Shown here: one piece after another, positions 1 through 32,000 of the stretch | Numbering within the stretch: position 1 is the stretch's first letter | Layout: the number at the start of each line of letters is the position of its first letter | DNA from: Promethearchaeota archaeon | Lineage (GTDB): Archaea; Asgardarchaeota; Odinarchaeia; Odinarchaeales; JBHLKK01 | Assembly (NCBI GenBank): GCA_048939465.1 | Contig: JBHLPL010000009.1 | Coordinates: forward strand, 308-32,307 | Length of the DNA: 32,000 nt | Reading direction: 5' to 3' | Made by a program: the position numbers and the translations under genes | Notes under the pieces: generated by a model | Seen by the model: only the letters and a program-made list of their open reading frames with translations | Databases searched by the model: none | Told to the model about the DNA's origin: nothing

Positions 1-1
1 G

Positions 2-1042
2 ACGGGCGATAAAGGAATCTCTCAGAAGGAACAAACGAGAATACTGCAGGAATTTAGGTCAGGAGAGACTAACGTCCTTGTGGCTACAAGTGTTGCTGAG
101 GAAGGTTTGGATATTAGTGAATGTGATCTGGTTGTTTTCTATGATTGTGTACCAAGCTCAATTCGGGCAATTCAGCGTAGAGGACGTACGGGAAGGAGAA
201 TGACGGGGCACGTGTACATTCTAATAACTCGAGGCACGAGGGACGAGGCATATTATTGGTCCGCATTCCATAAGGAAAGAAGGATGTATGGCATATTGCG
301 CGGTATGAAGAAAACATCTAGAGAGCTTTCTAAAGAGAGAGGAGAACAACATCCTTTGGAACGATTCATAAGAGATGGTGTAGCTGAAACTGGTCTCAGC
401 ATTGTGACTGATTATAGAGAGATGAATTCACCAGTTGTCAAGGAATTGGCCCGTCTAAAGATCGGAGTAAAACCCGCGCAGTTGGCGGTTGCAGATTATA
501 TAGTATCGGAAGATGTAGCAATAGAACGAAAGACTACGGAAGATTTCCTTCAATCATTGGTTGATCAGCGGCTGTTTAGACAATTGAAAGACATGATACA
601 AGAATATGGGAATTCACTCCTAATAATAGAGGGCGAAAAACTATATGGGCTGAGAGCAATCAATCCGAATGCTATTAGAGGAGCTCTTGCTAGCATAGCA
701 GTCGATTTCCGAATGCCAATACTCTGGACAAAAACACCAGTCGAGACCGCAAGACTGTTATCGGTTATCGCCCGGAGGGAGCAAATAGAACGAGACAAGG
801 AGATCTCTATTAAGGGCGAGAAAGCGCCGCTAACGATAGGTGAGCAGCAAGAGTACTTGTTATCAAGATTGCCGGGAATCAATAGAAAACTTGCAGGGAG
901 ATTACTAGTGCATTTTGGAAGCCCAGAACAGGTTTTTGCTGCTACTGTTGATGAACTCCAAGAAGTTCACGGCATAGGAAAGAAGACTGCAGAGAGAATA
1001 CGCCAGATACTAACGTCGAAATATGCTGATGGAAAGTCATGA
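2..1042 (+). CDS. hef: Hef/FANCM-like helicase-nuclease, 5'-truncated by the window edge (SF2 helicase C-terminus + ERCC4/XPF nuclease + HhH)
   Basis: Frame open from base 2; helicase motifs V/VI (VATSVAEEGLDI, QRRGRTGR), ERCC4 motif (DY..ERKT..DF), C-terminal HhH (PGI..., VHGIGKKTA). Confidence 0.92.
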   Translation, partial: TGDKGISQKEQTRILQEFRSGETNVLVATSVAEEGLDISECDLVVFYDCVPSSIRAIQRRGRTGRRMTGHVYILITRGTRDEAYYWSAFHKERRMYGILRGMKKTSRELSKERGEQHPLERFIRDGVAETGLSIVTDYREMNSPVVKELARLKIGVKPAQLAVADYIVSEDVAIERKTTEDFLQSLVDQRLFRQLKDMIQEYGNSLLIIEGEKLYGLRAINPNAIRGALASIAVDFRMPILWTKTPVETARLLSVIARREQIERDKEISIKGEKAPLTIGEQQEYLLSRLPGINRKLAGRLLVHFGSPEQVFAATVDELQEVHGIGKKTAERIRQILTSKYADGKS

Positions 1043-1384
1043 TTTTTGAATGCGTCTTATTTTTTCAAGAATATCCAGCAGTTCGTTCAGAAGTTTTGCA
1101 ATCGAGCGGAGCTTTTCAGGATCTTTCTCCTCCTCCATTCTTTTATTGAGATCCTGAAGTTTGGAGGACACGATTTCATCCATCCGAGGGAGCAGAACGC
1201 TTGAAACAACAGAGCTGCTTTCCTCTCCCTCTTTTACGATCAGCACCTTTTTGTCACAAGTAGGACAGTAAATATCTCCGTGTACTTTGAATAAAGGAGA
1301 AGCGCATACAGGGCAAGAATTCGAGAGCATAGTTGCGCCAGACAGAAGTAATTCTACCATCTTGTTGGTTTTCTTCTTTTTCAT
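1037..1384 (-). CDS. UPF0148 / Sjogren autoantigen p27-like zinc-ribbon protein
   Basis: LLLSGATMLSNSCPVCASPLF...YCPTC double CxxC pattern followed by a coiled-coil-like tail. Confidence 0.8.
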   Translation of the reverse strand: MKKKKTNKMVELLLSGATMLSNSCPVCASPLFKVHGDIYCPTCDKKVLIVKEGEESSSVVSSVLLPRMDEIVSSKLQDLNKRMEEEKDPEKLRSIAKLLNELLDILEKIRRIQKS

Positions 1385-1466
1385 TTCTCGTCACCATATA
1401 AGAACGTTTAAGAATATCTTTAATTACTTTTTCATACAACTCAAATTTAAGCGAGGTCGTATAACA

Positions 1467-1770
1467 ATGGATGAGGAAGCGGACGAGAAGGTAAATCAAG
1501 CAATGACAGTATTAGGCATGATAGCTGAAGATACCTCTGTCCCCAGAAACATCAGACGTGCAGCAAATGAGGCTACTGATGCACTTCAAGACTCCAAGAT
1601 TGAAAGTATGGCTGTGAGGGCATCAAATGCGATATCGATTCTCGACGAGGTATCTCAAGATCCAATCCGTTAAGAGTGTCCTCTTGGCGGGGATAAACTG
1701 CCCCTTACACGCCAGAACAAAAATATGGAATGTAGTGAGCATACTTGAAACCGTCAAAGACTATGAATAG
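1467..1770 (+). CDS. UPF0147 family protein, intron-containing: join(1467..1665,1697..1770), 90 aa
   Basis: Exon 1 has EDTSVPRNIRRAA...RASNAISILDEVSQDP. The unspliced frame stops at TAA 1671. Removing 1666-1696 gives [26 protein letters not shown], the expected family C-terminus. SD-like GAGGT upstream. Confidence 0.9.
1666..1696 (+). other. 31-nt BHB intron in UPF0147 mRNA
   Basis: Central helix ATCC(1660-63)/GGAT(1691-94); 3-nt bulges AAT(1664-66) and AAA(1695-97); intron stem CCGTTAAGAG/CTCTTGGCGG (10 bp, 2 GU) with TGTC loop. Cutting after the 2nd nt of each bulge restores the frame. Confidence 0.88.
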
Positions 1771-1970
1771 CCTTGAGAAATTCAGCTCCTCTCTATTTAA
1801 TACTACCTGAGATTTCTTTTATTCCTTCTTGTTTCATATCAATAGTCCAGGATTTCACTATCAAGTAGCTGGACTTCGCACCGCGGAATCAATTTCACTT
1901 CAGAAGAATTACCTGATTCCGAGAAAAGAATTAATAAATGGCTAATTAGAAAGTACTCTCGGAATGCTGT

Positions 1971-2152
1971 GCCGGGGTAGCCAAGTGGTCTACGGCGCTG
2001 GCCTCGAGAGCAGCTAACATAAAAGGAAGAATACATAAAAGACAACGGAAATCCTTTGGGACAGATTGAACAAGAAAGTCAGTGACGCAGTAGCGTCTCG
2101 CGGGTTCGAATCGGCGCTACATTACGCCGCGAGAATCCTGCCCCCGGCGCCA
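1971..2152 (+). tRNA. tRNA-Ser(CGA) with two introns (37/38: 2009-2076, 68 nt; 59/60: 2111-2135, 25 nt), CCA encoded
   Basis: Acceptor GCCGGGG/CCCCGGC; D arm GCC/GGC; anticodon stem CTGGC/GTCAG with CT-CGA-GA; long variable arm GACGC-AGTA-GCGTC; T arm GCGGG-TTCGAAT-CCTGC after removing a well-formed BHB intron (H TTCG/CGAG with one GU, bulges AAT/AAT, stem CGGCG/CGCCG). Confidence 0.93.
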
Positions 2153-2231
2153 CTTAATACAACCCATGTTACCGATCAATTAGTGCATCAATCAACACGA
2201 GTCGGGATTGGAGGGTTGGTGTTGAGGCTGT

Positions 2232-2547
2232 GTAGACTGCCCCCCGCTTTCGCAGGGAGCCTTCCATCAGAGGTTGAGTATGGTGCACCGCACCACGCAA
2301 CCCCACCGTCAACAGGACGAAAGAGCCTGCCTACAGGGACTCCAGCTCTGGTAAACTGGGAAAAGACGTTGTACCCTCGAACTTCCCGCACCTTATCTCA
2401 TCAATCCCCCCCGCGGGTCATTAACCGTTTCCACATGGGAGAAAAGCGTGCCTTTAGCCCTATTCGAATATATTGCAAGAATGTAGAATGTACTTGGAGA
2501 CGGTTCAATCACTCTCCGCCCTTCCGGACGGAGTTTCCTTGAGGTGG
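2232..2547. repeat. por-associated ~300-nt element, copy C (upstream of porG; most diverged)
   Basis: Begins GTAGACTGCCCC like copy B; shares GGTC...ACCGTTTCC...GCCTTTAG and the terminal hairpin + CTTGAGGTGGTTCA with copy A. Confidence 0.7.
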
Positions 2548-2552
2548 TTCAG

Positions 2553-3113
2553 GTGTATGAAATTCGCTGGCATGGTCGAGGAGGACAAGGTGCAGTAACA
2601 GCATCCTATGTTCTCGTAGATGCCGCATATAGAGACGGCTATGAAGGCGTTCAGTCTTTTCCTTTTTTCGGTGCTGAGAGGAGAGGGGCACCAGTTAAAG
2701 CGTTTACTAGAATTTCAAAGACGATGATATATTCCCGCTGCCAAATTTATGAGCCTGATGCGATCATAGTTTTGGATCCTACTTTGCTGGATATTGTCGA
2801 TGTTACGGAAGGATTGAAAAGAGGCGGAGTCATTGTAGCCAATGCAAATGAGGTTCCAAAGAAATGGAGAAACAAGAATTGGAAGATATACATAGTTGAT
2901 GCTACTGCAATAGCGCTAGAAGTCGGCTTGATCGTAGCGGGATCCCCTGTATTAAACACGCCGATGCTGGGCGCATTTGCTAAAGCAACGGGATTAGTAA
3001 GGCTGGAGAGAATCAAGGAAGCGATAAGCAATAAGTGGAAAGGCAAGGCCGGAGAAAGAAATATAAAAGCGGCAGAATTAGCATATGAACAGTGTAAATT
3101 GGTAGTATCTTAG
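2553..3113 (+). CDS. porG: 2-oxoacid (pyruvate-type):ferredoxin oxidoreductase gamma subunit
   Basis: YEIRWHGRGGQGAVTAS...FPFFGAERRGAPV motif; GTG start at 2553 after SD GAGGTG (2541-46). Confidence 0.93.
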   Translation: MYEIRWHGRGGQGAVTASYVLVDAAYRDGYEGVQSFPFFGAERRGAPVKAFTRISKTMIYSRCQIYEPDAIIVLDPTLLDIVDVTEGLKRGGVIVANANEVPKKWRNKNWKIYIVDATAIALEVGLIVAGSPVLNTPMLGAFAKATGLVRLERIKEAISNKWKGKAGERNIKAAELAYEQCKLVVS

Positions 3114-3129
3114 GCTAGGGGGACTTATT

Positions 3130-3462
3130 CTGAATTCTGGAACTCGGCAAAAGAGTCTGGTTCTTGGAAAGACTGCTAAGACCAAGAAAAAGAAAGCAGG
3201 AATTAGACCTGACGCAATACCTTTATCAAAGCCTGGCAGGGGATCTTACGGCAGAACCGGAGATTGGAGAACCTTCAAGCCGGTAATGGATAAAGAAAAA
3301 TGCAACAAATGTATGCTCTGTTGGCTTTATTGTCCAGAAGGAGTAATAGATCAAGGGAAAGAAGGATATCCGAAAATCGATTATATGTATTGTAAAGGTT
3401 GTGGCATTTGTGCTCAAGAATGCCCATCCAAGTGCATAGAAATGGTGAGAGAGGAAAAGTAA
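3130..3462 (+). CDS. porD: Oxidoreductase delta subunit (2x[4Fe-4S] ferredoxin-like); start codon uncertain; not in the ORF track
   Basis: Translates ...TGDWRTFKPVMDKEKCNKCMLCWLYCPEG...DYMYCKGCGICAQECP...EEK*. Frame is open from 3106 but has no ATG/GTG/TTG before the conserved core; CTG 3130 follows a GGGGG SD-like run. Confidence 0.85.
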   Translation: MNSGTRQKSLVLGKTAKTKKKKAGIRPDAIPLSKPGRGSYGRTGDWRTFKPVMDKEKCNKCMLCWLYCPEGVIDQGKEGYPKIDYMYCKGCGICAQECPSKCIEMVREEK

Positions 3463-3753
3463 ACTATTCCTCTCCTGTCGAAGGAGCTTATGACTATGCT
3501 AGACCTCAATTCCCGAGCGGGCTTTGGTTCCGGTACACGCCAAATCAGGGGGCAGTTTACATCGTCCCAGCCCACTAGTCCCCATATAACGTCGGGGTTT
3601 ATAGTTTATTTCACACATCTTCCCCACAGGTCGGTGACCGTTTCCGCGTCAGAGAGGGGTGCGCCTTTAGATATTTCAGCAAATATATAACAAACGTATT
3701 TGAAGGCCACTAAATTCCTCTCCTCCCTTTCGGACGGATTCTCCTTGAGGTGG
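3459..3753. repeat. por-associated ~300-nt element, copy A (porD-porA spacer)
   Basis: Shares AAGGAG(C/T)TTATGACTATG, GCCAAATCAGGGG, CGTCCCAGCCCA, AACGTATTT and TGAGGTGGTT with copy B; collinear. Confidence 0.85.
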
Positions 3754-3758
3754 TTCAA

Positions 3759-4970
3759 ATGAAAACACAGATTATGACGGGAAATACGGCTGCAGCGTAT
3801 GCTGCCAAATATGCGAGAGCACAAGTTATCGCTGCTTATCCCATAACACCACAAACCACAATCGTAGAAGCGATAGCGAGTCTCATAGATGAAGGTGAAA
3901 TGGAAGCAGAATACATTCGTGTCGAGAGTGAACACAGTGCTATGGCAGCTTGCATTGGTGCTGCCGCTACTGGAGCCAGAGCATTTACTGCAACATCATC
4001 CCATGGCCTTACTTTGATGCATGAAATGCTTCATTGGGCTAGCGGATCTAGGTTGCCCATTGTTATGGCAAATGTCAATCGAGCCATGGGACCGCCGTGG
4101 AATATATGGCCCGATCACAATGATAGCATATCACAAAGAGATGTTGGATGGATACAATTCTATGTCGAAAACAATCAAGAGGTATTCGATACGATCTTAC
4201 AGTGCTACCGGATTTCTGAAAACCAAGAAGTTCTGTTGCCCTCCATGGTGAACCTCGACGGCTTTATTATTTCTCACACCTCTGCCCCGCTAAGCTTACC
4301 TGGTCAAGAAGAGGTCGATGAATTCATACCGGACTATAACCCAAATCCGGAGAAACAACTTGTCATGGATACTCACAAACCAGTGACACATGGCAACATC
4401 ATTATGGTTAACAGTCCAGACGATTGGTATTATGAGTATCGTTATATGATTCACGAAGCTATGATGAACGCCAAGAAGGTCATTCAAGAAGTTGTAGAGG
4501 AGTTTCACAGAAGATTCGGTAGGTCACACGGGGGATTGGTTGAAGAGTATAAATGTAAAGATGCAAACCTGATTTTAGTATCCATGGGAACTATTGCAAG
4601 CCAGGCTAAAGCCGCTATCGATGAGTTGAGACAGGAAGGATACAAAGTGGGAGCTCTCAAGCTAAGGGTTTTTAGACCATTTCCTAGGGAGGAGTTCCAA
4701 AGACTGGCAGATAGAGTCGAAGCCCTTGCGGTGATAGACAGGAACATATCTTTTGGAATGGGGGGTGCAGCTTCCGCAGAGATTAAGGCTGCATTATACA
4801 ATCACAAGAAACACCCATTAATCTTGGAGAACATCGCAGGAATAGGAGGGAGAGACGTGACATCCTCCGATATTAAAAAGATGGTTCTGGGTGCATTAGA
4901 AGTGCTAGAAACTGGTAAAACAGGAGAGGATATTAATTGGCATGGCCTCCGAGTGGGAGAAATGAAGTAG
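3759..4970 (+). CDS. porA: Oxidoreductase alpha subunit
   Basis: MTGNTAAAYAAK...YPITPQT...ESEHSAM...ATSSHGL...NRAM motifs; ATG 3759 after SD GAGGTG. Confidence 0.95.
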   Translation: MKTQIMTGNTAAAYAAKYARAQVIAAYPITPQTTIVEAIASLIDEGEMEAEYIRVESEHSAMAACIGAAATGARAFTATSSHGLTLMHEMLHWASGSRLPIVMANVNRAMGPPWNIWPDHNDSISQRDVGWIQFYVENNQEVFDTILQCYRISENQEVLLPSMVNLDGFIISHTSAPLSLPGQEEVDEFIPDYNPNPEKQLVMDTHKPVTHGNIIMVNSPDDWYYEYRYMIHEAMMNAKKVIQEVVEEFHRRFGRSHGGLVEEYKCKDANLILVSMGTIASQAKAAIDELRQEGYKVGALKLRVFRPFPREEFQRLADRVEALAVIDRNISFGMGGAASAEIKAALYNHKKHPLILENIAGIGGRDVTSSDIKKMVLGALEVLETGKTGEDINWHGLRVGEMK

Positions 4971-5259
4971 ACTGCCCCTCCGATAAGAAAGGAGTTTATG
5001 ACTATGTTTGACTACAATTTCTTCAGGGGGTCCGGTTGCATCACATGCCAAATCAGGGGACGGTTTATAGCGTCCCAGCCCAGTGACCCGCACACAGCGT
5101 CGAGGTATGTAGTCTCTTTCACCCATGCTCCTCATCCGTTATTAGCCGCTTCCTCCCTCCGAGAGCGTACCTCTGAATCCATTAGCACGGTTGAAACGAA
5201 CGTATTTAAGGACCGCCCAATTGATCCCTTACTTTTCGGAAAGAAACTTCGTGAGGTGG
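4967..5259. repeat. por-associated ~300-nt element, copy B (porA-porB spacer)
   Basis: Collinear homology with copy A; like copy A it starts at the upstream gene's stop codon (AAG TAG ACT vs AAG TAA ACT). Confidence 0.85.
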
Positions 5260-5263
5260 TTTG

Positions 5264-6169
5264 ATGAACTCAATATTAGGACTTCCGAGGAAGGAACTCG
5301 TGTATAAGGGAAATAGCGCGTGTATGGGTTGTAGCGCTGTATTGGCAATGAGACATGTGTTAAAAGCTCTAGGTGAGCAAACTGTCATGATCATACCGGC
5401 AGGCTGTAGCACAATAATTCAGGGTCTCTATCCAAAAACTGCTATTGGCGTTCCTCTGCTCAACATCGCTTTCGAGGCTGCTGCAGCTGCGGCCTCCGGC
5501 ATTACAGCAGGATTTAGAGCTCAAGGAAAGAAGGACATTACTGTGGTAGCGTGGGCAGGAGATGGAGGGACATTTGATATTGGACTTCAGGCATTAAGTG
5601 GTGCGGCAGAACGTCAGACGAATATGATTTACATATGTTATGACAACGAGGCATACATGAATACGGGAATTCAACGTAGCGGCGCAACCCCCTACGGAGC
5701 CATAACGACCACGACGCCGGGAGGAAAGAGACTACCTAAAAAGGACCTTGATGCGATTGTCTTGGCTCACGACGTACCTTATTTGGCAACTGCCAACATA
5801 GGATACCCACAGGACCTCTATAGGAAAGTCAAAAAAGCGAAAGAAAAGGAAGGATTCAGATTCATCCACATACTAAGTCCTTGCCCCCCAGGATGGAGGT
5901 TTGATTCAAGTCTTACAGTCACCCTGGCGAAGTTGGCGGTTCAGACTGGCATATGGGTACTGTTTGAGGTGGAAGACGGCAAATTCAGACTTTCAGGACC
6001 AAGCAAGAGACTGCTGGACCCGAATAAAAGAAAGCCTGTCGAAGATTATCTGAAGCTTCAGGGAAGATTCTCAGAGCTCACAGGTGAGGATGTGAAAGAG
6101 ATAAATAGAGAGATCGTGGAAAACTGGCAAGAAATAAACAGAAAAGTCTCTCGAGCAGAAGGAGTGTAG
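5264..6169 (+). CDS. porB: Oxidoreductase beta subunit (TPP-binding)
   Basis: ACMGC, AGC, GDGG...DIGLQALSG...YDNEAYMNTGIQRS TPP-binding motif, CPPGW. Confidence 0.95.
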   Translation: MNSILGLPRKELVYKGNSACMGCSAVLAMRHVLKALGEQTVMIIPAGCSTIIQGLYPKTAIGVPLLNIAFEAAAAAASGITAGFRAQGKKDITVVAWAGDGGTFDIGLQALSGAAERQTNMIYICYDNEAYMNTGIQRSGATPYGAITTTTPGGKRLPKKDLDAIVLAHDVPYLATANIGYPQDLYRKVKKAKEKEGFRFIHILSPCPPGWRFDSSLTVTLAKLAVQTGIWVLFEVEDGKFRLSGPSKRLLDPNKRKPVEDYLKLQGRFSELTGEDVKEINREIVENWQEINRKVSRAEGV

Positions 6170-6381
6170 AAAGAGATTCAGAGACGAAATGATATACTAC
6201 GTTATAGGACAAAGTAAGATGTTGTATGCCGACGTATTACGTTCTACGATTGCAGGAGGAGTACTGAGGGGTATTGGTTTCTTTACGCAAGATTTTTAAG
6301 AAGATACAATAAATAAGAATCACCTCTTTAGAGGTTTTCAACTTCAAGTATAAAATCAGAGCCAAAATGGGGTGAAGTCTA

Positions 6382-6684
6382 ATGACAGAGAACACAATCT
6401 TTGTTGGAAACAAACCAGTTATGAACTATGTTTTGGCATGCGTAACTCAGCTGAATCAAACCGACATGGAAGAAATAGTCATTAAAGCAAGAGGACGGGC
6501 GATTAGTCGCGCAGTTGATGTTGCAGAGATACTCAGAAATCGATTCATGACCAATGTTGACGTAAAAGACATAAAGATCAGCACTGAGCAAATTAATACC
6601 GCAGAGGGCGGAACAGCAAACGTCAGTGCAGTCGAGATCTCGCTGGGTATGAAAGCTGCCAAACCTAGTAAAAAGAAGAAGTAG
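6382..6684 (+). CDS. albA: DNA/RNA-binding protein Alba
   Basis: [12 protein letters not shown]...[16 protein letters not shown] signature; Lys-rich C-terminal tail. Confidence 0.96.
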
Positions 6685-6709
6685 AAATACCTTCTAAGGC
6701 AAAGGGAAC

Positions 6710-6729
6710 TCTTTTTTCTTTTTCTTTTT
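6710..6729 (+). terminator. Oligo-T archaeal terminator-like tract after alba
   Basis: TCTTTTTTCTTTTTCTTTTT ~25 nt downstream of the stop, in the gap between convergent genes. Confidence 0.5.
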
Positions 6730-6775
6730 AGTTGTATGACCTTTCAACACAAATATGAAGACGATGGGAATTTTG

Positions 6776-7336
6776 TTACCCAAGAACGTATCCAATTTGT
6801 TTGACAAGTTCACGACGTTCTTTGCGTTGATCGTCTGTTTCTATTCTTTTCACAGATTGTCCGTCCACAAAGCCCAATACTGCACGGCCTTCCACACCAT
6901 TGATGCCCACTTCTGCGACTATTACCTTGCAGCGATTCGCAGTTGCGCCGTAGACTATCGCGACATGTGGTAATAGCTTGATACTATTTAGAACATTAAT
7001 CGGCCATGCTCCCTGAATCATGATTACAAATACATGACTTGCCCCGATATTTCTGCAGTTTTCAGCCGTCAATTGCTCTAGTTCGGGGTCGTTACTATTG
7101 ACACGGGTAAGTCTGGGATCTGCTTCATTCATTGCACAAGCAAACTTCACATCACCAGTAGTTACTCCCGGAACTGACATCTGAATGGTCCGGAAGAGGT
7201 CGTCAACAAGTTTTACTGAGAAATTGGGGTCCCTCTACCTCTTGTATTGATCTTAAAGGGATTTCCCCTGTCCGACAATTATCTGATGCTCGGGTTCCTT
7301 CTTAATGTCTATTGAAATGAGTTTTATTTCGCTCAA
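6776..7336 (-). CDS. Adenosine-specific kinase family (DUF355-like) protein, intron-containing: complement(join(6776..7223,7263..7336)), 173 aa
   Basis: SD AAGGAGG then TTG 7336: MSEIKLISIDIKKEPEHQIIVGQG|NFSVKLVDDLFRTIQMSVPG...NEADPRL...GAWPINVLNSIK...ATAN...GRAVLGFVDG...RRELVKQIGY. The ORF track captures only the exon 2 part. Confidence 0.88.
7224..7262 (-). other. 39-nt BHB intron in adenosine-specific kinase family mRNA
   Basis: Minus strand: helix GGGG/CCCC, bulges AAA and AAT, intron stem TCCCTTTA/TAGAGGGA (8 bp, 1 GU). Contains in-frame TAA and TAG; splicing yields GQGNFS. Confidence 0.9.
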
Positions 7337-7501
7337 CTCTTGACCTCCTTTTCAATATCATGGATTAAGACATTATTTCAATCAGACTGTAATAAATCCT
7401 TTTGAAATCCTTTTTATCTAGGTAAACCTTTTTCCCTAATATTCAGATGAATGAGGAGACTGATTGCATTCATAAGTGCCAAAAAAGAATATAAGAAGGA
7501 A

Positions 7502-8593
7502 TTACAGTGCTAATGTTCCTCGCTTGATAACAGGCTTTCCATCTAGCTCAATAGTTGGTTGAGTGGCGGTGATTTGTTGATACCAACTAGTTTCATTCCT
7601 TCCATGCTGTGCTTTATTGTCGCCTATCGCTAACGTAACTGTTCCTAGGACGATTTCGTTCTCAATAAAACCGGTTTTGGCCTTTGGGTTCAAACCCAGC
7701 AGGAACAATCCTAGTCTGTCTTTGTCGCCTTTTGCGTTTTTCCAGCTTGATTTCATTGTTTCCACATTCTTGCTTCCTTCAAAGGACACTAGTCTTCCGT
7801 CTTTGAATTCCCAGGAAATACCATGGACTAGCTTGGCTGCAAACGCCTCAGGAATGTCTGAGACAAATCTCCCATTTACGCTTGCTTCCGAAGGTGCTAA
7901 TCCAACAACCCCACCAGGCAAAATGACTTCTAGATTCCCCTTTCTAACATCCTCTTCATCGACTATACCATCATGGATGAAGGTAGGTCTATCTTCCAAG
8001 CTGAAGTTTATGTCCGTTCCCGTTGGGGTCGTGATACGAACCGTCTTCGCCTTTTCCAAGATATTGCCGATCTTGGTTCCAAGTCTCTTGATCTCCTCAT
8101 ACTCCACATCTAAAGAACTAATAGCGCTCTTCTTCCATTCGTCATAGTTGAATCCGTAGACTTTTGCTCTTTGAGGCGTAACTAGTCCTAAACGAATATG
8201 TGCTGTCCGAACTCTTTTTTTAATCCACTTATCACGGTAGGACGTCCCTCCTTCGGAAGACGCAGCCCACCTTTCAGGATCAACTTGCTTCATCCTCTCG
8301 GGATTCTCAGGACCCCATACGTTGATTGAGGCAGTCTGTGCATCCAATAACGCCAGTTCAAGGGGGTTGGACATTTTCAGATAATCTAAGGGAAGGTTGA
8401 GCATATAATCATAGAAAGTCTCGTCTGTATCAATCTGCAAAATCGCTTGTGCTCCAGTTCTTCTGCACTCCAACACAAAGGCCTTTGCCAAATCAAGATT
8501 ATGAGGGTATGCATAGATTACAACATTATCCTCTTTCCCTATTCTTAGACAGGTATTGATGACTCGCTTCACAAATGAAGGTACTTCCAACAT
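7502..8593 (-). CDS. Aminopeptidase (M29/thermophilic metalloprotease-like)
   Basis: GTDINFSLEDR..DG...NLEVILPGG, LGLNP, HLA/TLAIGDN...HG-type C-terminal metal-binding region; 363 aa. Confidence 0.8.
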   Translation of the reverse strand: MLEVPSFVKRVINTCLRIGKEDNVVIYAYPHNLDLAKAFVLECRRTGAQAILQIDTDETFYDYMLNLPLDYLKMSNPLELALLDAQTASINVWGPENPERMKQVDPERWAASSEGGTSYRDKWIKKRVRTAHIRLGLVTPQRAKVYGFNYDEWKKSAISSLDVEYEEIKRLGTKIGNILEKAKTVRITTPTGTDINFSLEDRPTFIHDGIVDEEDVRKGNLEVILPGGVVGLAPSEASVNGRFVSDIPEAFAAKLVHGISWEFKDGRLVSFEGSKNVETMKSSWKNAKGDKDRLGLFLLGLNPKAKTGFIENEIVLGTVTLAIGDNKAQHGRNETSWYQQITATQPTIELDGKPVIKRGTLAL

Positions 8594-8928
8594 GGACCGT
8601 CCCTCTGACTTTTTTCCTATGAAGCGACCTATTCCACCGTCTGAGTATATAAGAATTGGCTCTGATGAGTTGAAGTGAGAAACACGACAGGTTGATTCCC
8701 AACCTCGCAGAATCTAGTCTATTCTGGCAGAACCGATACGAGACGATAAAAGCAGCATATGATTCTGGAGTACAATGGAATACATAATAAGACAGGAGAG
8801 TATAACTTCGACTCAAGCGAATCGCAGCCCACAACAGCAATCGAAGCAAGATTAATAGGCATGGACCATATGCCACCGATTTGCTCCGGGCCATCGAAAG
8901 CTTTTAGAAGGTTAACGCGTCTACAATT

Positions 8929-9540
8929 TTGTATCCATTTGGGGGTTTTGAATTGGAAGTCGAAAAATCATCCGAAAAAACGATAAATGAGGTTCAGTAT
9001 TGGATAAAACGACAGCTGAGAGACCCAATCACAAAAATATTGCTTCCCAAATCCAGTCTGACGGAAATACAGTTAAATACGCTTTTATTAGACCTCATGA
9101 CGGATTCAATTTCACACAGAAAATTGACCTATAGAGAGAAGGCAACTTTGAGAAGACTGAAAGTCGAGGCCAAGAACGAGGGGAAGAAAACAAAAAGAAA
9201 GGTAGTATCAACTGCGGATGGAGTATCACGAGGTGCTTTCAACAGGGTGTTAAGGCAAGCCAGGCGGAACGTGATCCGTTCAGTCTACACCATAATCCTA
9301 TTAGGGTACCTGGGCATTTTTGAAGAGCCTAAATTGCAGCCATACTTGGTTTTGGCTAAGGAATTGAGAGAATATGTCAAGACCTATGAAGAGGTTTGGA
9401 ATAAACACCAGAAACGAAAGACGAAGAAAAGTGAAATGGAATTACTGAGAACTTTTCAAGAGCACATCAAGGAGCTGGTGCAGAAACTTGGAGATCCGTT
9501 AGCACTAAAAGAAGGAATAGAAACGGATTATGAGGTGTAA
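8929..9540 (+). CDS. Conserved hypothetical protein, probable helical DNA-binding protein; start may be TTG ~8953
   Basis: 203-aa ORF; SSLTEIQLNTLL...GVSRGAFNRVLRQARRNV...YTIILLGYLG resembles an archaeal HTH-like uncharacterised family. Confidence 0.6.
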   Translation: MYPFGGFELEVEKSSEKTINEVQYWIKRQLRDPITKILLPKSSLTEIQLNTLLLDLMTDSISHRKLTYREKATLRRLKVEAKNEGKKTKRKVVSTADGVSRGAFNRVLRQARRNVIRSVYTIILLGYLGIFEEPKLQPYLVLAKELREYVKTYEEVWNKHQKRKTKKSEMELLRTFQEHIKELVQKLGDPLALKEGIETDYEV

Positions 9541-9735
9541 ACCGCTCCTCTGGTTTGGGGGACAATGGAATACGCAGTCATATATTGTATTTGACTCAGT
9601 CTATGTCTCATCTTCTCTCTCGCTTTTCCGGTCTTCACAGAGCCGAGCATTTGATAGGAAATCTCTGCATACAAAGCTAATCGAAATTAGAAAATATATT
9701 TAAATACATTGATTTGTATCTTTTTGTGACAAACT

Positions 9736-10143
9736 ATGACAGGAGATCGGATTTCAAGCCCGGATAGAAGACTAGAACGTTTGACTAAGAGCGGGATTTG
9801 TCCGGCCGAAAACTCCATGGAATATGCCAAAGAACTCAAAGAACTTGTCGACCAGATTATGGAAAAGAGCAATGTGAAGCTGCAGAGTAGATTCTTTAAG
9901 GCTTTGTCGGATATAACTCGGATTAAGATTCTGAAGTTGCTCAGTCTTAGGCGAATGTGTGTTTGTGAGATAATGATTGCTTTAGATTTAACCCAACCTA
10001 CAGCATCCCATCACTTACGTATTTTGGAGAACGTGGGAATCCTCAAGGATGAACGCAAGGGCAAATGGATTTTTTACAGTATAGCTAATCCAAAAACGGT
10101 CAAGGCTGTTGAAGAGATAGAGAACAGCATCTCAGGCGGTTAG
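9736..10143 (+). CDS. arsR: ArsR/SmtB family regulator
   Basis: FFKALSDITRIKIL...MCVCEI...QPTASHHLRIL...GKWIFY; adjacent to acr3. Confidence 0.9.
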   Translation: MTGDRISSPDRRLERLTKSGICPAENSMEYAKELKELVDQIMEKSNVKLQSRFFKALSDITRIKILKLLSLRRMCVCEIMIALDLTQPTASHHLRILENVGILKDERKGKWIFYSIANPKTVKAVEEIENSISGG

Positions 10144-10247
10144 AGAGTGTGTTCGTAAACTGTTTCTGCAAATATATCGAAAAACTTAAATATGTAAATA
10201 TGAAAACTGGACTTCTCTCCAAAAGAAGTTATTACTGATAGGCGGTT

Positions 10248-11285
10248 GTGGTCAAGATGGGCGACGAGAAAAGACTAGGTATCTTCGAGAAGTACCTGAC
10301 TTTGTGGATCGCCATATGTATAATTATTGGACTGTTGTTAGGTCGTTTTCTTCCTGCGTTTGGAGAGTATTTAGACTCTTTAAAAATCGGTCAGCTGTCC
10401 ATTCCTATTGGCATTTGTTTGTTCTTCATGATGTACCCCACAGTGGTTCAAATACGATTTGGAGACGTCATCAAAGCTTCAAAGAATCCAAAACCGCTTC
10501 TTCTAACTATAGCTGCAAATTGGGTTATCAATCCGCCTTTAGCAACACTTCTCGCAAACACATTTCTGGCGGGACAATCCGGCTTCATTGCGGGAGTCAT
10601 CTTACTAGGCATATCACCATGCACAGCGATGGTCATGTGGTGGATTATGCTCGCTCGTGGAGATCTAGGGCAAGGACTTGTGAACACAGCAATCAATGCG
10701 CTTCTGATGGTAGTCCTGTATGCTCCATTGGCAGCTTTCTATTTAGGTGTGAGTGCCATTCCTGTGCCATGGGATTTAATTGCCCTGAGTGTCCTGCTAT
10801 TTATAGCACTTCCAGTAGCGAGTGGGTCGATTTCACGTTGGGCAGTCATCAGACGTAAGGGTCAAGAATGGTTTGACGAAAAGTATGTGCCTGTCTGGGG
10901 AAAAATATCGATCATTGCCTTGCTAACTACATTGATCGTCATGTTCTCATTGGAAGGAGAGACTATCATTAATCAGCCTTTGACCGTGGCGTTGATTGCC
11001 GCACCATTACTGCTTGGTTATGCAATAATGGTTTCCTTAACCTATGTAGTTTCATGGTTTGCCAACTGGAAGTATGAATCGTCAATAACTAATGCACTCA
11101 TTGGCTCCAGTAGTCACTTCGAGGTTGCTATTGCTGTAGCAACAACCCTCTTTGGTATTGGCTCAGGTGCAGCACTAGCTACAGTCATAGGTCCTCTTAT
11201 GGAAGTTCCTATAATGCTCCTCTTAGTAAAGGTAGGTCTGCGGACAAGGCGATATTTCCCCAGGAATAAAATCAGTGAAGAATAG
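10248..11285 (+). CDS. acr3: Acr3 arsenite efflux transporter
   Basis: FEKYLTLWI, MMYP, SPCTAMV, SSHFEVAIAVA, GPLMEVP motifs; multi-TM. Confidence 0.94.
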   Translation: MVKMGDEKRLGIFEKYLTLWIAICIIIGLLLGRFLPAFGEYLDSLKIGQLSIPIGICLFFMMYPTVVQIRFGDVIKASKNPKPLLLTIAANWVINPPLATLLANTFLAGQSGFIAGVILLGISPCTAMVMWWIMLARGDLGQGLVNTAINALLMVVLYAPLAAFYLGVSAIPVPWDLIALSVLLFIALPVASGSISRWAVIRRKGQEWFDEKYVPVWGKISIIALLTTLIVMFSLEGETIINQPLTVALIAAPLLLGYAIMVSLTYVVSWFANWKYESSITNALIGSSSHFEVAIAVATTLFGIGSGAALATVIGPLMEVPIMLLLVKVGLRTRRYFPRNKISEE

Positions 11286-11356
11286 TAATTAGATATCAGT
11301 ATTAACTCAGAGCCTCAGATCTAAACAGAAGAAACACCGACACATCATAAATTAGC

Positions 11357-11719
11357 TTATAATGTTTTTTCAAACATCCCGAGGATGCGTTTCTTGGTTT
11401 CAGGGTAACCAACTTCAAGGGCTTCACGTATGATAACGGAAGGCTTCGCAAAGGGTTTTGCCATAAAATCTTCGCCGAGAACTTCCACAACCCTATCGAT
11501 ATCCTTCTTTATGTGTTTCGGGATCCAGATTGAGATTTTGATCATTTCTGGTGTTTCAGTGACTCCGGCGGACTCCCCCGTTTCTAGAGATTGTAACTTC
11601 GAGCTGTCTCGTTCTCTTACAATACTATCCCATTTACCAGCAATATCTGAAGCTTTCCCTCCATCAACTTTCTTAAATCTGGATGAAAAAATATCTTTGC
11701 TTCCCTTTTTCTTCGCCAT
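11357..11719 (-). CDS. Small protein with probable C-terminal ribbon-helix-helix fold
   Basis: Low-complexity basic N-terminus, then KISIWIPKHIKKDIDRVV...PSVIIREALE (strand-helix-helix pattern). Confidence 0.6.
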   Translation of the reverse strand: MAKKKGSKDIFSSRFKKVDGGKASDIAGKWDSIVRERDSSKLQSLETGESAGVTETPEMIKISIWIPKHIKKDIDRVVEVLGEDFMAKPFAKPSVIIREALEVGYPETKKRILGMFEKTL

Positions 11720-11783
11720 TTTTATCCCCCGTTATCCTACGTCAGAACACAACGTAATACAAACTAGGATAATGTAATACGTA

Positions 11784-12698
11784 CTATATTAGTCTTTGCA
11801 TAGCGCTTTCCACAATCTCAGGAGTAATTGATAAATCGCCACCCGGATTTTCAATACGGACGTCGATGCACAAGGCACACAATTTCCTAACGGTTCTTGG
11901 ATGTCCTTTGCTAAGTTTGTGGATAGTCTCAACAGCTTCTGGGGTGAAAGGATGTATTGCAGTACCACTGATTTCTTTATAGTCCTCACCCTTTGCAAAA
12001 GCGATCCACCTAGCTATGAATTCTGCAGTCTCTTTGAAGTCAAAACCCACTAACGGATATTTTATCAGTATTCTATCGACAAGGGGTTCCATAGTAGGGA
12101 TGGAAAGACGCCGGAAAATTTCGTGCGTTGCCAGAAGGATTATCTTGCAGGCCTTTCGTCCATCATATTCAATGTCGCTAAATTGCTTCAACGTATCAAG
12201 GTTTGGTATGCTGAGTTTCTGAGCCTCATCCACAATTACCAGAGTTTGCAGTCCCTTCGTGGCCGAGAGTTCATAAATCTCCTGCAAAATCATAGAGACT
12301 ACGGCTTCCCTATTATTCCATTTACTTCCGAAGTCTATCTCAAGATCGTCCCCGATTAATCTCAGAAGCTGAAGATCGGTATATCGTCCGGGATCGTCCA
12401 CAACAATAAACTTGAACTTTCTGCTAATTTCAGGATCTTCTTCTAATTCTGTTACCATTTCACGCCTAAAACAAGATTTACCAATACCTGCATCAGCATA
12501 AATGAGGATAATCTGGCTCTTCTCTCCGTTGAGAGCTTGGGCTATTTGAATAATACATTCCTCATTATTATCTACGTACGTTCTCGGATCCGGAAGTTCA
12601 ACATCAGGAAAGGCAGGCCTCTCCCACCCTAAAATTTCGTAATATTTTGCTCTAGCTACGGCCAGATCCTTTACTCTCCCCACAAACGGTTCTCGCAT
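11784..12698 (-). CDS. ExeA/GspA-like (AAA_22) ATPase
   Basis: ERPAFPDVELPDP N-terminus, Walker A ADAGIGKS, Walker B LVIVDEAQKL, C-terminal FTPEAVETIHKLSKGHPRTVRKLC. Confidence 0.85.
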   Translation of the reverse strand: MREPFVGRVKDLAVARAKYYEILGWERPAFPDVELPDPRTYVDNNEECIIQIAQALNGEKSQIILIYADAGIGKSCFRREMVTELEEDPEISRKFKFIVVDDPGRYTDLQLLRLIGDDLEIDFGSKWNNREAVVSMILQEIYELSATKGLQTLVIVDEAQKLSIPNLDTLKQFSDIEYDGRKACKIILLATHEIFRRLSIPTMEPLVDRILIKYPLVGFDFKETAEFIARWIAFAKGEDYKEISGTAIHPFTPEAVETIHKLSKGHPRTVRKLCALCIDVRIENPGGDLSITPEIVESAMQRLI

Positions 12699-13053
12699 CT
12701 ACCTTCCCTCACAACATCGATAATCCGTTGTGTTCTAATGTAATACCTTATCCTATATCGGAATACATGCCATCAGCGCATTTTGCTAAGAGAGGATATA
12801 CACCTTTCACTTAAAAAACTAGGCGCATCAGACAGTACTAGAAAGATGTGTAAATTAGAAAAAAGATTTCTGTGACGGATTCCCCACTAGATTTCCTACC
12901 GCGAAGACTAGGGGGGGGAAGAAAAAAGCATGAGGCTTTCACCAAACGGATGACTTGGCAAGTTGAGTAGGTCATGTAAACACAAACAGGATCTTATGAA
13001 GAACCAGAAGATATTCACTTATGTAGCCACAGGGTGTGAAAGAAATTGCATTG

Positions 13054-13611
13054 TTAGATAGTGCAAGGCAGAATTATAGCTCCATCACAGCTTTCGAAGG
13101 TAATCGTTTTGTGTTCGTGGTGCAACTTGGCCGTAAATGCACCAGTTATTGCATCCAGTTCGTGCAACGAAACCCCCATCTCTATCCCGCCGTAACCCAG
13201 TTCCTGAAAGGCGTTAATGATTCTTGCTTTGTTACGCAAGGGAAATCCCAGAGCCTTCCTAGCGGAGAGGGGGTGTGTTTCCGTCACATAAATATCATAT
13301 TCCCTCAAATCCCTAGCCAGCCTTACGCCGCGATATGTTAGGGAACGCATAGCACCAAAAAGAGGAGGAAATAACCTGTAACCACTCTTTATGAGCTTTA
13401 AATCCACATCTCTAAATGAGCCATTACTGGGCAAAGAGAGCGGAGCATCAATAGCAACCACTGTTGGTTTTTCGCGAATTGTAGCGTCAAGAATCTCTGA
13501 ATTTTCATAGACCGACTTTGAAGTAAAGCATTTATCCTCGAGGATTGCCCATCCAGTAGGATTTTTCGGAATTCCTGCCAGATCAATGCCTACAAATCTA
13601 AACTTCATCTT
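13054..13611 (-). CDS. DUF429 family RNase H-like fold protein
   Basis: FVGIDLAG...TGWA, VAIDAPLSLP, R.VD..L, ETHP, LDAI; likely start at MKFRF. Confidence 0.8.
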   Translation of the reverse strand, partial: KMKFRFVGIDLAGIPKNPTGWAILEDKCFTSKSVYENSEILDATIREKPTVVAIDAPLSLPSNGSFRDVDLKLIKSGYRLFPPLFGAMRSLTYRGVRLARDLREYDIYVTETHPLSARKALGFPLRNKARIINAFQELGYGGIEMGVSLHELDAITGAFTAKLHHEHKTITFESCDGAIILPCTI

Positions 13612-13790
13612 GCACAGCTCTTTCATCCTATATTGCATTCTTATATATTACAATATATGACGACATAAGACATCATATTATCAAGTACTGTGCTCGTTAG
13701 GCTTTCAGGAGCCACACCATAAAGTTATTTTAGTCAAAAGAATGTTAGGAATTAGGTGTATTAGGTTTACTGTTACAGAAGTGAAAGACT

Positions 13791-15317
13791 TTGGGTTGTG
13801 AAACAGACAAGCTATTGAAAGCAGTGTTGGATGAGGGGTTTCAGATTTCACCTGAAGCACTCAACTCATTAAGCGTCATAGACAATCCAGAGGAACTGAT
13901 TGCAGGAATAATCGGCAAAATAAAAGGGATGGCCGAAAAGCCACTAGTCATTACCAAGGAGCTAATCGAGCAAGAGGTACCGTTCAGAGAAAGAAGGAAA
14001 CCGGTTGAGGAGATCAGACCCTTACCAGTCAGCATTACAGGCAGGAGGAAATTCAAACCCATTGCAAAGGAAATTGACCCAGAAATAGAGGTTCTCCGTG
14101 ATCCAACAGGGAAACTGCACGGAAGGGGAAGGGTAGAGGACTTCATAGATTATTTTAGGGACAGGTACAACCGCCTATACAAACTGTTCCTTCAAAGAGG
14201 AGATCTAAACGTCGTACCGATAGCCGACCTTCCCAACTACAAGAATAGGGAGACCGTAAGAATCATTGCAATGGTGACCTCTAAGAGACAGACTAAAACC
14301 GGGAAGCTGATGCTAGAAGTGGAAGATTTGCAATCAAGCATCCGGGCCATCGTTCCTATGTTAAACGAGCAGCTTGCGGAAAAGGCAGCCCGCATAATGC
14401 TTGATCAAGTGTTATGTATTGAAGGGTTTATGAATGGAAATCTCTTGGTTGCAACAGACATAATGTGGCTAAATACGCCAACACATCATGCACCCAAGAA
14501 AGCAAATGTCCCCATATGTGCAGTACTAATATCGGACACACACATAGGCAATCAGACATTTTTAGAAGACGCATTCAACAGATTCATATCATGGATGAGG
14601 GGAAAAACAGGAAGCGAAAAGCAAAGGGAAATCGCAGGACAAGTGAAGTATCTACTAATAGCCGGAGATATTGTAGACGGCATCGGCATATATCCAGGTC
14701 AAGAGAAGGAGCTCGCGATCAAAGATATCTACGAGCAATACAATGTTTCAGCTGGATTCATAGAACAAATACCGGAGTATGTAGAAATAATAATAATCCC
14801 TGGAAACCACGATGCCACAAGACAGGCGTTACCACAACCAGCTATCCCAGAGAAATACTCAAGGCCCCTTCATCAAATATCCAACGTAAGAATGCTGGGC
14901 AACCCATCACAGGTCAAATTGCATGGGGTTAATTTTCTACTGTGCCACGGTAGAAGTCTGGACGACGTAGCTGCAACAATTCCTCGTATCAGTATGAATA
15001 AGTCTGCAGAAGTGATGAAGGAGCTCCTAATAGGAAGGCACTTGGCACCACAGTTCGGCAACGTGGTACAAATCGCCCCTGAAGAACGGGACTGGCTCGT
15101 AATTGAAGATATACCTGATGTATTTCATGCAGGACATGTTCACATAAGTGGGCAACGTAGATACAGAAACGTAACTCTGGTGAATTCTGGGACTTGGCAA
15201 AGTCAAACAGACTATCAAAGGAGAAGGGGGATAATCCCAACCCCAGGGAAGGCACACATTTTCAATCTTCAATCTCATCAGTCACTAATAATGAACTTTC
15301 TCGAGACCTGTGAATAA
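13791..15317 (+). CDS. polD1: DNA polymerase D small subunit (DP1)
   Basis: OB fold plus calcineurin-like motifs SDTHIG, AGDIVDGIGIYPGQ, PGNHDA, HGRSLDD, RHLAP, HAGHVH, NSGTWQ. Confidence 0.96.
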   Translation: MGCETDKLLKAVLDEGFQISPEALNSLSVIDNPEELIAGIIGKIKGMAEKPLVITKELIEQEVPFRERRKPVEEIRPLPVSITGRRKFKPIAKEIDPEIEVLRDPTGKLHGRGRVEDFIDYFRDRYNRLYKLFLQRGDLNVVPIADLPNYKNRETVRIIAMVTSKRQTKTGKLMLEVEDLQSSIRAIVPMLNEQLAEKAARIMLDQVLCIEGFMNGNLLVATDIMWLNTPTHHAPKKANVPICAVLISDTHIGNQTFLEDAFNRFISWMRGKTGSEKQREIAGQVKYLLIAGDIVDGIGIYPGQEKELAIKDIYEQYNVSAGFIEQIPEYVEIIIIPGNHDATRQALPQPAIPEKYSRPLHQISNVRMLGNPSQVKLHGVNFLLCHGRSLDDVAATIPRISMNKSAEVMKELLIGRHLAPQFGNVVQIAPEERDWLVIEDIPDVFHAGHVHISGQRRYRNVTLVNSGTWQSQTDYQRRRGIIPTPGKAHIFNLQSHQSLIMNFLETCE

Positions 15318-15433
15318 AGACAGGCACGTAACAGGCGAGTATATCGTATAAAGTATGACGTTATCCTATGTTGGGAGAATATCAGACGGCGTATGACATT
15401 ATGCTACATAGTATTACTTTCTCATATGCAGCG

Positions 15434-16273
15434 TCATCTGACATACTCTGCGACTATCATCCCGTAGTAAGTAGGGTTCGCCCTTGCCAGCACGTTAGAT
15501 CGGAAATCGGCACCTTCAAGCATACCTTGAAGAATAACAAAACCGACATAGCCACAGCATAACGCGCTCTCCAACTTGAGACTAGCATTTCCAAGAAGAA
15601 GGCTTTCATCCATAGTAGATGCCCACTTCTCTATTGTACTATCAAAGGTTTTGGCCGCTTCTGAGAAACCGTAAGGTCCATCACGTGAATGTGTGTGAGC
15701 GAGATCAGCACTGATAATCACGACTGCTTTCCTCCTCTGCGACTCGAAAAAGGATTTTAGATACTTCCCTAAAGCCAAAGATTCAGGAACCATCTCTTTT
15801 GCTTCACTATATCTTCTCGTCGGCTGAGACATTATTATGTACTTCGTCTCTTTTGACAAGCCTCTTAAGAACCATAGAGGCACCACTTCCCCCCATCGGA
15901 GGGGGGCATCAACACTCGCACTAAATGCAGATATTCCGCTCACAAGAGCTCCCCTTTTCCTGAGATACTCCAACAGTCTTCCTGCTTGTTCTTGATCAAA
16001 TTCCACACAGACTCTATATTCCTTATACTCATTATCCCACTCAGCGCTTCCACTTCCAGCTGAATTCAAATAAATTCCAAAATCTCGAGATAATGCAATA
16101 CCATGGGGCGAAGTCAGAAAAACCAGGCTCGGTTTAAGGTTAATAATCGTGTTAGAAGCATCGACCATGGCATTGTGAAGTCTTATAGCCTCCTTTTGAA
16201 CTGCCTTCTTCTTCGGGTCTAATATCATTGAACCGTGTGGAACGATAAAAGCACCAACCATTGGCATATCCAA
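15434..16273 (-). CDS. LigB/Memo-like (class III extradiol dioxygenase subunit B) protein
   Basis: PHG, SPHG, WGEVVPL, IISADLAH, FD, CG pattern. Confidence 0.75.
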   Translation of the reverse strand: MDMPMVGAFIVPHGSMILDPKKKAVQKEAIRLHNAMVDASNTIINLKPSLVFLTSPHGIALSRDFGIYLNSAGSGSAEWDNEYKEYRVCVEFDQEQAGRLLEYLRKRGALVSGISAFSASVDAPLRWGEVVPLWFLRGLSKETKYIIMSQPTRRYSEAKEMVPESLALGKYLKSFFESQRRKAVVIISADLAHTHSRDGPYGFSEAAKTFDSTIEKWASTMDESLLLGNASLKLESALCCGYVGFVILQGMLEGADFRSNVLARANPTYYGMIVAEYVR

Positions 16274-16355
16274 ACCTCCTTACTTCGATCCAGATTGATC
16301 TGATGGCAAACACGAATTCAAACGCTGGAGAACCGTAACGGAAAAAGCCGGAGAA

Positions 16356-17588
16356 TCAATCACAGGGTACGTTCGGAATAAAACCTATGCACCTCTTAAT
16401 TCTATAGTCCGCTTCCAGAGACTCCTTAACCTGAGAGTCTGTAATGCTCAAAGCTACGCGTTTAGTCCTACCATAGCGGCCCTTACTAACGACCTTAACC
16501 CCGATTATACCCAACGTGTCAAGTTCATTTATCAAGTCATTGACGCGTCTCTGAGTCAAAGAGTCCATGTGTAGCATCTGTGAAAGATCCAAGTACACCT
16601 TGAAAATATTCCGAGTTACTATCTCTGAGCATCCGTGCTTCTCGAGCAAGTAAATACTATACAATACAAGTTTCTGCTGAATCGGAAGTGTAGTTAATGC
16701 CTCTAAGATCGTATCGCGATCAATCTCATGCAGGGCACGCCTTACGTAGCTCTCCGTAATCTTTTTAGCCCCCTCTCTCTCACCCAACTCCCCGGCAACA
16801 CGAAGGAGATCCAAAGCCCTTCTTGCATCTCCGTGTTCTCTAGCTGCTAGAGCAGAACAAAGGTTGACCACACCGAATTCCAACACACCGTTGTAGAATC
16901 CCATTTCAGCCCTCTGGCTGAGAATATCCTGAAGTTCTAGGGCACTATATGGGGGAAAGACGATCTCTTCCTCGCTAAGGCTACTCAAAACCCGGGAGTC
17001 CAAATAGTCTTTGAATTTAAGGTCATTAGTAATCCCGACGATGCTCACACTCGCTTTCTTAAGCTGAGTATTTATCCTGGTTAAACCATACAAAATATCC
17101 GTACCACTTTTCTTCACCAGGATATCAACTTCATCCAGGACTATTATCATCAGTTGTTTCTTGGAATCGAGGTTCTTTTTGAACCTAGAGAAAACAGTAT
17201 AGGACGACAGACCAGTAGAGGGGATATTCGAGCTAACTTTGTCCGCCAGCTTTGTCAGAGCACGGTAATTAGTATCGACCATGCGACAGTTGACATAGGC
17301 GTAGATGGGAGCAGGTACCCCCAGTTTAAGGCTCTTATCTGATAGGCGTTCGAGAACATACTTCGTCACAGCGGTTTTACCCGTTCCAGTCTTACCATAA
17401 ACAAAAACATTGGAAGGCGTGCCGTCTTTCAGTGCTGAGGCGAGGATGACTCCGACCCTCGTAATCTGTTCCTCTCTGTGAGGGAGTTCCTTTGGAACGA
17501 AAGTTGGTCGCATCACATCACGATTCTTGAATACTTTGCCAGAAAGGAACTTCTCGAACGTTTCATCTAGACTTTCACCGTACACCAT
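16356..17588 (-). CDS. cdc6: Orc1/Cdc6 replication initiator
   Basis: PKELPHREEQI, Walker A GKTGTGKT, Walker B IIVLDEVD, HGDARRALDLLR, C-terminal wH with GRYGRT. Start probably MVYG (17588) rather than 17669. Confidence 0.96.
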   Translation of the reverse strand: MVYGESLDETFEKFLSGKVFKNRDVMRPTFVPKELPHREEQITRVGVILASALKDGTPSNVFVYGKTGTGKTAVTKYVLERLSDKSLKLGVPAPIYAYVNCRMVDTNYRALTKLADKVSSNIPSTGLSSYTVFSRFKKNLDSKKQLMIIVLDEVDILVKKSGTDILYGLTRINTQLKKASVSIVGITNDLKFKDYLDSRVLSSLSEEEIVFPPYSALELQDILSQRAEMGFYNGVLEFGVVNLCSALAAREHGDARRALDLLRVAGELGEREGAKKITESYVRRALHEIDRDTILEALTTLPIQQKLVLYSIYLLEKHGCSEIVTRNIFKVYLDLSQMLHMDSLTQRRVNDLINELDTLGIIGVKVVSKGRYGRTKRVALSITDSQVKESLEADYRIKRCIGFIPNVPCD

Positions 17589-18137
17589 TAGTAAAGCCCT
17601 CCCAGACCCACCAAAAATGAAGTTGAAACTCTTAGTGTATTTTTCATTTTTAAGCGGTTTGCTTCTCACTCATAACGAAACGACACGACGACGAACAAAC
17701 ACAATAACGCCGGACATATATGAATTCACACGCGCCAATAACAATTCCACTGTGCTTCAATCCCCTGCCAATCGCCATGTAATTAATAAGCAGATTCACA
17801 CTAGGCGCCAGACCATGTGAACCCCAGTGACGGAGTTGACGATTAAAATGCGGTTTTCGTATGATGGCGCTGAAGAAGGGCAAATTTCATTCTGAAGGCC
17901 GACTAGGTTGCTTTCATTAGAAAAAGACAAAAGATTCGCTCATTAAATTCCAGCAAAACGTTCACACAATGTGTACATGTGAACATCCGATAAGGCCATA
18001 AAGGGGCCATATCCTCAAAAAAGACTTTTTGTCGGAGCTTTGTCGGCCCCCATCGTTCACAGATAAACATAAATAATAAGTTGATAGAGTAGATACAGCA
18101 ATGTTGGCATGACAGCGCCGGATGGGAGAAAGACGCA

Positions 18138-18602
18138 TTGAAAAAATTCAGGGTAAAGATTGAAGTTATGAACCACAACTCGGAAAAGATAATAGTAACG
18201 ATAGAGGGGGACCCGTCAAGGGAAATAAGAGATCTATCAGCACAGGTGCAAAATTACATATTCAAGGCAATTGGCCCCACCCCCGAAGCTAAGGAAAAGC
18301 AAGACCTCGAAGAATACATCGAACTGGACTCCTTATCAAAGAAACAGAAAATCGAACTTCTATTGATAAAGAATTTTAGAAATGGATCATTTACATCAAG
18401 AGACGTTCAGGAGATGTATCTGCAAACATACAAAGAAGACATAGCAATAAATACTATTTCGACTTATTTAGGCCGACTATATAATGAAACGGTACTTTAC
18501 AGATCTGGCTCAAGAGCCGAACGAAAGTATCGACTGCAGACCGCAATAGCGAAAAGAAAGCTATCGTCACTCATGTCATACGCAAATCTCTCAAAAGAGT
18601 GA
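18138..18602 (+). CDS. Winged-helix domain protein, divergent from cdc6
   Basis: LSKKQKIELLL...FTSRDVQEMY...INTISTYLGRLY...L.R.GSRAERKYRL fits a wHTH pattern. Confidence 0.7.
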   Translation: MKKFRVKIEVMNHNSEKIIVTIEGDPSREIRDLSAQVQNYIFKAIGPTPEAKEKQDLEEYIELDSLSKKQKIELLLIKNFRNGSFTSRDVQEMYLQTYKEDIAINTISTYLGRLYNETVLYRSGSRAERKYRLQTAIAKRKLSSLMSYANLSKE

Positions 18603-18746
18603 TGAATCATCGTCTACTTTTTTTTGAGGTCGCGCCAATTTAGCTAAGGAAAAGAGAAGGACCCACCGTATTATCAATACTTATATATTCCGCTTCAGTC
18701 TCCATATTATACATACCTTCTCAAGAACCAAGAACTGGCGAGGAAG

Positions 18747-19037
18747 ATGTCCAGACCAAAAGGTAAAGAAACAGATGCTGCTTCGGGGGAGCGTGTGTAT
18801 ACCTATACGGTTGGCGGGGAGCACAAGGTTACTGCAAACATCAAGGAGTACTTACTCGAGGTTCTAAAGGACCAAGGCCCCATCACAAGAGAGGAACTCT
18901 CGACCCACACTGGCATTCCGAGAACAACGCTTTACGACACTCTCGACAAACTGATCCTTAAGGATAAGGTTTACAAGTTTACACAACCAACAAAAAAGAG
19001 AGGAAGACCCAGAGTTTACTACGAAATCGCGAGATAA
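18747..19037 (+). CDS. TrmB-like HTH protein
   Basis: GPITREELSTHTGIPRTTLYDTLDKL...RGRPRVYY. Confidence 0.8.
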   Translation: MSRPKGKETDAASGERVYTYTVGGEHKVTANIKEYLLEVLKDQGPITREELSTHTGIPRTTLYDTLDKLILKDKVYKFTQPTKKRGRPRVYYEIAR

Positions 19038-19043
19038 CAAAAC

Positions 19044-19391
19044 CTAGGATTTTGACGGTTTCATTTTTTGGTATTTTTGAAGTAAGGACAGCCACTCACC
19101 CACGTAATCTTTTGCAAAAGCAGTCTGCGACGGGTCGACTTTCTGTATATTCTTCCTGACGTTTTTGAGGAATCTTATGTATGATTTGATATCAGCTGGC
19201 GCCTCCTTCACCAAAATCGTGATCAACGCGCCAGAGGACGAAGACCTCAAAGCGTTCAGCCAGCCAGCCCAGGCAAGTTTCTTCCACATGGAAACGCGAC
19301 CCGGATTATCAAGTACACTAGTCAAAAGCGAGATGGCAGTCTTACGATCTCCCGACTTCAGCGCACTTGCCAATTTCTCAACGAAAGACAC
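19044..19391 (-). CDS. Hypothetical protein (115 aa)
   Basis: GTG start preceded by a GAG-rich SD-like region; helical-looking ORF filling the gap; no family recognised. Confidence 0.55.
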   Translation of the reverse strand: MSFVEKLASALKSGDRKTAISLLTSVLDNPGRVSMWKKLAWAGWLNALRSSSSGALITILVKEAPADIKSYIRFLKNVRKNIQKVDPSQTAFAKDYVGEWLSLLQKYQKMKPSKS

Positions 19392-19472
19392 CAGATCTCA
19401 CCCACACGACAAAGCATTCTGAGACTCTCTCATAAAAAAGTAGTGACCAATAATTATTAAGCTTACCCAGCC

Positions 19473-19664
19473 ACCCCATGATTTCCGGTGGAAGAAGTAA
19501 AAAACAACGACAAGTAATAATAATAATAAATAAAAAATATCCCGCTTCGTATTGGGCGTTCTTATATTTATAGGTTGTAGTGAATGAATCTTAAGCTAAG
19601 GCTCAAAATTATCTGAGTTGCGTATCCTCTTGGAATAAAATTCTTCCACAGGAAACGAAGGGGT
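19473..19664. promoter_or_regulatory. Putative replication origin oriC: two inverted ORB boxes flanking AT-rich DNA
   Basis: Minus-strand TTCCACCGGAAATCATGGGGT (19473-93) and plus-strand TTCCACAGGAAACGAAGGGGT (19644-64) match the ORB consensus with G-string. AT-rich (AAT)n/poly-A tract between them; cdc6 is 1.9 kb away. Confidence 0.85.
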
Positions 19665-19671
19665 GTCCATC

Positions 19672-19696
19672 TTATTAGAACATATGTTCTAATAAA
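19672..19696. repeat. Palindrome copy 1, TTATTAGAACATATGTTCTAATAAA
   Basis: 24-bp perfect inverted repeat; 25 bp identical to 19992-20016. Confidence 0.95.
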
Positions 19697-19707
19697 TAAA
19701 TCAAGAG

Positions 19708-19986
19708 TCAGTCAATTACTCGGAATTTGTGTACGACGATTACATCCGAGTACTTGTCAAAAAACCCATCAAACTCTACTTCGTAATCATCTGACACAAG
19801 TATAACACTGTCTGCAACTTTCCTACCATTCCTCATAACCAAAAATCCAAGTTTCTGGTTTTGCTTCAATCCAACCTTCGTGTCCCATTTGTATCTATAC
19901 CCGTAGAGCTCCTTATTGAATCTAGTTCTTTTCGGATCGTCCTGTTTCCCAGAAATGACGTCATAAGTGTACAATATTCTTGGCAT
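19708..19986 (-). CDS. Small hypothetical protein (92 aa) with Cas2/VapD-like ferredoxin-fold pattern
   Basis: MPRILYTYDV...DDPKRTRFNKELYGY...SVILV resembles the Cas2 xxVxYDI..D.KRR.R...L..Y pattern; fold call is inferred. Confidence 0.55.
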   Translation of the reverse strand: MPRILYTYDVISGKQDDPKRTRFNKELYGYRYKWDTKVGLKQNQKLGFLVMRNGRKVADSVILVSDDYEVEFDGFFDKYSDVIVVHKFRVID

Positions 19987-19988
19987 GA

Positions 19989-20018
19989 TTTTTATTAGAA
20001 CATATGTTCTAATAAAAA
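19989..20018. repeat. Palindrome copy 2, TTTTTATTAGAACATATGTTCTAATAAAAA
   Basis: 30-bp perfect inverted repeat directly upstream of the 19986 ATG. Confidence 0.95.
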
Positions 20019-20131
20019 ACTTTCGCAATTTTGACCGTAAAGATAAAAAGCCGTTCAGGACAAACGTGAATCCAAAAGCGTTGAGCGCCACTCAGAATCA
20101 GAGCAGTACTAATTGCAGATGGGAAAGCCTC

Positions 20132-22111
20132 ATGCCAAAAACTTTTCTAGGTCCCCTACTCCTAAACTGGTGCGAAAAGTGTAACCTCCCTATTTTGGAA
20201 GCCAAAGTATGTGGTGTGTGCGGGACCTCAACGTTTAAGGTTAGAATTAGCCCGCCGGGAGACGTAAGGCCCGCCCTGAAAGAGGATCTGCGCCGTTTAA
20301 GAGAAGTTATCGATGGAAAATACGGAAGGAATGTTGGAAAAAAAGTAATCCCTAATGACAAAATCCTCTTGCTGAATAAAGTCTCTGCGTTGGAGAAGAA
20401 CGACGAAGTCGTAGTTGATGGGCAGGTTATCGGTAACCTCGTCTTTGACCCTGTGAAAATGGACTGGGACTTCTCGCCCAAGTTGGTCGGGGGCCGGAGA
20501 ATCTTCCATTGTGGAGGGAAAAAATGGATCAGGGTAGATGTAGGCGCGGTCAATCCGATAATAAATGGCGCAAACGTACTCGCCCCTGGCGTTATTGATT
20601 TTGACCCGGATATAGCAGAAGATGATTATGTGATCGTGCTATCCGAAGACTTCAAAGTTATAGCAGTAGGTAGAGCAAAGGTTGATAGCGCCGCGATTCC
20701 CGGTCTCAGAAGGGGTATGGTTATAAAATCAAAGGGATGTGGCCCCCCAGACGATCTCAAAATTCTGCCCGGGGGTCAACACTGGAGCGATGTTGCAAAA
20801 GCAAATGAAGCGGTGATCGAAAGAAGGGTGAGAACTGCGAAACGCTTCATTAATTCGACTGTAGAAGAATTCAAGTTGCCCGTCGCAGTTGCGTACAGTG
20901 GTGGTAAGGACAGTCTATGCACTCTTTTACTGGTTTCTGAAACAATAGAGTCAAACTTCACCGTCTTTTTTGTAGACACAGGTATAGAGTTTCCCGAGAC
21001 AGTTGAATACGTTTATGATTCAGTCCGAGAACTAGGTCTGACCGATCGTTTTGTATACAAACGGTCGAGAAAGTCGTTTTGGAAAGAGTTACATCGCTTC
21101 GGCCCACCTGCTAGAGATTATCGATTCTGTTGTAAGATACTTAAACTATCCAGTGTTGCTGAGCTAGTTCAAAATGAATTTAATGGAAAAGTATTGACGT
21201 TTGTTGGACAAAGAAGGTATGAGTCAATAACGAGGTCACGGGAGAGGAGAATATGGACCAATTCATATATCCCCAATCAGATCAATGCAACTCCCATTAA
21301 GAACTGGACAAGTCTGCATGTTTGGTTATATCTCTATGCTAAGAAGGTCGCTATAAACCCCCTTTATTTTAGAGGTTATGAGCGAATTGGTTGCATATAT
21401 TGCCCAGCAGCTAAACTATCTGATATTGAAAATCTGAGAGAAGTACATCCAAATCTGTTTAACAAATGGATGGATTTTCTAATTGCGTGGGGTCACCGAT
21501 ACGGGTTTCCTGACGAATGGGCGACTCGCGGTTTCTGGAGATGGAAAAAACTGAGCGGTGAAAGAATCCGCATGGCCAAGGAGATCGGAATCAACCTGCG
21601 GCCCATTCGCCCCCGACTAAGCGATAATATTTCTCTTGATCTTGCTCACGGTTTTAGTCCTTGTTCAGACGGAACCTACTCAATTGAAGGCCGTTTCACC
21701 TGCACTGTCAACCTAGAAAAGGTGGCAAATAGGCTTGTGATCTTTGGAGACGTTAACTACAGCCGCACCTTGGGTGCTGTTAGCGTCTCGAGAAATGGTG
21801 TTTCTGCCAATATCTTTGCCGATGGCAGTCTAAAAATCCGATTAGCAGATATGGGTGGAAAGAATTTCAAAAAGGCAGCTCAGGAAATCCTCAAATTGCT
21901 AACACAGAGCGTAATGTGCTCTGGCTGCGGAATATGTGCTCAGCAATGTCTCAACGATTCAATAGAGTTTGTGGATGGATTTCCATGGATAGACGAGCGG
22001 AAGTGCAATCGCTGCAAAAGCTGTCTCGAGCTTTGTCCTGTCCTGCGCTACGGGCTCACGGAACGTGTAGCAAAATCACCCGCCGGTAAAATAAGCAGTC
22101 TTAACCTCTGA
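20132..22111 (+). CDS. PUA-domain / PAPS-reductase family protein with C-terminal 4Fe-4S ferredoxin
   Basis: N-terminal WCEKCNLP..C..C, PPGDVRPA, PUA domain (NGANVLAPGV), AYSGGKDS, GQRRYES, RIGCIYCP, C-terminal CSGCGICAQQC/CNRCKSCLELC. Start ATG 20132. Confidence 0.88.
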   Translation: MPKTFLGPLLLNWCEKCNLPILEAKVCGVCGTSTFKVRISPPGDVRPALKEDLRRLREVIDGKYGRNVGKKVIPNDKILLLNKVSALEKNDEVVVDGQVIGNLVFDPVKMDWDFSPKLVGGRRIFHCGGKKWIRVDVGAVNPIINGANVLAPGVIDFDPDIAEDDYVIVLSEDFKVIAVGRAKVDSAAIPGLRRGMVIKSKGCGPPDDLKILPGGQHWSDVAKANEAVIERRVRTAKRFINSTVEEFKLPVAVAYSGGKDSLCTLLLVSETIESNFTVFFVDTGIEFPETVEYVYDSVRELGLTDRFVYKRSRKSFWKELHRFGPPARDYRFCCKILKLSSVAELVQNEFNGKVLTFVGQRRYESITRSRERRIWTNSYIPNQINATPIKNWTSLHVWLYLYAKKVAINPLYFRGYERIGCIYCPAAKLSDIENLREVHPNLFNKWMDFLIAWGHRYGFPDEWATRGFWRWKKLSGERIRMAKEIGINLRPIRPRLSDNISLDLAHGFSPCSDGTYSIEGRFTCTVNLEKVANRLVIFGDVNYSRTLGAVSVSRNGVSANIFADGSLKIRLADMGGKNFKKAAQEILKLLTQSVMCSGCGICAQQCLNDSIEFVDGFPWIDERKCNRCKSCLELCPVLRYGLTERVAKSPAGKISSLNL

Positions 22112-22167
22112 AAAAAGCTGTAGAAATATATGAAAGAAATAGCTACTAATTGACGAGGTGCAATAAT

Positions 22168-23439
22168 TTGGCAAAAAAATGGTGGGGCTTCATAAAAGAC
22201 CCTGTATTTGGGTATGTTCACATCAACGATATTGAGAGAAAAGTCATTGATTCTCTGCCTGTTCAGAGGCTTAGAAGAATAAAACAGCTTGCAGGAACCG
22301 ACTACGTTTATCCTGGTGCAAACCATACTCGTTTTGAACACGCTGTAGGCTCGATGTTTCTGGCTGGCCGGCTTGCGGACAACCTCTCTTCATTGCTACG
22401 TCCACAGGATGTGCAAGAGATCAGACTCGCCAGTCTGCTTCATGATGTGGGGCATGGTCCTTTCTCCCACGTTTTTGAGCCCCTATTGATAAAATACATG
22501 AATAAAACCCACGAAGATATGACCACCTGGCTTATTCAGGTCTCGGAACTGGGGGATCTACTAAAAGAATTAGGATTTGACATAAAAAAGCTGGGAAGGC
22601 TGGCTGTGGGGAAATTAAACGATGTCAAAAGACCATTTCTGGATCAATTCCTACGCAGCGCCGTTGATGTTGATAAAATGGATTTCCTTGTCCGAGACTC
22701 TTATCATACTGGAGCCGAATACTCTGTTGATGTTTTTCGTTTGATCTATACTCTTGATGTTTTTGATGGAAATCTAAGCGTAAATCTAACAGCGCTTCAT
22801 ACGCTGGAAGCCTTCATTATCGCGCGTGTTGAGTCCTTCAAAAGCATTTATTTTCATAAGACGGCCCGCGCGGTTCAATTGATGATGGTTCAGGCATTGG
22901 AAGCTGCGAAAGACGAATGTGGCTTGATAGCAATCAAAAACCCTGTGGACTATCTCAATCTCGATGACTATACGACATGGACCGCCCTTAAGAATTGTAG
23001 CGCATCGAACCCCATCATTTCGGCCTTGGAAAAACGAAAATTGCTGAAGAGTGTGTATGAGCAGATCTTTTACACGCAAGAAGAATTCATTTCTAACGTT
23101 TTTGTTAATGAAACCGTAAGGCAAGAGATCGAAAGTGAGATATCCAGAAAAGCAGGAGTTGCGGTCGAAGATGTTTTCATCGATGTACCTCTGGTGGCCT
23201 CCGTTCCCTATAGACATTCAATCCAACTTGAACCTATGGAAATCCCCATCTTCATGGAAACCAAGACCGGAAAAAAGATATCAAGACGTCTTAACGATAT
23301 TTCCAAAATCATAAGTCTTATGAAAGGATTCATGAACATACTCAGAGTTTACACCAAAGAAGAACATCGAGACAAAGTCGCCAAAGCTGCATTGGAAACG
23401 CTAGGTGAGCCCCCCCACTCTGCGAAGATATCTTTATAG
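22168..23439 (+). CDS. HD-domain phosphohydrolase (dNTP triphosphohydrolase/SAMHD1-like)
   Basis: IKDPVFGY, QRLRRIKQL, HTRFEHAVG, LLHDVGHGPFSH, DVDKMDFLVRDS; TTG start after GAGGTG. Confidence 0.92.
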   Translation: MAKKWWGFIKDPVFGYVHINDIERKVIDSLPVQRLRRIKQLAGTDYVYPGANHTRFEHAVGSMFLAGRLADNLSSLLRPQDVQEIRLASLLHDVGHGPFSHVFEPLLIKYMNKTHEDMTTWLIQVSELGDLLKELGFDIKKLGRLAVGKLNDVKRPFLDQFLRSAVDVDKMDFLVRDSYHTGAEYSVDVFRLIYTLDVFDGNLSVNLTALHTLEAFIIARVESFKSIYFHKTARAVQLMMVQALEAAKDECGLIAIKNPVDYLNLDDYTTWTALKNCSASNPIISALEKRKLLKSVYEQIFYTQEEFISNVFVNETVRQEIESEISRKAGVAVEDVFIDVPLVASVPYRHSIQLEPMEIPIFMETKTGKKISRRLNDISKIISLMKGFMNILRVYTKEEHRDKVAKAALETLGEPPHSAKISL

Positions 23440-23445
23440 CAAATC

Positions 23446-23865
23446 TCAGTCATGTTTTTCTTTGATAATCACTGTTCCTTTCTCACCATCAACATATACC
23501 AGGTCGTCATTTTCGATATTCTTTACGGGGTCTCTGTTCAACATATCAACGAGGGGGATTCCCGCCAATATACAGCCTGCAGCGATAATTCCCTCCGTTT
23601 CTGTGTTAATCATTGCCAGCGGGGCTGTTCTTTTTTTGCTCATCTGATATATTGTGTATGCTCCAACGGTACTGCCCTTCCCGGACGGGAACACCAGAAT
23701 TCTGCCCTTCACACATTTTCCCTCTAGCTCATGATTCTTCTCAATAACGATTCCTGTACTTGGATCGACTCCGCCGTAAAATGAAATGGACTCTCTAGAT
23801 ACCAAAGCCCTTCCTTCTGTGGCTCCTTCAGATATCCCCCTGCCCCTTAAGACCTTTTCATTCAT
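23446..23865 (-). CDS. Aconitase X swivel (DUF126) subunit; phosphomevalonate dehydratase small subunit
   Basis: ISFYGGVDPSTG, GKGSTVGAY, AGIPLVD motifs; downstream of the DUF521 gene. Confidence 0.9.
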   Translation of the reverse strand: MNEKVLRGRGISEGATEGRALVSRESISFYGGVDPSTGIVIEKNHELEGKCVKGRILVFPSGKGSTVGAYTIYQMSKKRTAPLAMINTETEGIIAAGCILAGIPLVDMLNRDPVKNIENDDLVYVDGEKGTVIIKEKHD

Positions 23866-23939
23866 CGAATCACCCCAAGCAAGTCCACCTACTGCCGTTG
23901 AGATATTCGGTAACCTTCTTGGATGTCTATCTTCTGCCC

Positions 23940-25139
23940 CTATGTTAATAATGATAGACATTCATCCAGAGATCCAAGCAAGACCGGTATTTTGCATGTT
24001 GATGGTACGTAATGCGCAGCTTTGCTCGAATTTGTGGCCAACCCATTGAACCCCATTCTTTCAAGAGGTGCAACAACCATACATGTATCCGCAACAACAA
24101 GCCCTCCTGCCCTCTCAATCCTCCTTGCGTGACCAGTGCGTTCGGCAAGTGACTTAATTGAGGCAGACGTGCATATCCACAGTGTTTTGTCCCCCCTAAT
24201 CTTTTTTCCCGATAGGGTTTCCGCAATATATTTAATCTCGTTCAAATTGCAGTGTGGGCATCCTATAGTAACGATATCCACATCCTCCCTCTTTGCTGTG
24301 GACAGCTTGTCAACGACATTTCTTATGTCGTTTTTCTCAATTTCTATCTTTTCCAGCTTTCTACATTCGCCTTCTCTAGGAGCCTCTGGTGTGATACCTT
24401 TGATGTGATACATCGCTATTGCTCCAGATGCCGCTCCCCCCGCACCGAGCGCTTTCAACTCCTCTACTGAAGGTGAAGCGAGCCCACTGATAACAGGAAT
24501 TGCGTTTCTTAGCACTTTACCCATATGGTATCCTAGGCAACTATGCTCCAAAACACCTCTCAGCTCTGTCTTCACTTCGACGAGGTGAGTTCCACGTCGA
24601 TTTTCAGGATGATGATACCCAAATAGCGGGGTTCTAGCCGTCAGTGAGGCAGCAAGAGATGTAGGCCCACTTTCACGGTTTGTCTTTGCGCCGATAATTG
24701 AGTTTGCAAAAGAAACTGCAGATGATTCTGCCCAGGCGACATGTTCTCCAAATAGGGGCATATTTCCAGAAATGTAAGGAGTACAACTGCACAGGGGAAC
24801 TGCACCGAGTCGCTGAAGAGTCCGGACTATTCTCCATTGCTTCTTGGCGAAATCATTAGGGATACCCATTGCTTTCCATCGATTCAGATCCATACCTGCT
24901 GGATTCAATGTTGCAAGTGTTCTTATTGATCCACCCGCTGTCAACATATCTTCAATAAACTCTAATCCTGCATCGCCAATGTTCTTAAACGAGATTCCGG
25001 ATATTTGACTGCTCCGTATCTTGATTAGCTTTTCTGCACCAAACACTTCCCCAAGCTTAACCAGCAGCTTCATAGCTCTCTGGATTGCAGAACCTTCTTC
25101 TCCCTCGATCATTCGTTCTTCTTCTTTGGTCAGGAACAA
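23940..25139 (-). CDS. Aconitase X catalytic (DUF521) subunit; phosphomevalonate dehydratase large subunit
   Basis: MFLTKEEERM, TLNPAG, CSCTPY, AWAESSAV.FANS, TNRES, IGCPH, DTCMVV, TNSSKAAHY. Confidence 0.92.
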   Translation of the reverse strand: MFLTKEEERMIEGEEGSAIQRAMKLLVKLGEVFGAEKLIKIRSSQISGISFKNIGDAGLEFIEDMLTAGGSIRTLATLNPAGMDLNRWKAMGIPNDFAKKQWRIVRTLQRLGAVPLCSCTPYISGNMPLFGEHVAWAESSAVSFANSIIGAKTNRESGPTSLAASLTARTPLFGYHHPENRRGTHLVEVKTELRGVLEHSCLGYHMGKVLRNAIPVISGLASPSVEELKALGAGGAASGAIAMYHIKGITPEAPREGECRKLEKIEIEKNDIRNVVDKLSTAKREDVDIVTIGCPHCNLNEIKYIAETLSGKKIRGDKTLWICTSASIKSLAERTGHARRIERAGGLVVADTCMVVAPLERMGFNGLATNSSKAAHYVPSTCKIPVLLGSLDECLSLLT

Positions 25140-25150
25140 AATTCACTCCT

Positions 25151-26464
25151 CTACAAGTCCTCTTGACCAGGTATTCTGGCTTTTCTAAACTTCTCTTTCG
25201 GCAAATCCAAAGGATGTGTAGCATCAATTCCGACTTTTGTGGTAAGTGCTCTTTCCTGATCTCCCATCGGGTCAAGACTAGATCCCCGTATGTTCGGTAT
25301 GATTAGAATATCCTTATCTCCCAGCACTCGTGTAGCAATGGCCCATTCAACCTCGTTCATGTCATATGGATCTATATCCTCGTCGACGACCACCGCATGT
25401 TTCAATGAGCCATGAGCCGAAAATGCAGCCAGCAATACGTTTTTTCCGTCACCCTCTGTCTGCTTTTTGATTGCCACTACCGCATGAAGCCAACCAGAAC
25501 CGCCGAGCGTAAGGTTTACCCCTCTTACATCAGGGACAACGTTTCTAGCTTGCTCCCATATCTTTACTTCCCTGAAGAACCCCATTAGCAGCTTATGTTC
25601 TGACCCTGCTGATAGAAGAGCAGAATAGATCGGGTTCTTTCGATGAAGTATGTTTGTTATTTCTATTACGGGCTGCTTTCTCACAATATCGTATGTTCCT
25701 GTTATATCGACAAATGGCCCTTCATCCACTTCTTTATCAGGTAATATCCGCCCCTCAAGGACGATTTCTGCCTCCGCTGGAACCGTAATATTTACCGTAT
25801 TGCACCTTGTCGTTTGCAGCTCCCCTTTGAATAGTGTATTTGCGACTTGCATTTCATCTACTCCTAGCGGAACAGGAGCGCAAGAGGCCAACATAACCAC
25901 CGGATGAAGTCCTATTGCTATGGCTATGTCTAGTGGAGCTTTTTTCTCCTTGGCTTTTCTATGAATCGCGAACAGCTGCCTTGGTACGATACGAATCGCC
26001 AAACGATCCTTATCCATTACCATTAGTCTATGTATGGATGCATTTTGCATACCCGTCTCTGGATCACGCGCAAAGACCACACCTGCCGTTATGTACGGCG
26101 ATTTGTCTTCAGCATAGTGCGTCAAGATCGGAAACTTCGTCAAATCTGGTTCTTCTTCTACTTCCTTTACGGGCGCGTTAGCAGCCTCATTAGGCTCTGA
26201 GGGCTGTTTCATAGCTTTTACAAGTGTTGGATAGATGTCCTTCCTTTGTACATTGAGGGCTTTGCCGAGCCTTTCACGTGTTCCACAGATACCTGCTGCA
26301 ATCTTGATCGTCGAGTTTTTGACATTTTCAAAAAAAAGGGCCGGTCCATTATCGTATTTCTTCATTAATGCTGCTATTTGATATACTGGGGAAACTTCTT
26401 CTTCTATAATAAGAATGTCATCTTCCTTCTTTAACTGCTCAATAAATCCACGTAGACTACTCAT
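25151..26464 (-). CDS. ubiD: UbiD family decarboxylase (likely anhydromevalonate phosphate decarboxylase)
   Basis: NASIHR, EAEIVLEG, EGPFVDITGTY, GGSGWLH, VDEDID, KVGIDAT; operon context. Confidence 0.9.
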   Translation of the reverse strand: MSSLRGFIEQLKKEDDILIIEEEVSPVYQIAALMKKYDNGPALFFENVKNSTIKIAAGICGTRERLGKALNVQRKDIYPTLVKAMKQPSEPNEAANAPVKEVEEEPDLTKFPILTHYAEDKSPYITAGVVFARDPETGMQNASIHRLMVMDKDRLAIRIVPRQLFAIHRKAKEKKAPLDIAIAIGLHPVVMLASCAPVPLGVDEMQVANTLFKGELQTTRCNTVNITVPAEAEIVLEGRILPDKEVDEGPFVDITGTYDIVRKQPVIEITNILHRKNPIYSALLSAGSEHKLLMGFFREVKIWEQARNVVPDVRGVNLTLGGSGWLHAVVAIKKQTEGDGKNVLLAAFSAHGSLKHAVVVDEDIDPYDMNEVEWAIATRVLGDKDILIIPNIRGSSLDPMGDQERALTTKVGIDATHPLDLPKEKFRKARIPGQEDL

Positions 26465-26468
26465 AGGT

Positions 26469-27026
26469 TCATCTCCCCTTCCATCTCGCAAACAAATCAT
26501 GCTTTATGCCTATTTGGTCCAGAATCTTGCCTATAACGAAATCCGTTAGTTCGTCTATATTTTTGGGCTTATGATAAAACGCCGGCATTGCAGGCAGGAT
26601 GATCGCTCCTGATCGCTTTGCACGTAACATATTCTCCAAGTGTATCATGCTAAGTGGCGTTTCTCGAGGAACCAAGATTAATTTTCGACCTTCTTTTAAG
26701 ACACAGTCTGCAGCTCTCGTAATTAAATTTGAGGAAAAGCCATTTGCGATTGCAGAAAGCGTTTTCATGCTACACGGAATAATAACCATCGCATCAACTA
26801 AGAATGTTCCACTGGCAAGTTCTGTGAAAAACTCATCAGTTTTGTATGATTTCGATGCGAGTTTCTCTATTTCTTCTTTTTTCTGTTCGACTTCCCAGCT
26901 AATTATTTCTTTGGCAATTTCTGAAATAATTAAAGCTGTCTCAATATTCTCATCGCGAAGCACCTCTAGCAAACGAATACCATATATCACCCCTGAGGCG
27001 CCGGTAATTGCCACTATTATTTTCAT
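26469..27026 (-). CDS. ubiX: Flavin prenyltransferase UbiX
   Basis: ITGASGVIYG, ASGT, PCSMKTL, NLITRAAD, LVPRETP, PAMPAFY. Confidence 0.95.
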   Translation of the reverse strand: MKIIVAITGASGVIYGIRLLEVLRDENIETALIISEIAKEIISWEVEQKKEEIEKLASKSYKTDEFFTELASGTFLVDAMVIIPCSMKTLSAIANGFSSNLITRAADCVLKEGRKLILVPRETPLSMIHLENMLRAKRSGAIILPAMPAFYHKPKNIDELTDFVIGKILDQIGIKHDLFARWKGR

Positions 27027-27271
27027 GGAATCGCCTTAATAGAGGTTTCAGCTGTTGGAAATTAGGTAAATATGTCTTTCATACTTGTATAAAAACAGTG
27101 CAAACAGAATAATAGTAAAGTTGGAGACAGAAGTTTCTATATAAACATTATGATGGAAACACATTTTCAATACGTTTTATGCCGATTATTGATGGGATCC
27201 TCAAGGATATCTAAAGAAACAATTGTGAAGCTAACGAGAGGTCTTACAAACCGCTTGTTTCAATTACTTCC

Positions 27272-27610
27272 TCATGAAGTTCTGATTTTGTCGAGTATTC
27301 TTTTCAAGAGTTTATATACTCTTGCTGAATCTTCTTCTGCTTTCTTCAAACTGATGATAACAACTGCAATTCTATTCATCTCGTGTGCAGTTCTCTCTGC
27401 CATACTCTTTGCAAAGATCTCGTTCCTTGTCCCGAATACCGGAAATGTTACTGCAGCCGTCTTCTTTTCCTCGATGCTTAACGGTACGCCTATAGCTATG
27501 GTTCCAACTCTATACTCACCATCAGATATCGCGACGATTATTCCATTTTCTAGATTTATCGCCAGCGCTGACAAGTGTTCCTGCTTCTCTTCCAATACGT
27601 TTTTAGACAA
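27272..27610 (-). CDS. Hypothetical protein, possibly proteasome assembly chaperone PAC4-like
   Basis: 112 aa; LENGIIVAIS..YRVGTIAIGVP...FAKSMAER...AVV pattern; family call tentative. Confidence 0.5.
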   Translation of the reverse strand: MSKNVLEEKQEHLSALAINLENGIIVAISDGEYRVGTIAIGVPLSIEEKKTAAVTFPVFGTRNEIFAKSMAERTAHEMNRIAVVIISLKKAEEDSARVYKLLKRILDKIRTS

Positions 27611-27647
27611 TGCAATCTACTCTCCTATCTTCCCATTTGCTTAGTTT

Positions 27648-28646
27648 TTATGTCCTTTTCAAGATTTTGTTAAGAATTCGTGGTATATCAGAATATCTCT
27701 GAAGCTGATAATATCTGCCTCCTCCCAGCTTTGATAGTCTCTCACACATCTTTTTGCCGATTGACTCCTTTGTAGGCAGCCCAATAACGTGTAAAACCGG
27801 AAAAGCTGCTGCGAAATTCTCTGGGGGTTCTCCAAAGTTGTGAAAACCGTCGGTTATAAGTATCCCCCATTTCCTTCTGTGCTTGATTTTTGACAACTCG
27901 CAGAGACCTTTTTCCAATGCATCGGAAATGTTGGTGTAACCTGCCACTTCGGAATCCAGTATTGAATCTATAAGACGTAGCGTGGGCACTTTCCTATCGA
28001 TAGGTTTCAGCACTGTGCCACGAGTGTTGAAAAGAATGACTCCGTAGTCGTCATTTCGCATATGATAAGCCGTAACTGCTGTCACCAACGCCGCATTTAT
28101 TATTCTCCTATCGGACATGCTACCACTTGTATCCAGCATCAATACGCCTGTTTTCCTGGATTCTTTGCGTTCCAATCCAACGATATCGTCATAAGTAAGA
28201 TATCTCTTTTCTAAATAATTCTCTAGTGTTTCTTCCATATCAAAATCTGCCATCCACGGCGTGTACCTGATTCTCTTTATCATTTCTCCTCTAATGCCTC
28301 TCCCACTCACCCTAAGAGATGCTTTTAGAATCGATACTCTGGCTAATCGTCTAAAAACGCCCCTGTATCTTGATGAGAGTTTTCCCCTGACGAGAAAATA
28401 CAATTCTGGCACTCTTGCGGAGTTTTCACTAATCTTTTGGCGCGTCAATTGTATGCCCTCATTTGCGGAGATAGCATCTGCGACTGCTAGCGGATTTATG
28501 CCTGCCAAATTTACTAGGGCAGACAGATTCTCATATTTAATTGCCAGTTTGGACAGATGAACGAGTGAAGCATAGTCTAGTTTTTGCGCCAGCCTTTTGT
28601 AGATTTTAGGCGATTTCCCCTTGATTCTAATCTCTGCCTCAAGCAA
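27648..28646 (-). CDS. VWA-domain protein (MoxR partner); frame stays open ~27 codons further 5'
   Basis: MIDAS LDTSGSM, GYTNISDAL, LITDG. Confidence 0.88.
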   Translation of the reverse strand: MLEAEIRIKGKSPKIYKRLAQKLDYASLVHLSKLAIKYENLSALVNLAGINPLAVADAISANEGIQLTRQKISENSARVPELYFLVRGKLSSRYRGVFRRLARVSILKASLRVSGRGIRGEMIKRIRYTPWMADFDMEETLENYLEKRYLTYDDIVGLERKESRKTGVLMLDTSGSMSDRRIINAALVTAVTAYHMRNDDYGVILFNTRGTVLKPIDRKVPTLRLIDSILDSEVAGYTNISDALEKGLCELSKIKHRRKWGILITDGFHNFGEPPENFAAAFPVLHVIGLPTKESIGKKMCERLSKLGGGRYYQLQRYSDIPRILNKILKRT

Positions 28647-28723
28647 TTTTTCATCGGAGATTTTGCCAGATAATACAACCGGTGCTTCCTCAATTGCGTC
28701 ATCGGAGGATTTTTCCCCCTCGA

Positions 28724-29581
28724 TTAAGGAAAATCTCGGAGCGATTGCATTACTATGTCGCGTATGACATCCTCAAGTGACCTTTCGGCGCTATCTTCCA
28801 GCTCTATCTTCATTGCTAAGGCAGAGGTCGCAGCTTCTATCCATGCCCCCTCGTCGTTGTTATCATAGTAGTTCATTATGCCTGCTATGTCTATGGCTGC
28901 TCGGACAGAGGCTCCTCGTCTAATATCGGGGTGTTTTCGTGTGGTTCTTGTGATCTTCACAGCTCTACGAATCAATTCTCGGTCGGAGTTATTAGACCGC
29001 AGTTCTGTAATCTTACATTCGTCCTCTTCAGATTGATAATTCAATTTTATCCAAACAAAGCGGTCTTTCAATGCTTCTCCAAGTGTAGTCACCCCTACGT
29101 GTTCTTCCGGGTTCTGAGTCGCGATTATATAAAAACCGGGCTTTGCATGCAGAACCCCGAGCTTAGGGATGGTTATTTTCCCCTCATCCATCGCAGGTAA
29201 TAAGACATTCTGTGTACCCTCTGGAAGTCGATTTAATTCATTCAGAAGTAAAACTCCCCCTTCCTTCATGGCCTTGGTTAAAGGTCCAGATAAGAAAGAC
29301 TCCCAGTTGTATCCATCTTTTATGACGAGGGGTGGGTCGAAAACTCCGACCATCTTATTCTCATTAAACCTCTCGTCCCCATCTACCCTGAAAAACCCCT
29401 GATCGAAATACCTGGCGATGGCCTCAGCCAAAACCGTTTTACCTACGCCCACCTCGCCTTCTAACAGAAGATGCTTTCCTGCCAATCTTGAGCTAATCGC
29501 CCGTCCAAGCTCGCTGCTTCGTCCGATGATATTAAATCTTTTTTGTATTTCTATTATGCTCTCTTCTATGTTCTTATTCAT
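28724..29581 (-). CDS. MoxR/CoxD-like AAA+ ATPase
   Basis: GEVGVGKT, RVDGD, GPLTKAM, LLNELNR, ATQNP, ALKDRF, GASVRAAID. Confidence 0.92.
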   Translation of the reverse strand: MNKNIEESIIEIQKRFNIIGRSSELGRAISSRLAGKHLLLEGEVGVGKTVLAEAIARYFDQGFFRVDGDERFNENKMVGVFDPPLVIKDGYNWESFLSGPLTKAMKEGGVLLLNELNRLPEGTQNVLLPAMDEGKITIPKLGVLHAKPGFYIIATQNPEEHVGVTTLGEALKDRFVWIKLNYQSEEDECKITELRSNNSDRELIRRAVKITRTTRKHPDIRRGASVRAAIDIAGIMNYYDNNDEGAWIEAATSALAMKIELEDSAERSLEDVIRDIVMQSLRDFP

Positions 29582-29612
29582 CTCGCTAGACCACCGATTA
29601 GGCTTTTCAAAT

Positions 29613-30950
29613 TCATCTCCCTCTCTTCCGCTTACTCGCTGTCGACAGTTCCCTCCGTGCCATCTCAATGTTGGTAGTTTCTTGCACTTCAGTCTTCAAA
29701 TTCTTTATTGTGATTTCTCCCCTCTCCATTTCTCGCTTGCCCACTATAATCGCATAATCGTAATTACTGCTTGAAGCAAAGGAAAGACTTTTCTTGAGGG
29801 TTCTATGCATCAGCTCCAATTCACACGGTATATTCCGTCTTCTTAGCTCCTGTGCAACTCTTGCTGCGTATGAATAGAGGTCTTCAGATGCCGCCACTAC
29901 GAGTATCCTATTCATCCTCCAGAGGTCGGTAAATAGCTCTTCTTTTTCCATTGCCAGAGCTATTCTATCTAACCCAGGAGAGAAACCTACCGCCGGAGTC
30001 GGGGTTCCTCCAAAAAGTTCTACAAGCTTATCGTACCTACCCCCACCCCCAATTGCTATCGGTAGTTTCCTGTTAAATATCTCAAAGATCATTCCAGTAT
30101 AGTATTCGAGTCCCCTGGCTAGACTGAGATCCAATTGTATTCTCTCTGTTATTCCCTGTGCCTTCGCTATTTCAACTATCTGATCCAGATTCCTCATAGC
30201 TCCTTTCGCTTTGGAATAACCTTCGACAATTCTGCGGGCATCCTCAACCCCTTTTTCAAGATCTTCGACTTTAATTTCCAGCAAGCGCCTTATTGCTTCC
30301 AGGCATTTTTCTGATGCACCACGGTTGCTCAATAACCGGAACACTTCTGTCGTTTTGCCTGAATCAATCATTCCCAGTATTTCGTCCTGATACCCTTCTT
30401 CAACACCTTCTTGTTCTAGGATACTGCGAATAATACCGACATGTCCTAATCGCAGTTCAAACTGTCCAAAACCAAGTGATGTCATCATATCATAAGCTAT
30501 GGCTAATATCTCGGCATCGGCTTCTGGATTTGGTGAACCAAAGATCTCGAAACCTCCCTGCCAGAATTCTCGATAACGACCCATCTGAGGTTCATCGTAT
30601 CTGAAGCACTGTCCTATGTAGCCCAGCTTAACCGGCTTTGGCACCGCTTTCATTAAAGAATCGATAAACAACCTCGTAACAGAAGGAGTCATCTCCGGTC
30701 TCAGTGCGACGGTTCTTCCACCCTTGTCCTCAAAAACGTACATTCTTTTTCTAATATCCTCTCCAGCTTTCATTGCTAATAATTCAAAATTCTCCACTAT
30801 TGGCATCGAGACTTCACCGTAACCGTATTTTTCGAAGAGGTCTCTAACAACATCAATTACACGATCTAGCTTTGCTTTGTCTTCCGGCAAGAAGTCTCTC
30901 ATTCCACGAACAGTCTTTATTATCTTGGGCAAGGGATTTCGCCTGCTCAT
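29613..30950 (-). CDS. hisS: Histidine--tRNA ligase (start uncertain, 30932-30962)
   Basis: VRGMRDFLP, LRPEMT, FRYDEPQMGRYREFWQ, RGLEYYTG, GGGRYD.L. Confidence 0.96.
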   Translation of the reverse strand: MSRRNPLPKIIKTVRGMRDFLPEDKAKLDRVIDVVRDLFEKYGYGEVSMPIVENFELLAMKAGEDIRKRMYVFEDKGGRTVALRPEMTPSVTRLFIDSLMKAVPKPVKLGYIGQCFRYDEPQMGRYREFWQGGFEIFGSPNPEADAEILAIAYDMMTSLGFGQFELRLGHVGIIRSILEQEGVEEGYQDEILGMIDSGKTTEVFRLLSNRGASEKCLEAIRRLLEIKVEDLEKGVEDARRIVEGYSKAKGAMRNLDQIVEIAKAQGITERIQLDLSLARGLEYYTGMIFEIFNRKLPIAIGGGGRYDKLVELFGGTPTPAVGFSPGLDRIALAMEKEELFTDLWRMNRILVVAASEDLYSYAARVAQELRRRNIPCELELMHRTLKKSLSFASSSNYDYAIIVGKREMERGEITIKNLKTEVQETTNIEMARRELSTASKRKRGR

Positions 30951-31041
30951 TCGTTGTGACAAATCTAACCAACAGCTGGTTTTTTAACTTATAGATTCAT
31001 CACGATTATTTCTAAGACCCTTTGCGTCCCTTTATCCAACG

Positions 31042-31617
31042 CTAAAGGTTGACTTGCGCTGCAAAATAATATGTCGTTTCTCCTTGTCTATCTACAACAC
31101 CGAGAACGAGCCTTTTCCTAGAACTTGTTGCCGCTTTTATTATCTTCTCCAGGCTTGACAATTCTAAAGGTACTCCTTCAACCACAACATGTATGAGGTA
31201 TTTCGCCACGTCTTCATTCAAAACCGCTCCTCTTTCATAAACCCGAAAATCAACTCCGCTCCCATACCCAAGACGTACTATGTATCCTCTGCTTCGCAGA
31301 TCCCGATACACAAGATATTTCGTCCATATCCTTGGGTCCACTTCTAATGTGCTTTTTAGGATACCCTGGAAGTCAAGCTCCTGTTTATTCTCATCAAAAA
31401 CTCTAAGCCTTCTCCGTTCCATAAGCAGTAGAGCCTCTACTATTTCAAGATTCAGCTTGTCCTCCTCCAGGATGCTTCCATAATAGCCAGCCTCATAAGT
31501 TGATGTTGCCTTTTCACCACTCACAATTACGCTATTGTCAACTAATACGCCTTCAACGATCTCTTCCTCTTCCAACTTTTTCCCCGCCTGAAGGTCTTGT
31601 TTCATCTTTGGAACCAC
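31042..31617 (-). CDS. endA: tRNA-splicing endonuclease subunit (probably structural beta-type)
   Basis: GYYG...L..VEALLL, YLVYRDLRSRGY, G.DFRVY, RKRLVLGVVD...TYY. The catalytic His expected before YL is absent (EDVAKYL). Confidence 0.85.
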   Translation of the reverse strand: MVPKMKQDLQAGKKLEEEEIVEGVLVDNSVIVSGEKATSTYEAGYYGSILEEDKLNLEIVEALLLMERRRLRVFDENKQELDFQGILKSTLEVDPRIWTKYLVYRDLRSRGYIVRLGYGSGVDFRVYERGAVLNEDVAKYLIHVVVEGVPLELSSLEKIIKAATSSRKRLVLGVVDRQGETTYYFAAQVNL

Positions 31618-31689
31618 AAAGTTTATTCGCTTTTCACGGTTTCTGTAGAGATACCGTATTCTTTATTCTTTCGGTAGGGGTCATGATTC

Positions 31690-32000
31690 ATGTTGGTGGA
31701 AGAACTCACCGTAGGACTCTCGGGTGCAAAACGAATCGTCATTTTGGGCGTTGGAAGCGAATTAAGACGTGATGATGGCGTAGGTCTGGAAATCATAAGA
31801 CGACTAAAGAACAATGTTCCTGATTCTGTTAAGCTAATTGAGTGTGGTACCGTGCCAGAAAGCTTCGTTGATCCCGTAAGCAAGTGGAGACCTACCCACA
31901 TCCTAATCATAGATTCAGCGGAAATGGGAAAGCCTCCAGGGACTGCTGAATTGATAAAAGCCGAAAATATCGGCGGCATAACTTTTTCCACTCACCATAT
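31690..32000 (+). CDS. hycI: Hydrogenase maturation protease (HycI-like), 3'-truncated; not in the ORF track
   Basis: MLVEEL...ILGVGSELRRDDGVG...CGTVPES...LIIDSAEMG..PG...FSTH. Confidence 0.9.
   Translation, partial: MLVEELTVGLSGAKRIVILGVGSELRRDDGVGLEIIRRLKNNVPDSVKLIECGTVPESFVDPVSKWRPTHILIIDSAEMGKPPGTAELIKAENIGGITFSTHH

Follow-up and report, generated by a model that had tools for sequence, protein, structure and literature searches.

Positions 1666–1696 of the window (the whole 32,000-nt stretch of DNA analyzed here) most probably form a tRNA-type bulge-helix-bulge (BHB) intron in the coding sequence of a UPF0147 gene, which would be cut by the endonuclease EndA and joined by RtcB, a reading to which we assign a probability of roughly 87%. 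What we observed directly is the motif, how it is placed relative to the reading frame, how it is conserved and covaries among relatives, the selection acting on the downstream exon, and the presence of the enzymes. The window belongs to the genome of an Odin-related Asgard MAG (hereafter G000; 1.96 Mb in 152 contigs, estimated to be 91% complete), and this lineage appears to splice mRNAs with its tRNA-splicing enzymes. For more than 20 years the only accepted BHB intron in an archaeal coding sequence has been that of crenarchaeal cbf5, to which a case in a Haloferax 5′ UTR can be added (PMC7714728, PMC10485636), and these were the only 2 archaeal mRNA cases found in the searchable literature. 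The reading of the element in the initial annotation of the locus, which placed known mRNA BHB introns mainly in crenarchaeal cbf5 and in DPANN predictions, is supported; the host here is an Asgard archaeon and neither a crenarchaeon nor a DPANN archaeon.

The UPF0147 gene starts with an ATG at position 1467, approximately 10 nt downstream of a Shine-Dalgarno-like GAGGU motif. In the unspliced frame the protein reads MDEEADEK...AISILDEVSQDPIR, ...EVSQDPIR and terminates at the TAA codon 1671–1673, so that unspliced RNA would yield only a 68-aa product without the last helix. The conserved C-terminus of the family is encoded in a second frame, which is open from position 1627, resumes at position 1697, and ends with the TAG codon 1768–1770 (Table 1). 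Both the premature stop after DPIR and the conserved tail in another frame 31 nt later had been described in the initial annotation and were found exactly where it had placed them. Joining the exons produces the sequence GAU CCA A + AC UGC, which encodes D P N C, meaning that the insert splits an invariant Asn codon; this is precisely the junction that the same annotation had derived by placing a cut behind the second nucleotide of both bulges. The predicted spliced product is a full-length protein of 90 aa. Whereas the unspliced ORF matched the PF03685 profile from position 2 to 61 with 76.8 bits, the joined pieces (with an X at the break) matched positions 2–81 of 81 with 114.8 bits, above the curated cut-off of 23.6, so that the spliced product covers the family profile over its full length. 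When the genome was searched in six frames with the same profile, 2 separate half-matches (2–61 and 61–81) were returned in different frames. In addition, the joined product aligned without interruption to the solved UPF0147 structures 2qzg (residues 7–87, E = 6e-20) and 2qsb. Public gene calls gave the 68-aa product in 7/7 cluster members, as was to be expected from the earlier suggestion that annotation would truncate the gene; these members are 7 distinct sequences from NCBI, ENA, JGI, and Logan assemblies.

Table 1. Positions and supporting evidence for the interrupted UPF0147 gene, the elements of its BHB motif, and the other features discussed in the text.
Feature	Position	Strand	Description	Evidence
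UPF0147 exon 1	1467..1665	+	66 full codons plus A1665, first base of the split Asn codon	ORF list, sequence, PF03685 positions 2–61
Predicted BHB intron	1666..1696	+	31 nt; third 5′-bulge base, 10-bp hairpin, GGAU, first two 3′-bulge bases; in-frame TAA 1671–1673	fold, covariation, strain variants
UPF0147 exon 2	1697..1770	+	second and third bases of the Asn codon, 23 codons, TAG 1768–1770	restored Pfam positions 61–81; synonymous changes in spliced frame only
Central helix	1660–1663 / 1691–1694	+	4 bp, AUCC/GGAU	MFE fold
5′ bulge	1664–1666	+	AAU; predicted cut after second base, A1665	
Inner stem	1667–1676 / 1681–1690	+	10 bp	MFE fold
Loop	1677–1680	+	UGUC	MFE fold
3′ bulge	1695–1697	+	AAA; predicted cut after second base, A1696	
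Outer helix	A1658-U1699, G1659-C1698	+	only 2 bp	MFE fold
Distal helix	1647–1650 / 1703–1706	+	GAGG/CCUU, beyond internal loop	
EndA paralogue	31042..31617	-	191 aa	PF01974 match; alignment to M. jannaschii EndA, PDB 1a79
Adenosine-specific kinase, predicted intron	7224–7262	-	39 nt	PF04008 across junction, 1–153 of 154
kae1/TsaD, predicted intron			25 nt	one Pfam match across junction, 12–264 of 264, 276 bits
Class-III aminotransferase, predicted intron			30 nt	Aminotran_3 across junction, profile 9–355 of 403, one stretch
aIF5B-like GTPase, predicted intron			29 nt	GTP_EFTU across junction, profile 5–185 of 188, one stretch
Glycine-cleavage P protein, predicted intron			29 nt	GDC-P across junction, profile 4–377 of 429, one stretch
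AdoHcy hydrolase, predicted intron			32 nt	weak AdoHcyase match (27.6 bits) over junction; AdoHcyase_NAD begins just after

The structure of the insert was analyzed by computing the minimum-free-energy (MFE) fold of positions 1645–1712. Every base pair of the canonical BHB drawn in the initial annotation (a 4-bp ATCC/GGAT helix, two 3-nt bulges, a 10-bp stem, and a 2-bp exon-side helix) was recovered in this fold. The motif has the hBHBh′ geometry, with a 4-bp central helix, 3-nt bulges on opposite strands, and flanking helices of at least 2 bp on both sides; we class it as slightly relaxed hBHBh′, with an outer helix at the 2-bp minimum and weaker than that of the strict motif. The 5′ strand of the outer and central helices (1658..1663, + strand) consists entirely of coding bases of exon 1. 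When the surrounding 121 nt were shuffled, BHB motifs whose inner stem reached at least 10 bp were obtained in 0/5000 sequences, and motifs whose stem reached at least 8 bp, anywhere in the segment, in 3/5000. The overall fold energy of the locus is unexceptional (z = -1.64). The significance of the structure derives from the fact that the BHB geometry sits exactly on the positions that restore the frame.

We infer from these features that the transcript is cleaved and ligated and that a spliced mRNA and its protein are produced. The pre-mRNA would fold so that bases 1658–1663 of exon 1 pair with bases 1691–1699 of the intron and exon 2, the intron itself forming the 10-bp hairpin. EndA, probably as an (alpha-beta)2 enzyme built from both paralogues of this genome, would then cut after A1665 and A1696, RtcB would join the exons and probably circularize the 31-nt intron, and the mature mRNA would be translated into the 90-aa full-length UPF0147 protein. 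A point against splicing is that transcription and translation are coupled in Archaea, so that the motif could face competition from ribosomes while it folds. RNA runs were sought both for the locus and for the gene alone; none was listed, and the runs that matched were DNA contigs.

A profile search with PF01974 identified 2 EndA paralogues in the G000 genome. The paralogue encoded in the window has a Val at the position of the catalytic His when aligned to the M. jannaschii enzyme, and is likely a structural (beta-type) subunit. In the second one, encoded on contig G000:C90, Tyr, His, and Lys residues are aligned with the catalytic residues of the M. jannaschii protein (VYEHG...DHS...RKK). 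The sequence pattern, with one putative catalytic and one putative structural subunit, fits an (alpha-beta)2 heterotetramer of the broad-specificity type, which the 2 paralogues may form. The genome also contains 2 RtcB genes. One of them (G000:C31:2961-5708, - strand) is a single frame of 973 aa in which the RtcB profile match is split between positions 57 and 45 by an in-frame insert of approximately 1.4 kb, a putative intein.

To place the interruption among relatives, 400 Asgard genomes were searched with PF03685, which produced a match in 365. UPF0147 is split at the 1666 site in G000, in 2 congeners (G001 and G002), and in G012, which belongs to another family. The insert is 31 nt long in G001 and G002 and 29 nt long in G012, where it interrupts the same codon. 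The stem sequence of G012 is largely different from that of G000, and its central helix reads ACCC/GGGU where G000 has AUCC/GGAU; the synonymous change from GAU to GAC at exon position 1661 is compensated by an A to G change in the intron. In 4 Odinarchaeota (G003–G006) a single in-frame stop was found inside a longer match, and a 27-nt BHB insert lies 9 codons downstream of the first site (HARTK^IW). This insert has a GCAC/GUGU central helix, 2 AAA bulges, and an 8-bp stem, and applying the same cut rule to it restores the frame exactly. The other UPF0147 matches seen among the 400 genomes were uninterrupted; double matches in G102, G187, G201, G210, and G232, considered as candidate split genes, proved on re-examination to be full-length paralogues. 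The 270-nt UPF0147 gene carries 2 intron sites across lineages, one of them common to 2 families. As the initial annotation had proposed, the locus can be aligned to intron-less orthologues: across Archaea 77/80 orthologous loci are uninterrupted and read DPN(M/C/I)PxHxRTxIW, which is the sequence given by the splice, and the segment downstream of the junction is conserved. In the 4 sequences that share the site, 93.5% of the cells are paired, compared with 40–50% when the partners are slid, a sample in which 3 of the 4 genomes are closely related and for which shuffle controls reached the observed score in 25/500. Both partners have changed in three pairs, of which one belongs to the central helix.

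Differences among the exon 2 sequences were then scored in each frame. Relative to G000, the spliced frame contains 4 synonymous and 0 non-synonymous differences in G001, 5 and 0 in G002, and 12 and 2 in G012, and in the other 2 frames nearly all of these differences are non-synonymous. This indicates that exon 2 is under purifying selection, and in the spliced frame only, which is the strongest argument against 2 alternative readings of the insert. According to one of them, EndA cuts the RNA but productive joining does not follow, so that the motif would serve for regulatory cleavage, for decay, or as a route to the 68-aa protein, and exon 2 would stay untranslated. Cleavage of this type has been described for yeast TSEN acting on mRNAs (PMC10485636), and no junction RNA has been seen at the UPF0147 locus; however, exon 2 encodes the conserved C-terminus of the family, its substitution pattern reflects selection in a frame that is reached only by splicing, and RtcB is present in the genome. 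We regard cleavage without ligation as improbable. The other reading is that the gene is a pseudogene, or a truncation tolerated after the chance insertion of a palindrome, its resemblance to a BHB being coincidental. Gene callers do report the 68-aa ORF, and low-stringency motifs that resemble a BHB are frequent in this genome (65,145 loose matches). Nevertheless, the same interruption occurs in another family as well as in 3 congeneric species, with exon 2 intact and conserved, substitutions in the stem keep the pairing, the cuts restore the frame to the exact residue, and at least 6 other housekeeping genes show the same design, which together make a pseudogene very unlikely. The maintenance of the stem is also visible among strains, in which the variants 1667 C>T, 1668 C>T, 1686 G>A, and 1687 G>A all preserve pairing and the remaining variants at the insert fall in the loop or the closing pair.

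Splicing by EndA and RtcB was also weighed against translational recoding, in which the ribosome would hop over the hairpin, as in phage T4 gene 60, or shift frame, and the RNA would not be processed. The hairpin is stable and the stop codon lies 2 codons after the take-off region, an arrangement that is loosely bypass-like. However, no matching take-off and landing codons produce DPNC: hopping from GAU 1659–1661 to GAU 1692–1694 would give D-K-L-P in the wrong frame, and the insert falls inside the conserved Asn codon. Moreover, the insert of the Odinarchaeota differs in sequence and in site and still has the same BHB geometry, which fits an enzyme that recognizes RNA structure and not a ribosomal signal. 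The probability of recoding is very low. An assembly or sequencing artefact, which might be suspected in a MAG of 152 contigs, is hardly credible given that contigs from 4 independent studies (mangrove and other sediment metagenomes) span positions 1400–1850 and run through the insert with neither an indel nor a joint, and that the 68-aa gene calls come from 7 distinct sequences in different assemblies.

Inserts of the same type were found in other genes of G000. Six genes, listed in Table 1, have a Pfam match at the predicted junction, and in a radical-SAM gene (contig C127) splicing regains the CxxxCxxC motif in the absence of a Pfam match, for which reason this gene was counted as motif-only. 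Together with UPF0147 these make 8 inserts with one geometry: 4-bp helix, 3-nt bulge cut after the second base, hairpin, 4-bp helix, and 3-nt bulge. The insert in the adenosine-specific kinase gene, which is located in the window, contains 2 in-frame stop codons (TAA and TAG) and has a GGGG/CCCC helix, AAA and AAU bulges, and an 8-bp stem; the spliced sequence would read GQG-N-FSV, and the PF04008 match grows from 19–153 to 1–153 of 154. At least 7 genes of G000 are predicted in this way to carry BHB introns, with support that is gene by gene and not statistical. The view of the initial annotation that UPF0147 needs tRNA-type splicing is supported from several sides, namely the restored Pfam match, the DPN motif, the covariation, the selection on exon 2, the co-occurrence of EndA and RtcB, and these further genes.

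Genome-wide blind scans for frame-restoring BHB motifs were performed with strict and relaxed motif definitions, using ORF fusion and dicodon coding potential as filters, to which one of the runs added a 'start-less exon 2' rule. The counts were never above those of controls with a 3′ cut displaced by 1 or 2 nt. False positives at gene boundaries dominated the scans and the controls were contaminated by real hairpins. Because the scans were not enriched over the controls, they do not show how many coding-sequence introns the genome has in all. One candidate, C33:6638, was rejected as an intron because it corresponds to the boundary between 2 genes (dsDNA_bind and MarR), and for another, C151:7102, no Pfam match was obtained. 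Searches with short peptides for introns in pyrG, EF-2, and DRG returned no match or non-specific matches only. Within the AdoHcy hydrolase gene, a second frame-shifting insert of approximately 28 nt was observed between GGCEE and TTTGV at 480–520 of locus L133 (G000:C118, - strand), 34 codons upstream of the 32-nt intron. Parsed by hand, it forms a good hairpin with a UGCG/CGUA helix, but the cut that restores the frame lies off the canonical bulge position and it was rejected as a canonical BHB.

We compared the UPF0147 intron with the known systems that it most resembles. The closest is the BHB intron of the cbf5 pre-mRNA in Crenarchaeota (Watanabe et al. 2002; Yoshinari et al. 2006; Yokobori et al. 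2009, PMC2738675). Like the intron of this pseudouridine synthase gene, that of UPF0147 is a short coding-sequence intron with a somewhat relaxed BHB and a putative substrate of the tRNA-splicing endonuclease; the hosts of the cbf5 intron have a hetero-oligomeric (alpha-beta)2 EndA, of the type that is predicted here, and its distribution among relatives is similarly patchy, with gain and loss. It differs from the cbf5 case in the gene (UPF0147) and in the phylum (Asgard, Odin-related), as well as in having introns at 2 sites across lineages and in occurring in a genome with several other interrupted genes, where cbf5 itself is uninterrupted. The BHB intron in the 5′ UTR of Haloferax volcanii HVO_1309 (PMC7714728) offers a parallel for an mRNA substrate of EndA outside tRNA and rRNA, a status that UPF0147 would share. 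However, the Haloferax intron is located in an untranslated leader and is processed in a host with an alpha2 enzyme (PMC7714728), whereas that of UPF0147 splits a codon of the coding sequence, so that the protein would require splicing. Geometry and cut positions are identical to those of archaeal pre-tRNA introns, including many non-canonical Asgard ones (PMC11291895; bioRxiv 10.64898/2026.10.13.758758), and the enzymes are presumably the same. In contrast to pre-tRNA introns, the host RNA here is a messenger and half of the motif consists of codons, because of which the helix must coexist with coding constraints. There is also a likeness to the IRE1/RtcB splicing of HAC1/XBP1 in eukaryotes, which is independent of the spliceosome, relies on a protein enzyme, and removes a short mRNA intron with a change of frame at the C-terminus. 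In that system the endonuclease is IRE1, the motif consists of 2 stem-loops, and RtcB performs the ligation in metazoa. Since neither its endonuclease (which is not EndA/TSEN) nor its motif is shared, the relationship is one of functional analogy only and not of membership. Literature searches combining Asgard archaea or Odinarchaeum with BHB or introns returned tRNA and rRNA work only, and those on UPF0147 returned nothing relevant.

What is new in the present case is a well-supported coding-sequence intron in another gene and in Asgard archaea, with comparative evidence from 3 lineages and 2 insertion sites, and with at least 6 further interrupted genes in the same genome. A broader proposal is that the Odin-related lineage routinely splices its mRNAs with tRNA enzymes, with dozens of housekeeping genes carrying BHB micro-introns of 22–39 nt that were gained repeatedly, and with the expression of many core proteins dependent on EndA and RtcB and possibly regulated through them; we consider this tentative, with a likelihood slightly short of even. 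For annotation, the consequence is that interrupted genes are called as truncated or split, making MAG proteomes and completeness estimates wrong at such loci. How much protein is made would depend on the machinery that splices tRNAs, a possible point of control. If the proposal is true, the expression of many core proteins would be tied to EndA and RtcB in the closest prokaryotic relatives of eukaryotes. For evolution, the finding would show how introns spliced by proteins came to enter coding sequences of the lineage that is closest to eukaryotes.

Introns were also abundant in the tRNA genes of this organism. ARAGORN detected only 15 tRNA genes in the G000 genome, 12 of them with an intron; multiple or non-canonical introns have probably kept most of its tRNA genes from being detected. 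This count is consistent with the heavy load of tRNA introns described for Asgard archaea (PMC11291895). Neither ARAGORN nor Rfam found a tRNA in the window. When the sequence was read by eye, a tRNA-Ser(CGA) gene that both had missed, and whose CCA is encoded, was recognized at positions 1971–2152 (+ strand), approximately 200 nt downstream of UPF0147; it contains 2 introns, one of approximately 67 nt at the canonical 37/38 position and one of approximately 25 nt in the T-loop.

Two types of repeats were observed further downstream in the window. An inverted repeat is formed by positions 2231–2253, which pair with positions 3539–3561. A direct repeat of 65 nt is present at positions 2487–2551 and 3693–3757 (+ strand), with 78% identity between the copies, each of which closes a stretch of 290–390 nt with no obvious gene. 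The copies end at the GTG starts (2544 and 3750) of 2 genes for pyruvate:ferredoxin oxidoreductase subunits; the 65-nt sequence may represent a leader common to both or an RNA element.

What the first reader, a model, noticed from the sequence alone, without database searches (positions are those of the whole stretch)
1467..7336. High local density of EndA-type introns suggests genome-wide tRNA-style mRNA splicing
Seen: four introns in 6 kb (2 mRNA, 2 tRNA). The three well-formed BHBs all cut at AA|N bulges, and both mRNA introns split an Asn codon (CCA A|AC; GGG AA|T). Both mRNA introns carry premature stops when retained. Inference: many apparent pseudogenes in this lineage may be spliced genes. 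EndA/RtcB activity could then gate protein expression, and introns may spread by reverse splicing into AA-bulge-compatible sites. Whether this is already described for this lineage cannot be checked here.
Basis: inference. Interest (0 to 1): 0.85.

Follow-up and report, generated by a model that had tools for sequence, protein, structure and literature searches.

The report
tRNA-type introns in Asgard protein genes
Two protein genes and one tRNA gene in this stretch of an uncultured Asgard archaeon are interrupted by tiny hairpin introns of the kind cut out by the tRNA-splicing enzyme, and at least 13 more such introns sit in other protein genes of the genome, a kind of messenger-RNA splicing published so far for only one archaeal coding gene (cbf5).

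Summary
Observation confirmed. The window holds four bulge-helix-bulge (BHB) introns:
- 31 nt in a UPF0147 gene
- 39 nt in an adenosine-specific-kinase gene
- 68 nt and 25 nt in a tRNA-Ser(CGA) that ARAGORN and Rfam both miss

Cutting two bases into each bulge restores both reading frames and a normal tRNA.

The kinase intron sits at the same codon in all seven genomes of the order. Its lengths are 39, 34, 34, 31, 30, 32 and 27 nt, covering all three frame classes, and its stems covary. Only exact excision explains this.

Using a whole relative genome as protein reference, I listed gene breaks without regard to structure. Eleven of 18 short breaks had correct BHB geometry, against 0 of 18 for a mirror-image decoy.

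In total I verified 15 introns in 12 genes, including kae1, aIF5B, three in SAHH and two in an amidase. That is about 1-2% of genes. Two EndA subunit genes and RtcB are present.

Not supported:
- AA|N is only a tendency.
- The shared Asn codon is a by-product of that tendency.
- Gating and reverse splicing remain speculation.

This scan has noted the same phenomenon in other Asgard genomes.

The parts
1467..1665 (+). UPF0147 gene, exon 1 (66 codons plus the first base of the Asn codon)
   Evidence: Pfam PF03685 profile 2-61, E 1.3e-21. Translation.
1666..1696 (+). 31-nt BHB intron in the UPF0147 mRNA. Central helix ATCC/GGAT, bulges AA|T and AA|A, 10-bp inner stem with loop TGTC.
   Evidence: The MFE fold equals the BHB. 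Same site and length in the two congeneric genomes, with a covarying stem. A 29-nt intron sits at the same codon in G012.
1697..1770 (+). UPF0147 gene, exon 2, including the stop codon
   Evidence: Pfam PF03685 profile 64-81. It reads in the +1 frame relative to exon 1.
1971..2152 (+). tRNA-Ser(CGA) gene with two introns and an encoded CCA
   Evidence: The spliced 89-nt product is called tRNA-Ser(cga) by ARAGORN. The unspliced gene is missed by ARAGORN and Rfam.
2009..2076 (+). 68-nt tRNA intron at the canonical position 37/38. Relaxed BHB: central CTCG/CAAG with one mismatch, bulges AG|A and AA|A.
   Evidence: and the sequence.
2111..2135 (+). 25-nt tRNA intron at position 59/60 in the T-loop. 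Full hBHBh': central TTCG/CGAG, bulges AA|T and AA|T, inner stem CGGCG/CGCCG, and the T-stem as outer helix.
7263..7336 (-). Adenosine-specific kinase family gene, exon 1 (TTG start at 7336 with GGAGGT upstream; 24 codons plus AA)
   Evidence: Conserved in 7 genomes of the order. Changes between G000 and G001 are mostly synonymous.
7224..7262 (-). 39-nt BHB intron in the kinase mRNA. Central helix GGGG/CCCC, bulges AA|A and AA|T, 8-bp inner stem, in-frame TAA and TAG.
   Evidence: The MFE fold equals the BHB. Same codon in 7 genomes with lengths 39/34/34/31/30/32/27 and unrelated covarying stems. The alignment to the intron-less G011 orthologue has a gap of exactly 13 residues.
6776..7223 (-). 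Adenosine-specific kinase family gene, exon 2, including the stop codon
   Evidence: Pfam PF04008 profile 19-153 of 154, E 1.2e-41.
31042..31617 (-). One of the two tRNA-splicing endonuclease (EndA) subunit genes of the genome. The other is on contig C90.
   Evidence: PF01974 match at G000:C139:31376-31636, E 1.5e-21. 191-aa ORF.

Best explanation
These are genuine archaeal bulge-helix-bulge introns lying inside protein-coding transcripts as well as in tRNAs. In the pre-mRNA, the last four exon bases before the cut pair with the 3' end of the intron. This helix is flanked by two 3-nt bulges, and a stem-loop made of intron sequence sits beneath it. The heterotetrameric (alpha-beta)2 splicing endonuclease EndA cuts two bases into each bulge, and RtcB joins the exons. 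That removes the stop codons or the frame shift, so the full protein can be made.

Shown here:
- the structures
- exact restoration of frame and domain
- conservation with covariation
- intron lengths in all three frame classes
- enrichment of BHB geometry at independently defined gene breaks
- presence of the enzyme genes

Inferred: that cutting and joining really take place on these mRNAs in the cell.

The phenomenon is genome-wide but sparse. There are at least 15 introns in 12 genes, about 1-2% of genes, several in essential single-copy genes. It is shared across the Odinarchaeia-related order.
For: Window introns:
- Splicing restores a 90-aa UPF0147 protein and a 173-aa kinase.
- The Pfam profile is contiguous across the junction, 2-61 | 64-81.
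- The MFE folds are exactly BHB.

Comparative evidence:
- The kinase intron is at the same codon in G000-G006. Lengths are 39, 34, 34, 31, 30, 32 and 27 nt (L mod 3 = 0,1,1,1,0,2,0).
- Its central helix is kept, with one G-U variant. Its inner stems are completely different between the two families.
- More distant relatives have an uninterrupted gene, with open frames of 165-200 aa.
- UPF0147 has a 31-nt intron at DPN|C in the genus, with compensatory stem changes.
- G012, in another family, has a 29-nt intron at the same codon, with the central helix changed ATCC/GGAT to ACCC/GGGT.
- The four Odinarchaeum-like genomes lack that intron. They carry a 27-nt BHB intron ten codons downstream.
- G011, G024, G034 and G040 are intron-less.

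Genome-wide evidence:
- ORFs of the whole G011 genome were laid on G000 by tblastn, giving 865 testable loci.
- With intron length fixed by the alignment, 11 of 18 short breaks have BHB geometry. The mirror-geometry decoy scores 0 of 18. The repeat gave 10/19 against 3/19 weak ones.
- Pfam contiguity: TsaD 12-61 | 64-169; amidase 7-104 | 106-153 | 155-252; AdoHcyase 187-220 followed by AdoHcyase_NAD 1-110.
- Splicing restores conserved motifs: DTGGSIR, ERGITIK, and CX3CX2C of a radical SAM enzyme.

Machinery and copy number:
- Two EndA paralogues and two RtcB genes are present.
- Both window genes are single-copy in the genome.
- 18 of 22 full-length tRNA hits are longer than an intron-free tRNA of their class, so the cell depends heavily on this pathway.
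Against: - There is no transcript evidence for this genome.
- The large protein collection holds only the truncated 68-aa unspliced product for this genus, and no spliced form.
- The outer helices of both window introns are only 1-2 bp, a relaxed motif. Several other introns have one mismatch in the central helix.
- A structure-only scan of the genome shows enrichment over the decoy only in its extreme tail (11 against 4; 5 against 0).
- All genomes are metagenome bins.
Confidence: 0.9

Rival explanations
1. The interrupted genes are decaying pseudogenes, or the inserts are assembly or binning errors, and the hairpins are accidental.
For: The genome is a 152-contig bin. One other break I found is a run of N. 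Public annotation calls truncated proteins.
Against: The same insert sites recur in seven independently assembled genomes, with intact, selectively constrained exons and compensatory stem changes. Essential single-copy genes (kae1, aIF5B) are affected. BHB geometry scores 11/18 against 0/18 for the decoy.
Confidence: 0.02
2. The inserts are skipped by the ribosome, through programmed translational bypassing as in T4 gene 60 or yeast mitochondrial 'byp' elements, or through programmed frameshifting, rather than removed from the RNA.
For: The inserts are short (19-39 nt), hairpin-forming, have a stop just after the take-off point, and lie inside coding sequence. Byp elements share these features (established knowledge).
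Against: There are no matching take-off and landing codons at either window site (sequence). What is conserved is a 4-bp helix with two 3-nt bulges, identical to the tRNA introns of the same genome. A tRNA gene 200 nt away uses the same motif, and no ribosome reads a tRNA. Intron length varies freely, while the BHB register alone predicts the right junction.
Confidence: 0.03
3. EndA cuts at these sites but the pieces are not rejoined. The BHB would then be an mRNA-cleavage or decay switch, or would give separately translated protein fragments.
For: In Haloferax, EndA also removes a BHB element from a 5' UTR, with an effect on expression (PMC7714728).
Against: Second exons lack start codons and ribosome-binding sites. 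The breaks fall inside compact motifs and domains (CX3CX2C, DTGGSIR, the GTPase switch region). RtcB is present. Exon junctions are kept in frame through evolution, which cleavage alone would not require.
Confidence: 0.04

Closest known systems
BHB intron in the cbf5 (aCBF5 pseudouridine synthase) pre-mRNA of Crenarchaeota (Watanabe 2002; Yoshinari 2006; Yokobori 2009, PMC2738675)
   Same: A short BHB intron lies inside a protein-coding sequence. It is removed by the tRNA-splicing endonuclease of the hetero-oligomeric type, and it was gained and lost among relatives.
   Different: A different phylum (Asgard) and different genes. Here there are at least 12 genes, some with two or three introns. 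cbf5 itself is uninterrupted in its TruB_N domain in this genome. A 2020 paper states that cbf5 is the only reported BHB intron in an archaeal mRNA besides its own 5'-UTR case (PMC7714728).
Non-canonical and multiple tRNA introns of Thermoproteales and of Asgard archaea (PMC5829648; bioRxiv 10.64898/2026.10.13.758758)
   Same: The same motif and the same (alpha-beta)2 enzyme with broad specificity. The tRNA-Ser in the window has introns at 37/38 and 59/60, and most tRNA genes of the genome are interrupted.
   Different: Those studies treat tRNA genes only. The preprint text contains no 'mRNA' and no 'Odin', and names Jordiarchaeia and Atabeyarchaeia as the intron-rich classes.
BHB element in the 5' UTR of HVO_1309 of Haloferax volcanii (PMC7714728)
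   Same: EndA acts on an mRNA, and this was confirmed in vivo and in vitro.
   Different: That intron lies in the untranslated leader and does not interrupt the reading frame.
IRE1/RtcB splicing of XBP1/HAC1 mRNA in eukaryotes
   Same: A protein-only, spliceosome-independent excision of a short intron from an mRNA. Hairpin-loop cut sites are used, RtcB-type ligation follows, and the reading frame changes.
   Different: The nuclease is IRE1, not the EndA/TSEN family. It affects a single regulated target and has a different cut-site motif.

Membership tests
Archaeal bulge-helix-bulge intron (EndA substrate) | A 4-bp helix flanked by two 3-nt bulges on opposite strands at the exon-intron borders | tested here: met
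   UPF0147: ATCC/GGAT with AAT and AAA. Kinase: GGGG/CCCC with AAA and AAT. tRNA 59/60: TTCG/CGAG with AAT and AAT. The 68-nt tRNA intron has one mismatch in the helix.
Archaeal bulge-helix-bulge intron (EndA substrate) | Cutting at the symmetric bulge positions and joining the exons gives a functional product | tested here: met
   Open frames and contiguous Pfam profiles. A tRNA-Ser is recognised after splicing.
Archaeal bulge-helix-bulge intron (EndA substrate) | Flanking helices h and h' (strict hBHBh' form) | tested here: inconclusive
   Inner helices are 8-10 bp. Outer helices are only 1-2 bp in both mRNA introns, a relaxed form of the motif. The outer helix is full in the tRNA 59/60 intron.
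Archaeal bulge-helix-bulge intron (EndA substrate) | Structure kept by compensatory change in relatives | tested here: met
   Stems are wholly different between the two families, while pairing and register are kept. The central pair changes T-A to C-G in G012.
Archaeal bulge-helix-bulge intron (EndA substrate) | Splicing endonuclease of a broad-specificity type and an RtcB ligase encoded in the genome | tested here: met
   Two PF01974 paralogues, consistent with the (alpha-beta)2 type reported for Asgard (PMC5829648). Two RtcB genes. The L1 loop and catalytic residues were not examined.
Archaeal bulge-helix-bulge intron (EndA substrate) | Excision and ligation observed in RNA | not testable with these tools
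No spliced-form protein was found in the large protein collection.
cbf5-type pre-mRNA intron of Crenarchaeota | The intron lies in the cbf5 gene | tested here: not met
   The TruB_N domain is matched 1-149 in one 345-aa open frame without stops. The introns here are in other genes.
Programmed translational bypass element | Matching take-off and landing codons flanking the gap | tested here: not met
   The flanks are CCA A / AC TGC and GGG AA / T TTC. There is no repeated codon at the two ends.
Group I / group II self-splicing intron | A ribozyme core of hundreds of bases | tested here: not met
   The introns are 19-68 nt. There is no Rfam family match in the window.

The most novel reading that the evidence does not exclude
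EndA/RtcB-dependent introns in protein-coding genes are an old, lineage-wide property of Asgard archaea. They would be gained repeatedly at favoured sites: the same UPF0147 codon is occupied in two separate families, and a neighbouring codon in a third group. Genes in pieces and obligatory protein-only mRNA splicing would then have existed in the archaeal relatives of eukaryotes before the spliceosome. Expression of essential genes (kae1, aIF5B, GatA-like amidase, SAHH) would be coupled to the tRNA-splicing machinery.
Probability: 0.3. Interest if true: 0.9.

Novelty: new variant of a known kind. Interest (0 to 1): 0.8.

Why it matters
The papers I could search describe tRNA-type splicing of an archaeal coding sequence for a single gene, cbf5 (PMC2738675; PMC7714728).

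- Scale. A genome with at least 15 such introns in 12 genes, conserved across an order of Asgard archaea, turns a curiosity into a system. The affected genes include essential translation and tRNA-modification genes, and some carry two or three introns.
- Annotation. These genes are currently called as truncated or split proteins. The public UPF0147 entries of this group are 68, 74 and 77 aa instead of about 90 aa. [quoted passage not shown]
- Evolution. The system gives a tractable case for asking how introns arrive at coding sites. It also allows asking whether protein-only mRNA splicing by the ancestors of TSEN and RTCB preceded spliceosomal splicing.

Tried and rejected
1. Structure-only genome scan. 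I required a strict BHB (4 paired central positions, at least 4 contiguous inner pairs, intron 14-200 nt), compared it with a mirror-geometry decoy, and filtered by open reading frame and hexamer coding score.
- Totals were equal: 301,252 real against 300,981 mirror.
- After the filters only the extreme tail was enriched: score >=30, 11 against 4; score >=34, 5 against 0.
- The background is ordinary gene boundaries.
- Many real introns have a mismatch or a 3-bp inner stem, so this approach has little power. I replaced it with the homology-first census.

2. Restricting to AA/AA bulges gave 35 real against 23 mirror. This was not useful, because AA is not a rule.

3. A filter requiring no start codon in exon 2 still left 422-439 decoy hits.

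4. Constrained-fold energies do not separate real from mirror geometry, because the shared hairpin dominates the energy. Geometry at a fixed intron length does separate them.

5. Top structural candidates not supported by Pfam:
- C75(-), 37 nt
- C2(-), 32 nt: DUF3795 is complete within 'exon 2'
- C150(+), 41 nt: the HTH domain is complete
- several others with no family match

6. Weak homology breaks of 9-15 nt, and the breaks at C56, C2, C40, C84 and C119, are no better than the decoy and are not counted.

7. Automatic tRNA intron calling by splicing candidate BHBs and running ARAGORN was too permissive to curate.

9. A search for a spliced-form UPF0147 protein in the 5.8-billion-protein collection found only the truncated 68-aa form at 95% identity.

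10. An all-against-all 8-mer comparison of intron sequences found nothing shared.
Full report
**What is in the window.**

The window is G000:C139:308-32307 of a 1.96-Mb, 152-contig bin with 43% G+C. Region 1-8400 holds these features:
- the end of a Hef-like helicase/nuclease gene
- a small UPF0147 gene
- a tRNA gene
- a four-gene pyruvate:ferredoxin oxidoreductase operon
- an Alba gene
- on the minus strand, a gene of the adenosine-specific kinase family (PF04008)

ARAGORN and Rfam at gathering thresholds report nothing in the whole window.

**The two protein genes.**

*UPF0147.* The frame opens at 1467 and runs into TAA after ...SQDPIR. The conserved C-terminal third ([19 protein letters not shown]) follows in the +1 frame. 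Removing 1666-1696 (31 nt) joins CCA A to AC TGC and gives a 90-aa protein. Pfam PF03685 matches profile positions 2-61 in exon 1 and 64-81 in exon 2. With the junction codon and the next residue, the profile is continuous.

*Kinase.* On the minus strand, a TTG at 7336 preceded by GGAGGT opens 24 codons ending ...IIVGQG. Then come 39 nt with TAA and TAG in frame. Then comes NFSVKLVDDL..., which matches PF04008 from profile position 19 to 153. Removing 7262-7224 gives a 173-aa protein.

*Structure.* Folded without any constraint, each site gives as its minimum-energy structure a 4-bp helix, a 3-nt bulge and an 8- or 10-bp stem-loop, with the 3' bulge unpaired. That is the bulge-helix-bulge motif. 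The helix is made of the last exon bases and the 3' end of the intron. Cutting two bases into each bulge gives exactly the junctions required by the protein alignments.

**The tRNA.**

Bases 1971-2152 carry an acceptor stem, D-arm, long variable arm and T-arm of a class II tRNA, interrupted twice. Removing 2009-2076 (68 nt, after position 37) and 2111-2135 (25 nt, between 59 and 60) gives an 89-nt molecule. ARAGORN draws it as tRNA-Ser(cga) with encoded CCA.

The T-loop intron has a full hBHBh' motif: TTCG/CGAG, AA|T twice, a 5-bp inner stem, and the T-stem as outer helix. The long intron has a relaxed motif with one mismatch.

**Comparative test.**

*Lineage.* The closest records are labelled 'Candidatus Hodarchaeota archaeon DZ1B.307' (88% identity, same genus by the tool's kinship) and 'Candidatus Odinarchaeia archaeon RPA3' (same order). 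The lineage is therefore an Asgard archaeon of the order that holds Odinarchaeia.

*Kinase intron.* It lies at the same GQG|N codon in all seven genomes of the order.
- Its length is 39, 34, 34, 31, 30, 32 and 27 nt. All three residues modulo 3 occur, so exon 2 is in a different frame relative to exon 1 in different genomes.
- The central helix GGGG/CCCC is kept, once as GGGG/CTCC.
- The inner stem is TCCCTTTA/TAGAGGGA or CCTCTCTA/TAGGGAGG in one family and TTTTAACCCG/CGGGTTAAAA or variants in the other.
- Exon 1 differs between G000 and G001 mostly at synonymous positions (sequence).
- Same-phylum relatives further away have one open frame of 165-200 aa.
- The tblastn alignment to the intron-less G011 orthologue has a gap of exactly 13 residues over the intron.

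*UPF0147 intron.*
- The three genomes of the genus share the 31-nt intron, with compensatory stem changes.
- G012, in a different family, has a 29-nt intron at the same codon, with central helix ACCC/GGGT.
- The four Odinarchaeum-like genomes have no intron there. They have a 27-nt BHB intron ten codons downstream (GCAC aa|a ... GTGT aa|a).
- G011, G024, G034 and G040 are uninterrupted.

Only precise excision at the BHB explains these patterns. Read-through, frameshifting and decay do not.

**Is it genome-wide?**

*Structure-only scan.* It had little power. A strict BHB pattern and its mirror image occur equally often. The mirror has the bulge on the wrong side of the 4-bp helix and the same chance frequency. 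After open-frame and coding-potential filters, only the extreme tail is enriched: 11 against 4, and 5 against 0.

*Homology-first census.* I therefore listed gene breaks without looking at structure.
- I fetched the whole genome of G011, 2.1 Mb, which is intron-less at both window genes.
- I laid its ORFs on G000 with tblastn.
- I collected places where one query continues in another frame, or across in-frame stops, after a short extra piece of DNA.
- 865 loci (734 kb) were testable.
- With intron length fixed by the alignment, 11 of 18 short breaks had at least 3 of 4 central pairs plus at least 3 stacked inner pairs in the correct geometry. The mirror geometry scored 0 of 18.
- The repeat with the full reference gave 10 of 19 against 3 of 19. 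All three decoy hits were minimal.

*Pfam and motif support.*
- Kae1/TsaD: profile 12-61 | 64-169, 25-nt intron.
- GatA-like amidase: profile 7-104 | 106-153 | 155-252, introns of 32 and 29 nt. The second splits the DTGGSIR signature.
- S-adenosylhomocysteine hydrolase: three introns of 32, 30 and 22 nt.
- Class III aminotransferase: 30 nt.
- EF-2-like GTPase: 31 nt, restoring ERGITIK.
- aIF5B: 29 nt.
- CitG-like gene: 19 nt.
- MMR_HSR1 GTPase: 24 nt.
- Radical SAM gene: a 30-nt intron splits the CX3CX2C motif.
- mtaD-like amidohydrolase: 27 nt, CATG ac|a ... CATG at|t. I read this from the segment printed. A 39-nt alternative also forms a BHB.

With the two window genes, that makes 15 introns in 12 genes, plus one probable case on C116. 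This is about 1-2% of testable genes. It is a lower bound. Short exons are missed, and G011 appears to share some sites, since kae1, aIF5B and one SAHH intron were not found with it.

- AA|N is a preference, not a rule. The first two bases of the 5' bulge are AA in 5 of the 15 introns. Those of the 3' bulge are AA in 9 and A-purine in 14. tRNA introns of this genome also use ag|a, ca|a, ga|a and gt|a.
- The shared Asn codon follows from AA plus T or C. Other junctions fall in other codons.
- The introns share no 8-mer, so nothing points to a recently spreading element.
- Occupation of the same UPF0147 codon in two families could be old inheritance with loss, or repeated gain. I could not decide between these.
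- Gating of expression by EndA or RtcB is untested.

**Machinery.**

- Two genes with the tRNA-intron endonuclease catalytic-like domain are present. One is in this very window (31042-31617, minus). The other is on C90 and carries the His-containing motif of a catalytic subunit, by my reading.
- This fits the (alpha-beta)2 type with broad specificity reported for Asgard archaea (PMC5829648).
- Two RtcB genes are present.
- Eighteen of 22 full-length tRNA hits are longer than an intron-free tRNA of their class.

**Literature.**

- The cbf5 intron of Crenarchaeota is the published case (PMC2738675).
- A 2020 study states that, apart from its own 5'-UTR intron, cbf5 is the only BHB intron reported in an archaeal mRNA (PMC7714728).
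- An October 2026 preprint describes heavily interrupted Asgard tRNA genes but does not mention mRNA.
- Searches for Asgard or Odinarchaeia with mRNA introns found nothing else.
- cbf5 itself is uninterrupted here.

**Earlier notes of this scan.** They list several of the same genes in this genome, and similar introns in other Asgard genomes. Some of those report RNA-derived spliced contigs. I used them as leads and re-tested most of them. I did not check the RNA claims.

**Limits.**

- There are no transcript data for this organism.
- The large protein collection holds only the truncated product.
- Splicing is therefore inferred, though from several independent lines of evidence.

Noticed in passing
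window 2153-2556, 3463-3758, 4971-5263: Three diverged copies of a roughly 293-nt ORF-less element lie directly upstream of porG, porA and porB. Each ends in ...CGGA..CCTTGAGGTGGTT before the start codon. blastn finds about 20 or more further copies across the genome at 67-77% identity. Its function is unknown. It is not a BHB intron by inspection.
   Followed up: partly
G000:C31:2961-5708 (locus L119): One of the two RtcB genes matches the profile at 1-57 and 45-426 in a single 973-aa open frame, with about 1.4 kb between the two matches. This looks like an intein-type insertion in the RNA ligase.
   Followed up: no
G000:C118:16-479 and G000:C24 (minus strand, near the contig end): The S-adenosylhomocysteine hydrolase gene is spread over two contig ends and carries three BHB introns (32, 30 and 22 nt). 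This is the most interrupted protein gene I saw.
   Followed up: partly
proteins P0001, P0004, P0005, P0024, P0025: Public gene calls for UPF0147 in this genus and in Odinarchaeia are truncated exactly at the intron (68, 74, 75 and 77 aa). Close relatives (P0002, P0003, P0031; 87-89 aa) are full length. Intron presence therefore varies among near relatives, and annotation pipelines mis-call these genes.
   Followed up: partly
locus L030 (G012:C86): A genome of another Asgard family carries a 29-nt BHB intron at exactly the same UPF0147 codon as this genus, while the Odinarchaeum-like genomes between them lack it. This is either ancient retention with loss, or a favoured insertion site.
   Followed up: partly
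G000:C69:39744-40085 (locus L155): cbf5, the one archaeal gene with a published BHB mRNA intron, has an uninterrupted TruB_N domain in a 345-aa open frame here.
   Followed up: yes
G000, whole genome: Rfam tRNA finds only 24 hits above cut-off, and ARAGORN with intron mode about 17. Most hits are 90-140 nt long. Many tRNA genes with two or more, or non-canonical, introns are probably still undetected, like the tRNA-Ser of this window.
   Followed up: partly
G000:C116, minus strand (strand index about 20838): A probable further 31-nt intron in a strongly conserved gene. It has central helix GGGC/GCCT, bulges at|a and aa|a, and a 4-bp outer helix, but a poor inner stem. The gene was not identified.
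   Followed up: no

Follow-up and report, generated by a model that had tools for sequence, protein, structure and literature searches.

The three spacers of about 300 nt that precede porG, porA and porB in the window (the whole 32,000-nt stretch of Odinarchaeia DNA analysed here) can be identified with high confidence as non-autonomous, protein-less derivatives of IS200/IS605 tnpB elements, of the PATE/MITE type, lying antisense to the por genes. The identification is based on their homology and architecture, their ends and target motif, the sites found empty in sister species, the absence of coding capacity, and covariation. Among the explanations offered in the earlier note was a "non-autonomous mobile element targeting gene junctions", and this is the one that stood: the spacers are tnpB-type IS200/IS605 derivatives, they adjoin a start-codon pentanucleotide, and the corresponding sites are empty in two sister species. 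Elements of this kind have already been described (Meers et al. 2023); the point of some interest is the presence of three harmless insertions in one operon. The por genes and the elements are arranged as follows.

2232–2556, minus strand: element A, a chimeric IS200/IS605 mini-element without genes, located before porG
2553–3113, plus strand: porG, gamma subunit, POR domain (Pfam PF01558, E = 8.7e-45)
3106–3462, plus strand: porD, delta subunit, 2x[4Fe-4S] (Pfam Fer4 families, ORF table); the coordinates are those of the open frame, the start codon not being fixed
3459–3758, minus strand: element B, a 300-nt gene-less mini-element (nhmmer E = 1.1e-82, family positions 1–295)
3759–4970, plus strand: porA, alpha subunit (Pfam POR_N, E = 5e-73, and PFOR_II)
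4967–5263, minus strand: element C, a gene-less mini-element of 297 nt that separates porA from porB (nhmmer E = 7.5e-69)
5264–6169, plus strand: porB, beta subunit, TPP-binding (Pfam PF02775), starting with the ATGAA that adjoins C

That three homologous spacers occupy these places, as the earlier note had claimed, was confirmed by the alignment of B with C, by the nhmmer family and by the shared ends; the starts given there were correct, while the true ends, listed above, lie slightly beyond those proposed. The motifs described were likewise all recovered: GTA(A/G)ACT opens the element, GGAG closes the first hairpin, AACGTATTT precedes the second, whose loop is TTTC/TTCC, and TGAGGTGGTT follows it. 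Elements B and C align over their full length with ~67% identity (E = 1e-30). Element A matches the family only in its por-proximal half (family positions 148–295, nhmmer E = 2.8e-29): its left-end half (~2391–2556) comes from subfamily 1, and its right-end half (2232 to ~2390) from sister subfamily 2, of which at least seven copies exist elsewhere.

Each element is directly adjoined by ATGAA, at 2557 (A), 3759 (B) and 5264 (C). The four por ORFs are complete and unspliced, each with its own stop and start, and two of the stops are part of the elements, within element positions 2–4: the TAA of porD (3460–3462) in B, and the TAG of porA (4968–4970) in C. The upstream neighbour of A is a tRNA gene and not an ORF. 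The left-end tip of A bears four extra bases, GTGT (2553–2556), which re-form an in-frame GTG; this GTG, at 2553, is the likely start of porG when the gene is compared with its counterpart in sister species G002, which begins TTG TAT GAA.

In the sister species G001 and G002 the por operons are compact, have ATGA stop/start overlaps and lack the elements. At the porA/porB junction (junctions marked here by a slash) G002 reads GAAATGAA/ATGAAT, G001 reads GATTAA/ATGAAC, and the occupied genome analysed here (G000) reads GAAATGAA/element C/ATGAAC. The ...AA/ATGAA... of the two sister species is exactly what deletion of C predicts, and no target-site duplication was found at this junction on comparison of the three genomes. 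The empty site for A in the sister species reads GAGATTGT/ATGAAATTC; A departs from a clean insertion in being a chimera of two subfamilies and in its four extra tip bases. At the porD/porA junction the sister species possess 28 nt that are absent from G000, and one side of the junction is exactly comparable, the other not.

Screening of the ~2-Mb Odinarchaeia MAG with nhmmer revealed 18 full-length copies in addition to fragments and, since these have sharp common ends and unrelated flanks, the similarity of the spacers is not due to chance. Two sister species and a different Asgard family carry further copies. The copies are 60–87% identical and, judged by their sequences, are old. Coding capacity was sought among the copies: no consistent ORF was found, the frames are disrupted differently in each copy, and neither codon periodicity nor an excess of third-position substitutions was detected. 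A small protein was considered because a frame of ~38 codons begins at a conserved ATGACTATG, and was rejected because the frames diverge after indels and codon periodicity is lacking.

More than 25 solo matches to the por-proximal 60–70 nt were also recorded; most of them belong to a third IS subfamily, flanked by GATAAA, of which they are the left ends.

The parent of the mini-elements was recognized from matches to TnpB (PF07282/PF01385) that directly adjoin modules of the family on the opposite strand. Two contigs (C55 and C70) join via a 77-nt overlap into a single IS of 1,246 nt, which carries tnpB only and has the same two ends as the mini-elements. Its top strand comprises TTCAT (outside), the left end with subterminal hairpin and TATA box, tnpB (381 aa), the predicted omega-RNA scaffold overlapping the 3' end of tnpB, the right-end hairpin, and a terminus in ...GTAGTTTAC; the tnpB ORF stops 14 nt short of the right end. 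The nearest PDB relatives of the encoded protein are TnpB/Cas12f, and D..E..D motifs are visible. In the mini-elements tnpB has been lost, and ~75 nt of the left end and the last ~220 nt have been kept; the latter part of the IS, which includes the Zn-ribbon coding part of tnpB, is homologous to the mini-element body. The assembly contains one Y1 tnpA gene (Y1_Tnp, contig C105), situated in an IS with the same type of right-end hairpin and a GGAGTAGTT(T/C)AC end; its product is a candidate for acting on the mini-elements.

Read on the minus strand, element B consists, in order, of the left end, a TATA box, the predicted omega-RNA scaffold, the right-end hairpin and the end motif TTTAC. Its parts and the adjoining target motif are:

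3759–3763, plus strand: ATGAA, which is the transposon-adjacent motif TTCAT in reverse complement and at the same time the start codon of porA (39-copy flank table)
3747–3753, plus strand: GAGGTGG, located 5 nt ahead of the ATG of porA and formed by the left-end tip in reverse complement; a candidate replacement Shine-Dalgarno (SD) sequence
3717–3739, minus strand: subterminal left-end hairpin, on the plus strand CTCCTCCC TTTC GGACGGAT, with a GAAA loop on the minus strand
3696–3706, minus strand: TATA-like box in the left end, reading CCTTCAAATAC in minus-strand orientation; the block TTAAATA is conserved across 39 copies
3459–3680, minus strand: predicted omega-RNA scaffold, ~220 nt, homologous to the part of the full IS that is formed by the 3' end of tnpB and the right end, with covariation in the tnpB sense

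The flank of the left end is ATGAA (TTCAT in transposon sense) in 15 of the 30 copies of the genus and NTGA (NTCAT or TCAC) in most others; in family f16 it is GTGA. Beyond the right end, which finishes in TTTAC, the 39-copy flank table revealed no conservation. There are no terminal inverted repeats; instead, hairpins lie near both ends, CTCCGTCC-GAAA-GGACGGAG about 19 nt from the left tip and CTCCTTC-TGCA-AGGGAGGAG 8 nt from the right end, and in both the pairing has been kept by compensatory changes between families. The TATA-like box of B has its counterpart in the full IS, ~27 nt ahead of tnpB, and would by analogy act as a promoter.

The proposal that the element supplies the SD sequence of the downstream gene holds true at the level of the DNA, GAGGTGG standing before the ATG, and its use in translation is plausible. 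This motif is conserved in most copies, and SD-like motifs are enriched before crudely defined gene starts of the genome (36% vs 13%); the 16S 3' end (GGATCACCTCC), sought for comparison with the anti-SD, is absent from the assembly. Copies with and without a downstream gene displayed no clear pattern of SD decay. Since GAGGTGG is equally intact in copies that have no gene downstream, its conservation may serve transposition rather than translation. At the other end, the upstream ORF is terminated by the element's own TAA, at positions 2–4, in at least 13 copies.

Structural evidence was examined on both strands. Double changes were found at 20 of the 38 consensus pairs in one analysis, a figure of 25 pairs also being given, and both figures rest on related copies. 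In the tnpB sense 89% of the pairs are canonical, as against 36–46% for slid partners. Among pairs predicted on both strands the ratio of GU to AC is 110:66, and this wobble-pair bias favours the minus strand. The alifold energies also favour the minus strand of the window (-112 vs -93 kcal/mol, and -110 vs -91 in a second run) and were not relied on for the assignment of strand. Single-sequence folding of B gave, for either strand, no stability above that of shuffled sequences (z = +1.35 and +1.16). Rfam gave nothing relevant, either at gathering thresholds on the whole window or at E <= 10 on a consensus-like copy, and a scan for tRNA and tmRNA gave no matches.

Taking the known mechanism of the family as a guide, the mini-elements would move as single strands by means of a Y1 TnpA given in trans, inserting 3' of TTCAT without target duplication. 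Surviving insertions would be those that lie directly before start codons, since TTCAT and ATGAA are complementary. At ATGA overlaps the reversed right end (G TAA/TAG) would give the upstream gene a new stop, and the reversed left-end tip (GAGGTGG, 4–6 nt before the ATG) could replace the displaced SD sequence, so that both cistrons would stay intact. The left-end promoter would produce a minus-strand omega-RNA; in B the predicted scaffold ends at GTTTAC (3464–3459), and the 3' guide would consist of the flank past this motif, running into 3458 and below. Such an RNA could then be bound by the genome's TnpB, supplied in trans, and used together with its flank-derived guide.

Other readings of the spacers must be weighed against this one. 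The earlier note had also proposed a cis-regulatory RNA or promoter module, one for each por subunit, and this part of it did not survive: copies precede many different ORFs, and the predicted structured RNA lies on the opposite strand. Should it be taken as an undescribed plus-strand leader of the riboswitch type, a sensor of a por metabolite duplicated before each subunit gene, the location directly 5' of three por genes and the conserved hairpins would be as expected, and a pairing of the 5' end with the SD region does exist. This pairing was considered as the core of a leader and rejected, being countered by the strand evidence (the wobble-pair bias) and by the homology of the opposite strand to a tnpB IS. 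Moreover, one copy abuts a tRNA gene, the por operons of two sister species have no such leader, and a match to a known IS end, which the earlier note itself had named as refuting evidence, was found, an Rfam match being absent; we therefore consider a leader of this type extremely improbable. Excision of the spacers from a polycistronic por mRNA, as introns of the tRNA bulge-helix-bulge (BHB), group I or group II type, is almost certainly not the explanation either. The ends of the element can pair (UAAACUACU with GGUGGUUUA), but the four por ORFs require no splicing, Rfam yielded no intron match even at E <= 10, the conserved ends have no evident BHB geometry, and the homology to tnpB accounts for the whole length.

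Rather less remote, and still unlikely in our opinion, is that these are former transposons which the host has kept as intercistronic modules for uncoupling or tuning the translation or transcription of por, by means of their own SD and stop, a possibly bidirectional TATA box, or antisense RNA over the end of the upstream gene. Orthologous copies are 73–87% conserved between species, compared with 60–78% for third codon positions of the flanking genes, many genes make use of the SD-like and stop-like ends, and three insertions in one operon have left every ORF intact. A moderate degree of conservation, however, is also expected from constraint at the level of the element, on its ends and omega-RNA, and the SD motif is no less intact where there is no gene to serve. 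The sister species' por operons work without elements, and only four orthologous pairs were found among ~30 copies, which indicates high turnover. The spacers are best regarded as mini-elements of tnpB origin. A further suggestion, which we put forward tentatively and hold to be possible rather than probable, is that the transposon lineage is itself adapted to seamless docking at translationally coupled junctions, beyond merely surviving there. By mimicking start, stop and SD on the sense strand of the host it could colonise ATGA overlaps in essential operons without polar damage, and each insertion would plant at a gene boundary an antisense, self-promoted guide-RNA gene that might be used by the host or by TnpB for regulation.

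These results explain the odd 300-nt spacers of a normally compact operon without recourse to a new class of RNA, and the family is worth masking in Asgard MAGs before novel ncRNAs or leaders are called. They provide a clear natural example of an IS200/IS605 lineage inside essential operons with ends that re-form the displaced stop, SD and start, and bear on the persistence of TnpB-type elements in small, gene-dense genomes. The Asgard TnpB, with its predicted omega-RNA and TTCAT, is a defined candidate for biochemistry, relevant to the relationship of TnpB to Fanzor and Cas12.

Among known systems, the omega-RNA (reRNA) of ISDra2 TnpB (PMC8612924; structure PMC10097598) is one of the closest to the scaffold described here, which is likewise predicted to overlap the 3' end of tnpB and run to the right end, with the guide derived from the flank. 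In the Odinarchaeia TnpB the OrfB_IS605 and Zn-ribbon domains are present, and solved TnpB/Cas12f chains are among its relatives; its relation to the ISDra2 TnpB chains is distant and limited (a C-terminal piece, E = 0.0065), and no Rfam RNA model is shared.

For IS elements of Geobacillus, targets of the TTCAT type have been described, together with end motifs in which positions 3 and 5 differ (PMC10055086). The transposon-adjacent motif (TAM) of ISGst5 is TTCAT, and the TEM TTCAC is reported from an ISGst2 excision assay (Meers et al. 2023, PMC10055086). As in these IS605-type elements, the family described here has a pentanucleotide target by the left end and a similar right-end motif in which positions 3 and 5 differ (TTCAT vs TTTAC here), and as in the ISGst-type TnpB elements the guide-RNA scaffold, here a predicted one, is located at the 3' end of the nuclease gene. 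ISGst5 differs in encoding IscB, the partner here being TnpB, and the family has no sequence similarity to the ISGst-type elements; the TAM of the present family is deduced from flanks.

A close parallel lies with the PATEs (palindrome-associated transposable elements), derivatives of IS200/IS605 that lack genes and received their name in Haloquadratum walsbyi (PMC3119063), and with the omega-RNA-encoding PATE-like elements of Geobacillus stearothermophilus (Meers et al. 2023, PMC10055086). Like these, the mini-elements have no protein gene, carry both IS ends with subterminal hairpins and no inverted terminal repeats, make no target duplication, have a fixed pentanucleotide beside the left end, keep the omega-RNA scaffold, occur in many copies per genome, and by analogy would depend on TnpA and TnpB acting in trans. 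They differ in their host, an Asgard (Odinarchaeia) archaeon, and in the presence of three copies in one operon. They differ also in that TTCAT and TTTAC, read backwards, form a start and a stop codon and the left-end tip, read in the same way, an SD sequence, so that it is precisely at gene starts and ATGA overlaps that the copies accumulate.

The por genes lie on the plus strand of the window and form a four-gene 2-oxoacid:ferredoxin oxidoreductase operon. Pfam analysis revealed porG (POR domain), porD (2x[4Fe-4S]), porA (POR_N and PFOR_II) and porB (TPP-binding). Three of these genes are preceded by spacers of approximately 300 nt without an ORF:

2232-2556, minus strand: element A, before porG, ATGAA directly after
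3459-3758, minus strand: element B, before porA, ATGAA directly after
4967-5263, minus strand: element C, before porB, ATGAA directly after

B and C can be aligned over their entire length (~67% identity); A has only the por-proximal half in common with them. The homology proposed in the earlier note was borne out and all of its motifs were found in the spacers, but its limits (2232-2547, 3459-3753 and 4967-5259) are corrected to those listed here.

Just 5' of element A is a tRNA-like gene (1972-2155, plus strand) which was missed by ARAGORN. Its acceptor (GCCGGGG...CCCCGGCGCCA) and anticodon loop (CUCGAGA) look like those of Ser-CGA, and it is apparently interrupted twice, the first break (~75 nt) following the anticodon loop and the second (~25 nt) lying in the T arm. 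The gene is also found upstream of porG in two sister species of the same genus (G001 and G002), with conserved ends.

The assembly to which the window belongs (G000; 1.96 Mb, 152 contigs) was searched for further copies, and a profile built from the matches revealed 18 full-length copies (60-87% identity) together with partial modules. When 40 nt of flank are included in the alignment, homology begins abruptly at GTAAACTACTCC and stops at ...GAGGTGGTTTAG, the flanks being unrelated. Neither a consistent reading frame nor a third-position excess of substitutions was found among the copies, which are therefore considered non-coding, and Rfam contained no match to the family. Full-length copies number 3 and 9 in the two same-genus genomes; in another Asgard family (f16), two genomes carry copies of ~330 nt alignable over their whole length, a third family matches one half only, and four genomes of a sister family in the same order yielded nothing at DNA-search sensitivity. 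The spacers belong to a genome-wide family and are not a por-specific feature.

A scan of G000 for the TnpB Zn-ribbon domain gave matches directly abutting family modules, on the opposite strand, in contigs C55, C70 and C2, and in decayed form in C5. C55 ends and C70 begins with the same 77 nt of tnpB, an exact overlap indicating that the assembly broke within the sole full-length copy of the parent IS. The joined 1,246-nt element, read on its own top strand with the TTCAT that flanks it, is TTCAT/CTGAGACACC...left-end hairpin...ATTAAATAG, the latter being TATA-like and ~27 nt before the tnpB ATG; an intact tnpB (381 aa), a right-end hairpin and GGTGGGGTAGTTTAC follow. This TnpB possesses OrfB_IS605 and Cas12f1-like TNB domains, is related to solved TnpB/Cas12f chains, and has GVDLG, VIEDL and NSDLNGARN at the expected RuvC D, E and D positions. 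Judged by sequence, the mini-elements are this IS minus tnpB. They retain ~75 nt of its left end, the por-proximal module, with AACGTATTT (the TATA box read backwards), a TTTC-loop hairpin and TGAGGTGGTT, and its last ~220 nt, including Zn-ribbon coding remnants. The latter is the region where TnpB elements encode the guide, or omega-, RNA. Homology to the tnpB IS places A, B and C all on the minus strand, which the GNRA hairpin loop previously noted on that strand fits. The single Y1 tnpA in the assembly (C105:1000-3000) resides in a tnpA+tnpB IS, the right end of which shows the same hairpin type and end motif as the mini-elements.

Element A is a chimera, its left-end half deriving from subfamily 1 and its right-end half from mini-element subfamily 2, which has at least 7 copies, its own left end and likewise an ATGA flank. 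Where the left-end hairpin was matched on its own ('solo' matches), the source was mostly a third subfamily, the C2 type, whose tnpB IS specifies a 384 aa TnpB and whose left-end hairpin occurs at more than 20 loci flanked by GATAAA, not ATGAA. G000 holds at least two further IS200/IS605 subfamilies (C2:25982-27400, C10:25502-25653, C144:4070, C138:467 and C62:7654, with others among the more than 20 loci).

Three other loci show variant layouts. C5:945-1316 (minus strand) is an intermediate decay stage, in which a right-end module is followed by ~150 nt of residual tnpB Zn-ribbon sequence, broken by a stop codon, and then by a left-end module; the locus adjoins ATGAA, and a 364-aa upstream ORF terminates at the element's TAA. 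C84:8667-8761 is a minimal derivative (~100 nt) in which the right-end hairpin module is fused straight to the left-end hairpin module, then ATGAA, the omega-RNA body being absent. Directly 5' of tnpA in C105, a hairpin is followed by GGAGTAGTTTAC, the mini-element right-end motif, perhaps the end of a nested or adjoining element.

The por operons of G001 and G002 are both compact, with the porA TGA overlapping the porB ATG. The porA/porB junction reads GAAATGAA/ATGAAT in G002, GATTAA/ATGAAC in G001, and GAAATGAA/GTAGAC...[element C]...GGTTTG/ATGAAC in G000. Removal of C in silico rebuilds the ATGA overlap exactly, without duplication; its insertion changed the last porA codon from AA/A to AA+G (Lys kept) and supplied the TAG stop. 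The left side of the porD/porA junction (GAGGAAAA/) behaves likewise, AAA TGA being replaced by AAG TAA. Here 28 nt (ATGAGAAATGAAGACAAAGGTTTCAGAA, containing a second in-frame ATGAAG) that precede the orthologous ATGAAAAC in G001 and G002 are absent from G000 (window 3459 versus L099:1468-1500 of G002 and L100, reverse complement, of G001), so a second event took place in one lineage, perhaps a loss from G000 connected with B's insertion, perhaps a duplication on the other side. In G002 the sequence 5' of porG is GAGATTGT/ATGAAATTC, and the gene starts with TTG (TTG TAT GAA). An element placed before this ATGAA would interrupt codon 2; in G000 four extra bases (GTGT) at the tip of A recreate an in-frame GTG TAT GAA, which is anomalous if IS605 insertion was clean and probably reflects selection after insertion. 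In at least 13 of the copies examined the upstream ORF terminates at the element's TAA (positions 2-4), as insertion into ATGA overlaps predicts.

Left-end flanks of the family, read in the por sense
This genus, 30 copies: ATGAA in 15/30; ATGAG, ATGAC or ATGAT in 5/30
Family f16, 9 copies: GTGA in 8/9; ATGAA in 1/9

No conservation was observed beyond the right end among the copies tabulated. This is the IS200/IS605 pattern, with a transposon-adjacent motif (TAM, here TTCAT) at the left end and a related TTTAC closing the right end. In the host sense TTCAT reads ATGAA, and in 11 of 18 G000 copies an ORF 150-800 aa long begins at the flanking ATG; several others have a start codon 4-10 nt downstream. 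Since only ~255 (3.4%) of the 7,412 ATGAA sites in the genome are crude gene starts, start codons are strongly enriched. Motif specificity and loss of gene-breaking insertions account for this well enough, and the enrichment does not by itself show active start-codon targeting.

Insertion between a native Shine-Dalgarno (SD) sequence and its ATG would shift the former 300 nt away. Read backwards, the tip of the left end gives GAGGTGG at 4-6 nt 5' of the ATG, and SD-like tetramers precede 36% of crude gene starts in this genome versus 13% inside ORFs. Because the por genes are intact and full-length though their native SD is displaced, we infer that they use the element's GAGGTGG. Its conservation may nevertheless serve transposition, since it is equally intact in copies without a downstream gene and is missing from subfamily 2 tips.

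Structure was analyzed in the tnpB sense (window minus strand) using 39 distinct copies from five genomes. RNAalifold gave 38 consensus pairs, of which 20 show double compensatory changes (UGAC/GUCA vs UAGC/GCUA, CGC/GCG vs CUC/GAG, and both end hairpins). Pairs are canonical in 89% of cases, against 36-46% with partners slid 1-3 columns and 85.5 +/- 0.3% in column shuffles. For 40 pairs predicted on both strands, GU pairs that fit the tnpB sense exceed those that fit the other strand by 110:66. As the copies are related, all of these figures overstate independence; single-sequence folding of B was unremarkable. Together with the gene order of the full IS, this pairing and strand evidence makes the minus-strand RNA best read as a predicted omega-RNA scaffold. 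Only four orthologous occupied sites were found among G000, G001 and G002, and the elements there are 73-87% identical versus 60-78% at third codon positions of flanking genes. The copies are therefore old, with high turnover and evolution somewhat slower than at near-neutral sites. Such slowing is compatible with element-level constraints and is no proof of host use.

The earlier note had weighed a cis-regulatory RNA or promoter module against a mobile element. The regulatory reading fails, the family being genome-wide, derived from a tnpB IS and its predicted RNA antisense to the por genes. Dispersed copies in number, tnpB IS homology, the target motif and the exact empty site at porA/porB, with no target duplication, uphold the mobile element.

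What the por locus adds is three insertions in one operon that arose independently from diverged source copies, an exact empty site at one junction in two sister species, and a sequence demonstration that the right end closes the upstream reading frame with a new stop at ATGA overlaps. Elements A, B and C are gene-less PATE/MITE derivatives of IS200/IS605 that keep the guide-RNA module, a kind already described: Geobacillus elements have TTCAT- and TTTAT-type TAMs, with end motifs (TEMs) differing at positions 3 and 5, and PATE-like gene-less elements often encode omega-RNAs (Meers et al., PMC10055086).

What the first reader, a model, noticed from the sequence alone, without database searches (positions are those of the whole stretch)
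7224..7262. Second mRNA BHB intron, in an adenosine-specific kinase family gene
Seen: a strong SD and TTG (7336) begin MSEIKL...IIVGQG, followed by 39 nt with two in-frame stops, then NFSVKLVDDL. The insert forms GGGG/CCCC + AAA/AAT bulges + an 8-bp stem, and splicing restores GQGNFS, matching the family's GQ(S/G)(H/N)F motif. The intron sequence is unrelated to the UPF0147 intron, so the two look like independent acquisitions.
Basis: partly seen in the sequence, partly recalled or inferred. Interest (0 to 1): 0.9.

Follow-up and report, generated by a model that had tools for sequence, protein, structure and literature searches.

The report
tRNA-type intron inside Asgard protein gene
A small enzyme gene of an Asgard archaeon is interrupted by a 39-base hairpin shaped like the introns archaea cut out of tRNAs; all seven related genomes keep it at the same codon, so its mRNA very probably must be spliced, which published work reports for only one other archaeal coding sequence (cbf5).

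Summary
On the minus strand, a PF04008 (adenosine-specific-kinase family) gene runs TTG 7336 to TAA 6776. A 39-nt insert (7262..7224) with two in-frame stops interrupts it.

- **Fold:** 4-bp helix GGGG/CCCC, 3-nt bulges AAA and AAU, 8-bp inner stem. Only the exon-side helix is weak.
- **Splicing result:** cutting after the second base of each bulge gives a 173-aa protein. It matches Pfam positions 1-153 of 154 (156 bits; exon 2 alone 142 bits, positions 19-153). It aligns without a gap to PH1918 across IIGQGNFS.
- **Conservation:** all 7 species genomes of the class (it includes an Odinarchaeia MAG) carry an insert at this codon, 27-39 nt long; four lengths break the frame. The inner stem covaries at all 8 pairs (84/84 cells paired). 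Over 40 homologues outside the class are uninterrupted.
- **Machinery:** the genome encodes a catalytic EndA subunit, a second EndA paralogue lacking the catalytic His, and RtcB.

No RNA data were available, so splicing is inferred.

This scan found the same gene's intron earlier on another Odinarchaeia genome. UPF0147, kae1 and ahcY in this genome carry similar inserts. In the papers searched, the only coding-sequence precedent is crenarchaeal cbf5.

The parts
7343..7348 (-). Shine-Dalgarno-like GGAGGT, 6 nt upstream of the TTG start
   Evidence: Read from the sequence. The four Odinarchaeum-genus orthologues have ATG at the homologous start position.
7263..7336 (-). Exon 1: TTG start, 24 codons (MSEIKLISIDIKKEPEHQIIVGQG) plus the first two bases (AA) of the split Asn codon
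   Evidence: Adds Pfam profile positions 1-18 and 13.7 bits. pN/pS is 0.23 between the two families, against 0.35 for the rest of the gene. Peptide is 79-92% identical across the class.
7224..7262 (-). 39-nt bulge-helix-bulge intron (equivalently 7225-7263 or 7226-7264), with in-frame TAA 7255-7253 and TAG 7237-7235
   Evidence: Orthologous inserts of 27-39 nt sit at the same codon in 7 of 7 genomes. A 35-nt strain variant appears in an independent metagenome.
7265..7268 (-). Central 4-bp helix, 5' strand GGGG (exon 1: last base of the Gln codon CAG plus the Gly codon GGG)
   Evidence: Pairs with CCCC 7229-7226. Kept in all 7 genomes, with one G-U in G004.
7226..7229 (-). Central 4-bp helix, 3' strand CCCC (intron)
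7262..7264 (-). 5' bulge AAA; predicted cut between 7263 and 7262
   Evidence: AAA in the window's genus, AAU in the Odinarchaeum genus.
7223..7225 (-). 3' bulge AAU; predicted cut between 7224 and 7223
   Evidence: AAU or AUU in relatives. The closing exon helix is weak in this genome.
7230..7261 (-). Intron hairpin: 8-bp stem (7261-7254 with 7237-7230) and 16-nt loop (7253-7238)
   Evidence: All 8 pairs show two-sided changes across the 7 genomes. 84 of 84 cells are paired, against 31-59 of 84 when the partner strand is slid.
6776..7223 (-). Exon 2: third base of the Asn codon, 148 codons (FSVKLVDDL...IGYVLG) and stop TAA 6778-6776
   Evidence: Pfam positions 19-153. The first 14 codons match the family but have no in-frame start before ATG 7180.
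31042..31617 (-). EndA paralogue (191 aa) lacking the catalytic His; probable structural (beta-like) subunit of the splicing endonuclease
   Evidence: PF01974 at 77 bits. In the alignment to M. jannaschii EndA 1a79, the Tyr and Lys are kept and Val sits where His should be. The catalytic partner lies on another contig (L051:1168-1782).

Best explanation
The 39 nt at 7262..7224 (minus strand) are an archaeal bulge-helix-bulge intron inside the coding sequence of the genome's only detected PF04008 (adenosine-specific-kinase family) gene.

Proposed mechanism:
1. The pre-mRNA folds so that exon bases GGGG pair with intron bases CCCC. A 3-nt bulge lies on each strand, and an 8-bp intron hairpin stacks on the inside.
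2. The splicing endonuclease EndA cuts after the second base of each bulge. Here EndA is a catalytic alpha-type subunit plus a second paralogue without the catalytic His.
3. RtcB ligase joins the exons as ...GGG AA|T TTC....
4. The result is a 173-aa protein reading IIVGQG-N-FSVK.

Unspliced mRNA can give only a 27-aa peptide, or a protein starting at Met 7180 that lacks the first 39 residues.

Shown here: the geometry, the exact reading-frame restoration, conservation with covariation across the class, and the presence of the enzymes.

Inferred: that cleavage and ligation actually occur, that EndA and RtcB carry them out, and that the intron was gained once before the two families of the class diverged.
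For: 1. Geometry: 4-bp helix, two 3-nt bulges and an 8-bp inner stem, read from the sequence and present in the MFE fold.

2. Product:
- The canonical cut rule gives a 173-aa protein.
- It matches PF04008 positions 1-153 of 154 at 156.2 bits. Exon 2 alone scores 142.5 bits over 19-153, and the ATG ORF scores 135.6 bits over 34-153.
- It aligns without a gap to PH1918 (PDB 2d16, E = 2.3e-49). PH1918 has N where the split codon AA|T predicts N.

3. Homologues: more than 40 from other Asgard classes, Thermoproteota and Micrarchaeota read straight through G-x-[SGA]-[HN]-F.

4. Conservation:
- All 7 species genomes of the class have an insert at exactly this codon. Lengths are 39, 34, 34, 27, 30, 32 and 31 nt.
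- Four of these lengths are not multiples of three.
- Every one splices to a 173-aa protein.

5. Covariation:
- The inner stem differs completely between the two families (UCCCUUUA/UAGAGGGA against UUUUAAUC/GAUUAAAA), yet 84 of 84 helix cells pair. Slid controls give 31-59 of 84.
- Strain variants in other metagenomes carry compensatory changes (7259 with 7232) and loop deletions of 4 or 5 nt.

6. Selection: exon 1 is under purifying selection, with pN/pS 0.23. The 14 family-matching codons after the insert have no start codon of their own.

7. Machinery:
- Two EndA paralogues. One is most like the A. pernix catalytic subunit and has Tyr, His and Lys intact. The other lacks the catalytic His.
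- Two RtcB genes.
- Only 7 tRNA genes are found without intron search, against 25 with it; 19 of those have introns.

8. The same kind of insert is present in UPF0147, kae1 and ahcY of this genome.
Against: - No RNA evidence: spliced mRNA and the excised intron have not been observed.
- In this genome the exon-exon helix closing the 3' bulge is poor: one A-U pair, then C.U and A.C mismatches. The MFE fold shows a 2x2 internal loop there, so the motif is relaxed rather than strict hBHBh'.
- Folding energy alone is not unusual (z = -1.22).
- A crude genome-wide scan for BHB-like motifs that join ORFs showed no excess over frame-shifted decoys. It has low power, and it says nothing against this locus, which it did recover.
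Confidence: 0.9

Rival explanations
1. No splicing. The hairpin is a regulatory or terminator-like element between a 27-codon leader peptide and a shortened PF04008 protein that starts at ATG 7180.
For: ATG 7180 opens a 134-aa ORF that still scores 135.6 bits against PF04008. Annotation pipelines would call this ORF.
Against: - Exon 1 matches the family's N-terminal strand (profile positions 1-18) and is under purifying selection.
- The 14 codons between the insert and ATG 7180 match profile positions 19-33 and are conserved, but have no start codon.
- The insert keeps exact BHB geometry, and a cut rule restores one frame in 7 genomes with 6 different lengths.
- No terminator-like T-run follows the stem.
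Confidence: 0.04
2. Translational bypassing: the ribosome hops over the hairpin, as in phage T4 gene 60, with no RNA cutting.
For: A stop codon lies shortly after the take-off region, with a stable hairpin in the gap.
Against: - Bypassing needs matching take-off and landing codons.
- In G006, G004 and G003 the landing side reads CCCCAUU UUC or CUCCAUU UUC, with no AAU or AAC to re-pair with.
- The conserved features are those EndA recognises: a 4-bp helix and 3-nt bulges on opposite strands.
- The same motif interrupts this genome's tRNA genes and other protein genes.
Confidence: 0.03
3. Decaying pseudogene or assembly artefact.
For: In-frame stops and frameshifts are what a broken gene looks like. 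The genome is a 152-contig MAG.
Against: - The same interruption is present in 7 species genomes, including a closed 1.418-Mb chromosome.
- Independent metagenome contigs from three studies carry it.
- Both exons are intact and under purifying selection.
- It is the only PF04008 copy detected in the genome.
Confidence: 0.01
4. Another kind of intervening element: a group I or II intron, an intein, or a DNA-level excision element.
For: The genome does hold other intervening elements. One RtcB gene has a probable intein-sized insert.
Against: - At 27-39 nt it is far too short for a ribozyme intron.
- It contains stops or frameshifts, so it cannot be an intein.
- No contig with the insert removed was seen in four DNA runs (weak evidence).
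Confidence: 0.01

Closest known systems
cbf5 pre-mRNA intron of Crenarchaeota (Desulfurococcales and Sulfolobales; Watanabe 2002 as cited in PMC7714728; Yokobori 2009, PMC2738675)
   Same: A short BHB-type intron inside a protein-coding sequence. It is lineage-wide and would be removed by the tRNA splicing endonuclease and ligase. Gene callers mis-annotate the host gene.
   Different: Different host gene (PF04008, not the pseudouridine synthase cbf5). Different lineage (Asgard class containing Odinarchaeia, not Thermoproteota). cbf5 splicing was shown experimentally; here it is inferred. This genome has at least three more protein genes interrupted in the same way (UPF0147, kae1, ahcY).
BHB intron in the 5' UTR of Haloferax volcanii HVO_1309 mRNA (PMC7714728)
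   Same: An EndA substrate located in an mRNA.
   Different: That one lies in the untranslated leader. This one splits a codon, and the protein cannot be made without its removal.
Archaeal tRNA BHB introns at non-canonical positions, abundant in Asgard archaea (PMC11291895; bioRxiv 10.64898/2026.10.13.758758)
   Same: Same motif, same size range (about 20-60 nt), same enzymes. This genome's tRNA genes are themselves mostly interrupted.
   Different: The host is an mRNA, so no tRNA body can help recognition. Only the local BHB is available, and its exon-side helix is weak here.
PH1918 of Pyrococcus horikoshii (PDB 2d16) and PAE2307 (1wvq, 2gl0), solved members of PF04008
   Same: The spliced protein aligns end to end (E = 2.3e-49 and 6.2e-34), including IIGQGNFS across the junction.
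   Different: Those genes are uninterrupted.

Membership tests
Archaeal bulge-helix-bulge (EndA-type) intron | [quoted passage not shown] | tested here: met
   GGGG/CCCC with bulges AAA and AAU. The same layout is found in 7 of 7 orthologues.
Archaeal bulge-helix-bulge (EndA-type) intron | Flanking helices on both sides (strict hBHBh') | tested here: inconclusive
   The inner helix is 8 bp (8-10 bp in relatives). The outer exon helix in this genome is one A-U pair followed by two mismatches. In the Odinarchaeum genus it is 1 + 8 bp around a C.U mismatch. So the motif is relaxed here; by published work (PMC5829648) relaxed forms are cut by two-subunit and epsilon-2 EndAs.
Archaeal bulge-helix-bulge (EndA-type) intron | Cutting after the second bulge base on both sides gives a functional product | tested here: met
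   A 173-aa protein in all 7 genomes. Pfam coverage 1-153 of 154. Gap-free alignment to PH1918 with Asn at the split codon.
Archaeal bulge-helix-bulge (EndA-type) intron | Structure maintained by compensatory change | tested here: met
   All 8 inner pairs change on both sides. 84 of 84 cells are paired, against 31-59 of 84 in slid controls. Strain variants are also compensatory.
Archaeal bulge-helix-bulge (EndA-type) intron | Splicing endonuclease and RtcB ligase encoded by the organism | tested here: met
   Two PF01974 genes, one with Tyr/His/Lys and one without the His. Two PF01139 genes.
Archaeal bulge-helix-bulge (EndA-type) intron | Spliced RNA and excised (circular) intron observed | not testable with these tools
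   No RNA run was listed for this stretch.
PF04008 Adenosine_kin (host gene) | Full-length match above the gathering score | tested here: met
   156.2 bits against a 25-bit cut-off, profile positions 1-153 of 154, only when spliced.
PF04008 Adenosine_kin (host gene) | Adenosine kinase activity | not testable with these tools
   The family name rests on work with PAE2307.
cbf5-type pre-mRNA intron | Located in the cbf5 gene of Crenarchaeota | tested here: not met
   The host is PF04008 in an Asgard genome. It works like the cbf5 intron but is not that intron.
Translational bypass (T4 gene 60 type) | Matching take-off and landing codons | tested here: not met
   There is no AAU or AAC landing codon in G006, G004 or G003.

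The most novel reading that the evidence does not exclude
This intron is one visible piece of a lineage-wide habit. On this reading, Odinarchaeia-class Asgard archaea keep many housekeeping protein genes interrupted by tRNA-type micro-introns. Cases seen here are PF04008, UPF0147, kae1 and ahcY; pyrG, EF-2, a DRG GTPase and others were flagged by other readers. A sizeable part of the proteome would then depend on EndA/RtcB splicing of mRNA before translation. That would be a protein-enzyme-based 'genes in pieces' system in the closest prokaryotic relatives of eukaryotes. It would require some way to keep ribosomes off unspliced mRNA, or to tolerate them on it.
Probability: 0.45. Interest if true: 0.9.

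Novelty: new member of a known kind. Interest (0 to 1): 0.72.

Why it matters
- **Rarity.** In the papers searched, endonuclease-type introns inside archaeal coding sequences are reported only for cbf5 of Crenarchaeota. PMC7714728 says so explicitly and adds one 5'-UTR case. A second host gene in Asgard archaea, kept since before two families diverged, shows that mRNA splicing by the tRNA machinery is neither a one-gene nor a one-phylum curiosity.
- **Annotation.** Gene callers will report this gene as a 134-152-aa N-terminally truncated protein. Four of the seven orthologues would look frameshifted. Gene inventories and metabolic reconstructions of these MAGs are therefore affected.
- **Biology.** It raises testable questions about how archaea, which couple transcription and translation, handle unspliced mRNA. 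It also bears on whether intron-rich Asgard lineages say anything about the ancestry of interrupted genes.

Tried and rejected
- **RNA evidence.** No RNA holder was listed for this stretch, so no junction reads could be sought. Only DNA contigs were laid. They show the insert in DNA from three studies and no insert-free joint.
- **Thermodynamic significance.** Single-sequence folding gives z = -1.22, which is not informative.
- **MAFFT alignment (A1).** It misaligns the 5' stem of the two families. I therefore did not use the pair-counting tool and instead parsed the helices by position in a script.
- **Genome-wide scan.**
  - Filter: 4-bp helix, 3-nt bulges, inner stem of at least 5 bp, length 20-110 nt. 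This gave 23,296 raw motifs.
  - Test: each motif had to join two open frames and to break the unspliced frame. The correct cut passed at about 1,100 loci. Cuts shifted by 1 or 2 nt also passed at about 1,100 loci, so there was no excess.
  - Cause: chance hairpins spanning adjacent same-strand genes swamp the signal, so the scan gives no count of mRNA introns. It recovered this intron, UPF0147, kae1 and one ahcY intron, but missed pyrG.
- **tRNAs in the window.** ARAGORN at default settings and Rfam at gathering thresholds found no tRNA or other known RNA in the window. The two intron-bearing tRNAs that another first-reader note places in 1467-7336 were not confirmed here.
- **NCBIfam.** It has no model matching this protein.
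- **Rejected readings.** Leader peptide plus truncated protein, ribosomal bypass, pseudogene or artefact, ribozyme intron or intein. Reasons are given under the rivals.

Full report
**What is there**

On the minus strand a Shine-Dalgarno-like GGAGGT (7348-7343) precedes TTG 7336. The frame reads MSEIKLISIDIKKEPEHQIIVGQG, then KSL-stop-DQYKR-stop-RDP, and continues as NFSVKLVDDL... to TAA 6778-6776.

The 39 nt at 7262..7224 hold both stops (TAA 7255-7253, TAG 7237-7235). The next in-frame start after them is ATG 7180.

- GGGG (7268-7265, exon) pairs with CCCC (7229-7226, intron).
- A 3-nt bulge AAA (7264-7262) lies on the 5' strand.
- An 8-bp stem pairs 7261-7254 with 7237-7230 around a 16-nt loop.
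- A 3-nt AAU (7225-7223) lies on the 3' strand.

This is the layout of a tRNA intron: an exon/intron central helix, the 5' bulge on the inside and the 3' bulge on the outside.

Cutting after the second base of each bulge removes 39 nt and joins GGG AA|T TTC, giving GQG-N-FS. The bulges share A's, so two neighbouring placements of the 39 nt give the same product.

The weak point is the exon-exon helix that should close the 3' bulge. It has A7269-U7222, then C.U and A.C mismatches. The MFE fold draws a 2x2 loop followed by GGA/UUU instead. Folding energy alone is unremarkable (z = -1.22).

**Does splicing restore a real protein?**

Yes.
- The spliced 173-aa product (read with X at the junction) matches PF04008 Adenosine_kin over profile positions 1-153 of 154 at 156.2 bits.
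- Exon 2 alone covers positions 19-153 at 142.5 bits. The ATG-7180 ORF covers 34-153 at 135.6 bits.
- Against solved structures, the product aligns without a gap to P. horikoshii PH1918 (2d16, E = 2.3e-49). The junction falls in vIIGQGNFSi, and PH1918 has the Asn that the split codon AA|T predicts.
- More than 40 homologues fetched from other Asgard classes, Thermoproteota and Micrarchaeota read straight through G-x-[S/G/A]-[H/N]-F. The nearest uninterrupted Asgard homologue reads GGC CAG GGA AAT TTT at the site.
- This is the only PF04008 copy detected in the 91%-complete genome.

**Comparative evidence**

The genome's class in the collection holds 7 species genomes in two families.
- One family holds the window's genus. 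A sister MAG in it is titled 'Candidatus Hodarchaeota archaeon DZ1B.307'.
- The other family includes 'Candidatus Odinarchaeia archaeon RPA3' and a closed 1,418,269-bp chromosome.
- Both names fall under Promethearchaeati, the Asgard archaea.

All 7 genomes carry an insert at exactly this codon. The lengths are 39, 34, 34, 27, 30, 32 and 31 nt, and all 7 splice by the same rule to a 173-aa protein. Four lengths are not multiples of three, so those genes are frameshifted unless spliced.

The central helix and both bulges are kept: AAA or AAU on the 5' side, AAU or AUU on the 3' side.

The inner stem is 8-10 bp everywhere but has unrelated sequence in the two families (UCCCUUUA/UAGAGGGA against UUUUAAUC/GAUUAAAA).
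- Each of its 8 pairs shows a two-sided change.
- 84 of 84 helix cells are standard pairs. When the 3' partner is slid by 1-3 nt, only 31-59 of 84 pair.

Contigs of related strains in other metagenomes add more variants:
- a 35-nt and a 34-nt form, from loop deletions;
- a compensatory C7259-G7232 to U-A change;
- no insert-free DNA form.

Exon 1 evolves like coding sequence: pN/pS is 0.23 between the families, against 0.35 for the rest of the gene.

**Machinery**

- The genome has two PF01974 genes.
  - The one on contig C90 is most similar to the catalytic subunit of the A. pernix two-subunit EndA (3p1z_B, E = 1.5e-44). It keeps the catalytic His, aligned to the His that is Ala in the 3ajv mutant entry, and its alignment runs gap-free through the N-terminal region of that subunit. 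The Tyr in VYEHG and the Lys in VRKKF, which I identify as catalytic from my knowledge of the M. jannaschii enzyme, are also present.
  - The other lies in this window (31042..31617, minus strand). It has Val where the His should be.
- This fits a two-subunit enzyme. Published work (PMC5829648) describes that type as accepting non-canonical motifs, which would suit the weak outer helix here. The subunit assignment is my inference.
- Two RtcB genes are present.
- The organism leans heavily on this pathway. ARAGORN finds 7 tRNA genes without intron search and 25 with it, 19 of them interrupted.

**Context in this genome**

- UPF0147, in this window, is split in the same way. Pfam positions 2-61 and 61-81 lie in different frames. 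The sequence shows ATCC.AAU.[10-bp stem].GGAU.AAA, a 31-nt insert at 1666-1696 whose removal gives DP-N-CPLHART. It is interrupted in all 7 genomes too.
- kae1 is split at GPG|LGPCLR by a 25-nt insert with an 8-bp outer helix.
- ahcY has a 32-nt insert restoring KWDFD|NIYGTGQS, plus further breaks.
- pyrG starts at profile position 14. I did not examine it further.
- My attempt to count such introns genome-wide failed for lack of power.

**Earlier notes of this scan**

The scan had already followed up the same gene's 31-nt intron on another Odinarchaeia genome and reached the same reading. It also holds many first-reader notes on mRNA introns in this genome. I treated these as leads and tested the ones named above.

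**Literature**

In the library searched, the only BHB intron reported inside an archaeal coding sequence is in cbf5 of Crenarchaeota (PMC2738675). PMC7714728 states this and adds a 5'-UTR case in Haloferax.

Asgard papers report abundant tRNA introns but not mRNA introns (PMC11291895; bioRxiv 10.64898/2026.10.13.758758). The library is incomplete, so 'unreported' means 'not found there'.

**Verdict**

This is a genuine, anciently conserved BHB intron in an Asgard protein-coding gene (confidence 0.9). Splicing itself is inferred, not observed. It is a new member of a known but very small kind. It is probably part of a wider pattern in this lineage.

Noticed in passing
window 1666-1696 (+), gene 1468-1770: The UPF0147 (PF03685) gene is split by a 31-nt canonical BHB insert: ATCC.AAU, a 10-bp stem, then GGAU.AAA. 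Removal gives ...SQDP-N-CPLHART. The gene is interrupted at the same profile position in all 7 genomes of the class; the four Odinarchaeum-genus genomes have an in-frame insert of about 30 nt with one stop.
   Followed up: yes
window 31042-31617 (-); L051:1168-1782 (+): There are two EndA paralogues. The in-window one lacks the catalytic His and sits next to a 449-aa ORF that reads like a histidyl-tRNA synthetase (29613-30962; named by eye, not searched). The other, on contig C90, resembles the A. pernix catalytic subunit and keeps Tyr/His/Lys. Together they suggest a two-subunit endonuclease.
   Followed up: partly
G000 contig C69, 30130-30154 (-): kae1/tsaD is split at GPG|LGPCLR by a 25-nt BHB insert with an 8-bp outer helix. 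The Pfam TsaD match is broken at profile positions 62/64.
   Followed up: partly
G000 contig C118, 346-377 (-) and neighbourhood: The S-adenosylhomocysteine hydrolase gene is broken several times. One 32-nt BHB insert restores KWDFD|NIYGTGQS. The gene also runs off the contig end.
   Followed up: partly
G000 contig C31, 2961-5708 (-): One of the two RtcB genes lies in a 973-aa open frame. RtcB profile positions 1-57 and 45-426 are about 1.4 kb apart, which looks like an intein-sized in-frame insertion.
   Followed up: no
whole genome G000: ARAGORN finds only 7 tRNA genes without intron search and 25 with it, 19 of them interrupted, in a 91%-complete genome. Most tRNA genes therefore seem to carry introns, and some are probably still undetected.
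   Followed up: partly
window 1-32000: Neither ARAGORN at default settings nor Rfam at gathering thresholds reports any RNA gene in the window. Another first-reader note claims two intron-bearing tRNAs within 1467-7336.
   Followed up: partly
G000 contig C116, about 17804-17840 (-): The pyrG match starts only at CTP_synth_N profile position 14, consistent with a short upstream exon as another reader proposed. My strict BHB filter found no motif there.
   Followed up: partly

Follow-up and report, generated by a model that had tools for sequence, protein, structure and literature searches.

The stretch of DNA analysed here (the window, 32,000 nucleotides) contains a predicted replication origin, the initiator gene orc1/cdc6 and several small genes, the positions of which are given in Table 1. 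The region 19474-19663 is predicted from its sequence to be an ORB-DUE-ORB origin: the two origin recognition boxes (ORBs) are inverted, the spacer between them is AT-rich, the arrangement is kept in relatives and orc1/cdc6 is 1.8 kb away. In these respects it resembles the ORB-type oriC of Pyrococcus and oriC1 of Sulfolobus, in which inverted ORBs with a G-string likewise enclose an AT-rich spacer.

Table 1. Features of the origin region in the window and what each assignment is based on
Feature	Position	Strand	Remarks
orc1/cdc6 initiator gene	16356..17669	-	Pfam search
p154, 154 aa, N-terminal beta domain and C-terminal winged helix	18138..18602	+	Structure and profile comparisons
p115, 115-aa helical protein, family unknown	19044..19391	-	Start faces the origin; only in families f1 and f7
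Left ORB, inverted, CCCCATGATTTCCGGTGGAA	19474..19493	-	Sequence and comparison of relatives
AT-rich spacer between the ORBs, candidate unwinding element	19494..19643	.	Sequence; about 150 bp
Right ORB, TTCCACAGGAAACGAAGGGG	19644..19663	+	Read from the letters; kept in relatives
Palindrome copy 1	19672..19696	.	24-bp perfect palindrome at 19672-19695, read from the letters
Cas2-like gene, 92 aa, ferredoxin fold	19708..19986	-	3' end faces the origin; AF2 model and Foldseek
Palindrome copy 2	19989..20018	.	30-bp perfect palindrome, read from the letters

There is a 25-mer with exact matches at 19672-19696 and 19992-20016 in the window, and none of 100 shuffled sequences contained a match to it, even with up to three mismatches allowed. 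The sole gene between the two palindromes is the minus-strand ORF of 92 aa with its ATG at 19986 and its stop at 19708, and its homologues begin at the same Met. Copy 1 starts 12 nt past the stop of this Cas2-like gene and 8 nt past the G-string of the right ORB. On the other side of the gene, 6-30 nt upstream of its ATG, is copy 2, which overlaps a TATA-like T-run/ATTA located 24-33 nt upstream of the ATG; it is also 114 nt upstream of a PUA-PAPS-reductase gene. The arms of the dyad are one helical turn apart. This bears out the layout given in an earlier, sequence-only reading of the locus, which had described identical perfect palindromes enclosing only a 92-aa gene, one on the 5' region of that gene and the other abutting an ORB of oriC. 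That reading had also raised the possibility that assembly had duplicated the palindrome. This is ruled out, since two independent metagenome contigs carry the same arrangement: X3, a 6139 bp contig from a mangrove metagenome, covers the whole stretch concerned with one letter differing, X5 covers both palindromes, and no indels or joints were seen at the locus in either. The extra conserved palindromes just outside the ORBs and the Cas2-like gene reading into the origin set this locus apart from the ORB-type origins named above, and we found no description of either in the literature searched.

The gene for p154 adjoins either the origin or cdc6 in every family examined, including those in which these two are far apart, and is present as a single copy in 63 of the 91 Asgard genomes sampled. 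Its fold is a generic winged helix-turn-helix of the MarR/PadR/RosR type and not specifically that of BlaI/CopY. p154 is thus itself an uncharacterised candidate for a DNA-binding protein linked to the origin or the initiator. The matches to the p154 profile in G011, G021, G056, G081, G075 and G043 (family f7 and one f16 genome) contain one in-frame TGA or TAG near the N-terminus. This stop is probably upstream of the true start; the lineage is rich in mRNA introns.

Copies in the genome and conservation within the genus

The palindrome is not confined to the origin. An 18-bp core, TTAGAACATATGTTCTAA, has 12 perfect copies in the 1.96-Mb genome (G000), 20 with no more than one mismatch and 27 with no more than two; shuffled genomes gave 0-2 matches even at three mismatches. 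The 27 sites are spread over 22 contigs and are mostly single, and their placement relative to the origin is hidden by the state of the assembly (152 contigs, 91% complete). Between 25 and all 27 of them are intergenic, although coding sequence makes up 81% of the genome. The gaps in which they lie are convergent, divergent and tandem in 5, 9 and 7 cases, compared with 3.4, 6.6 and 11 expected from gap lengths. There is no promoter bias (six sites within 100 nt of a gene start, 8.8 expected) and a mild lean towards gene ends (11 of 21 sites within 100 nt after a stop codon, 7.2 expected, P = 0.07). Different copies have unrelated flanks, and the palindrome is thus not part of a longer repeat. 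All copies are able to form a hairpin (-9.4 to -12.4 kcal/mol, z -2.3 to -6.6).

No theme links the roughly 45 annotated neighbour genes, among which are MetRS, an HDAC-type deacetylase, OMP decarboxylase, dodecin, a YHS protein, ArsR with a P-type ATPase, catalase, Usp, GNAT, ADH, MFS and EamA transporters, a DNA methylase, uvrC, RtcB, a formyltransferase and peptidases.

Several of these loci have features of their own. On contig C58 (L011 and L012) the sites at 321, 11128, 12046 and 16306 have a common left flank of 21 nt, in which a TATA-like TTTTAATA is always 13 nt ahead of the palindrome, as in a promoter with an operator. A gene for a 200-aa membrane protein is bracketed by two of these four copies, and so is its paralogue (31% identity) by copies on C71; the C58 region has few orthologues in the sister species. 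There is a perfect copy in the 28-nt gap between uvrC and a 949-aa ORF, conceivably uvrA (L020, G000:C135:16217-21019), and this copy is kept in G002. The RtcB ligase gene (L009, 2559-5474, minus strand) holds an intein with a LAGLIDADG domain and is followed by a palindrome copy in a 150-bp convergent gap. The order at the catalase locus (L037, 48-2156, G001) is heme catalase, a terminator-like hairpin, the palindrome, arsR and the P-type ATPase. The catalase-palindrome-arsR layout is kept in G001 and G002; the contig of G000, C93, begins just before the palindrome.

The sister species G001 and G002 have 21 and 19 copies, respectively. Most of the copies in G000 lie between the same orthologous genes in both, convergent pairs included; at least five sites are between convergent genes and conserved there. 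The site upstream of the HDAC-type deacetylase gene is kept in all three species of the genus and occurs again in G030. Positions are thus stable between species whose proteins are 70-90% identical. There were no copies in the four genomes of the sister family and only a few elsewhere in the phylum.

At the origin itself, the Cas2-like gene, the origin and both palindromes are syntenic in relatives in which the 92-aa protein is 73-77% identical. The palindromes are letter-perfect in L023 (from G001) and in L024, a metagenome contig, and the spacers around them vary in length and sequence, indels included (L023/L029 and L024). There is a second copy after the gene in L024, with one mismatch, and a decayed trace of the same copy in L029, which is the turnover expected of binding sites. 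An anchored measure of flank identity was too noisy for a footprinting estimate (background about 0.57). Comparison between the species shows purifying selection on the palindromes at fixed places.

The palindrome and the Cas2-like gene in other Asgard families

Homologues of the Cas2-like gene are present in 12 of the 31 related genomes. Six families (f1, f2, f6, f7, f16 and f19) have the gene next to an ORB-DUE-ORB origin, and its 3' end is toward the ORB in f1, f2, f6, f7 and f19. Palindromes of the form GAACAnnTGTTC adjoin the ORB or overlap the stop codon of the gene in f1, f6, f7, f16 and f19. There is one after or on the stop codon in f1, f6, f7 and f19, and one on the promoter of the gene in f1, f19 and two of the three f6 loci. 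In f6 the loci L065 and L069 also have a palindrome on the outer side of the far ORB, and no gene starts there. The arms are invariant across families, and what varies is the central two bases (AT, CG or CA/TG) and the outermost bases. Each half of the site reads (T)TRGAACA, with the central 2 bp free.

The gene for p115 is found also at G011:C1:941763-942104 and G021:C11:44476-44817. In f7 a palindrome, GAACACGTGTTC, follows the stop codon of this neighbouring gene, so that palindromes bracket p115 and the origin there.

The presence of the palindrome follows that of the Cas2-like gene. Among 16-kb loci centred on p154, 13 of the 18 with the gene have a perfect palindrome; none was found in the 14 that are without the gene or have a weak match to it (E 1e-6 to 1e-9). 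Four genomes from other families (G040, G043, G074 and G011) have two to six copies of the 16-mer each. Two of the three motif copies in G040, a closed genome, bracket the Cas2-like gene as in the window, and four of the six in G011 are no more than 5 kb from it.

In f2 the Cas2-like gene, which is under clear constraint, and the origin are kept and the palindrome is absent. The same TATA box, GTTTTTTAAGA, is found there at the same distance from the ATG, without the palindrome. One f2 locus, L063, has the half-site TAGAACAT six bases after the stop codon of the gene. At three others (L061, L062 and L064) the ORF is 6-8 codons longer, and its tail, EKE-V/I-FL, is encoded by an AGAAA/TTTCT-type palindrome at the place that the GAACA palindrome occupies in other families. 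The site may have decayed or been retuned here, or the codons may produce such a palindrome by chance.

The Cas2-like protein and candidate binders

The 92-aa protein has no match to a Pfam family. Its AF2 model (pLDDT 95.5) has a ferredoxin-like fold with an extra basic beta-hairpin that is conserved and Lys-rich. Cas2 chains were the leading consistent matches in Foldseek (prob 0.97-0.99, TM about 0.5, E 0.04-0.1), and VIA-align gave Z values of 6.8-8.2 for Cas2, for VapD and for many generic ferredoxin-like domains. As in Cas2, both Y8-D9, which closes strand 1, and D59-S60 vary little or not at all, and there is a sub-threshold profile match to the cyanobacterial Cas2 of Synechocystis (E 1.2) over the Y-D motif. 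The model, with its conserved Asp at the end of strand 1, points to a Cas2-like fold, and the protein shares with Cas2 and VapD both the Y-D at this position and a D-S-x-I in strand 4. It differs from them in having no match to PF09827 (Cas2), which has no match anywhere in G000, and in having its constant place next to oriC, not next to cas1 or a CRISPR array; its neighbours are origin genes, and membership of the Cas2 family itself is not indicated by profile or by linkage to cas1/CRISPR. The family is small, with ten cluster representatives below E 1e-10 among 1.84 billion. A Pfam scan of its weaker relatives from an exhaustive search found nothing, and the structural look-alikes in the Atlas, which come from many archaeal phyla, are all unnamed. 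The predicted two-copy fold (alignment A2) scored 0.26, against a mark of 0.42.

The best candidate for the protein that reads the palindrome is, tentatively, the Cas2-like protein, because palindromes are found only where its gene is. This is the only gene whose presence tracks the palindrome, and the best copies are on both of its flanks; autoregulated binders often carry their best sites on both of their own flanks. The protein is also basic. The retention of the protein in f2 without the palindrome argues against the protein needing the site, and we know of no record of the Cas2 fold as a sequence-specific DNA reader.

Other proteins were considered and rejected. p154 occurs widely without the palindrome. 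A Tyr or Asn in its recognition helix matched the presence of the palindrome in five families at first, but a wider sample broke this covariation: f16 has Asn and palindromes, and f4, f13, f15, f18 and f20 have Tyr and no palindromes. The motif ACAnnTGT bears a likeness to the cop box (PMC7253601), but as the fold of p154 is not specifically that of BlaI/CopY, this goes no further than a resemblance. The gene arsR is the only regulator gene adjoining a site, and this site is kept in three species, but it lies about 85 nt upstream of the arsR TATA box and just after the catalase gene, which argues against ArsR as an autoregulated binder. Among eight ArsR loci of other families, one has a related dyad. 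p115 is confined to f1 and f7 and so cannot explain the palindromes in f6, f16 and f19. A TrmB-like protein of 96 aa had no better support.

Possible roles of the palindrome

Taken together, the data suggest that the palindrome is a putative double-stranded DNA docking site for a two-fold symmetric, sequence-specific protein, a site that is ancestral at the module of oriC ORB and Cas2-like gene and has been expanded genome-wide in this genus. We consider this probable, if by no means assured. A symmetric dimer would bind the duplex at the palindrome, and the ancestral place of its site would be the module, with a copy (sometimes two) between the Cas2-like stop and the ORB, in some families overlapping the stop, and often another on the promoter or on the far side of the origin. 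The Cas2-like gene is probably leaderless and the promoter copy covers its TATA box, so that a protein bound at copy 2 would shut the gene off; the bound dimer would compete with TBP/TFB and repress transcription. Copy 1 would place the binder 8 bp outside the initiator site, beside Orc1/Cdc6, where it may be an origin accessory factor that helps or gates the use of the origin, or may block transcription toward the origin. In this genus the binder would have gained about 25 further sites. The roughly 27 intergenic sites ignore gene orientation, and the binder is for this reason probably also a site-specific nucleoid protein or general regulatory protein. The hairpins of all copies and the 11 of 21 sites near stop codons count somewhat against this reading, as they would also fit a role at the 3' end of RNA.

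An ordinary transcription-factor operator of a lineage-specific regulon would account for part of these data, with the origin-side copies regulating only the Cas2-like gene and having no role in replication. Copy 2 overlaps the TATA box of that gene, several sites are 48-90 nt before gene starts (those of OMP decarboxylase, the YHS protein, GNAT and the membrane-protein paralogues), the four C58 sites follow their common TATA-like flank at a fixed distance and the deacetylase site is retained across species. We nevertheless think this unlikely, since the copy on the ORB side is downstream of the Cas2-like gene or on its stop codon in every family, the extra copies in L065 and L069 are not near any gene start, at least five sites are conserved between convergent genes, and the site near arsR is far upstream of its TATA box. 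A role in RNA is less likely again. The hairpin would then act at mRNA 3' ends, usable from both strands, to end or stabilise transcripts and to keep Cas2-like transcription out of the origin. The hairpin energies, the proportion of sites close to 3' ends and the fact that the copy after or on the Cas2-like stop codon is the most constant one are consistent with this. It is the sequence that is conserved, however, rather than the pairing: the GAACA/TGTTC arms have no compensatory changes in about 67 sites from the three species and five of the six gene-bearing families, and variation is in the loop and outer bases and mostly one-sided. Additionally, nine sites are in divergent promoter gaps and most copies have no following T-run. 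It is very unlikely that the palindrome is a selfish short element of the REP or MITE type that multiplied within this genus. A single genus has about 25 near-identical copies, compared with the 2-6 copies of the 16-mer in G040, G043, G074 and G011, and the copies are intergenic only, but conservation ends at 18-24 bp, target duplications are absent, the sites keep their places from one species to another and distant families share the word as a fixed feature of the origin. Neither a unit longer than the core nor insertion sites that vary among relatives was found.

The sequence-only reading had offered two explanations of its own. The palindrome core does match the Gram-positive LexA (Cheo) box exactly (GAACATATGTTC, with the GAAC-N4-GTTC dyad present), and the central 12 bp are identical to those of CGAACATATGTTCG; the core is identical to the SOS box of Bacillus and Mycobacterium (PMC2248561, PMC8607333). 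One site is directly before uvrC. A LexA-type SOS operator is still hardly credible here, as the best matches to LexA_DNA_bind (PF01726, 13.7 bits) and Peptidase_S24 (PF00717, 15.1 bits) are both below the cut-offs in this 91%-complete genome; in 9 of the 14 control genomes the LexA profiles were above the cut-off. The scan for enrichment at repair genes found uvrC alone (1 of 27 sites), the other neighbour genes being unrelated to repair, and the context is that of archaeal promoters, with no SOS-type gene set. Of the proposal that a repressor controls both the gene and the origin, what stands is the site-like word on the TATA box and beside the origin; LexA as that repressor does not. The least probable explanation, and one that the data contradict, is that the palindromes are recombinase core sites (dif/att) bounding an excisable single-gene cassette. 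Identical sites with inverted arms are indeed found on both sides of one small gene, and the genome has two tyrosine-recombinase genes (PF00589). These genes, however, are on contigs C43 and C80, both of which are without sites, and the 27 copies are mostly single. Six families keep the Cas2-like gene in its position, one of them (f2) without any palindrome, and there is no empty site in G001, L024, X3 or X5. All relatives and independent contigs carry the full 320-bp unit with no joints, although contigs can miss rare forms.

The docking site that we favour has parallels in other systems. CtrA of Caulobacter, Fis/IHF of Escherichia coli and Abf1 at yeast ARS1 are global regulators that also bind an origin. 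In each case a single sequence-specific protein binds both the origin and sites elsewhere in the genome, as is proposed for the palindrome; those binders are known and unrelated, whereas the link to the origin here is by position only.

The closest published case, by analogy, is UBP, which acts with the ucm motif at oriC1 of Sulfolobus/Saccharolobus (Dhanaraju et al., 2025; PMC12141716). UBP is a small basic protein limited to the Desulfurococcales and Sulfolobales, and it binds the ucm origin motif and 329 mostly intergenic sites in a manner uncorrelated with transcription (PMC12141716). Here, too, the same short word is found at the origin and at many, mostly intergenic sites regardless of gene orientation. 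In contrast with the palindrome, ucm is an 11-bp non-palindromic motif that is located within the unwinding region and bound by a monomer; the palindrome is outside the ORBs and its genome-wide spread is seen in one genus only. Neither fold search with the Cas2-like model had the UBP entries 9EFD-F in its top 50, and we therefore claim no homology to UBP. A speculative extension, to which we give slightly less credence than to the Cas2-like protein as reader, is that a domesticated Cas2-like protein reads the palindrome and would be an Asgard origin accessory factor, a site-specific nucleoid protein in this genus and a counterpart of UBP that arose independently, repressing itself via the copy that overlaps the TATA box.

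In summary, the element is an Asgard origin-associated palindrome without earlier description in the literature searched. Three things are new here: the variant centred on ATAT, a roughly tenfold multiplication of the site across the genome in one genus and the Cas2-like fold of the partner gene product, the last alongside tests by which LexA, recombination and p154 are excluded. A near-invariant palindrome outside the initiator boxes and a small conserved gene next to it give a concrete 30-bp DNA bait and a short list of candidate origin accessory factors. The authors of the UBP study ask whether there are analogous origin proteins in other archaeal lineages (PMC12141716), and the palindrome offers a route to an answer. 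The expansion to 27 sites could reveal by what route a factor of the origin turns into a chromatin or regulatory protein that acts genome-wide.
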